Below are positions 1 through 41,105 of a stretch of DNA of 41,105 nucleotides, one piece after another (within the stretch, counting starts at the first letter, position 1; every line of letters starts with the position of its first letter). The position numbers were made by a program, and so were the translations under genes. Location of the stretch: positions 1-41,105 of the forward strand of contig JAADFO010000014.1 of assembly GCA_013152815.1 (NCBI GenBank), read 5' to 3'. This DNA comes from Nanobdellati archaeon. GTDB lineage: Archaea; Nanobdellota; Nanobdellia; Woesearchaeales; JAADFO01. Under the pieces are notes generated by a model. It did no database searches. It was not told where the DNA came from and was given only the letters and a program-made list of their open reading frames with translations.

Positions 1-1
1 G

Positions 2-373
2 AATAATGGAAGAAGCGTGATGCTAGAATCAAATTTTGAAAGTATTCTTGTAGAAAGATTAGATGATTTAGAAGAAGGTTTGACCTTAATAAAAAGACAA
101 TATTCTATACCCCCAGTTGGAAGAATTGATTTATTTTGTAAAGATAAGGAGAATAATTTAGTGGTGATTGAATTAAAAAAGTTTGGAGCCAAAGAATATT
201 CAATAATAGACCAGATTTCGAGATATATGGGATATATAAAAAATCATGTGGCTAAAGAAAATCAAAAAGTAAGAGGAATTATTGTGGTTGGAAATGTAAG
301 TGATAAATTAAAATACGCTTCTTCTATAATACCCAATCTGGAAGTAAAATCATTTAAAATTAATATATCCTGA
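2..373 (+). CDS. NucS/EndoMS C-terminal-type (DUF91) PD-(D/E)XK nuclease domain protein, probably 5'-truncated by the window edge
   Basis: Motifs LESNFE, RQYS, GRIDLFCKD, LVVIELK, DQISRYMG and VRGIIV match the NucS-like nuclease domain. The frame is open from base 2. The DNA is visibly AT-rich compared with the rest of the window. Confidence 0.75.
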   Translation, partial: NNGRSVMLESNFESILVERLDDLEEGLTLIKRQYSIPPVGRIDLFCKDKENNLVVIELKKFGAKEYSIIDQISRYMGYIKNHVAKENQKVRGIIVVGNVSDKLKYASSIIPNLEVKSFKINIS

Positions 374-665
374 ATACGAAAATAACCCCATTCATTCAAT
401 TGAAGAAGCAAAAAAGATGTTGCGAGAGGACGATAATGTGAAAAAATATTTTTGGAATCAAGTTAAAGAGAGCACATATGATTTCAAAAAAGAAATAATT
501 TCATTCTTAAAATCTTTCTTAGCCCCAAAATCTTAGTAGTCCAGACAGTTACACTCGCTACGCTGGATATTTATTTATCGTGAAAATCGACTTCTTCGTT
601 ACGCTTCGCTCCACTACGACCACACCGCGCTCTCACTCCACTCCGTTCCATTCGGAGCTTAACGT

Positions 666-992
666 TCAGTGCAGCGCATAGATTGCTTCGCCGAACATCA
701 TCACTCCAAGGATGAGCGGTGCCTGCTCTTTGTAGTAGCCATGCAAAGAAGCGGTGGCTGCACCGATCGCGACCAGGGTGAAGATCAATGCGGTCAGTAT
801 GCTCATGATGGAGAATCTTCCATGATGCACCTTGAGCAGGATAAGGGTCATGAGCTGCAGACCGACCATCAGGATGGCTCCGAGAAACACCTTGTCGACA
901 GGAAGAGAGAGGGTAAATATCCCAAGCTCTTCAAGGATGATGAGAATGCTCAGAGGCAACATGACGATGGCGAAGACCTTTCCGATGACCAT
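666..992 (-). CDS. small 4-TM hypothetical membrane protein
   Basis: 108 aa with four hydrophobic segments. TATA-like TTTATTAA on the minus strand about 25 nt upstream. Confidence 0.7.
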   Translation of the reverse strand: MVIGKVFAIVMLPLSILIILEELGIFTLSLPVDKVFLGAILMVGLQLMTLILLKVHHGRFSIMSILTALIFTLVAIGAATASLHGYYKEQAPLILGVMMFGEAIYALH

Positions 993-1033
993 GACAGCAA
1001 GATATCGTCTGGATTAATAAAGATTTGCTGCAG

Positions 1034-1372
1034 TCACTCATTGTTGCAGTTATGTGACTTTCCGATCTCCTTATCCAAGAAGAACCCGATGATGGACCGG
1101 AGGATGATGATGGAACCAAGAATGATGAGACCTTCTGTGCTGGGTTCCACGATAGTGAGGATTATGTCGGCGGCCAACAGGAATTCCAGGCCCAGCAAGA
1201 TGAAAGAACCGAAATGATGCCGCAGATGCTCCCGCTGTTTACAGATGAGAGCGCCCGCTGATTTGGATGATTCTGAACGCAGAAGACCGATGATAGCTCT
1301 CATCGCGCCCCAGAAGATGACACCGACGCCGATGAGGCCGATGAAGTTTGCCATAAGCTCGAGCAGGAACAT
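1034..1372 (-). CDS. DUF1622 family membrane protein
   Basis: LRHHFGSFILLGLEFLLAADIILTIVEPS...LRSIIGFFLDKEI is the typical DUF1622 pattern. Start placed at ATG 1372, about 25 nt below TTTAAATA. Confidence 0.8.
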   Translation of the reverse strand: MFLLELMANFIGLIGVGVIFWGAMRAIIGLLRSESSKSAGALICKQREHLRHHFGSFILLGLEFLLAADIILTIVEPSTEGLIILGSIIILRSIIGFFLDKEIGKSHNCNNE

Positions 1373-1443
1373 ACCTCTTCCGAAGAAAAGCACCTATTTA
1401 AAGGTTACCAAGAAAGCTTTGCACAAAGGATTCATAATCTCGT

Positions 1444-2454
1444 CTACGCTTTGGTCGGGCCCTCTTTTCTCGCGTAGCCCATGACGATCTTGCCGTCGAG
1501 GATCCTGGTCTTGACGAAGAGGTGGTCGAACCAGGAGAGGAACAGGATGGCAGGTACCCGGAGAAACCGCGGCAGGTTCATTGACCGGCAGGCCTCTTCT
1601 GAAAATGCCCCGAAATGCTGCATCTTCTTGATGGTGAAATGTCTTTGTATAGAAGAGAGCATCTCTTTCCCTGTGGTATCCTCAAAGGGCGAGTCATGCT
1701 CATGGTGTTCCAGGTCGGCGTCGATGTCCAGCTCGACATCCTGCCTCAGCACATATCGTCTGAAGACTGTCTTGACCATGCTTTTGTAGGCCCTGAACCG
1801 CACAGAATAGGGCCAGGCCAGAGGAAGGAAGAGATTGAGGGTCATCTCAAGACCCTGGCTTATGCGTGTTCGGAAAGACTGTTGTTTCCCGCCCCATACC
1901 CGTTCTGAGAAGAGGAACATCCCTCCGGGCTTCAATGCGTCGTGGATCTCTGCCATGAGCCTGTCGATGTGGGGGATATGATGCAGGCCGTCCCATGCGG
2001 TGATGAGGTCATAGGTGTTCTTCGGAAAGGTGTGGGTGTTGAGGTCGGCGACGATCCAATGGATGCTGCCTGTCGGCTTTTTCCTGAGTTTTGCCTGATA
2101 GGATCTTGCGACAGCAATCTCCCGTCTGCTCAGGTCGATGGCATCCACCCGCTTGCCTGCACGGGCAAGCTCAAGGCTGAGGAACCCTGCGCCGCAGCAG
2201 AGGTCCAAGGCACGCTTTCCTTTGGCCTGTCTGGCGAAATCTATGAAATCATCTCTGGCGATGCCGAAAGGGGTCAGGGATTCCAACCAGGGATCCTGGA
2301 TATAATCGCCCCAGCCCAGAGAGGAACGTCTCACACGGTAGCGGGTCGCCCGCTGAAAGTCCATGGTAAGCGGGATGCCGCCTTTGCTGCGCTCTTCAGC
2401 CATCATTCCCCAGAAATCCGCTTCTTTTCGCAGATTATGCTCATAGCTGTCCAT
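1444..2454 (-). CDS. class I SAM-dependent methyltransferase
   Basis: ALDLCCGAG motif I, AIDLS, YDLITAWDGLHH, ALKPGG. Start at ATG 2454, below TTTATAAA at about 2477-2484. Confidence 0.85.
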   Translation of the reverse strand: MDSYEHNLRKEADFWGMMAEERSKGGIPLTMDFQRATRYRVRRSSLGWGDYIQDPWLESLTPFGIARDDFIDFARQAKGKRALDLCCGAGFLSLELARAGKRVDAIDLSRREIAVARSYQAKLRKKPTGSIHWIVADLNTHTFPKNTYDLITAWDGLHHIPHIDRLMAEIHDALKPGGMFLFSERVWGGKQQSFRTRISQGLEMTLNLFLPLAWPYSVRFRAYKSMVKTVFRRYVLRQDVELDIDADLEHHEHDSPFEDTTGKEMLSSIQRHFTIKKMQHFGAFSEEACRSMNLPRFLRVPAILFLSWFDHLFVKTRILDGKIVMGYARKEGPTKA

Positions 2455-2592
2455 GCCGTGAAGAATCAAGACTCCCTTTATAAAGGTTTCGACTATTAAC
2501 TACTGTTAAGTGAGTAATACTGAAGAATGTCCTGAAGAGATCGGAATATCGGAAAAGTATCTTTATAATGGAGACCTCCTTCACTTTAAGCG

Positions 2593-3123
2593 ATGGCAGA
2601 GACAGGACACATCAACGAGCAGGAATTCATCCGGGAAGTCAGGGACCTGGATGAATGGGACATCTTCCTGACCTATGTCGAAGAAGGAACGATCCTCATT
2701 GCAGAGAAGCCGGAGAGCAACCAGGCATTGAACGACTACCTTCAGGGCGCGTGGATGCGGAAATCCTGGAGAGCCATGAAATATCTGATGGAGCGGGAAG
2801 GGTTCGAGGGATATTTCCAGAGACCGGATATCAGGCAGCAGATACTTGAGGAGGCCCTGTTCATGATCAACAGAGAACAGGACCATGGACAGAAGGACGG
2901 AACGCTCCGGCAGGCTCAGCAGGCCATACTCTACGGTCTCGACCTGACGGTCGACGACAAGGACTGGAAAAAACTCATGGAACTGACAGACACCATAGGA
3001 AGAAGATATGACTGGACAGGAACCAGCCCTCAGGAAAGCAGATTCTATCGTTTCCTCCCTGCAAACTACATTCTGCAGCTTTATACGCAGGAAGGATGCG
3101 ACCCAGCCCGCAGTCTTGGATAG
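2593..3123 (+). CDS. hypothetical protein
   Basis: 176-aa ORF with host-like codon use and TTTATAAT about 25-30 nt upstream. No recognisable motif. Confidence 0.6.
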   Translation: MAETGHINEQEFIREVRDLDEWDIFLTYVEEGTILIAEKPESNQALNDYLQGAWMRKSWRAMKYLMEREGFEGYFQRPDIRQQILEEALFMINREQDHGQKDGTLRQAQQAILYGLDLTVDDKDWKKLMELTDTIGRRYDWTGTSPQESRFYRFLPANYILQLYTQEGCDPARSLG

Positions 3124-3195
3124 GGTTTTAAATATATGGAGATTCATGGCAACGACAAAGGGCATAAACCCTGTACCCTACACGAAGGTGAGACC

Positions 3196-4437
3196 ATGAG
3201 ATATGCATCCCTGATACTGCTTGCGGCTGTTGCGTTGCTGATCGCAGGCTGCGGAGAGAACGCAGGCAACAATCCGAAGATCGTGACATTGGACGCCACA
3301 GACAGCAACCTGCACGCAGTGGTCAGTGCGAACAACCGGTTCGCCTTCGACCTCTACAAAGAACTCATCGCGACAGGGGAAGGCAACATCTTCTTCTCAC
3401 CCTACAGCATCTCCACGGCGCTTGCCATGACCTATGAAGGAGCAAGAGGAGAGACCGCCCAACAGATGAAGGAGGTCTTCCATTTCCCGGAGAAAGACAT
3501 CCTCAGAAAAGGATCGAACAGGATGTACCACATCATCAACAGGGGAGCAGACGACTATACGCTCAGGACAGGGAATGCGCTATGGGCACAGCAGGACTTT
3601 GCCTTCCTCGATTCCTATCTGAACACCGTCGGAGAGGTCTACGGCGGCAAGACGAGCAACGTGGACTTTGTCCATGACACGGCGGATGCCGTCAAGACCA
3701 TCAACACCTGGGTAGAGGACCAGACCGAAGGAAAGATCAAGGACATCCTCTCAGAAGGAGACGTCTCGCCCATGACTCGCCTTGTGCTGACGAACGCCAT
3801 CTATTTCAAAGGAGATTGGAAGCTGCAGTTCAAGCAGGAAGACACCGACAAGGAGCAGTTCTACCTCACGCCGGACAATCCCGTCGATGTATCCATGATG
3901 CACCTCTCCGGAGAAGATGCACAGTTTCTTTACATGGAGAATGATGACCTGCAGGCCGTCGTCCTGCCCTATGAAGGCGACGAAGTCTCCATGATGGTGC
4001 TCGTCCCGAAAGGAGACGACTACAACGAGATGGACGCCCTCCTCACCACAGAGTATCTTGACAGCATCGAGAAAGGGCTTGTCAGCAAAAACGTTATCCT
4101 CAGCATGCCGAAATTCAAGTTCGAGACCAGAACATATCTTGCAAGTAAACTGAAAAAGATGGGCATGCCGCTCGCCTTCAGCAGAGCTGCAGACTTCTCA
4201 GGCATGACCGGCAACAAAGATATCTACATCGACAGGGTCATCCATCAGGCCTATATCGATGTGGATGAAGAAGGGACAGAGGCTGCGGCAGCGACAACAG
4301 TCACCATGAGAACAACCGCTATGGCTCCGCAGGAACAGGTCATCTTCAGGGCAGACCGGCCGTTCGTCTTCCTCATCAGGGAGAACACCAGCGGAGACGT
4401 CCTTTTCATGGGCAAGGTCAGGGATCCGAGAGATTAA
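3196..4437 (+). CDS. serpin (serine protease inhibitor), predicted lipoprotein
   Basis: NIFFSPYSISTALAMTYEGARGET, NAIYFKGDW, hinge DEEGTEAAAAT and FRADRPFVFLIRE. N-terminus MRYASLILLAAVALLIAGC carries a lipobox. GAAGGTGA SD precedes ATG 3196. Confidence 0.95.
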   Translation: MRYASLILLAAVALLIAGCGENAGNNPKIVTLDATDSNLHAVVSANNRFAFDLYKELIATGEGNIFFSPYSISTALAMTYEGARGETAQQMKEVFHFPEKDILRKGSNRMYHIINRGADDYTLRTGNALWAQQDFAFLDSYLNTVGEVYGGKTSNVDFVHDTADAVKTINTWVEDQTEGKIKDILSEGDVSPMTRLVLTNAIYFKGDWKLQFKQEDTDKEQFYLTPDNPVDVSMMHLSGEDAQFLYMENDDLQAVVLPYEGDEVSMMVLVPKGDDYNEMDALLTTEYLDSIEKGLVSKNVILSMPKFKFETRTYLASKLKKMGMPLAFSRAADFSGMTGNKDIYIDRVIHQAYIDVDEEGTEAAAATTVTMRTTAMAPQEQVIFRADRPFVFLIRENTSGDVLFMGKVRDPRD

Positions 4438-4441
4438 GATA

Positions 4442-5104
4442 CTAGGAGANNNNNNNNNNNNNNNNNNNNNNNNNNNNNNNNNNNNNNNNNNNNNNNNNNN
4501 NNNNNNNNNNNNNNNNNNNNGTTATGATGATTCCTGCAAGAATCAGGAAGATAAGCAAGAATGCAAGGAACCAATATCCTGCTTTGGACGAGGTTCTTGA
4601 TTCAAACGGACGCTCTGACAAAGGCGAAAGCATCATGCCTGTTTCATTGAAGAGAACGGCATATAACAAGGGTTCATCCCTAGATACAGGTATGGATACT
4701 GAGTGAGATATATCGGGTGTGATATTTATCAGGGGGTCTCCATTAAAACAGGAGAGATCCACTGTATTCGACGCATGGCACTCCACCCATTCATACCGGG
4801 TAGGATTAAGATTCTTATAAAGATGGAAGGTAACGTTGATTTCAGATGGCAAAAAACTGATATTCTTGGTCCAGAATGCACAGGAAGGCCATCCGTCAAG
4901 CCATTCAGCGTCATAGCAGGAAATATGTAATATGCTCCTGTTCTCGTTTGTAGAGATTACAAAAATGTTCTGCCGGTCATTCAACGATGGAGCGAATGAC
5001 CGATTAATGTAGAAGGTCACACCATACGCATCATGGTATTCCAAGACAACAGCAGAGACAGCGGGCAGGACGAGCAAAAAGAGAATAAAGAATATAAGTT
5101 TCAT
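4442..5104 (-). CDS. secreted, C-terminally anchored surface (glyco)protein; 3' end uncertain because of the gap
   Basis: Signal peptide MKLIFFILFLLVLPAVSA, six N-x-S/T sequons, four Cys, and a C-terminal TM segment YWFLAFLLIFLILAGIII running into the gap. Confidence 0.7.
   Translation of the reverse strand: MKLIFFILFLLVLPAVSAVVLEYHDAYGVTFYINRSFAPSLNDRQNIFVISTNENRSILHISCYDAEWLDGWPSCAFWTKNISFLPSEINVTFHLYKNLNPTRYEWVECHASNTVDLSCFNGDPLINITPDISHSVSIPVSRDEPLLYAVLFNETGMMLSPLSERPFESRTSSKAGYWFLAFLLIFLILAGIIIXXXXXXXXXXXXXXXXXXXXXXXXXS
4450..4520. other. assembly gap (71 N)
   Basis: Run of N bases. Confidence 1.
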
Positions 5105-5142
5105 AAGAAATCAACAAAGAAGGAAATATTAAAGGTTTTCTA

Positions 5143-6774
5143 TCATATCTTGATCTCAAAGCCGACGACCGGCATGTCGAGCTCCCAGTTCGCAAGCACC
5201 GCCGGCGACAGCTGCTCGCCGATGAACCCTGCTTCGACAGTGTCGATGAATATCCTGCCTGCCCTGCCGGGGATGAACGACGGGTGTTCACAGGGCTTGA
5301 CCATGACCTCCCTGTCCGTAAGCATCATGAGATAGTCGAGGACCTGGCGGATGGACGTATAGTCGGCCTTGGCGTCGCAGAGCGCCACCGCAAGATGCTC
5401 TTCTTCCCTGATGCCGGTCTCGGTCACCCCGTCCTTGTCCTCCAGGAAGACGCTTCCCATCTCGAAGATGCGCTGCGGATATTCATTGTGCCTGTTCCGG
5501 GAAAGCACTGCAAGCAGCATCGGCAAGAGTTCCCTTCGCAGGGAAGAATGTTCTATGGTCAATGCGTTGGAGAGCTCGATAAGCTCACCTTTCGCCTCCA
5601 TCTTCCTGAGCTGGTCTTCCTTGTTGGTGATGTGATAGGTGGAGGTCTCCAGCAATCCAAGACCGACAAGGATCTCTGCGATCCTGTCCTTCTGCTTCTC
5701 GCGTGCGTTCTCTTCACCGAGGGTGGGTGTCTTGGGCATCTCCGCGACAAAATTCTCGTAGCCATAGGCTATCGCGATATCCTCCACAAGATCGACCTGA
5801 TGGATGATGTCCGCACGGTAGGCAGGGACCTGGACCCTGCCTTTCTGGTAGCCATGGCCCATGCGTCCAAGATGCTCTTTGAGGTCTTTCTCTGACAGTT
5901 CCAGCCCCAGCCGTCGGTTGACATAGGCCAACGAAAGGTCCATCTCCCAGGGCTTCAGGTCAGGGGTCTTCTTCTTTCCCTCCGGATAGGCCAGGGTCAT
6001 CTGGTGTATCTCGCCGCCCATGTCGGCGAGGGCGGTGACGATCATGTTCAGTCCTCTGTGCAACACAGTGAAGTCGAAGCCTGAGCATTCGACGAAGACA
6101 TCTTTCGTCTGCTCATTGATGCGGCCGGTCTTCTCTGAGTTGATGAGGGGTGGCATGGACAGTATCTCGTCGTTGGCGTCGATGAAGACAGGAAACAGCT
6201 CTTTCCCTTCCAGCAGATGACCGTACTCCCGACCTGCGGGGTGTTGAGAGAGTATCTGCAGCCCATCCATCTCGCGGGAAGCTTCAAGCGGCCGGAACCT
6301 GATCTCTTTCGGCGGCAACGCGGTGTAGCGGATGGGCATCTTGATCTTCTCAAGAGGATATATCCCTATCGCCATCTTCTTCCTGTTTCGTCCATAAGAA
6401 ACGTGCATCTTCTCCTGTATCTGGATGACCTCCCGGATGCGTTCATCCGTGAAGGAGATGCCTTTCACGATGGCGCAGGCGGTATAGGGTCTCACGTTCT
6501 TGACAGGTTCCTCGATGATGAGCCTCTCGGTGGCTGCCTTTACCGGATATTGGACAAGGCCTTTGACGCCGATGAACGACGAGAACGCCCTTGCCAGACC
6601 CTGCTCAGAAAGCATGTCCGGCCGATTCGGGAAGATCTCCACAGTGATGTCTTTATCCGTGACCTCGTCGAGGTCGGTTCCCAGATAGGCGAGCCTGTCC
6701 TTGAGCTCTTCTGTAGGCAGGGCTTTGCCGACGAGCTTCTCGAACTCTTTCCTGTTGAGGGTCACGGTTGGCAT
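5143..6774 (-). CDS. pheT: phenylalanine--tRNA ligase beta subunit (archaeal type)
   Basis: MPTVTL, EIFPNRPDMLS, QEKMHVSYGRNRKK, LSMPPLINS, VPAYRADIIHQVDLVEDIAIAYGY. Confidence 0.97.
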   Translation of the reverse strand: MPTVTLNRKEFEKLVGKALPTEELKDRLAYLGTDLDEVTDKDITVEIFPNRPDMLSEQGLARAFSSFIGVKGLVQYPVKAATERLIIEEPVKNVRPYTACAIVKGISFTDERIREVIQIQEKMHVSYGRNRKKMAIGIYPLEKIKMPIRYTALPPKEIRFRPLEASREMDGLQILSQHPAGREYGHLLEGKELFPVFIDANDEILSMPPLINSEKTGRINEQTKDVFVECSGFDFTVLHRGLNMIVTALADMGGEIHQMTLAYPEGKKKTPDLKPWEMDLSLAYVNRRLGLELSEKDLKEHLGRMGHGYQKGRVQVPAYRADIIHQVDLVEDIAIAYGYENFVAEMPKTPTLGEENAREKQKDRIAEILVGLGLLETSTYHITNKEDQLRKMEAKGELIELSNALTIEHSSLRRELLPMLLAVLSRNRHNEYPQRIFEMGSVFLEDKDGVTETGIREEEHLAVALCDAKADYTSIRQVLDYLMMLTDREVMVKPCEHPSFIPGRAGRIFIDTVEAGFIGEQLSPAVLANWELDMPVVGFEIKI

Positions 6775-6791
6775 TTCAGTTCATCCATCGC

Positions 6792-8313
6792 TCATTTCAT
6801 CCATTGCTTTATCGTGCGTAATCGTCTGAGATCATTATCATAGATGTCCCTGAGGTTATCGATGCCGAAATAGTCGGTGACGTTCTATCCCCAGACCCCA
6901 GGCAAGGACAGGAACATCGATGCCGAGGAGCGGCTTGACGAGCTCTGGCCGAAAGATGCCAGAGCCTCCCAGCTCGATCCATTGCTTCTTGACAGGATGG
7001 AACCCTTCGACCTCTGCAGAAGGTTCGGTATAGGGAAAATGTGCTGGCCTGATCCTGACCTTCTCGAACCCCATCTTCCTGAAGAAGGTCCTGAGATACC
7101 CCAGGAGATGACGGAACGTGACATCGGGGTCTATGACGATGCCCCCCACCTGGTAGAATTCGAAGAGGTGCTTCCAGTCCAGCGATTCGTTCCGGAACAC
7201 CTTCATCACCTGGAAGGTCTTCACCGGCAGGTCTTCTGGCCGTGTCTCGGCGAGGACCTTTGCCGAGAGATAGGTGTCATGGGTGATGAGGATGTTCTGT
7301 CGTGCCTGGTCACGGTCCCATCTGCCTCCCCATCCCCGGGAACCGGTGTCTCCACCGGTCTCATGCACGTCTCGCACCTTTTTCCAGACAGGAGGAAGGC
7401 TTCCCTGTTTCGGTTTCTTGATGAAGAACGTATCCTGTTCATATCTCGCAGGATGGTCCTGGGGGACGAACAACGCATCAAGATCCCAGAACTCGGTCAT
7501 GATGTGAGGGCCTTTCATCTCCTTGAAGCCGAGTTCAAGCCACAGGTCCTTGATGGCCCGGATGGTCTGGTTGACAAAATGCCTTCTGCCGCCTGAGATG
7601 GAGGGGACGTTGATGGAGACGTCATACTTCCGGAAGGTCTTGCCTTTCCAGGTCCCTTGCTTGAGCATCCCGGGGGTGAGGCTTTCGAGCACGTCGCTGG
7701 TGAGTTCCATGGCAGCCAGCCTCTTGCCCGCTTCGGTGAGCCTGACGTTGGTGGTCTTCTCTTCCCGTATCCGAAGGATCTGCCGCCGCCTGGAAAGCTC
7801 GTCGAAAGCGAAACGCAGCTCGTCCTGCAATGAATCGAGAGGCAGAGGGAATTCCTGCTTCAAGAAACGCTCTTCGAGGGTCTCCTTGGCAAGGATCTTC
7901 TTTCCGTTCTCGGTGATGGAACAGGTGAGGACCTTTCCCTTCTTCGTGTCGATGGCGGCCTTGCGTTTCAGGAGACCGATGCACACGTTCAGCTCGTCCT
8001 TCCCGAGCCCCGCTGATCTGCCGATCGCGTCCAGAGAGAGGGATTTCTTTTGGATGGCAGCGAGGAAACGTTTCTCAGGCAGCCCGTTCTCTTTGTAGAG
8101 CGTGCCGTTCCTGTCCAGTTCCACGACCTTCTTCCTGGCGATGTCAAGGAGGACGATATCCTTGTTGGAGAGCCACTGGAGCGCCCTGATGACTTCTACC
8201 TCTTTAAGACCGGATGCAGAGATGAGCGAGACAGCATCATGATGGGTGCGCAGGAAGGGAAGGACCTTCCGTTCCAGAGGATGCAGTCCTTGGGCGAGCT
8301 CTTCAAGTTTCAT
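6792..8313 (-). CDS. pheS: phenylalanine--tRNA ligase alpha subunit, with a frameshift at about 6879 near the 3' end
   Basis: DALFVPQDHPAR, VFRNE, FPYTEPS, WIELGGSGIFRPE, AWGLGIER. The called ORF stops at 6856, but the conserved tail (FGIDNLRDIYDNDL) continues in another frame to TGA at 6792. Confidence 0.93.
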
Positions 8314-8467
8314 TTAAAAAGAGAGGGAAAAAGAGGCTTATAAAGGTTTGGATGGGAAGCGGCCAAAGACGACCAGGCCCTGACAGGAGGATGCAAAGGA
8401 GAGCGACCGAAGCGACTGAACGCCAGAGAAGAAAGAATTATAAGCAAGAAGAGGCCCAGGAACTCCC

Positions 8468-9148
8468 ATGACCGTCTTTAAGATAGGACACCGGGGCGCC
8501 ATGGCGATGGAGCCGGAGAACACCCTCCGCTCCTTCAAAAAAGCCGTCGGGCTGGGTGTCGACTATGTGGAGCTGGATATCCGGCTTTCCGAAGACGAAG
8601 AGCTCATGGTCTTCCATGATGAATTCCTTGACCGCACCACCGATGGAGAAGGACCGGTACGAAGCCACACCAGGGAAGACCTGCAGAAACTGGATGCAGG
8701 AAAGGGTGAACAGATCTCCACACTTGAAGAGGTCCTGAAGGAATTGAAAGGGCAGGTGAAGTTCGTCATCGAGCTCAAGGAAGACCATCAGGAGGATAAG
8801 GTGGTGGCGCTCCTGAAGGAGATGAAGCTCGTCGACGATGCCATCATCATCTCTTTCGTCCACCGCCGTCTCGTCAAGGTCAGGGAGCTGTGCAAGGACC
8901 TGCAGACAGGGGTGTTGCTGGTGGCGGATCCGTTGCATCCGTCGAATCTTGCCAAGGACGCTGAAGCGGACTTCCTTTTCTCTGCCCATGCGTTCACAGA
9001 CAAGGAGATGGTCGACGAGATCCACGCTGCCGGGCTGCGCGTGGTGGTCTGGACCGTCCTCGCGAGAACGGATCTTAAGAAGATGCTGGAGTTGGGAGTG
9101 GACGGCATCGCGGTCAATGATCCTCGTCTGTTCGTGGAAGGACGATAG
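8468..9148 (+). CDS. glycerophosphodiester phosphodiesterase
   Basis: IGHRGA, PENTLRSF, VELDIRLS, VFHDEFLDRTT, IELK, VWTV, GVDGI. Confidence 0.93.
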   Translation: MTVFKIGHRGAMAMEPENTLRSFKKAVGLGVDYVELDIRLSEDEELMVFHDEFLDRTTDGEGPVRSHTREDLQKLDAGKGEQISTLEEVLKELKGQVKFVIELKEDHQEDKVVALLKEMKLVDDAIIISFVHRRLVKVRELCKDLQTGVLLVADPLHPSNLAKDAEADFLFSAHAFTDKEMVDEIHAAGLRVVVWTVLARTDLKKMLELGVDGIAVNDPRLFVEGR

Positions 9149-9275
9149 AAGAAGATAGAAGGAAGAAAGGGAGAGCTCGTCTGAGGGCCGGGCAGAGCAT
9201 CGTCCTCTGCGAGTTCGGCGGACCGCGGAAAGAGCGACGGATCCGCATCAAGACAATGAAGGAGAGGTGAAAAGG

Positions 9276-9572
9276 ATGGTATGTTACGCAATACCGACGG
9301 TCGCCGCGATCGTCCACAAGAAGATATATGGAAGACACCCCAAGTGGAAAGACCAGAGAAGCCTGAACCTGCTCCTCTGGGGAGGAGCCATCTTCGGCAT
9401 CATCGATCACCTGTGGAACGGTGAACTGTTCCTGATAGGCCCGAATATAGGGAATGATATCCTGCTCGGCATCACCATCACCCTGGTCATCGTTGCCGCA
9501 TGGGGCATCCTGACCGTCAAGGAGAGGACAGCCGCACAACAGCAGGCAGTTGCCGTCAAAGAGAACAGATGA
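9276..9572 (+). CDS. small hypothetical membrane protein
   Basis: MVCYAIPT...LNLLLWGGAIFGIIDHLWNGELF with 2-3 hydrophobic segments. GAGGTGA SD upstream. Confidence 0.7.
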   Translation: MVCYAIPTVAAIVHKKIYGRHPKWKDQRSLNLLLWGGAIFGIIDHLWNGELFLIGPNIGNDILLGITITLVIVAAWGILTVKERTAAQQQAVAVKENR

Positions 9573-9616
9573 AAGAACGAAGCGTCTAAGCGAGCAGAAG
9601 AGATGATAAAGCGCCC

Positions 9617-10294
9617 TCAGCGGCGCATTTTCTTTTTCTTTCCCCGCAGCCACCAGACACCAAGATAGACAAAGGGCGTGTCAGCCAGGGCGAAGAGCAC
9701 CTTGAGCAGGTAATAGGGGATGATGAGCGTCCAGATGAAGCCCGCGGTGAATTTCTCAGGTGTGTTGACGCTGCCCAGGAACGAGACAGGCACATGCCAG
9801 AAGGCGATGAACATGAACAGCGTCGTATCGATGGCCTGCGAGACGATGGTGGAGGCGTTGTTCCGCAGCCAGAGGAACCTGCCCTTCGTCTTCCGTTTCC
9901 AGAAGGCGAAGCTCCAGAGGTCATGGAGCTGGGAGAAGAGGAACGCGACGAGGGAGGCGATGATGATGCGCAGTGAGGTCGAGAAGACCGTCAGGTATGC
10001 GTCATTGTGGGGATAACGCGCTGCCGGAGGGAGAAAGGTTGAGAGGATGACCAGCAGGAACAGGAACACGAGGGAGAGCAGGCCTGCAAGCACGACCCCT
10101 TTGGTGCGTTCCGGACCATGGACCTCTTCGATGATGTCGGTGATGAGAAAGGTGACCGGATAGGCGAAGATGCCCACCGAGAAGCTGATGCCCCAGAGCG
10201 TCGTGATCTTGGTGCCCAGGAGGTTGGCAGCGATGAGAGCGGTGATGAAGAGACCCGCAAGGACCTGTGTCTTCTTCTCGATGCTGGAGACCAT
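9617..10294 (-). CDS. queuosine/archaeosine precursor (preQ0/preQ1) transporter, YhhQ/DUF165 family
   Basis: ANLLGTK, GIFAYPVTFLITDIIEEVHG, ASLVAFLFSQLHD, LWLRNNASTIVSQAIDT, DTPFVY. True start is ATG 10294, below TATAAAAA. Confidence 0.92.
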   Translation of the reverse strand: MVSSIEKKTQVLAGLFITALIAANLLGTKITTLWGISFSVGIFAYPVTFLITDIIEEVHGPERTKGVVLAGLLSLVFLFLLVILSTFLPPAARYPHNDAYLTVFSTSLRIIIASLVAFLFSQLHDLWSFAFWKRKTKGRFLWLRNNASTIVSQAIDTTLFMFIAFWHVPVSFLGSVNTPEKFTAGFIWTLIIPYYLLKVLFALADTPFVYLGVWWLRGKKKKMRR

Positions 10295-10408
10295 GGACTC
10301 AGGGCAAGAGACACGCTTTTTATAGATTATCATGGCCGATGCCCATGGCTGACCCTGGCCACCCTCAGGGAAGAAAGGTTTAAAAGAACACCTGATAATC
10401 CATCTTCT

Positions 10409-10771
10409 ATGAAATCCATCATCCGGCCGATACAGAAGGACAAAGCAAAGGTCCTCAAGCTCATCCGGCACAGGGACAAGAGCCACCGGCTCGATCCGCA
10501 GGGATATTTTCTCATCCGTATCAACCGGAAGACCGGGAGGATAGAGGTCGGCTTCTGCGATTACCGCAATGTGATGCGATACCGGCTTTCCGGAAAGGAA
10601 CCCAAGGATCTTCTGAACACCATCATCAGGAAGGGATTGGTGTCGCTCCAGTACCATGCGGCCTATCTTGGAAGGGAATTGGAGAAGGCAAGGATTGCCC
10701 TGGATCTCCGACAGGACTATGTGCAGGACGAAGAGTTGAGATGGAAAAAGAAGGAAAAGCGAAGATCATGA
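10409..10771 (+). CDS. DUF4346 domain protein
   Basis: LDPQGYFLI...HAAYLGRELEKARIAL...YVQD. Start at ATG 10409, below TTTAAAA. Confidence 0.8.
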   Translation: MKSIIRPIQKDKAKVLKLIRHRDKSHRLDPQGYFLIRINRKTGRIEVGFCDYRNVMRYRLSGKEPKDLLNTIIRKGLVSLQYHAAYLGRELEKARIALDLRQDYVQDEELRWKKKEKRRS

Positions 10772-11538
10772 GACGCGCAGAAGAGACCGTCCGTCGCATG
10801 AAGGACTATCTGGAGAAGAACCGCATCAGGAAAGCGGTGGTGGGCGTCTCAGGAGGGATCGACTCTGCGGTCACCCTGGTGCTGGCCACCAGGGCCATCG
10901 GTCCACAGAATGTCATCGCGATCCTCAGTCCCGGCCGGAACACGTCAGAGGAGTCGACAAGGCAGGCAAAGATGCTCTGCCAGCATCTTGGGGTGGACGT
11001 CAAGATCATCCCCATCGAAAGAGAGCAGGACAGTTCATGGACAGGGGTAGTCCCGGAGAAGATGAAACGGCTCGGGGAACACTATCCCGAGCTCAAGGGA
11101 ACCACCCTTGAGAACCTCCAGGCCATCGACCGGATGAGCGTCCTTCGGGCTGTGGCGAATGAAGAAGAGGCGATCATCGTAGGGACAGGCAATCGGACCG
11201 AGTTCTACTTCGGCTATTTCACCTTGGGCGGTGATGGTGGCGCAGACATCTTCCCGCTTCTGGACTGGAGCAAGGGAGAGGTGTATGCGTATGCGAAGAC
11301 GCAGAAGGCCATCCCGCAGTTCATCATCGAGAGGAAACCCTCGGCTGAGCTGTCACCGGGTCAGGTCGATCCCTTTGACTATGAAGAGGCAGACCTGTTC
11401 CTGCACCGTCTCCTCGACGAGAAGAAGACAGAGAAGGAGCTGGAAGAAGAGTTCGGAGGAGAGACGGCAAAGAAGTACCTCGGCCTCATCAGGAAGAACG
11501 AACACAAACGTATCAGATATAACGATCTGCTGCGATAG
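10768..11538 (+). CDS. nadE: NH3-dependent NAD+ synthetase
   Basis: VSGGIDSAV, GTGNRTE, GYFTLGGDG, PSAELSPGQVD, NEHKR. ATGA overlap with the upstream gene. Confidence 0.88.
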   Translation: MRRAEETVRRMKDYLEKNRIRKAVVGVSGGIDSAVTLVLATRAIGPQNVIAILSPGRNTSEESTRQAKMLCQHLGVDVKIIPIEREQDSSWTGVVPEKMKRLGEHYPELKGTTLENLQAIDRMSVLRAVANEEEAIIVGTGNRTEFYFGYFTLGGDGGADIFPLLDWSKGEVYAYAKTQKAIPQFIIERKPSAELSPGQVDPFDYEEADLFLHRLLDEKKTEKELEEEFGGETAKKYLGLIRKNEHKRIRYNDLLR

Positions 11539-11760
11539 ACGACAGGATCATCCCGACGTCTTTTTCTTCTTGCCGGTGAGATGAAGGAAATCCTTTTTGC
11601 TGACCACATCTTTTCCTGTTTTCTGTCCGAGCTGTTCTCTTGCATCTCTTGCCATCTTTCCACCTTCTTTGGCTGCAAGCCTGTTCTCTCCAAACACCCC
11701 CCCCCCTTCCTCGCCCTAAACTGATGAAAAGGGCAAGAAAACCAACCAAAAAGTATTTAT

Positions 11761-11780
11761 ATATCTACATATGACGATAT
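11761..11780 (+). promoter_or_regulatory. putative ArsR operator (imperfect palindrome)
   Basis: ATATC-TA-CATATG-AC-GATAT (16 of 20 positions symmetric) lies between the TTTATATA box and the arsR start. Confidence 0.55.
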
Positions 11781-12072
11781 GATTATGCTGAAGAAAGATG
11801 CTCGGTTTTTGAGGATGTTGGGGGACGAGACCAGACTCAAGATAATACAGACTCTGCTGGGAGGGGAGATGTGTTCCTGTAAATTCATAAACATTACAGA
11901 AAGAGCACAGTCCACAGTATCATCCCATCTAAGAGACCTGGAAAAAGAGGGCATCCTACGATCAAGAAGGGAAGGAAGAAATATTTTGTATAGTATCAAA
12001 GACAAACGAGTGTATGAACTTTGCAAACTGCTCAACATAAGAGGATCCAAGGTAAATGAAGACAGATGTTAG
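11779..12072 (+). CDS. arsR: ArsR/SmtB family transcriptional regulator
   Basis: LGDETRLKII, EMCSCKF (alpha-3 CxC metalloid site), AQSTVSSHL, SRREGRNILYS. Confidence 0.9.
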   Translation: MIMLKKDARFLRMLGDETRLKIIQTLLGGEMCSCKFINITERAQSTVSSHLRDLEKEGILRSRREGRNILYSIKDKRVYELCKLLNIRGSKVNEDRC

Positions 12073-12081
12073 GTGACAAGG

Positions 12082-12207
12082 ATGCAGGAAAAGAAACGAA
12101 GTTTTTTTGAGAGATTGTTTAGTGAACTGGATAAGAAACTTGAGGAAAAATCGAAAAATAAATCTTGTTGCTGTAACAAGGATGAAGATAAACCATGCTG
12201 CAAGTGA
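12082..12207 (+). CDS. 41-aa Cys-rich peptide (not in the ORF track)
   Basis: Manual translation [49 protein letters not shown] at 12071-12076. Fills the arsR-arsP gap and overlaps the arsP start. Confidence 0.7.
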
Positions 12208-13160
12208 CTGTTGACTGGATTGTGTACCAGCTTATTGGCATGGATCCCTCTTCAAGGCTATCACAGTCGCTACATTTCTTTGTTTATGATTCCATCAAGA
12301 TAATGCTGTTGTTATTCATTATGATCTCTTTGATTGGTTTTTTAAGGACATACATCTCCCAGAACAAGATAAGAAAATGGCTTACCGGAAAGAAAAAGGG
12401 ATTTGGAAACTTTTTGGCGTCTGTTTTCGGAGCAGCAACTCCGTTCTGCTCTTGTTCTTCGATCCCCATCTTTTTAAGTTTCCTTGAAGCCGGAGTTCCT
12501 CTTGGAGTAACATTTTCATTCCTCATAACATCTCCTTTGGTTAATGAGTATTTAGTGGTGTTGATGCTTGGATTTTTTGGATGGAAGATCACATTAGCTT
12601 ATGTGATTAGTGGAATCTTGATAGGTGTTATTTCCGGATCAATATTGGGTAATATGAAACTTGAAAAACACCTCGTAAAGGATTTAATATCTTCAAAGTC
12701 CCAAGTTGCTGACGAGATAAAGTATGATGGGATCAAAAAAAGAATTATTTTTGGTTTGAAGGAATCGATATCGATCACTAAAAAATTATGGATCTGGATA
12801 CTTGTAGGAGTGGGGGTTGGAGCTGCGATACATAATTATGTCCCGGCAGAATTGATTCAGGGAATAATCAACAAAGGAGGATTATTTTCTGTGCCCATCG
12901 CGACGATTCTGGGAGTTCCCATGTATGGGAGTTGTGCAGCCATCGTTCCGATTGCAGTCGTTCTGTTTCAGAAAGGAGTTCCGATCGGCACTGCTTTAGC
13001 TTTTATGATGGCAATTTCCGCCTTAAGTTTTCCAGAAGCAATCATGCTCAGAAGAGCAATGAAATTAAAACTCATCATGATATTCTTTGGGATAACCACG
13101 CTAGCTATAATCTTCACAGGATACTTATTTAACTTGCTTCAGACAGTGATAACAGGATGA
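12195..13160 (+). CDS. arsP: ArsP/DUF318 family permease
   Basis: [49 protein letters not shown]. Located in an arsR operon. Confidence 0.9.
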
Positions 13161-13225
13161 CCTTTCACCCCGCCGTTAGGCAGGGGGCATGAAACCCCCA
13201 GCTCGCTACGCTCGCGATAAAAGGC
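13161..13225. repeat. GC-rich multi-hairpin element containing GCTCGCTACGCTCGC
   Basis: CCCC-GCC-GTTA-GGC-A-GGGG and GGGGG-CATGAAA-CCCCC stems within CCTTT...AAAGG ends. Shares CTCGCTACGCT with the element at 545-665. Confidence 0.45.
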
Positions 13226-13261
13226 AAACCTTTTAAGTCATTTCCAAGCAAGGACAGTATC

Positions 13262-13849
13262 ATGAATCTGAACAGATCAGGATCCGCGATTCTTTTGATT
13301 GAATTTCAGAACCAATGGACGAAAAAAGGGTTTTACAACCGGCTTATTAAAAAACAGTTAAACTCCAGAAATGTTTTGGAAAACACTGAAAAAGCTGTGG
13401 ATAACGCGAGAAAACAAGGGGTGAGAATAATTCACGCTCCCCTGGTCATCGACCCTGAAAGCAAAAAGGGGTGGCTCGCCCATCTGACAGGGGGTAAGGT
13501 TTTCACTAAAGGAAGCGATAAGAGCAAGATTTCAAAAGGTCTTTTTCAAGAAGGCGATCTGATAGTGAAAGGCAGATACGCTTTTGATGCCTTTATCGGA
13601 AGTGACCTATGCGAACTTTTGAAAAAAAATAATATTGAAAACGTTTTTATTTGTGGATTTACAACAGATCAATGTGTAGCGAAAACAATGAGAACCATGA
13701 TAAAGAAAAAGATCGATGCGTATTTAGTCTCTGATTGTACTGCAACATTCAATGACTTTTTTCAGAAAAGGACCGAAAAGAAATTTGCCGACAAAGTCAT
13801 TAATTCGCGAGAGATGGAAGAGTTATGGAACAACGATTTTTATTCATGA
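13262..13849 (+). CDS. isochorismatase-family cysteine hydrolase
   Basis: AILLIEFQN, FDAFIGSDL, ICGFTTDQCVAKTMR, VSDCTA. Confidence 0.88.
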   Translation: MNLNRSGSAILLIEFQNQWTKKGFYNRLIKKQLNSRNVLENTEKAVDNARKQGVRIIHAPLVIDPESKKGWLAHLTGGKVFTKGSDKSKISKGLFQEGDLIVKGRYAFDAFIGSDLCELLKKNNIENVFICGFTTDQCVAKTMRTMIKKKIDAYLVSDCTATFNDFFQKRTEKKFADKVINSREMEELWNNDFYS

Positions 13850-13978
13850 CATTTAGAAAATGTGGCTCGCGACGATATATGACGCTGTTCACCCAAAAAA
13901 AACGATTTAGTTTGATTTGCGCACCGATTGGTGTTAAAAGGATATGAAGACCGGAGTTAGATTTATAAACGTTAAAGA

Positions 13979-14584
13979 ATGACTAAAATTATGTTCACGA
14001 CACAGAACACGACATCGCTTTACAGAGCAATCGCAATCTTAACGGTCCTTTGGGCGATAATGGCCGTTTATGTATTCGCAGCAGTGAAAAAGACCTACGC
14101 GAAAAACGGAACTTTCACGAACAAACTTCTAAATTGGTGGTTCGCGATGTGGGGCGTCTTTTTCTCGGCGCTGGCTTTATCCGCGCTATACGGCGTGTGG
14201 CTGCTGCCGATCGATAAAACAGCCGCTTTGGTTGCCGGCCTGGTTTTATTTGTCGCCGGCATTGTTTTGCTGGCGGTCGGCATGATGGAATTCCGCACCT
14301 TGCGCAGGAGCTGCGCGCAGGACACTTCCAAGCTCATAACCGGCGGGATATACAGATGGAGCAGAAATCCGCAGTTTATCGGATGCCTTTTGTATCTCAC
14401 AGGAATATCGCTTGCCGGACGGTCAATATTCGCCTTCGCTCTCACAGCCGCCGCATCCATTGTTATTTATTGGTACACCGTCAGTTTGGCAGAGCCGTAT
14501 CTTGAACGGCTGTATGGGGAAGGATACAGGCGATACAAAAAAAGAGTTTCGAGATGGTTCGGCATTGCTTCAAAAAACAGGTAA
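13979..14584 (+). CDS. isoprenylcysteine carboxyl methyltransferase / PEMT family membrane protein
   Basis: LITGGIYRWSRNPQF and EPYLERLYGEGYRRYKKRVSRW with several TM segments. The start could instead be 13991. Confidence 0.85.
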   Translation: MTKIMFTTQNTTSLYRAIAILTVLWAIMAVYVFAAVKKTYAKNGTFTNKLLNWWFAMWGVFFSALALSALYGVWLLPIDKTAALVAGLVLFVAGIVLLAVGMMEFRTLRRSCAQDTSKLITGGIYRWSRNPQFIGCLLYLTGISLAGRSIFAFALTAAASIVIYWYTVSLAEPYLERLYGEGYRRYKKRVSRWFGIASKNR

Positions 14585-14640
14585 CTGTCCCGACGATTGG
14601 ACAGCGCATCAACACAGGGCCCGACAACCAAAGAAAAAGA

Positions 14641-15309
14641 CTATGTCCCTGCAGATGCCGCCTTCCGTTCCGCCCGCTTGATCTTGTCCTTCTTCATCTT
14701 GATCTTCTTGGTCCGGAAGACCGTCTCCCGTTCCATCTCCTCGAGACGGAAGGTGATGAAGGCCTTGGCTTCCTGCATCTTCGGGATGACCTCGAACTCA
14801 AGGGCATTGACCCTTCTTTTCGTCTTGTCGATCTCCTCCAGCAGCCGTTTCATGGCGTTCTCCACCTCTGCCACGGTAAGTATCCTGTCGATGACCTTCT
14901 CATATTCAGAGACGGCCTCGTCGATGACGAAGGACGTCCCCATGACACCATAGCCCCGTTCGAAGACATCCTTCGAGGTCGTCCCTTCGGTGGTCACCTG
15001 GGGGACGATGACACCCATGACTGATTTCGTCTGGATGTCGAGGGTGGGCATCTTGGAGATGGCAAGAGCGATGCCTTTGAGTTTGGCGTCGGTCTCGAGC
15101 ATCCTGCAGATGTTCATGGTCTTGAGCGCGTGCAGATACTCTTCCTGCAGTTCCCGACGGGCCATCTTGGCCTTCTTGAGGATCTCGAAGAAGGAGAGGA
15201 TCAGGCCGTCACGTTTCTTCTTGAGGATCTGGTGCCCCATCCGGGCCATCTTGATCCTTCTTTTCAGCGCGATGAGTTCGCTTCGTGTGGGTTTGATGTC
15301 GAGTGCCAT
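14641..15309 (-). CDS. atpD: A/V-type ATP synthase subunit D
   Basis: IKPTRSEL, LKKKRDGL, EIDKTKRRVNALE, LEEMERE. Confidence 0.96.
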   Translation of the reverse strand: MALDIKPTRSELIALKRRIKMARMGHQILKKKRDGLILSFFEILKKAKMARRELQEEYLHALKTMNICRMLETDAKLKGIALAISKMPTLDIQTKSVMGVIVPQVTTEGTTSKDVFERGYGVMGTSFVIDEAVSEYEKVIDRILTVAEVENAMKRLLEEIDKTKRRVNALEFEVIPKMQEAKAFITFRLEEMERETVFRTKKIKMKKDKIKRAERKAASAGT

Positions 15310-15321
15310 CGGATGATCGGT

Positions 15322-16950
15322 TCACTTCCTCTTTTTCACTTTGCTGCCAGGGGCCTTCAATGCCCTGGCTTTTGCGGTCTTTCGCCTGGCCGGCTTCTTT
15401 CCGGTGTTCTTGGCAGGCTTCCTGCCGGCCTTGGACGCTTTCTTCCCCGTCGTCTTCTTGACGTCCTGTTCTGCCTTGGCCGGCGTCCTTGCAGCAGCCT
15501 TGCCGACGGTCGCCTCCTTCTCTTTTTCTGTGCTGTCTTTCTTGTCTTTCTGTGCAGGAGCCGGCTCATCGGCCTGCATATCATCCTTTCCCTTGTAGTA
15601 CTTCTTCTTCAGTTCAGGAGAGATCCTTCCGAGCTCGTTGGACGGCAGGGACGACAGAAGGTCCCAGGAGATCTTGAGGGTCTCGAAGATGGACCGGTCC
15701 TCGCTTTTTGCCTGTCTGACAAACTTGTCCTCAAAGGCCTCGGCAAAGTGCAGCATCCGCTTGTCCCGTGCAGAAAGAGCATCCTCTCCGACGATGGCCA
15801 CCAGGCCGCGGAGATCCCTGCCCTCTGCGTAGTTGGCATAGAGCTGGTCAGAGACCTGCTTATGGTCCTCCCGGGTCTTGTCCGGTCCGATACCGAGGTT
15901 CATCAGCCGTGACAGGGAAGGAAGCACGTCCACCGGCGGGTAGATGCCTTTGCGATGGAGTTCCCGTGACAGGACGATCTGGCCCTCGGTGATGTAGCCG
16001 GTGAGGTCGGGGATGGGGTGGGTGATGTCGTCCCCGGTCATGGTCAGGATGGGGAACTGGGTGATGGACCCTTTCTTGCCCTTGATCCTTCCGGCACGCT
16101 CGTAGAGCGAAGCCAGGTCGGTGTACATGTAACCGGGGTATCCCCGTCGTCCTGGGATCTCTTCCCGTGCGGCGCCTATCTCCCGGAGGGATTCGCAGTA
16201 GTTGGTGACGTCGGTGAAGATGACCAGGACATGCATGTCCTTCTCGAATGCGAGATACTCTGCAGCCGTCAGGGCCATCCGCGGGGTGATGAGCCGCTCG
16301 GCAGCAGGATCGTCTGCCAGGTTGAGGAACACCACGCTCCGTTCCAACGCCCCGGTCTCCTCGAAATCCTTGATGAACTTCTGTGCCTCTTCGCTGGTGA
16401 TGCCCATCGCAGCGAAGATGACGACGAACTTCTCCTTCTTGCCCAGGGTCTTCGCCTGCCTTGCGATCTGGAGCGCCATGTCGTTATGGGGAAGCCCTGC
16501 ACCGGAGAAGATGGGAAGTTTCTGCCCCCTTACAAGGGTGTTGGTGGCGTCGATGGTCGAGATGCCTGTCTGGATGAAGTCTGCAGGCTGATCCCGCGCC
16601 TGTGGGTTGATGGCCGCGCCGGTGATCTCGATGCGTTTCTCGGGGATGAGCCTGGGACCGCCATCGATGGGGTTGCCCGCTCCGTCGAAGATCCTGCCCA
16701 GCATGCCCTCCGAGCAGGAGAGCTTTATGGGGTTCCCTAAGAACTTGACGCTGGTGGCGAGGTTGATCCCTCTGGTCCCTTCAAAGACCTGCACGACCAC
16801 CACGTCCTTGCTCGTGTCCAGCACCTGACCGGAACGGAACTCTCCGTTGGGCAGTTGCAGCTTCACCAGCTCTCCGTAGCCCACATCGTGTGTCCTTTCG
16901 ACGAAGACAAGAGGCCCTGCAATTCGCGTGATTGTTTTGTACTCTTTCAT
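15322..16950 (-). CDS. atpB: A/V-type ATP synthase subunit B, with a ~90-aa Lys/Ala-rich C-terminal extension
   Basis: [60 protein letters not shown]. Confidence 0.97.
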
Positions 16951-16955
16951 TTTGG

Positions 16956-18698
16956 TTACCTCAAGCTATTGAATTCCTGATCCATCTTCTTGTCCAAGCG
17001 TTTGAGCAGGCTTGCATAATCCTTGTCGAACTTGGCCAGACCGATGTCGTCCTTGGCTGTTGTGGCGAGGATGTCCTTCGCACGTTTTCCTTCGGTGAGC
17101 GCACGCTGTCCGAGGACGTTGAACTTCAGTATGAGCTTCATCAGGTCATAGGTCTTGCTCAGTTCACAAAAGCTGTCGACCTCGTGGAAGGCATTCTGCT
17201 GCAGGAAGCTCTCTCGAAGCAATCGGGCAGTCTCCAGCACGATCTGTTCCTTGGGGGCCAGCGCGTCCTTGCCGACCAACTGCACCACTTCCATGAGCTT
17301 GTCTTCCTCCTGGAGCAGGGTCATCACAGAACCTGTCGTCGCCCGCCAGTCCTCGGCGACCGTCGACTTGAACCAGTCCTCCAGGCCGTCGATGTAGAGG
17401 CTATAGGAATTGAGCCAGTTGATGGAAGGGAAATGCCTCCGCTGTGCGAGTTTGGCATCCAGCGCCCAGAAAGTCTTGGTGACACGGAGGGTGTTCTGGG
17501 TGACCGGTTCTGAGAAATCCCCTCCGGGAGGGGATACCGCTCCGATGACCGTGACCGAACCCTCCTCGATGCCTTTGGCCAGGGGATTGACTATGCCTGC
17601 GCGTTCATAGAAATCGGCGAGCTTGGTGGAGAGATAGGCAGGATAGCCCTCTTCTCCCGGGGTCTCCTCAAGACGGGAGGAGATTTCCCGCATGGCCTCT
17701 GCCCAGCGGGAGGTGGAGTCTGCCATGAGCGCCACCGAATAGCCCTGGTCCCTGAAATACTCCGCTATGGTGATGCCTGTATAGACCGATGCCTCTCTCG
17801 CCGCCACCGGCATGTTCGATGTGTTGGCGATGAGGACCGTTCGCTCCATGAGCGGCTTTCCTGACTTGGGGTCGATGAGCTCAGGGAACTCCTTGAGCAC
17901 TTCGGTCATCTCGTTGCCCCGTTCGCCGCAGCCGATATAGACGATGATGTCCGCATCGCACCATTTCGCGAGCGTCTGCTGGGTCACGGTCTTTCCTGCA
18001 CCGAAAGGTCCGGGGATGGCCGCTGCGCCGCCCTTTGCCAGAGGGAAGAGCGCATCGAAGACGCGCTGTCCGGTGATGAGCGGCTTGTGGGGAAGGAGCT
18101 TCTTGCTGACCGGACGGGGGATACGGACCGGCCAGACCTGATGCAGCTTGAGGACAGTACCGTCGGCGAGCTTTCCGACTTCTTCATCGATGGTGAAGCT
18201 TCCGGAGCGGATGGACCTGACCGTGGTCTCTTTCACAAGAGGAGGAACGAGTATGCGATGCAGGATGCGGGAGGTCTCCTGGACCGTGCCGACCACGTCT
18301 CCTCCTTTTACCTTGTCGCCGGCCTTCACCGTACTCTTGAAGGTCCATTTCTTCTTGAAGTCGAGGCCGTCGGCATAGACACCCCGCCTGATGTAGTCCC
18401 CCATCTTCTCGACGAGGACGGGCAGGGGGCGTTGGATGCCATCATAGATGCTGGTCAGGAGACCGGGACCGAGCTGTACCGAGAGCGGTTTTTCGGTGGT
18501 GACGACCTCTTCTCCCGGACGGAGGAGGGTCGTGTCCTCATAGACCTGGATGGTGGTGATGTCTCCCTCGATCTGGATGACCTCGCCCATGAGGTGTTCT
18601 TTGCCGACATTGACCAGATCGAACATGGTGGCATCGATGCCTTTCGCCTGGACAACCGGTCCTGCAATCCGATAGAGTGTTCCTTTTCTACTTGTCAT
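16956..18698 (-). CDS. atpA: A/V-type ATP synthase subunit A
   Basis: P-loop [50 protein letters not shown]. No intein. Confidence 0.98.
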
Positions 18699-18811
18699 GG
18701 TTCATAACCTCGTTAGCATTGCTTCCTTTTTTTAGTATCGTATATCGCATGTGTATATCGCATATGTCAGCAGGGTATATCTGACATGTGGCGGGCGGTT
18801 CGCTGCATCGG

Positions 18812-19120
18812 TCATTCCTCGTCCTTGAGGATGTCGACGCCGATGGCCTGCTTGATCATCTTCCGCAGGTCGTCCTGCCCGCCTGTCTTTTTGGAGAGGG
18901 TGATGACGATGGGCTTGGGCGAACGTTCTGCACGGTACCGTTCATGCTCGCTCACCTGTCGGAGCGTCTCATCATCGACGATGATGATGCCGACGTCGGG
19001 ATTTTCCATCAGGTCAGAGAGTTGCCTGGTCGGCTCCTTCGCGGCTTCCTGCACCAGACGGATGCCTGCGAGCTGGAATCCGAGGATGAACTCAGAGGTC
19101 CCGAGGACCGCCATCTCCAT
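18812..19120 (-). CDS. atpF: A/V-type ATP synthase subunit F
   Basis: MAVLG...FILGFQLAGI...IKQAIGVDI, and operon position. Confidence 0.93.
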   Translation of the reverse strand: MEMAVLGTSEFILGFQLAGIRLVQEAAKEPTRQLSDLMENPDVGIIIVDDETLRQVSEHERYRAERSPKPIVITLSKKTGGQDDLRKMIKQAIGVDILKDEE

Positions 19121-20163
19121 CATAGGACAAGCGCCTCCTCTATCTGTTCAGGATCCACGCCGAGTTGGCTCCCCTTGACCAGCGTCTTGAGATTTTTCAC
19201 CTCGATCTCCTTCAGGAGGGTGAAGCCGATGATGGTGTTCACCGAAAGGGGATGGAGATGCATGAGCTTGATCGATTTCTGCAGCATCTGCCTGTAGAGT
19301 GCTGTCTCGAAGAAGAGCAGGGACGATTCTCCTTTGATGAACGCAGAGACCAGGGCATGGTAGGGCGTATGCCTCAACCACTGATGGATATCTTCGAAGC
19401 GCGGAGATGCGGCCATCCTTTCGAGCCGGTGGACGCTCAAGATATTTCCTGCAGGGATGATGTGGCGCCTGATCTCTTCTGCCGGACGACCCAGCCTGAC
19501 GAATTTGGCGATGGTGAGGATGTTCTGGATGTCGATCTCGTTCTTGAGGAAATCAGCATAGAGTTTCCCCTGTTTGGTCAGCTGCCCGGTGAATGCCAGC
19601 ACCTTCCCGTAGTAGGCATGGTCAAGCCTGTTCTCGACGCTGTTCAGGTCGAAACGGGACTGACCCTGCAGGTCCTTGAACATCTTGAGGTTGACGAGGC
19701 CGGATCGCTGGAGAAGTTCATAGGCCGTCTTCGCGCCGCGCATATGCTCGATCTTCTGTTTCTTCAGCCGACCGACACCCCGGGTCAGCTGAGAAAGGAT
19801 CTTGTCGGTCAGCTCGATACCGGAAGACAGACCACGGAGAAGTATCTTCAGGGTATGGAAGTCTTCCCTCAGAAGATAGGTCTCGAAGGCTTCGCGCAGA
19901 CTTGGTCCGGATATCCGCTTGATCTTGTCGATCTCGTTCTTGTAGTTCAGGTTGAGGGCATATTCGATGAGGTCGGCACCGGCATAGGTCAGCCCGAGCT
20001 TCTCGATCTCCGTGCGGTAGTTTGTCTTCCCGAGATAGTCTGCTATCTCAGCAAAGGTCATCTTCAGGAGCCGGTCATAGTCCTGCTTCTTGAAGAGCTT
20101 TGTCCTCATCACCTGCACCCGTGTATAGGTGTAGGGACTGAACTCGAGCTTGAGCTTGGCCAT
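19120..20163 (-). CDS. atpC: A/V-type ATP synthase subunit C
   Basis: PYTYTRVQVMRTKL, EIDIQNI, KEIEVKNLK, and operon position. Confidence 0.92.
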   Translation of the reverse strand: MAKLKLEFSPYTYTRVQVMRTKLFKKQDYDRLLKMTFAEIADYLGKTNYRTEIEKLGLTYAGADLIEYALNLNYKNEIDKIKRISGPSLREAFETYLLREDFHTLKILLRGLSSGIELTDKILSQLTRGVGRLKKQKIEHMRGAKTAYELLQRSGLVNLKMFKDLQGQSRFDLNSVENRLDHAYYGKVLAFTGQLTKQGKLYADFLKNEIDIQNILTIAKFVRLGRPAEEIRRHIIPAGNILSVHRLERMAASPRFEDIHQWLRHTPYHALVSAFIKGESSLLFFETALYRQMLQKSIKLMHLHPLSVNTIIGFTLLKEIEVKNLKTLVKGSQLGVDPEQIEEALVL

Positions 20164-20295
20164 GTTCGCTTTTTCTCGCTTATCTCCTCTGTATCTCTAT
20201 CGCTCTCTGTGTCTGTTCCGCTTCCGCTGATGGTTCTCGCTATCTCTCTGCGGCGTGTGCTGCATGCTGCTGCAGGAACGCGGGAACGGTCCGGG

Positions 20296-20844
20296 TCATC
20301 CTTCGAGGGCGGCGCTGAAGGACTCGAGCTTGGTCTCCATGATGTCGGCAAGGAGAGATTCATAACTCAAGTCTATACGGACATCCCCTTCTTTGGTCTC
20401 AGCGATCAGACCGCCTTTGATGTCGGTGGTCTTGACCTTGTATTTCGGAGGGATCAGGCTCTTGTCAGCGGAATTCACGTAGACCGTGAAAACCTGCATC
20501 TGGGAAGCCGCCTGTTTCAGGAGCGACCGGAGGAGTTGTTTCTGTTCCTCTTTGCTCTGCTTCCTGAGGCGGTCCAGGGCCAGGGCATGGGCCTGTTCCA
20601 AGAGCTTCTGACGTGAGGTGAGCTCCTCATTACGCAGGATAAAACTGGCCTTGACCATCTCGGTCCCATAGACCTTCTCTGCCGCCTTCCTGTAGGCCGC
20701 TTCTTTCTCTTCACGTTCCTTCGCCAGGGCTTCCTTTCGTTCAGCGATGAGCTTTTCGGCATCGCGCCTGGTTGCGTCAAGCAACTCCTGTGCTTCCTGC
20801 TTCGCTTCGTTGAGGATTGCAGCGGTTATGGATTTTACCGTCAT
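20296..20844 (-). CDS. atpE: A/V-type ATP synthase subunit E
   Basis: N-terminal coiled coil, IKGGLIAETKEGDVRIDLSYE, and operon position. Confidence 0.9.
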   Translation of the reverse strand: MTVKSITAAILNEAKQEAQELLDATRRDAEKLIAERKEALAKEREEKEAAYRKAAEKVYGTEMVKASFILRNEELTSRQKLLEQAHALALDRLRKQSKEEQKQLLRSLLKQAASQMQVFTVYVNSADKSLIPPKYKVKTTDIKGGLIAETKEGDVRIDLSYESLLADIMETKLESFSAALEG

Positions 20845-20896
20845 GTTTTGCACCTGTCTTGGTTCTCGCCATTCGGCGTCTGGACAGCAGGATGGA

Positions 20897-21124
20897 TCAT
20901 CCGTTGAGGCCCAGGATCAGGATTGCCACCACAAGACCGAAGATGACGATGGTCTCGGGGATGACCGTCAGGATCAGCCCTTTACCGAAAAGCTCTTCCT
21001 TCTCGGCCATTGCGCCGATGGCTGCAGTACCGATATCCTTCTCTGCGATGGCAGCTGCGATGGCGCTTCCTGCGATGGCGATTCCTGCGGACAGTCCGAT
21101 CAAACCGGTATTGATGTCTACCAT
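20897..21124 (-). CDS. atpK: A-type ATP synthase proteolipid subunit K/c (single hairpin)
   Basis: AEKDIGTAAIGAMAE...GKGLILTVIPETIVIFGLVVA. GGAGGT SD upstream. Confidence 0.95.
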   Translation of the reverse strand: MVDINTGLIGLSAGIAIAGSAIAAAIAEKDIGTAAIGAMAEKEELFGKGLILTVIPETIVIFGLVVAILILGLNG

Positions 21125-21293
21125 TTTTCTTTACCTCCGTTCTGTACCTTTCGATTGTTTATCCTATCTCTTTGCTTTGCTTAATCCACGCTAATCCACG
21201 CTGTCTCTTCTGTCTGCTGCTATCTTTTCTCCGCTCTTCTCTGCTCTTCCTGCGCACCATCCTGTTGCAGGAACCCAAAGGGGCAAAGGAGCA

Positions 21294-23129
21294 CTATTCC
21301 TGCTGCTCTGCCTGTGCATAACCGAATGGACGATAGAGCTTCCCTCCTCCAGTATAGAACTTGGAGAAGAATTCCACATAATGGAGTCTCAAGGAATGCA
21401 GGAAAGGACCGATGAGACCGAGGAGCATGTTGATGACGTGACCCACCACCATGATGAGCACTGCGGCGAGGATCATCAGGAGACCTCCCTGTCGGGTGAA
21501 CTCCACCGCGAACTTGTCGATGATGACAGCGAGGGAGACCGAGGCGAGGCCGATGGCCATGAGCCGTGAATAGCTGAGTATGTTGCCGAAGATGGAGGGG
21601 AGCTCTATGAGCCCCATGGCTCCTTCGCCTATGAGAAGCATCACCACCGCAAGTCCGAGCAGCAGATACCCATAGAGGTTCTGGTGGAAGACGAACATCG
21701 CAGCTCCACTGAGGAGCACGAGCCAGCTTATCTTGCTGAAGATGGCATGCTTGAGGCCATGGTGCCTGAGTTCATTGGCGAATCCGATGAAGAGGCCGAG
21801 GATGATGTGGGCTGCGCCTATGATGATGGAAAGCACAAGCAGGTCCATCTGCTGTTCTGACCTGCCGAGGAGATGGGGGATGTGGAAACGACCAAGCTGT
21901 TCGAACCCGAAGAACTCGCCGAATGCCGCTCCTGCGAGGATGGTCATGATGGACGCCCAGACCATGATGTTGAAGAAGGCTTTGGCCGAAGGTATCTTCT
22001 TTTTCAGCCAGAGGAACAGGACAAGATTCACGAGACCGTAGCCCATGTCGCCGAGCATGAAGCCGAAGAAGAACGGGAAGGTCAGGAAGGTGAAGAATGT
22101 CGGGTCGATCTCATGATAATTGGGAAGCGTATAGAGTTTCATGAAGAACTCGAAGGGCCTGACGATGGTGGGATTGTCCATCTCTATGGGGACCGATTCC
22201 TTTTCTCCGATCGAGTTGAGGTAGATGAGGATGGTATCATCGGTCACCTTTGACAGCCTGCGATGCACCCTGAGGAGATTGTCCGAAGGGACGAAGCCGG
22301 TGACCACAAAGGTCTTTTCCGTGGCGCCGAACTTGAGCGGGGCCTCTGCCTGTTCATTGGCGATGAGGATGCGTTCCCGCGCCTGGAGGAAGAAATCGGC
22401 ATAGGATTCCCTGAAGGTATCGAGCCGTCGGATGACCGCCGACAGCTCTTCCTTCTGCCGTTTGAGTTCTCTGGTCATCTTTTCCTGGTTTTGGGAAGTG
22501 GAAAGTTCGGGATCAAGACCGTCAAAAGCGAGGAGACTGATTCCGTGCCGGGCCAGAAGCGTCGAGACCTTCTCTGTCTCATCTTTGCTGACGACGACAC
22601 TGAGAAGATGCTTTCCGGCGTAGGGCTGCAGATCATATGATGCCGAGCTGATGTGCCGAAGCTCGTCCAGGACCTTGCGGTCCTTGGCAAAGCCGACAAG
22701 GAGTTTCACAGAAGAGAGGTCGGAGAAATCGCCCGGATCGATGCCTGCCTTCGCGAGGATCCTGAGTTTTTCAAGGCTCTCATCGATGCTGGTGATCCTC
22801 GACCTGATGTCTACCTGCTGCCGATCCAAAGAGGTAACTTCCTCAAGCTTCCGGTCGATGTTATCGATAAGAGCGTCCAGGGGGACATCGAAATCGACAG
22901 TGACCGCTTTGGTCCTGAGCCGGAAGAGCGCGATGGCCGCATTCAGCTTGATGATGAGCTCAGAGAGGACAGAAGAATCAGGGAGGGGTGTACCGATATC
23001 CATCAGATCATCCTTGACGTGCTCTTCTATATGGAGAACATGCAGCTCATAGAGCTCGCTGATGACCCGCCGGAGGTGTCTCTTCGTGCCGATGACCGTG
23101 ATCTTGGTCATCTGGGTTGGTTTAAGCAT
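21294..23129 (-). CDS. atpI: A/V-type ATP synthase subunit I/a
   Basis: LPNYHEIDPT, GFMLGDMGYG, LSYSRLMAIG (essential Arg), LRLHYVEFFSKFY. Confidence 0.96.
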   Translation of the reverse strand: MLKPTQMTKITVIGTKRHLRRVISELYELHVLHIEEHVKDDLMDIGTPLPDSSVLSELIIKLNAAIALFRLRTKAVTVDFDVPLDALIDNIDRKLEEVTSLDRQQVDIRSRITSIDESLEKLRILAKAGIDPGDFSDLSSVKLLVGFAKDRKVLDELRHISSASYDLQPYAGKHLLSVVVSKDETEKVSTLLARHGISLLAFDGLDPELSTSQNQEKMTRELKRQKEELSAVIRRLDTFRESYADFFLQARERILIANEQAEAPLKFGATEKTFVVTGFVPSDNLLRVHRRLSKVTDDTILIYLNSIGEKESVPIEMDNPTIVRPFEFFMKLYTLPNYHEIDPTFFTFLTFPFFFGFMLGDMGYGLVNLVLFLWLKKKIPSAKAFFNIMVWASIMTILAGAAFGEFFGFEQLGRFHIPHLLGRSEQQMDLLVLSIIIGAAHIILGLFIGFANELRHHGLKHAIFSKISWLVLLSGAAMFVFHQNLYGYLLLGLAVVMLLIGEGAMGLIELPSIFGNILSYSRLMAIGLASVSLAVIIDKFAVEFTRQGGLLMILAAVLIMVVGHVINMLLGLIGPFLHSLRLHYVEFFSKFYTGGGKLYRPFGYAQAEQQE

Positions 23130-23130
23130 C

Positions 23131-23460
23131 TTACTGGACTACCTTTTTGAATTCTTTGACGATGAGAGAAGCCACCTTCGGAACGTTCGCTTCCATGCGT
23201 CTTGTCTGATCCTGTATCTTTGAACGTTCTTTCTTCAGAAGATCGACAGCATCTGCTTTTGCCCGTGTCGTGGCCTGTTCGATGAGGGTTTCCTTTCGCT
23301 TAGCAAGGTCCTTCTTCTGTCTCTCTTCGGCCTGCTGGATGGCCTCGCGTGCCTGCAGGAGGATCTGCTCTTTCTTCTTTTCTGCATCAGAAAGCAACCG
23401 GGTTGCCTGTCTTTCGGCCTTTTTTATCTCATCTATGGTCTTCTTGATGATGTTGCTCAC
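23131..23460 (-). CDS. atpH: A-type ATP synthase subunit H/G
   Basis: EIKKAERQA coiled coil, first gene of the operon. The GTG start at 23460 is inferred and uncertain. Confidence 0.75.
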   Translation of the reverse strand: MSNIIKKTIDEIKKAERQATRLLSDAEKKKEQILLQAREAIQQAEERQKKDLAKRKETLIEQATTRAKADAVDLLKKERSKIQDQTRRMEANVPKVASLIVKEFKKVVQ

Positions 23461-23591
23461 CTTCTTCTGTTGAGTTCCTATGATGGCCTGTTGGATGACC
23501 TGTTGGATGAAACCGCTGAATAAACCGCCCAGGAGCCGGAGTGACAACAGGGGGTTTATATAATTTTATATCGGTCGTTTATATATGGATT

Positions 23592-23621
23592 CCATGACTG
23601 CCCATGACTGCCCATGACTGC
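23592..23621. repeat. tandem repeat (CCATGACTGC)x3
   Basis: Three perfect 10-bp units in the atp/ftsZ divergent intergenic region. Confidence 0.9.
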
Positions 23622-23688
23622 CGAAGGGATTGTCTGAGCCTGTCCTGATGATAGTATCCAGTGCATCTCATTTATAAAGTCTCACAAG

Positions 23689-23722
23689 CCAGTATACAAA
23701 ATACCCACACCAGTATACAAAA
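23689..23722 (+). promoter_or_regulatory. 13-bp direct repeat upstream of the ftsZ TATA box
   Basis: CCAGTATACAAAA at 23689 and 23710 (21-bp period), followed by TTTAAATA at about 23731 and the palindrome GGACCGGTCC. Confidence 0.5.
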
Positions 23723-23855
23723 ACATAACATTTAAATAGGACCGGTCCAATATACTCCTTTAAGATACAAGAACCCGTGAAGACTGTGAAGGATCGAGCA
23801 TAGATGTGATTCCTTTCGATTCCTTTCCTGATTCAGGATGAGAGGTGAAGAAACA

Positions 23856-24929
23856 ATGGAACTGTTTGTCAATGACGCATTGGAACAGATAAGCCAGACA
23901 GCAAGCGAAACCCCTGCCAGCGTGATAGGGCAGGCCAACATCAAAGTTGTCGGGGTCGGCGGTGCAGGCAACAACATGGTCTCCTGGCTCTACAAGAAGG
24001 GCATCAAGGGAGCGGAAGTCATCGTCATCAATGCGGACAAGCAGCATCTTGATATCAGCGCAGCAGACAAGAAGATCCTCATCGGCATGGACGTCACCAG
24101 AGGTCTCGGCTGCGGAGGGTTCCCTGACAAAGGACGGGATTCTGCAGAGCATTCATCAAAGGATATCAAACAGGCGTTGGCCGGTACAGACATGGCCTTC
24201 ATCTGCGCAGGCATGGGAGGCGGCACAGGGACAGGAGCGGCACCGGTGGTGGCAAAGGCCGCCAAAGAGAGGAACGCCATCGTCATCGGGACCGTGACCA
24301 TGCCTTTCAGGATCGAGAAAGCGAGGATCGACCGTGCCGAATTCGGACTCGGCGCATTGCGGGATCATTGCGATACGGTCATCGTCATCGACAACAACCG
24401 CCTGGTGGAACTTGCGGGCAACCTGCCGGTCAAGCAGGCGTTCGCAGTGGCCAACGAGCTCATCGCCACCATGATACGGGGCATCGTCGAGACCATCTCC
24501 ACACCATCGCTGGTCAACCTGGACTTCGCAGATGTCCGTGCCATCATGACCCAGGGAGGCGTCGCCGTGGTGGGCATCGGCTCATCAGACACCAACAACC
24601 GGGTGGATGAGGCGGTGCAGGGAGCTCTGAGCAATCCGCTCCTGGAGATCGACTATCGGGGTGCGAGCGGAGCGCTCATACACGTCGAAGGGGGCCCGGA
24701 CATGACCCTGGATGAGGTTGCACGGATAGGGGACCTCATCACCGACAACCTGGACGAGGACGCCAATGTCATCTGGGGAGCCAGGGTCTCTGAGGAGATG
24801 CGAGGCAAACTGGTCGTCATGACCATCCTCACCGGGGTGAAGTCCCCGTTCATCCTGGGAAAGCAGATGGCCTATTCACGGGAAGGACAGACGACATCCC
24901 AGACGATCGATGTGGAAAGCATGTTCTGA
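23856..24929 (+). CDS. ftsZ: cell division protein FtsZ (FtsZ2-like)
   Basis: VVGVGGAGNN, AGMGGGTGTG signature, T7 loop LVNLDFADV, IDYRGASGALIH. GAGGTGA SD precedes ATG 23856. Confidence 0.97.
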   Translation: MELFVNDALEQISQTASETPASVIGQANIKVVGVGGAGNNMVSWLYKKGIKGAEVIVINADKQHLDISAADKKILIGMDVTRGLGCGGFPDKGRDSAEHSSKDIKQALAGTDMAFICAGMGGGTGTGAAPVVAKAAKERNAIVIGTVTMPFRIEKARIDRAEFGLGALRDHCDTVIVIDNNRLVELAGNLPVKQAFAVANELIATMIRGIVETISTPSLVNLDFADVRAIMTQGGVAVVGIGSSDTNNRVDEAVQGALSNPLLEIDYRGASGALIHVEGGPDMTLDEVARIGDLITDNLDEDANVIWGARVSEEMRGKLVVMTILTGVKSPFILGKQMAYSREGQTTSQTIDVESMF

Positions 24930-24964
24930 AAAAAAGCCAGGACAACGCGGACAACGCATCCGCC

Positions 24965-25020
24965 TCTTTTTTCTTTTGCGCTTGTTCTCTTCTTCTTTTG
25001 TTCTCCCTTTTTGTTTTTCC
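24965..25020 (+). terminator. T-rich archaeal terminator tract after ftsZ
   Basis: Long pyrimidine/oligo-T run shortly after the ftsZ stop. Confidence 0.55.
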
Positions 25021-25141
25021 GTTCCCTGTGTCAGGTGACATTGATGGCGCAGACGATCATGCATTCGGCAAAAAAGCAGAGGATTTCATAATGGCCAAAA
25101 CCCCCAAAAGGTATTTATAGCAGGGATAATAAGAGCATACC

Positions 25142-26536
25142 ATGGCCACAAGCTATGAGCACAAGCCGACGAAGAGCAAATATCTGACCGAGATGAGCAG
25201 GCCGGTCAAGTATGACACCCCTCTGAAACGTTCCATGTCCGGATATGAGATAGAGATGTGCCTCATCGACGGCAGGGGGGATGTCAGCCAGGAAGCAGGA
25301 AAGGTCATCGAACGCATACTCAAACAAGACAAGGATTTTTCCATCACCAAAGAAGCAGGCCAGAACATGCTGGAAGTGATGGTCCTGCCTCACAAGAGCA
25401 TCCAGAGGACAGCGCTCCAGCTCATCGAGAACGTGGAGAAGGTCCAGCAGGTCTGCGAGGACACGGGCCTTGCGGTGCTTCCGTTGGGGACCTATCCTGG
25501 AACATTCAAGGAACGAATCTTTCTCTCAGAACAACGGTACAAGATGATCGGAAAGACCGTCGGAAGAGAACGCTTCGACTTCTACAGCTCCCACTGCTAC
25601 GGTTTTCATTACCACTATGCGCTTCCCAAGGGAACCTATAACGAGAAAGAAGGCTTTGTCAACAACAACATCTATTCGAAGATAAAGACGACGCTCATCG
25701 ATTCCTATAATTTCATGATCGCCGCAGACCCCATGATGACGACACTGGCCCAATCATCGCCCTTTGAAGGCGGGAGATACCGTGCGAAAGACACCCGCAT
25801 GCTCTACTGGCGTGGAGGAAAGAAGCTGAAGGCAGAAGGGTTCGGACAGCACATCCAGATGCTTGCAGGATTGCAGCCCTACAAACAGACCATGGCTGAC
25901 CTGCTGTCGAGCATCCGCAAGAAAGATGCGAAATTCAAGAAGATGCTCCGCGACAGCGGCGCGCCGGAATCGTTCATCAGGAAGAAGCACATCCTTGATT
26001 ACATGTGGAATCCGGTAAAGGTGAACAAGATAGGGACGCTGGAACAGCGCGGCATGGACACCAACTATCTGGAGATCAACCTGGGCATAACGATCATGCT
26101 CAAGTTCATCCTCAGGGCCATACAGCAGGAGTTCTATCATGTCATACCGTCTGATTTCGCGCTGGAGGAACCGTTCAAGCTCGAGGGGAACGTCATCTTC
26201 ATCCCGCCGCATACCCACGTCAGGAATGTCTGGCAATACCAGTCAGCCTATCAGGGGTTCCAGGGAGCAGAGATAGCGAAGGCCATTCCTCGTTTCTATA
26301 AGCTGGCCCGGAAGCTCGTCTACAAGAGCTATCTTCCTGCGCTGCGAAGCATCAAGAGCATGATCGACAGGAAACAGAGCCTTTCCGACAAGATGATAAG
26401 TTATGTGAAGAAAAAAGGATATACGCTCGACAGGCCCATCCCGAAAGAGCTGTCACGTTCACTCTCCCTCCTGCATGCGAAGAAGATGGTCAGAGAGATG
26501 GAGCGCACCAAGAAGATTTTCGAGAACCTCGACTGA
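25142..26536 (+). CDS. glutamate--cysteine ligase family 2 (GCS2/YbdK-like) carboxylate-amine ligase
   Basis: GYEIEMCLID, KEAGQNMLEV, PLGTYP, YGFHYHY, QSSPFEGG and IGTLEQRGMD match the GCS2 motif order. Confidence 0.75.
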   Translation: MATSYEHKPTKSKYLTEMSRPVKYDTPLKRSMSGYEIEMCLIDGRGDVSQEAGKVIERILKQDKDFSITKEAGQNMLEVMVLPHKSIQRTALQLIENVEKVQQVCEDTGLAVLPLGTYPGTFKERIFLSEQRYKMIGKTVGRERFDFYSSHCYGFHYHYALPKGTYNEKEGFVNNNIYSKIKTTLIDSYNFMIAADPMMTTLAQSSPFEGGRYRAKDTRMLYWRGGKKLKAEGFGQHIQMLAGLQPYKQTMADLLSSIRKKDAKFKKMLRDSGAPESFIRKKHILDYMWNPVKVNKIGTLEQRGMDTNYLEINLGITIMLKFILRAIQQEFYHVIPSDFALEEPFKLEGNVIFIPPHTHVRNVWQYQSAYQGFQGAEIAKAIPRFYKLARKLVYKSYLPALRSIKSMIDRKQSLSDKMISYVKKKGYTLDRPIPKELSRSLSLLHAKKMVREMERTKKIFENLD

Positions 26537-26615
26537 ACGACCAGAGCATGGACGACATCGGCCGGTAAATATGGGTTTGCGCGCTGAAGCGCAGGGTATC
26601 AGACCCAACATAACA

Positions 26616-27719
26616 ATGAGGAAGATGACACCAGAAGAGAGAAGACATCTGCAACAGGAACTGTCAGAAGTGGCATCGCGGCTGATGGAGTTCCACACCG
26701 TAAAAGAACGCCCTCAGGCCATCGAGCAATGCATGGCCTTCATCAAGTCCTATTTCGAAGGGACCAGCGCCAACATACGGGAACATAAGATCAACGAGAA
26801 GCCCGCCCTGTTCGTCAGTTTCAACAAGAAGAAGAGACAGACGCTCATCTTCAACGGCCATATCGATGTGGTCGAAGGCTCGGAATCACAGTTCAGCCCG
26901 TACGTAGAGAAAGGCAGGCTCTTCGGCAGGGGTTCGGTGGACATGAAGGGAGCTGTTGCCGCATTCATGGTCCTGATGAAGAAGCTCTCCCGGATGAAAC
27001 ATCCCCCTCCTGTCGGGCTCATGATCGTCAGCGACGAGGAGACCGACGGGCTCTGCAGCAAGCGCATGGTTTCCCACGGCTATGCAGCAGATTTTGTCAT
27101 CGTCGGAGAACCCACCCGTATGCAGGTGGAGACCAGGCATAAAGGACACATGACCGTCGCCATCTATGCCTATGGATCGGCATCCCACGGAAGCAGGCCG
27201 TGGCAGGGGAAGAACGCCATCATCAAGCTCTGGAACCAGTACCAGAAATTCGCCGATGCCGTCCCCCAGGCAAAGCGTTCCTCCAAATGGTTCCCCACCA
27301 TCAATCCGACATCCATCATCGCAGATGCCCCCCACAACGTGACACCTTCCAAGGCGAGGATGATCCTGGACATCCGGACCACAGAGGACTACACCAACGA
27401 CAGCATGTTCGCCCTGCTCCGCAAGCTCAAGATCCGGTATAAACGCATCGTCAGCATCAACATGCTCACCAACCCCCGGCGCGCCCATATACGACCGTTC
27501 AAGCTCTATGCCCAACGGTTCCTCGGAAGGAAACTGAAGTACGTGAAGTCCTGCGGCGGCTCTGACGCAAAGGCCTTCTCGGACAAGGGCATGGAAGCGA
27601 TCAACTTCGGTCCAGTAGGGAAGAACCACCATCGGCAGCAGGAATATGTCGACCTCAACAGTCTTGTCGACTATTACAGGGTGCTGGACGGCTACGTGAA
27701 GAACTACATCTGCAAATAA
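26616..27719 (+). CDS. M20 family metallopeptidase/deacylase (ArgE/DapE-like)
   Basis: FNGHIDVV, GRGSVDMKG, SDEE, VGEPT, SHGS, GGSDA, FGP...HHRQQEYV. Start is 26616 or 26625. Confidence 0.9.
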   Translation: MRKMTPEERRHLQQELSEVASRLMEFHTVKERPQAIEQCMAFIKSYFEGTSANIREHKINEKPALFVSFNKKKRQTLIFNGHIDVVEGSESQFSPYVEKGRLFGRGSVDMKGAVAAFMVLMKKLSRMKHPPPVGLMIVSDEETDGLCSKRMVSHGYAADFVIVGEPTRMQVETRHKGHMTVAIYAYGSASHGSRPWQGKNAIIKLWNQYQKFADAVPQAKRSSKWFPTINPTSIIADAPHNVTPSKARMILDIRTTEDYTNDSMFALLRKLKIRYKRIVSINMLTNPRRAHIRPFKLYAQRFLGRKLKYVKSCGGSDAKAFSDKGMEAINFGPVGKNHHRQQEYVDLNSLVDYYRVLDGYVKNYICK

Positions 27720-28304
27720 GAATTTTCAGGTACATGATTCAGGTACATGAAATAGCTGCATAAATTAATATAAATAAGAGACCAACACTCGTTTCTATGG
27801 CAGAGAAGGATACAATGAAGGATATAGGAGCAACCATTCTACGGATGAAAGCAGGCATGATAAATTAAAAGAGCCCATCAAGAACAGCGTTGTTGATGTG
27901 TACGAAACAACTCGTATTTCTCAGCCGGACGTTATGGTGATAGATAAGTCCCATTACCAGGCAGAAAAGTTTAAATTCTTCAGACCGAATACACGAAAGC
28001 AAAGATAGGGGTTTACAATGAAGAAATCGGTTCATTTTACCAAGAAGAATTCTTGAAAGCGGTCAAGAAATATGCTTCTTAGACACATTAAGAGTCTGCC
28101 TTGCTTGAAAAGTATCCGAAGCGACAAAAAAAACAGTTCTAATAAATACGAAAAAGACCATAGAAAACGATAGGTTCATACATGATCCGAAGAATACAAC
28201 ATTTATCGGAATAGGGGGCATATAGATTCTTATACGCTCTTTCGCAGTCCATGATTTTAGAAGATGATCGACTTTAACCAGAAAAATAAAATATAAAAAG
28301 ACTG

Positions 28305-28340
28305 CGTACTTATTCGTATATTTACATACGGAGGTGTACG
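28305..28340 (+). promoter_or_regulatory. nested palindromic operator of the TA pair
   Basis: CGTAC-N5-CGTAT-N6-ATACG-N5-GTACG lies between ATATAAAA and the antitoxin ATG and overlaps the GGAGGTG SD. Confidence 0.6.
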
Positions 28341-28574
28341 ATGGCATTGAAGCAGATCAGTCTGAGCATACCCGAGAACCTCTTCAAGGCAACGAAGGCA
28401 TACAGCAAGGATTTCGGATACAAAAACATGCAAGAACTCCTCTTAGATCTCCTCAGGAAGAGGATCATCCTGGAGAATATCCGTAGGTATGAAGACATTG
28501 AGAAGAGGATGAAGCCGAAGAAGACGAAAAGGTTCAACCAGAAAGAAGCTATTGCCTTCATCAAAGGATTATAG
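28341..28574 (+). CDS. ribbon-helix-helix (CopG-like) antitoxin
   Basis: KQISLSIPENL...GYKNMQELLLDLLR RHH pattern, directly upstream of a RelE-like gene. Confidence 0.75.
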   Translation: MALKQISLSIPENLFKATKAYSKDFGYKNMQELLLDLLRKRIILENIRRYEDIEKRMKPKKTKRFNQKEAIAFIKGL

Positions 28575-28576
28575 TC

Positions 28577-28831
28577 ATGCAGTACTTCATCGAGTTCAGT
28601 GATGGGTTTACGAGATCGATGAAGAAGCTGAAGAAAAAGGATCCCGGAAGGTTTGCACAAATCCAGAAAAAACTGCAGAGCATCATTCTCCATCCTGAAC
28701 ATTACAAACCCCTTCGGAACGTGCTAGCAGGATACAGACGAATCCAGTTCGGACCGTTCGTTCTCATCTACACCATACGAGGAAATATAATCAGGATCAT
28801 CTCCCTCGACCGCCACGATAAAGCATACTAG
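28577..28831 (+). CDS. RelE/ParE-family toxin
   Basis: FTRSMKKL, HPEHYKPLRNVLAGYRRIQFGPFVLIY, DRHDKAY. Confidence 0.88.
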   Translation: MQYFIEFSDGFTRSMKKLKKKDPGRFAQIQKKLQSIILHPEHYKPLRNVLAGYRRIQFGPFVLIYTIRGNIIRIISLDRHDKAY

Positions 28832-31146
28832 AACCCCTCCAGCGTCTGTTGCCGGATCCTGCCTGAAAGGTGCTCGAACGTCTCGCCATAGAACCCCAGG
28901 ATGGAGTCTGCTATGGGCTTGAGCTGCTTCTCGATGTAATGGTCATAGTCGATGGGACTCTTCAACGATTCCAGCGGTTCTGGCCCGTTGAGCGTCATGA
29001 CATATTCGATGATGGACGAAGTGACCTTCTTCATCTTCCTCGCTGCCTTCACATGGGGAGGGGTGGTCTTGGTGTATTCTGCGAGGCCCTTACGCAATGC
29101 TTTTCGATAGACAAGAAGATCGTCGTGCTTGCCAGAGCGAAGGTCCACTACAAATTTTCGGACATAGTCTGCCACCGGCTCATCGTGGAACACTTTCCCG
29201 AGGAGGTTGAGCTGGAACTCTTTTGCAAGAGCGGTCCAGTCCCGACGGACAAACTCAAGACCCACGAAGGACATCTCCTCTTTGCCGTCCTTGATGAGCA
29301 ATCCGGCATAGCGTTTCTTGGAACCCCTGTCAGAACCCCTTTGCTTGGGCATGAGGAATTTCCTGTAGATCTTCTCGAACTCCAGTTCCATGAAGCTTTC
29401 GCGGTGGTAGTGTTCGCTGATGTGCTTCCTGAAGAAGACATTTATCTCGTCCTGTATCCTGAGGCCGATGCGCTCGGCTTCCTTCGCGTCCTTGACATCG
29501 AGGCTGACGAAGATAGAGTCGGTGTCTCCATAGATGACGTCATAGCCCTGCTTCTCGATGCGTTCTGCTGTCATCTTGATGAAGTGCTGACCGAAATGGG
29601 TGATGCCGTTGGACATCTCAAGGGAGAAGAAACGGCAGTTGGGGCTCGCCAGGACACCGAAGAAGGAGTTCATGAGGATCTTGATGGCGTGGCTTGCCAG
29701 CTTGTCCTTCTCTTGCTTGGCTTTGTCCCGCTGTCTCCAGAGGTCCTGAAGGATGGAAGGGAGCAGCCCGTCATCGTTACGGAAGACTGCGCCGTTGGGC
29801 GCCCGGATATACTCCTTCTTGTCCAGGTGCTTCGGCGGATGGGGGACAAAGGAGAGGGGATCGATGTTGAACGTGCGCATGATGGAAGGGTACAGGCTCT
29901 TGAAATCAAGGACGATGACATGGTCGTAGATGCCTGGTTTGGATTCCCGCACAAAGCCGCCTTTGATGCGCTCTGCCTTCTCGGTGTAGACCGACGTGGG
30001 AGCGACATAGCCACGCTTTCGGAGAAGGGGAAGATAGATCCCGTCCAGGGAAGCGATGGAAGCCCTGACCCGGTCCAGCTGCATGCCGGTCAGGAGTGAA
30101 CGGAGGATGGACAGCTTCACGACACCGCTCTTCTCCAGGATGTCGATGACCAGGCGGGAGTCCTGGAGGTTATAGTCTGCCAGTTTCTGCTGGTCCTCGG
30201 CGAACATCCGCTCGATCTCCTTGTACCGTTCTGTTCCCTCGACAAGCTTCCTCTCTCCGAGAAAGACCTGGGCGGCGGTATTCAGCTTATAGTCCTGGAT
30301 GCGTATGAACGAATCCTTGAGCAGGGTGATGCCGTCCAGGACCATCCTTCCTGGTATGTCTGCAGAGCTTGCCCGGAAGAAGTCGTCGGTCAGCCGCAGC
30401 CGGTTGTCCCAGTCGATCCTTCCGAAGGAGAAGGGGAGATGATGTTTCTCATAGAGCGCTTTGAGTACCTTGAGATCGAAATCGATGACATTCCACCCGG
30501 TGATGATGTCGGGGTCATAGGCCAGCAGCTTTTGGGTGAAGGCACGGAGCAATGATTTCTCATCAGGATAGGAGGTGGTGTTCCTGAGCTTTTTGTCGCT
30601 GATCAACAGGACCTCGGCAAGCTGCCGGTCAGCTGAATAGAGCGAGATGGCATAGAGCTGTTTTCCTTTGCTGTCGGTCTCGATGTCGAAGGAAAGCGTC
30701 CTGAGCGTCGGCATGAACCGGGCGGGTTGCAGGTCTGGTTCGTCGAAGACCATATCCACGCGGTCGCCGGGTTCTCCGTTTCCCGATATCTCGATCCCGC
30801 CCTTGATGTCGTGGTCCAACAGGAAACGGTAGGCGAAACGTATATCTGCCTCGTAGGAAGGGATCCCCTCATCGGCAAACCGTTTCCGGAGCTCGGGAAC
30901 ATCCTTGGGGATGCTGAGGACAATCTTCACGACCTGCTGCCGGTCCAGGTTCTGCAGGGTGGTGGCTTCGGACGAGAAAGTACCTAAGGATTTGGCCTTC
31001 TCGAGGTCCTTCGCAGGGATGAAGAAGTAGGGCCTGAAGGATCTCTTCACGAGGAAGCTCTTGCCGTCCTCCAGGCGGCCGAAGAGATAGACCCGGGCTT
31101 CATTATTCTCGATCTTATAGGTGGGATAGACCACAAACCCTTTCAT
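28828..31146 (-). CDS. polB: family B DNA polymerase (DNA polymerase II-like)
   Basis: Exo motifs SFDIET, GWNVIDFD, YNLQD. Pol motifs DFKSLYPS, KILMNSFFG, YGDTDS, KKRYAG. PIP-like QQTLEGF C-terminus. Confidence 0.95.
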   Translation of the reverse strand: MKGFVVYPTYKIENNEARVYLFGRLEDGKSFLVKRSFRPYFFIPAKDLEKAKSLGTFSSEATTLQNLDRQQVVKIVLSIPKDVPELRKRFADEGIPSYEADIRFAYRFLLDHDIKGGIEISGNGEPGDRVDMVFDEPDLQPARFMPTLRTLSFDIETDSKGKQLYAISLYSADRQLAEVLLISDKKLRNTTSYPDEKSLLRAFTQKLLAYDPDIITGWNVIDFDLKVLKALYEKHHLPFSFGRIDWDNRLRLTDDFFRASSADIPGRMVLDGITLLKDSFIRIQDYKLNTAAQVFLGERKLVEGTERYKEIERMFAEDQQKLADYNLQDSRLVIDILEKSGVVKLSILRSLLTGMQLDRVRASIASLDGIYLPLLRKRGYVAPTSVYTEKAERIKGGFVRESKPGIYDHVIVLDFKSLYPSIMRTFNIDPLSFVPHPPKHLDKKEYIRAPNGAVFRNDDGLLPSILQDLWRQRDKAKQEKDKLASHAIKILMNSFFGVLASPNCRFFSLEMSNGITHFGQHFIKMTAERIEKQGYDVIYGDTDSIFVSLDVKDAKEAERIGLRIQDEINVFFRKHISEHYHRESFMELEFEKIYRKFLMPKQRGSDRGSKKRYAGLLIKDGKEEMSFVGLEFVRRDWTALAKEFQLNLLGKVFHDEPVADYVRKFVVDLRSGKHDDLLVYRKALRKGLAEYTKTTPPHVKAARKMKKVTSSIIEYVMTLNGPEPLESLKSPIDYDHYIEKQLKPIADSILGFYGETFEHLSGRIRQQTLEGF

Positions 31147-31159
31147 GGACAGCCGATAG

Positions 31160-31185
31160 TTGCACAATTTTTATATGTTGTGCAA
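31160..31185. promoter_or_regulatory. inverted repeat flanking a bidirectional TATA box
   Basis: TTGCACAA-TTTTTATATG-TTGTGCAA between the divergent polB and zinc-finger starts. Confidence 0.6.
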
Positions 31186-31199
31186 TGCTCCTGTTCCTG

Positions 31200-31415
31200 A
31201 TGAGACCAGAACAAGAGAGAACAGACAGCATACAGGTCTGCCCGAACTGTGGCTCGACAGAGCATCATGCAGAGGATAATCTCAGTGTCATCACCGGAAA
31301 GGAACCGGTCCATTGCTGCGAACACTGCGGGTTCAGGGGACGCATCTTCCCCTGGATAGCGGCCGATGAGCTGGAAGGGTTCAGGAAACATGCGCCCCAT
31401 CGGAAAGCAAGGTAG
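31200..31415 (+). CDS. small CPxCG-type zinc-ribbon protein
   Basis: CPNCGS...CEHCG. The start at 31200 fits leaderless spacing from the TATA box. Confidence 0.65.
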   Translation: MRPEQERTDSIQVCPNCGSTEHHAEDNLSVITGKEPVHCCEHCGFRGRIFPWIAADELEGFRKHAPHRKAR

Positions 31416-31417
31416 CA

Positions 31418-32446
31418 TCAGGAGCGTGAAGGATCCAAAGATGCCCAGTCAAACATATCGTCTCCGAGTATCTTTCTTACATCGTCCATATAATAATGGG
31501 CTGCATGTTTCCTCTTGGGCGAGGAAGAATGAAGATAAAGAAGCACCATGTCTACGACAACCAATGCAGGAGTTTCGGGATTATCGAAACGAGAATAATG
31601 GAGATGGCGTTTGAACCTGTTGATCCCCTGATAGATGTCTTTGCGGGTAGAGTGTCTGGAAAAGTTGAAAAGCGGTTCTGTCTGCGCAATGAGCTGAAGT
31701 CTATCGATTTCTGCGGTGATCGCAGGGAATCCCTCGAGGTCCTTCGGAAGGGACTGTTCCTTCCAGAGCCGATAAAGACGCTGTTTGGCAAGATTGAGAT
31801 AGGCTAAGCGCATATCATAGGCATTGGCAAGGAGATCAGCATCCATATAAAGCGGATCGACCAGAGGATGGTCAGGAGAGGATGTCCTTGGGAAGTGGAC
31901 CTTTGGAGGAAAAGACAGGAGCGCATCTGATGAGTGGGTAAGATTCGGCTGGAGAAGAGGTTTGCCTACGTCAGAGAAGTTTGTTTTCCGTCGGTTGATG
32001 ATCTCATCGAGGGATGAGAAAGAAACAGAATAGTGCTTATTCTGTAGAAAAGACGTTTCTGCATCCGACAAGAAGATGACATATTCATAAGGGACACGCC
32101 AGTAGGGAAGAGGAAGATTGAGGAGCCCGTGAAAGAGCGCTTCTGCCTGCTCATAGTATTTCTGGATCTCGGTGTGATCCGCAGGGGTTAAGGGGGCTGG
32201 ACGGACCAGGTCAAGGATGGCCTCCTGGATTCTTGAACCAGGGAAGAGAGTTGGATATGAAGCGATCTCCAGGCCGGAAAGGGTATTGAAAGGGGTCTGG
32301 AGCAGCTGGGTGCTGAGCTTTTCTGTCATGACCTCATCATGAAGATCGAGTTGCTCACTCTCCTTGTTTACGATGTCTTCGGGAAGCAGGCTGACCCTGA
32401 CCTGATCGGGTGGCTTGCCGAAGACAAGCTCACGCTTCGCTGTCAT
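31418..32446 (-). CDS. hypothetical protein
   Basis: Long ORF with no recognised motif. Start at ATG 32446, below TTTATAAA. Confidence 0.6.
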   Translation of the reverse strand: MTAKRELVFGKPPDQVRVSLLPEDIVNKESEQLDLHDEVMTEKLSTQLLQTPFNTLSGLEIASYPTLFPGSRIQEAILDLVRPAPLTPADHTEIQKYYEQAEALFHGLLNLPLPYWRVPYEYVIFLSDAETSFLQNKHYSVSFSSLDEIINRRKTNFSDVGKPLLQPNLTHSSDALLSFPPKVHFPRTSSPDHPLVDPLYMDADLLANAYDMRLAYLNLAKQRLYRLWKEQSLPKDLEGFPAITAEIDRLQLIAQTEPLFNFSRHSTRKDIYQGINRFKRHLHYSRFDNPETPALVVVDMVLLYLHSSSPKRKHAAHYYMDDVRKILGDDMFDWASLDPSRS

Positions 32447-32562
32447 CAGACAGATATAAACCGCTTCTGATTTATAAATGTTATTCGAATTAGCCACTCT
32501 TTAGTGATGTTTCTGCTCCGGACGAATAAAAGCAGAAGAGATGATTTCGGCTCCAGAATGGC

Positions 32563-33162
32563 CTAATTGCCATCCCGACCACTATGCAGGGCACTTCTGA
32601 GGAAGGGATTCTCTCTTTTCTCGATACCGAGCAGACGATGGGCGACCGGCCCATAATCGTGGCCTGGCCAGACGATGAGATTTTCAGCCAGGTTCTTGAT
32701 AATGGAAAGCGTTTCCTGCATCTTCGCTGGGTCGCTTCCGGGGAGGTCAGTCCTGCCGATGGCTCCGATGAAAAGGACATCTCCTGTGAAGAGGTTCTTT
32801 CCTGCTTTGATCAGCATCCCTCCTAGGTCATGGCCGGGGGCATGCAAGAACGTGATTGTCTCATTGCAGAAATCATAGGTTTCCTTGTCCTTGACCTTGA
32901 TGTCTGGTTTGGCATCTACTGCGAGCTCATGGGCCAGTATCTTGATCCCCTCTTGCTTCCAGGCATCATTCTCCTGGACGTGATCATAATGCGAATGGGT
33001 GGAGATGATGAGGACAGGAGTGAGTTCTTTCTCTGTCAGGAAGTCCTGCACCTTCCCTTTTTCCCATCCGGGATCTATGAGGATTGCCTCTTTGCTTGCC
33101 TCGCATGCAAGGACATAGCAAAAATTGTCCATGGGCCCGATCTTGAGCTGATATACCTGCAT
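32563..33162 (-). CDS. metallo-beta-lactamase fold hydrolase (glyoxalase II-like)
   Basis: NFCY, IDPG, THSHYDH, APGH, FTGDVLF, IGRTDLPG, WPGHDYG. Confidence 0.92.
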   Translation of the reverse strand: MQVYQLKIGPMDNFCYVLACEASKEAILIDPGWEKGKVQDFLTEKELTPVLIISTHSHYDHVQENDAWKQEGIKILAHELAVDAKPDIKVKDKETYDFCNETITFLHAPGHDLGGMLIKAGKNLFTGDVLFIGAIGRTDLPGSDPAKMQETLSIIKNLAENLIVWPGHDYGPVAHRLLGIEKRENPFLRSALHSGRDGN

Positions 33163-33236
33163 GGACAAGAGATAGCGAAAGGTATTTATAGGGTTTTTCC
33201 TGCAAAGACAGCATGTGCACGAAGAAAGACGAACAG

Positions 33237-33464
33237 ATGAAAGCAGGACTCCTGGGCCTGCTGGCGATCTATGTGCTGTTTCTCGGCCTGGTCTTCTGGG
33301 GGATCTTTGCTTTCAGCGAGGAATTCGTCGTTGGCTTCTCGATCACCACGGGCATCCTGGGCCTGGTGCTTGTTGTGCTTATCTTCAGCCGGAGAAAAGA
33401 CATCTCGTCCGATGAGGCCCTCGAAGACCTGAAGCGACGCCTGGAGAGACTCAGGAAGTATTGA
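33237..33464 (+). CDS. small 2-TM membrane protein
   Basis: MKAGLLGLLAIYVLFLGLVFWG..., two TM segments and a charged C-terminus. Confidence 0.65.
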   Translation: MKAGLLGLLAIYVLFLGLVFWGIFAFSEEFVVGFSITTGILGLVLVVLIFSRRKDISSDEALEDLKRRLERLRKY

Positions 33465-33557
33465 AGAAGCATTGAATGTAAGAGATGGGACAAACCCTCT
33501 TTTTTCTGTATGATTTCGCTCGTGAACCTTAAGTGTTCAGAGGGATGCACGAACAGC

Positions 33558-34793
33558 ATGAAACAAAAGATCATACTCGCCTATAGCGGGGGGCTCGACA
33601 CCTCAGTCATCCTGAAATGGTTAGTCAACAGAGGATTCGAGGTCATCGCCTATGTGGCAGACGTCGGTCAAGACGATGATTTCCCGAAAGTGAAAGAGAA
33701 GGCGCTGAAGACCGGCGCTTCAAAGGTGTATATCGAGGATCTCAAGAAGGAATTCATCACCGGCTATATCTTCCCGGCCATCAAGGCCAACGCCATCTAT
33801 GAAGGGAGATACCTTCTGGGAACCGCGCTTGCCCGCCCTCTGATCGCGAAGAGACAGATTGAGATAGCGAAGAAGGAGCATGCCGAATTCGTCGCACACG
33901 GAGCCACGGGCAAGGGGAACGATCAGGTCCGTTTCGAACTGTCCTACTACGCGCTCCAACCGGACATCAAAGTCTTCTCACCATGGAAGAATGCTGAATT
34001 TCTGGAACAGTTCAAAGGACGCGATGATATGCTCAGGTACGCGAAAGAACAGGGAATAGAAGTGACGGCAACGCTCAAGAAGCCCTACAGCGAAGATGAT
34101 AACCTGCTGCACATAAGCCATGAGGCAGGCATCCTGGAGGATCCTGCAGAAGCGCCGGCAGAATCGGTCTTTTCGAGGACGAGCTCGCCGGAATCTGCGC
34201 CCGACAAGGCAGAAGAGATAGCCGTCCTCTTCAAGGATGGGATCCCCGTCCAGGTCGAGAACTTCGACGCCAAAGTCATCAAGAAGGAACCCCTGGCATT
34301 GTTCAGCTATCTCAATGAGCTGGGAAGCAAGCACGGTATCGGACGTCTGGACATGGTAGAGAACCGTTTCGTCGGCATCAAGTCACGTGGCATCTATGAG
34401 ACGCCGGGCGGTCTTATCCTCCATGAAGCACATAAAGACATAGAAGGCATCGCAATGGACCGTGAGGTCATGCGCCTCCGTGACATGCTCTCCTCGAAGC
34501 TTGCGGAGATCATCTACAACGGCTTCTGGTTTTCGCCGGAGATGGACTTCCTCATGGCTGCCATCGACAAGAGCCAGGAAGTGATCGACGGTGTCGTCTA
34601 TCTCAAGCTCTACAAAGGCAATGTCATCATCACGGGCCGTGAATCCTCAAGCTCTCTCTACGATGAAGAACTATCGAGCATGAATGTCGAGGGAGGATAC
34701 AACCAGCAGGATGCAGAGGGATTCATCAAGATACAGGCAATACGTCTCATGGCGCATCATCAGATCATGGAACTCAGGGGCGGGAAAAGATGA
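33558..34793 (+). CDS. argG: argininosuccinate synthase
   Basis: [51 protein letters not shown]. Confidence 0.97.
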
Positions 34794-35971
34794 CCCTGTG
34801 GGATAAAGGCGCTGCGGTGCCCAAGGACATCATGGAATATACGGTCGGAAAGGACCATGAGCTCGATCTTGCTCTGGTTCCCTTCGACTGCGATGCCTCG
34901 ATCGCCCACGCCAAGATGCTCAGCAAGATAGGCGTCCTCACCGGAAAAGAGGCGGCCGAACTGACCGCCGCATTTCGGAGCATCAAGGAACTGCATGCAG
35001 CAGGCAACTTTTCTATTGCTCCGCAAGATGAGGACTGTCATACTGCTATCGAGAAACAGCTGACCGAAAAGCTTGGAGATACGGGCAAGAAGATCCATAC
35101 AGGCCGTTCGCGTAATGATCAGGTGGCGGTAGCATTACGTCTTTTCATGAAGGACCGGCTGCAGCAGATGAAGAAGAGCATCACACAGTTCCAGGAAATC
35201 CTTGGAAAGAGTATCGCAACGTTTGGAGGCATCATGTTTCCAGGATACACACATGCGCAGAAGGCCATGCCTGCACCTGTCAGCATGTGGCTCGGGTCAT
35301 TCAAGGACAGCATGGAGGACAACAAGCGATTCATAGATGGTGTGCTGAAGATCATAGACCAGAATCCTCTCGGTTCTGGCGCTGGTTTCGGCATCCCTGT
35401 CTTCAATCTTGACAAGGAACTGACCACGAAAGCGCTGGGTTTTGCAAAAGTGCAGGAGAATCCTCTGTATGTGCAGCTCGCTCGCGGCAAGTTCGAAAGC
35501 ATCGTCATGTCTGCGTTGTCTGCCATCGCATTCGACCTCAACAAGCTTGCATCAGACATCATCCTGTTCTCGATGCAGGAGTTCGGCTACGTCAAGCTGC
35601 CGGGCGAGATCTGTACAGGAAGCTCCATCATGCCGCAGAAGAAGAATCCTGACGTGCTTGAGATCCTGCGTGGCAGTTATCATGTCATCGTCGGGAACGA
35701 GATGAAGATAAAGGGGATCATGGGCAATCTGATGTCTGGCTACAGCCGGGACCTGCAGCTGACGAAAGGGCCGCTGATGGAGAGCTGCAAGATACTCTTG
35801 TCGTCATTGCAGATGGCAACATCAGTGATCGGTGGAATGGAGATCGACGAAGAACGTTGTGCAGCAGCCATGACGCCTGAACTGTACGCAACCGAAGAAG
35901 CATACAAACTCGTCAAAGAAGGGATGCCTTTCCGTGATGCGTATGCAGAGATCGGAAAGAAATATGGTTAG
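34790..35971 (+). CDS. argH: argininosuccinate lyase (short form)
   Basis: [48 protein letters not shown] overlap with argG. Confidence 0.95.
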
Positions 35972-36600
35972 AAAGACATGAATTCCATGACTTTTGGGAC
36001 GTCTTCATCCTTGACGATGAGTATGGTGTCGGTCCAACAGCTCATGCATTCGATGATGTTGACATCATGGTCAGCGAAACGGGATGCGATATAGCCCAAC
36101 ACCCCCGGTATGTCCTCGATGCTCTCCTCGCTCTTGATGATGACGACGGTCGTCGCGGTCTTGATGCTGAGGATCCTGCCCTTGAAAAGTTTCCTCGCTT
36201 CACCAACATATGCACCCGAGAGGATGAGCGTGATGGATTTGGTGCCGTCGATGGAGAAGAAGACATCTTCCTGTCGCTTCACTTTCTTCTGGAGCGCTGT
36301 CAGATGGTCCTGGAAGACTGATTTCTCCAGGGTGAGGACCGCCACCTTGTTCTTGATCTCGAGATGGCTCGCCGAGAGCAGGGCGGTGATTGCATGTTCA
36401 CGTCTCTTCTGTCCCTTGATCTTCTGACCGTAACGGATGGCTGCCACCAGGATGGCCTCTTTGCTGGTCTTCTTGTGTTTTCCCAGGTCCTCTGCTATCT
36501 TCCGGGCCAATGCCGAATAGTTGATGACCCCGGCGAGGAGCGCGTCCTTGATGGACTTGTGCTGCTCAATGTAATGTTCGGTCTCTTCGGCGGTGCTCAT
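35968..36600 (-). CDS. HTH plus ACT domain protein (putative amino-acid-sensing regulator)
   Basis: GVINYSALARKI N-terminal helical domain and ACT-like DIPGVLGYI...NIIECMSCWTDT. Confidence 0.75.
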   Translation of the reverse strand: MSTAEETEHYIEQHKSIKDALLAGVINYSALARKIAEDLGKHKKTSKEAILVAAIRYGQKIKGQKRREHAITALLSASHLEIKNKVAVLTLEKSVFQDHLTALQKKVKRQEDVFFSIDGTKSITLILSGAYVGEARKLFKGRILSIKTATTVVIIKSEESIEDIPGVLGYIASRFADHDVNIIECMSCWTDTILIVKDEDVPKVMEFMSF

Positions 36601-36861
36601 GGCACGGGAAGAACCACACGAATATTTAAATCTTACGAGAATGTCTTGGATAGAACATTTTGTTTAATTTTAATTGATGGCACGCTGACTTGGCATTGCT
36701 GTATCAGGGAAGGGACCGACATCAGAGAAGGGAGAGCACTGACGATAGAGGACACATAAAGGACACATAAAGGAGAAAGAGTACACAATGCGCGACGTCG
36801 GAAAAGAGGACCAAATAGGACCAGAACAACATATATAAACCCAGAACAACCTATCAGAAGC

Positions 36862-37791
36862 ATGGTCGACCGAGAACGCATCCTCTCCATCATGCGCATG
36901 AAAGGGCCCATCCTCCCGAATGCCATCGCGAAGGAGATCGGCCTGGACATACTCATGTCCGGTGCTGTCCTTGCAGAGATGGCGTCCAACAAGCTGGTCA
37001 GGATCTCCAGCATCAAGATAGGGAGTTCTCCTTTGTATTATCTGCCGGGTCAGGAATCGCAGCTGATGCGCTTTGCCGAGAAGCTCAACGAAAAAGAGTT
37101 CCGGACCTATGAGCATCTGAAGGGACAGGGCGTGTTACGGGACAGTGCGGTAACGCCGCTGGAACGGGTTGCCCTGCGGGCCATCAAGGATTTTGCCGTT
37201 CCCCTCAACGTGACCACATCCAGCGGGTCAGAACGGTTCTGGAAGTTTTTCACGCTCAATAAGGAAGAAGCGACCGAGAAGATAAAGACTGTTCTTGGTG
37301 TGGGCCAGAAGAGCAGGCCGACAAAGACACCGCCAAGAAGGAAGGAACCGGCCAGAAGAGAGGATGCGAAGGAACAGAAGCGACCCCATCAGATACGCCG
37401 GCCGCCATCTTCCGCGAAGGCCTCGCCAGAAGGGCAACAGACCCTGCCGCCGGCTGAAGAGATGCTCGCCAGGATAAGAGGGGACGCTTTTCTGGAGCGG
37501 GTCTATGCGTTCTTCCGGCAGAACAACATCGAGATACGTGAACTCAGGATCAACAGGAAGAATGCCGACGCAGACATGGTCATCACCATGCCGAGCGCCG
37601 TCGGCAAGCTCATGTATACGTGCAAGGCAAAGAACAAGAAACATATCAATGACGGCGACCTTTCCTCGGCATTCGTCAACGCCTCCACGGCCAAGCTGCC
37701 ACTGCTGTTCCTCACCACCGGACAGCTGACCAAGAAAGCGCAGGAGATGCTCGGCAAGGAATTCAGGGGCATCTCCCTCAAGAGGATCTGA
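36862..37791 (+). CDS. hypothetical protein (wHTH N-terminus, nuclease-like C-terminal fold)
   Basis: KGPILPNAIAKEIG...GAVLAEM wHTH-like N-terminus, low-complexity linker, C-terminal CKAK...LLFLTTGQLTKKA. Ends 2 nt before fen1. Confidence 0.75.
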   Translation: MVDRERILSIMRMKGPILPNAIAKEIGLDILMSGAVLAEMASNKLVRISSIKIGSSPLYYLPGQESQLMRFAEKLNEKEFRTYEHLKGQGVLRDSAVTPLERVALRAIKDFAVPLNVTTSSGSERFWKFFTLNKEEATEKIKTVLGVGQKSRPTKTPPRRKEPARREDAKEQKRPHQIRRPPSSAKASPEGQQTLPPAEEMLARIRGDAFLERVYAFFRQNNIEIRELRINRKNADADMVITMPSAVGKLMYTCKAKNKKHINDGDLSSAFVNASTAKLPLLFLTTGQLTKKAQEMLGKEFRGISLKRI

Positions 37792-37793
37792 CC

Positions 37794-38831
37794 ATGGGGT
37801 TGGCCATCAAGGATCTGCTGGAACACCATGAAGTGTCCTACGACCAGCTGAAAGGAAAGATCCTCTGCATCGACGCCTACAATCTTCTGTATCAGTTCAT
37901 CACCACCATACGGGCGAGAGATGGGACGCTCCTGATGGATTCTCAGGGACAAGTAACATCCCACCTCATCGGGCTGTTCTCACGGCTCTCGAATTTCCTG
38001 CAGAAAGGTCTCAGGATGTGCTTTGTCTTCGACGGCGAGGTCCCTGAACTGAAATCCAGGGAGATCCAGCGACGAAAAAAGGTGAAGGCCGAAGCTGCCA
38101 GGCAGTACGAAGAAGCAAAGAAACAGGAAGACGTGGAAGGCATGAGAAAATATGCTGGCAGGACGTCCCGGCTCACGAAAGAGATGGTCGAGGAAGCCAT
38201 CGGTCTCATCGAAGCCTTCGGCATGCCCGTTGTCCGAGCACCTTCAGAGGGAGAGGCCCAGGCAGCGCACATGACAAGGAAAGGTGATGCCTACGCCACG
38301 GTATCGCAGGATTTCGACAGCCTCATGCAGGGAGCGCCGAGACTCATAAGGAACCTTTCCATCACCGGCAGGAGGAAACAGGCAGGCAGGTTGGCGTTCC
38401 AGACGGTGAAGCCCGAGGAGTTCCTGCTCAGGGAGAATCTGGAGCGACTGTCCATCGGTCCGGAACAGCTTATCGCGTTGGCCATGCTTGTGGGAACGGA
38501 TTATAATGTCGGCGGCATCAAAGGCATAGGACCGAAGAAAGCGTTGATCCTCGTCAGGAAGTACGATGAGTCCTCCTTCGGAAGCCTGTTCAAAGAAGCA
38601 GCATGGGACGAGCATTTCGATGTTCCCTGGAAAGAGGTCTATAATCTCATCAAGAACCTGCCGGTCACCGATGATTACAAGCTCCGATGGCATGCTCCGG
38701 ACGAGGGACGTATCAGGAAGATATTGGTGGAAGACCATGATTTCTCTGAGGAACGGGTCAATGCGACGCTGGCACGGCTGAAGGAGACCGGGAAGGCAAG
38801 GGCCCAGAAGGGGCTGGGGGAGTTCTTCTGA
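37794..38831 (+). CDS. fen: flap endonuclease 1
   Basis: IDAYNLLYQF, TSHLIG, FVFDG, APSEGEAQAA, SQDFD, VGTDYN, GIGPKKA, PIP box QKGLGEFF. Confidence 0.97.
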   Translation: MGLAIKDLLEHHEVSYDQLKGKILCIDAYNLLYQFITTIRARDGTLLMDSQGQVTSHLIGLFSRLSNFLQKGLRMCFVFDGEVPELKSREIQRRKKVKAEAARQYEEAKKQEDVEGMRKYAGRTSRLTKEMVEEAIGLIEAFGMPVVRAPSEGEAQAAHMTRKGDAYATVSQDFDSLMQGAPRLIRNLSITGRRKQAGRLAFQTVKPEEFLLRENLERLSIGPEQLIALAMLVGTDYNVGGIKGIGPKKALILVRKYDESSFGSLFKEAAWDEHFDVPWKEVYNLIKNLPVTDDYKLRWHAPDEGRIRKILVEDHDFSEERVNATLARLKETGKARAQKGLGEFF

Positions 38832-39856
38832 TGCAGACGCTCAGGATACCGTTGACGAGAGCAGAAGAGGTGAAGCGCTTCCTTATCGGGAACAGCCTGC
38901 TTGACAAGGGATATCGTTTCGACAAGGACGATAAGTTCCTCTATCTACCCATAACAGAAGAAGCTGACCTGAAAAAGAGGTTCCCTGAGACGAGGATAAT
39001 GAGACATGCGCTGCAGCCTTCGAAGAAGAGGCCGGGACTCAGGCAGCTGCTCAGGAAGCGGCTTACGGCGGAAGAATTTGCGCGGCTCAAGACCGCTTTC
39101 GACATGGTGGGGGATATCGCCATCATGGAGATCGATCCTGCTCTCCGAAAGAAAGAGAAGGTCATCGCCAAGGCTCTCCTGGAGACCACGCCAACCATAA
39201 AGACCGTCCTGCGGAAGGCAGAGAAGCATACGGGCGTATTCCGGACCCAGAAGCTCCGGTGGCTTGCCGGAAGAAAGACCAAAGAGGCGTTGTATCGAGA
39301 GAATGGCATCCGGCTCAAGCTCGATGTCGAGAAGGTCTATTTCTCTCCACGACTGTCCACAGAACGGAAGCGCATCGCGCAGCTGATCAGGAAAGGGGAG
39401 GATGTCCTGGTGATGTTCTCTGGCTGCGGTCCCTACCCCTGCGTGCTGGCGAAGAACACCGATGCAAAAAGCATCACCGGCATCGAGATCAACCCTGTTG
39501 CGCATGCCTATGCGTCGGAGAACATCAAGCTCAACAAGCTGATAAACGTCAAGGTTATCGAAGGGGATGTCAGGAAGGTCATGCCAAAGATGAGAACGAG
39601 GTATGACCGCATCCTGATGCCCCTGCCCATGGGTGCAGGTGAGTTCCTTGACCTTGCTCTTGGAGCTGCGAAAAAAGGCGCGACCGTCCATTTTTACGAT
39701 TTTCTCAAGGAAGAGAACATTCCTGCAGCAGCGGTGAAGAAGATCAGGGACGCTTGCAAGAAGACAGGAAGAAGGTGTATCATCAAAGGGCACGTCAAGT
39801 GCGGCCAGTTCGGGCCAGGCATCTTCCGGGTGTGCGTCGATTTCTCGGTTCAGTAG
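38831..39856 (+). CDS. trm5: tRNA (guanine37-N1) methyltransferase, Trm5/TYW2 (Met-10+) family
   Basis: FDMVGDIA, VYFSPRLSTER, MFSGCGPY, EINP, DRILMPLP, VHFYDF. Confidence 0.85.
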   Translation: MQTLRIPLTRAEEVKRFLIGNSLLDKGYRFDKDDKFLYLPITEEADLKKRFPETRIMRHALQPSKKRPGLRQLLRKRLTAEEFARLKTAFDMVGDIAIMEIDPALRKKEKVIAKALLETTPTIKTVLRKAEKHTGVFRTQKLRWLAGRKTKEALYRENGIRLKLDVEKVYFSPRLSTERKRIAQLIRKGEDVLVMFSGCGPYPCVLAKNTDAKSITGIEINPVAHAYASENIKLNKLINVKVIEGDVRKVMPKMRTRYDRILMPLPMGAGEFLDLALGAAKKGATVHFYDFLKEENIPAAAVKKIRDACKKTGRRCIIKGHVKCGQFGPGIFRVCVDFSVQ

Positions 39857-39859
39857 ACT

Positions 39860-40006
39860 TCAGTACAAGAGAGTTCCGATGACGATGAGGATGCCGAAAA
39901 GGATGGCCAGGACAAGATAGTGATAGTCTGGCTCGGGTTCAGGTTCGGCTTCGGGAAACAGTCTCTTTTTCTCGGTCTCTATCGACCGTCGGTCGTAGCT
40001 GATCAT
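39860..40006 (-). CDS. 48-aa tail-anchored membrane microprotein (not in the ORF track)
   Basis: Manual translation MISYDRRSIETEKKRLFPEAEPEPEPDYHYLVLAILFGILIVIGTLLY. Convergent with trm5. Confidence 0.55.
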   Translation of the reverse strand: MISYDRRSIETEKKRLFPEAEPEPEPDYHYLVLAILFGILIVIGTLLY

Positions 40007-40116
40007 CGATCATCAAGATGGGGGTTCTGTACGGTCTTTTATGGTTTTCCACCTTCTGCTCTGAACAATCGCTTTTTCTCCATAACATTTAAAACAAGAA
40101 GATACTCATGAAGGAA

Positions 40117-40171
40117 TTGCATGCGATGACGGGGTGAACACCCGTCGAGCTTCGGCGATGACATACGGATG
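40117..40171 (+). ncRNA. 5' part of a second, interrupted copy of the box C/D-like RNA
   Basis: 40126-40171 matches 40265-40310 at 45 of 46 nt. TTTAAAA box at 40088-40094. The 3' end is replaced by a hairpin element. Confidence 0.55.
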
Positions 40172-40172
40172 C

Positions 40173-40197
40173 CCTCGAAAATCAGAGATTTTCGAGG
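40173..40197. repeat. perfect hairpin CCTCGAAAATC-AGA-GATTTTCGAGG (REP/MITE-like)
   Basis: 11-bp stem. A related CGAAAAC-TCT-GTTTTCG hairpin lies at 40418-40434. Confidence 0.75.
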
Positions 40198-40253
40198 TGC
40201 CAAAAAAGCTCATTTTCTCGATATGTTTATAAGACAACAGATATCACCCAGGG

Positions 40254-40330
40254 TGACGTGTACAATGACTGGGTGAACACCCGTCGAGCTTCGGCGATGA
40301 CATACGGATGTAACTAAAGAGTACACGTCA
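40254..40330 (+). ncRNA. box C/D-like guide sRNA with two kink-turns
   Basis: 10-bp terminal stem TGACGTGTAC/GTACACGTCA, C-like ACAATGA, D'-like TCGA, GC-UUCG-GC tetraloop, C'-like GCGATGA, D-like AAGA. TTTATAAG at 40226-40233. Confidence 0.7.
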
Positions 40331-40460
40331 ATCTTAACATGAGCTTTTTTGAGCATAACTAAAGAGCACATACCCTTCACCAACCGAGCAATTTCCATCA
40401 CGCATTTGCCAGCATGCCGAAAACTCTGTTTTCGTGCATAACTGAAGAAAAAACGCTTTT

Positions 40461-40670
40461 TCAAGAAACAGAGACCAAGTTCTCAACGAGGATCTGCCTG
40501 AGCAGGTCAGGATTGCGTTCCTTCACAAACAAGAGTTCAAATCCAATTACCTGATTTTTCTTATCAAAGTCGATGATCGTATTCTCATCTACTTCTTTTG
40601 TATGATCAACGTTCCCTTTCCGCAATGTTATATACACTGCATCGGCATCTTGATCGTAGCGGATTTTCAT
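40461..40670 (-). CDS. DUF2283 family putative antitoxin
   Basis: MKIRYDQDADAVYITL...IIDFDKKNQVIGFELL. Confidence 0.88.
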   Translation of the reverse strand: MKIRYDQDADAVYITLRKGNVDHTKEVDENTIIDFDKKNQVIGFELLFVKERNPDLLRQILVENLVSVS

Positions 40671-40672
40671 GT

Positions 40673-40882
40673 TTAGAGATAAAAAGAGGTTATTACTTTT
40701 ATATGCTTTTCCTTTACATAAACTACCTTTAAGCTCAGACCATTCAATCTTTTTGTGGCATAACATTTCTTTCCCACACGCATGATATCATCAGGAAACT
40801 TGATAGTCTCCTTGATCCATGTCAGATGTATCTTTCGTTCACGAATCTGCTCATTTGCATGAAAAGTGAAGATGATATCCAT
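40673..40882 (-). CDS. DUF4258 family putative toxin
   Basis: IIFTFHANEQIRERKI...LKVVYV...IKVITSF, paired with the DUF2283 gene. Confidence 0.82.
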   Translation of the reverse strand: MDIIFTFHANEQIRERKIHLTWIKETIKFPDDIMRVGKKCYATKRLNGLSLKVVYVKEKHIKVITSFYL

Positions 40883-41015
40883 CCAGAACAAAGAACAACA
40901 ATATTTGAAATGATTATTTGGAAGAATCAAGGAATAAACACAACAATAAGAAGAAAATATGCAAACAACTCGGAAATATCCGATTCTTAACAGACATGCT
41001 CGCAATAATTATGAC

Positions 41016-41105
41016 CTACCCGAACATGTTCATATAGTCCATGCCTTCCTCAAGCTCTTCCTGCTTGACTTTGGCGATGGCTGATTCGAAGTCCTTCTGG
41101 GAGAT
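41016..41105 (-). CDS. pan: 3' end of an AAA+ ATPase, probably proteasome-activating nucleotidase (partial)
   Basis: Manual translation ...ISQKDFESAIAKVKQEELEEGMDYMNMFG*. This gives the DF..AI.KV final AAA helix and an HbYX-like MFG terminus. Confidence 0.6.
   Translation of the reverse strand: MSQKDFESAIAKVKQEELEEGMDYMNMFG

Follow-up and report, generated by a model that had tools for sequence, protein, structure and literature searches.

What is the compact unit of 77 bases that lies close to the 3' end of the window, that is, of the whole stretch of 41,105 nucleotides that was analysed, and what might its product do? A preliminary description had taken it for an unannotated box C/D-like RNA with two kink-turns (K-turns) and degenerate boxes, whose D' guide would point to U2552 of the 23S rRNA. 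We consider, with a probability of roughly 0.8, that it is a box C/D-type double-guide RNA gene, predicted to guide fibrillarin to U2552 and likely to U2438. The parts of the unit and of its surroundings are collected in Table 1.

Table 1. Features of the RNA unit and of the surrounding locus (positions of the window).
Feature	Position	Strand	Basis
trm5-family tRNA methyltransferase gene, upstream neighbour	38831-39856	+	NCBIfam/Pfam
TATA-like TTTAAAA of the older copy	40088-40094	+	sequence
Older copy, 5' remnant, broken inside the D guide	40116-40171	+	45/46 core identity; model match E 2e-6
184-nt palindromic insertion	40172-40355	+	hairpin, then inverted repeats around promoter and intact gene
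11-bp hairpin of the insertion	40173-40197	+	fold, sequence
Inverted repeats of the insertion	40201-40216 / 40336-40351	+	enclose promoter and intact copy
TATA-like TTTATAAG, predicted promoter of the intact copy	40226-40233	+	sequence
Terminal stem, 5' arm (canonical stem of the C/D K-turn)	40254-40263	+	perfect 10-bp inverted repeat
Bulge AAU and box C-like AUGACUG (box 40265-40271)	40264-40271	+	UGA invariant 30/30
D' guide to 23S 2549-2561 (helix 92)	40270-40283	+	N+5 = A40279 opposite U2552
Internal K-turn: D' UCGA, hairpin, bulge GAU, C' AUGACAU	40284-40303	+	4b-4n pairing, covariation
D' box UCGA	40284-40287	+	sequence
GC-UUCG-GC hairpin	40288-40295	+	sequence
C' box AUGACAU, after bulge GAU	40297-40303	+	sequence
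D guide to 23S 2435-2444 (helix 74), U40309 bulged	40305-40316	+	N+5 = A40312 opposite U2438
Box D-like AAGA	40317-40320	+	sequence
Terminal stem, 3' arm	40321-40330	+	pairs with 40254-40263; covariation
Older copy, 3' remnant: rest of D guide, box D, decayed stem	40356-40371	+	14/15 identical to 40311-40325
DUF2283 gene, downstream	40461-40667	-	profile match
DUF4258 gene, downstream	40673-40897	-	profile match

The description was accurate as to the anatomy of the unit: the TATA box at 40226, the 10-bp stem, the geometry of both kink-turns, the cUUCGg loop and the letters of the boxes are all found where it had placed them. The terminal stem is recovered by folding (z -2.39; K-turns are beyond the folding model), and the D' guide of this copy is predicted to be able to fold on itself. 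Rfam 15 gave no match at gathering score in the window, and the stretch 39900-40500 returned only two matches (E 1.5 and 9.6), both at chance level. A sigma-70 promoter scan was set aside as not applicable to archaea. The boxes are degenerate, AUGACUG, UCGA, AUGACAU and AAGA being read in this copy instead of the archaeal consensus (RUGAUGA for C and C', CUGA for D and D'). Two K-turn or K-loop motifs, each with a stem, a U-ending bulge, tandem G-A/A-G pairs and a paired stem II, are present at the sequence level. Since the structure, the guides and the protein partners agree with the class whereas the consensus boxes do not, we classify the RNA as a variant box C/D sRNA.

The unit belongs to a widespread family. 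BLASTN matched it in 60 of the 401 genomes of the order Woesearchaeales, and a covariance model of the kind that the description had proposed, once built, matched 128 of 150 genomes of the order, corresponding to 123 of the 144 genera sampled. It also matched 102 of 150 genomes in a sample of the phylum, drawn mostly from the same order, and 25 of the 27 genomes of a family outside the order (f138). A pattern scan of GTDB yielded at least 120 loci; among the 80 titles listed, 34 were Woesearchaeota, 18 Nanoarchaeota, Nanoarchaeia or Nanobdellota, 21 "uncultured Methanosarcinales archaeon", four "archaeon" and three bacteria. In an alignment of 30 sequences, the invariant columns are UGA of box C, UG of box C', the terminal GA and the guide cores GUGAACACC and GG-n-GUAACU. 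Two-sided changes were observed in this alignment at 17 of the 18 proposed pairs, including all 10 pairs of the terminal stem; the covariation score was reached by none of 500 shuffles, slid controls scored far lower, and the outcome was the same on 87 rows fitted to the model.

The letters of the boxes, on the contrary, drift. They were surveyed in 180 distinct units read through the two guide cores as sole anchors, a set that includes kin as well as two loci with bacterial titles and no C' box (L167 and L202), which are probable chance matches. Of the 180, 44 have CUGA as box D and 164 have a box D that ends in GA; the corresponding numbers for box D' are 56 and 134, and RUGAUGA is found in 21 boxes C and 42 boxes C'. 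The tandem GA pairs, whose loss among homologues would have spoken against the preliminary description, are thus largely kept. The second pair of stem II (4b-4n) is Watson-Crick in 136 of 175 terminal motifs and in 142 of 152 inner ones, versus 58 and 52 expected from base frequencies; with so few consensus boxes, this indicates that the K-turn shape is maintained while the letters change. What seems to be recognised in the boxes is a shape (a U-ending bulge, tandem G-A/A-G and one Watson-Crick 4b-4n pair) and not the letters RUGAUGA/CUGA. The cUUCGg loop is variable, widely differing loops being found among homologues, and a TATA-like match lies 15-45 nt 5' of box C in 116 of 175 homologues (raw count). 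Variable K-turn boxes have already been described for Pyrobaculum (PMC6009581), and Ignicoccus rows also show box variation (PMC4644070, supplement 1), so that degenerate boxes alone are less new than the description implied. Box C' is absent in 28 of the 180 homologues and the terminal GA in 16, both guide cores being kept; such homologues are not predicted by a strict two-K-turn model.

As the 23S rRNA is unassembled in this genome (G000; 1.49 Mb, 90.8% complete, with the 16S only in part), rRNA targets were read in relatives. The D' guide forms 13 Watson-Crick pairs with helix 92 in two genomes of the same family (G189 and G099), where the target is GGGUGUUCACCCA (13 nt) and N+5 falls on U2552. 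The antisense match to the UGUUC region of helix 92 proposed earlier thus stands for 13 bp, more than the 9-10 bp or so on which the proposal depended, whereas both end bases of the proposed 15-nt complement are unpaired. The placement of A40279 opposite U2552 was confirmed on the helix 92 of the relatives, and an alignment to the E. coli 23S sets A40279 opposite the first base of the A-loop; the E. coli record used (2903 nt) numbers this base 2551, to which 1 was added to match U2552 of PMC4644070. On the 23S of the relatives, the D' guide exceeds the minimum of nine Watson-Crick pairs with N+5 paired that we required of a guide to rRNA, and among 20,000 shuffled guides three had a Watson-Crick run of 13 nt to 23S and 16S. 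The helix 92 core GGUGUUCAC is present in the 23S of 28 of 29 relatives.

A family in which the target base itself has changed (f44) is informative. In its 24 genomes with a match, out of 40, position 2552 is G in 12 (a set that includes the unpublished G486 and G502) and A in 12. An improved covariance model matches the RNA in 17 of the 40 genomes at E<0.001; 15 of these 17 RNAs were read, and N+5 is C in 14 of them and U in one. C is found at N+5 in all five genomes read that have both the RNA and G2552. The single U belongs to G487, which has an A2552 copy of the 23S together with a second 23S of the U2552 type, making its pairing ambiguous; the 11 other A2552 genomes of the family gave no RNA match at E<0.001. 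In G114 and G196, N+5 is U opposite G2552, a wobble pair. Taken together, the pairing and its changes suggest that the D' guide very probably directs methylation of U2552, and this part of the reading is better supported than the one concerning U2438. As a separate observation, the A-loop begins, at 2552, with G or A instead of U in all 24 matched genomes of f44 (loci L354, L357-L368) and with G in both genomes of f114 (L355, L356); several also carry G at 2448.

The target of the second guide had been left open, and helix 74 is proposed here. An ungapped search for a target of the D guide gave no consistent site; helix 74 emerges only when one bulge is allowed, with 10 bp (6+4 around the bulge), and it provides the best D-guide duplex in both same-family 23S examined. 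The duplex alone is not significant, 36 of 150 shuffles being as good and one bulge being needed. The reading of U2438 rests on the invariance of GUAACU, on covariation in f138, on a swap of guides in G125 and on sR14 of Nanoarchaeum equitans. GUAACU is invariant in the alignment (30/30), and the helix 74 core AGUUAC is found in 26 of 29 relatives' 23S. In f138, each of the 22 loci read (of 26) has GUAGCU as its D guide, and the nine genomes with a match all show AGCUAC as target, with C2437, a change that is probably a single evolutionary event. In G125 the unit is permuted (L400:1465-1530), with the helix 74 guide before D', the A-loop guide before D and canonical boxes, and each of the swapped guides keeps its N+5 spacing. 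G038 combines a GUAACU guide with an AGCUAC target, which gives a mismatch at N+4, and the helix 74 guide has been lost in f44 and f54. On these grounds the D guide may direct methylation of U2438, a proposal that we judge reasonably probable.

The proteins required by such a guide, which the preliminary description expected to find in the genome, are all encoded in G000: L7Ae (C3:33192-33467), Nop5 (C5:24714-25346) and, adjoining Nop5, fibrillarin (C5:25550-26194). RlmE (RrmJ/FtsJ) is the stand-alone Um2552 methyltransferase. The search for it, also suggested earlier, found no full-length RlmE in G000, where two weak FtsJ matches are short and partial and the RlmE of a relative used as query gave a best E of 0.043.

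Across the order, full-length RlmE was found in 24 of 401 genomes belonging to 10 families (unpublished G112 and G370 included), below the NCBIfam cut-off and with an identity taken from the sequence; these searches and those for fibrillarin left out f138 and most of f44. The U2552 guide is present in 2 of the 24 RlmE genomes versus 125 of 140 RlmE-negative ones, counts that include kin, so that relatedness inflates any p-value. In the 24 genomes, a laxer covariance model gave four matches: G084 has RlmE and an intact guide RNA, G297 has RlmE and an intact U2552 guide with a decayed D guide, G097 (a single contig) has RlmE and has kept only a paralogue targeting G2446, and the match in G355 is at chance level. 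Pattern searches in 10 RlmE genomes detected no further U2552 guide; guide-like matches with one mismatch in three of the 10 were rejected, as they lie in open frames and have no second guide. The 140 RlmE-negative genomes, part of the 150-genome set, gave 127 matches, from which G014 and G028 (other guides) and the unpublished G132 (unread) were subtracted and to which G125 was added; some matches above 50 bits were counted unread, all paralogues read scoring below 43. Absences of the guide are imperfect, since G125 was missed by both covariance models. Fibrillarin was found in 139 of the 150 genomes, and the RNA is absent in 8 of the 11 without it; among the 10 RlmE genomes of this set, three gave no match to fibrillarin and one shows an internal TAG. 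Because RlmE genomes mostly lack the guide, the guide RNA likely does here the job that RlmE does elsewhere and replaces it.

A strict C/D scan of G000 returned this unit and one other match, and a relaxed scan with rRNA complementarity returned 12 matches versus 0-9 in five shuffles, the other 11, with stems of 3-5 bp, being indistinguishable from chance. No other rRNA guide was thus detected above chance by these scans, which require both K-turns and use the rRNA of relatives, in a genome that is 90.8% complete. Elsewhere, a paralogue with the same D guide and a D' guide complementary to 23S 2442-2452 (N+5 on G2446) occurs in 12 genomes (L130, L131, L132, L133, L135, L138, L139, L140, L141, L144, L149 and L398); it was not found in G000 by a covariance model search. 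Its target corresponds, by our own offset of 274, to G2720, which is listed for Mma sR101, Mka sR7 and Iho sR414 in PMC4644070. G028 (L118) combines the usual D guide with a different D' guide, and neither a U2552 guide nor RlmE was found in its three contigs.

According to the known C/D mechanism (PMC7994747), the RNA would be transcribed from its own TATA promoter, L7Ae would bind both kink-turns, and Nop5 and fibrillarin would assemble on the RNA. The latter would pair with pre-23S at helix 92 and helix 74, leading to 2'-O-methylation of U2552 through the D' guide and probably of U2438 through the D guide. It is also conceivable that the RNA acts mainly as a folding chaperone, which would pair with helices 74 and 92 of pre-23S and steer the assembly of the peptidyl transferase centre, methylation being absent or secondary. 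The guides are indeed more conserved than the boxes, given the homologues without C' or terminal GA, the paralogue keeps the same D guide, and a wobble occurs at N+5 in f114. Conserved mismatches at N+5 and chaperone roles have moreover been described for archaeal C/D RNAs (PMC6009581, PMC7994747), and RlmE also has a role in assembly (PMC11121408). However, both guides hold N+5 at a fixed spacing, the N+5 base of f44 changes with the one at 2552, and the RlmE genome G097 lacks the U2552 guide and not the G2446 paralogue, which makes a mainly chaperoning RNA unlikely compared with a methylation guide.

The gene lies within a palindromic insertion of 184 nt, which interrupted the D guide of an older copy. 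A 46-nt near-copy of the core (40126-40171, 45/46 identical), absent from the preliminary description, belongs to this older copy, from which the intact one differs at 40270 and in the stem. In G037 (L093) a two-hairpin palindromic element likewise interrupts the D guide, at the identical point, with an intact copy beside or inside the element, whereas most homologues have no such inverted-repeat flanks. Related hairpins are found in G000 at C53:23505, C58:3352 and C71:6979, two of them adjoining tRNA genes. The insertion was also considered as an intron with a bulge-helix-bulge (BHB) motif, a reading rejected because the junctions and the fold of 40110-40375 offer no BHB in the register that restores the D guide. 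The downstream DUF2283 and DUF4258 genes form a pair that we take to be toxin-antitoxin-like.

Could this copy be the silent cargo of a palindromic mobile element, idle in G000? Its position within inverted repeats is what such a reading expects, and MITE-like elements resembling C/D sRNAs occur in Pyrobaculum calidifontis, also with C/D-like sequence in inverted repeats (PMC6009581). Those elements, however, number 15 and combine degenerate inner boxes with orphan guides, whereas here a single intact copy carries conserved guides. No other intact copy was found in G000, the older one being broken. With 82.8 bits, its score is one of the highest in the family, although the copy was itself used for training; its stem and TATA element are intact, and no RlmE was found in G000. 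Silent cargo thus appears very improbable. It is just as hard to believe that the unit acts in cis, binding L7Ae as part of the 3' region of the trm5 transcript and regulating that mRNA. Although 27 of the 49 genomes examined have trm5 no more than 1.5 kb from the homologue, the 22 others do not, the RNA has its own TATA-like element, and a cis element would have no reason to be invariantly antisense to two rRNA sites and to covary with them.

As a methylation guide, the RNA has its closest known counterparts in N. equitans, where sR10 and sR14, seen by RNA-seq, have U2826 and U2712 as predicted targets (PMC4644070, supplement 1), i.e., U2552 and U2438 by our offset of 274. sR10 shares with our RNA the core of the D' guide and the N+5 spacing, and the D guide of sR14 belongs to the GUAGCU type and keeps the same spacing. 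The two guides are nevertheless on separate RNAs in N. equitans, among 26 sRNAs, and on a single one here. Moreover, sR10 and sR14 have near-canonical boxes (terminal D CUGA or CAGA), a short K-loop and little terminal stem, unlike the woesearchaeal RNA with its stem of 4-10 bp, internal stem-loop K-turn, covarying boxes and TATA element. U2826 is also listed for Sac sR7, Mka sR17, Iho sR33 and Pca sR115; guiding of U2552 by an sRNA is predicted in five of seven archaea, N. equitans sR10 included (PMC4644070). The bipartite C/D'/C'/D layout, the N+5 rule, the A-loop target and the proximity of the two targets (114 nt apart here) are shared with archaeal box C/D sRNAs in general. Consensus boxes are, on the contrary, a minority in this family (C 21/180, D 44/180), and the two guides persist together in 123 of the 144 genera sampled (model matches) and beyond the order, whereas most C/D guides are not conserved over long periods (PMC6009581). 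In yeast, the equivalent Um2921 is made redundantly by the snR52 guide and the Spb1 enzyme (PMC11121408). The nucleotide is there, as here, open to a C/D guide or to an RlmE-like protein; guide and enzyme coexist in one yeast cell, whereas they largely alternate between lineages in our data. RlmE would yield the same predicted product, a 2'-O-methyl at 2552, as a protein-only enzyme. In the full-text literature searched, with most subscription papers outside its coverage, we found nothing about woesearchaeotal C/D RNAs or about a mutual exclusion between them and RlmE.

The guide mechanism itself is already known. Um2552 ranks with the best conserved modifications of rRNA, and in E. coli both growth and assembly suffer when it is lost (PMC7994747, PMC11121408). 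If our reading is right, most Woesearchaeales rely for it on a small RNA without an Rfam match, and the conservation of methylation guides can extend above the level of an order, contrary to the usual view that they turn over fast. The lineage would then be a natural experiment on the interchangeability of an RNA guide with RlmE, on the minimum of C/D consensus that L7Ae and Nop5 require, and on ribose methyl versus base, as f44 has G or A at 2552 and the guide follows.

Some homologues have only one K-turn, the other often being replaced by a plain hairpin (e.g., L159, L172, L176, L127, L128, L134 and L146). BHB-like flanks accompany 30 of 175 homologues overall and 19 of the 40 that lack one K-turn (raw counts), while C/D termini usually carry no BHB motifs (PMC7994747). 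The BHB-flanked homologues with one K-turn could be excised and circularised; asymmetric, possibly circular guides with one K-turn would be a kind that has no archaeal description in the literature examined.

In G000, the tRNA-Trp gene (C68:6218-6339, minus strand) has a 48-nt intron with one K-turn-like motif and an AAGA D-like box, and the 6-nt guide of this intron places N+5 on C34. Introns of tRNA-Trp guide Cm34 in other archaea. The AAGA motif fits a machinery that would accept such boxes. We advance, as a tentative and on balance rather doubtful extension, that Woesearchaeales might keep the fibrillarin machinery mainly for this rRNA guide and for the one-K-turn guide of the tRNA-Trp intron, that incoming RlmE might have repeatedly displaced the former, with fibrillarin decaying afterwards, and that the BHB-ended homologues with one K-turn might be asymmetric, possibly circular guides. 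RNA-guided and protein-only enzymes would in that case be interchangeable for one ancient methyl group, selected whatever the base at 2552. Many tRNA genes of G000 contain introns, some of them at unusual positions.
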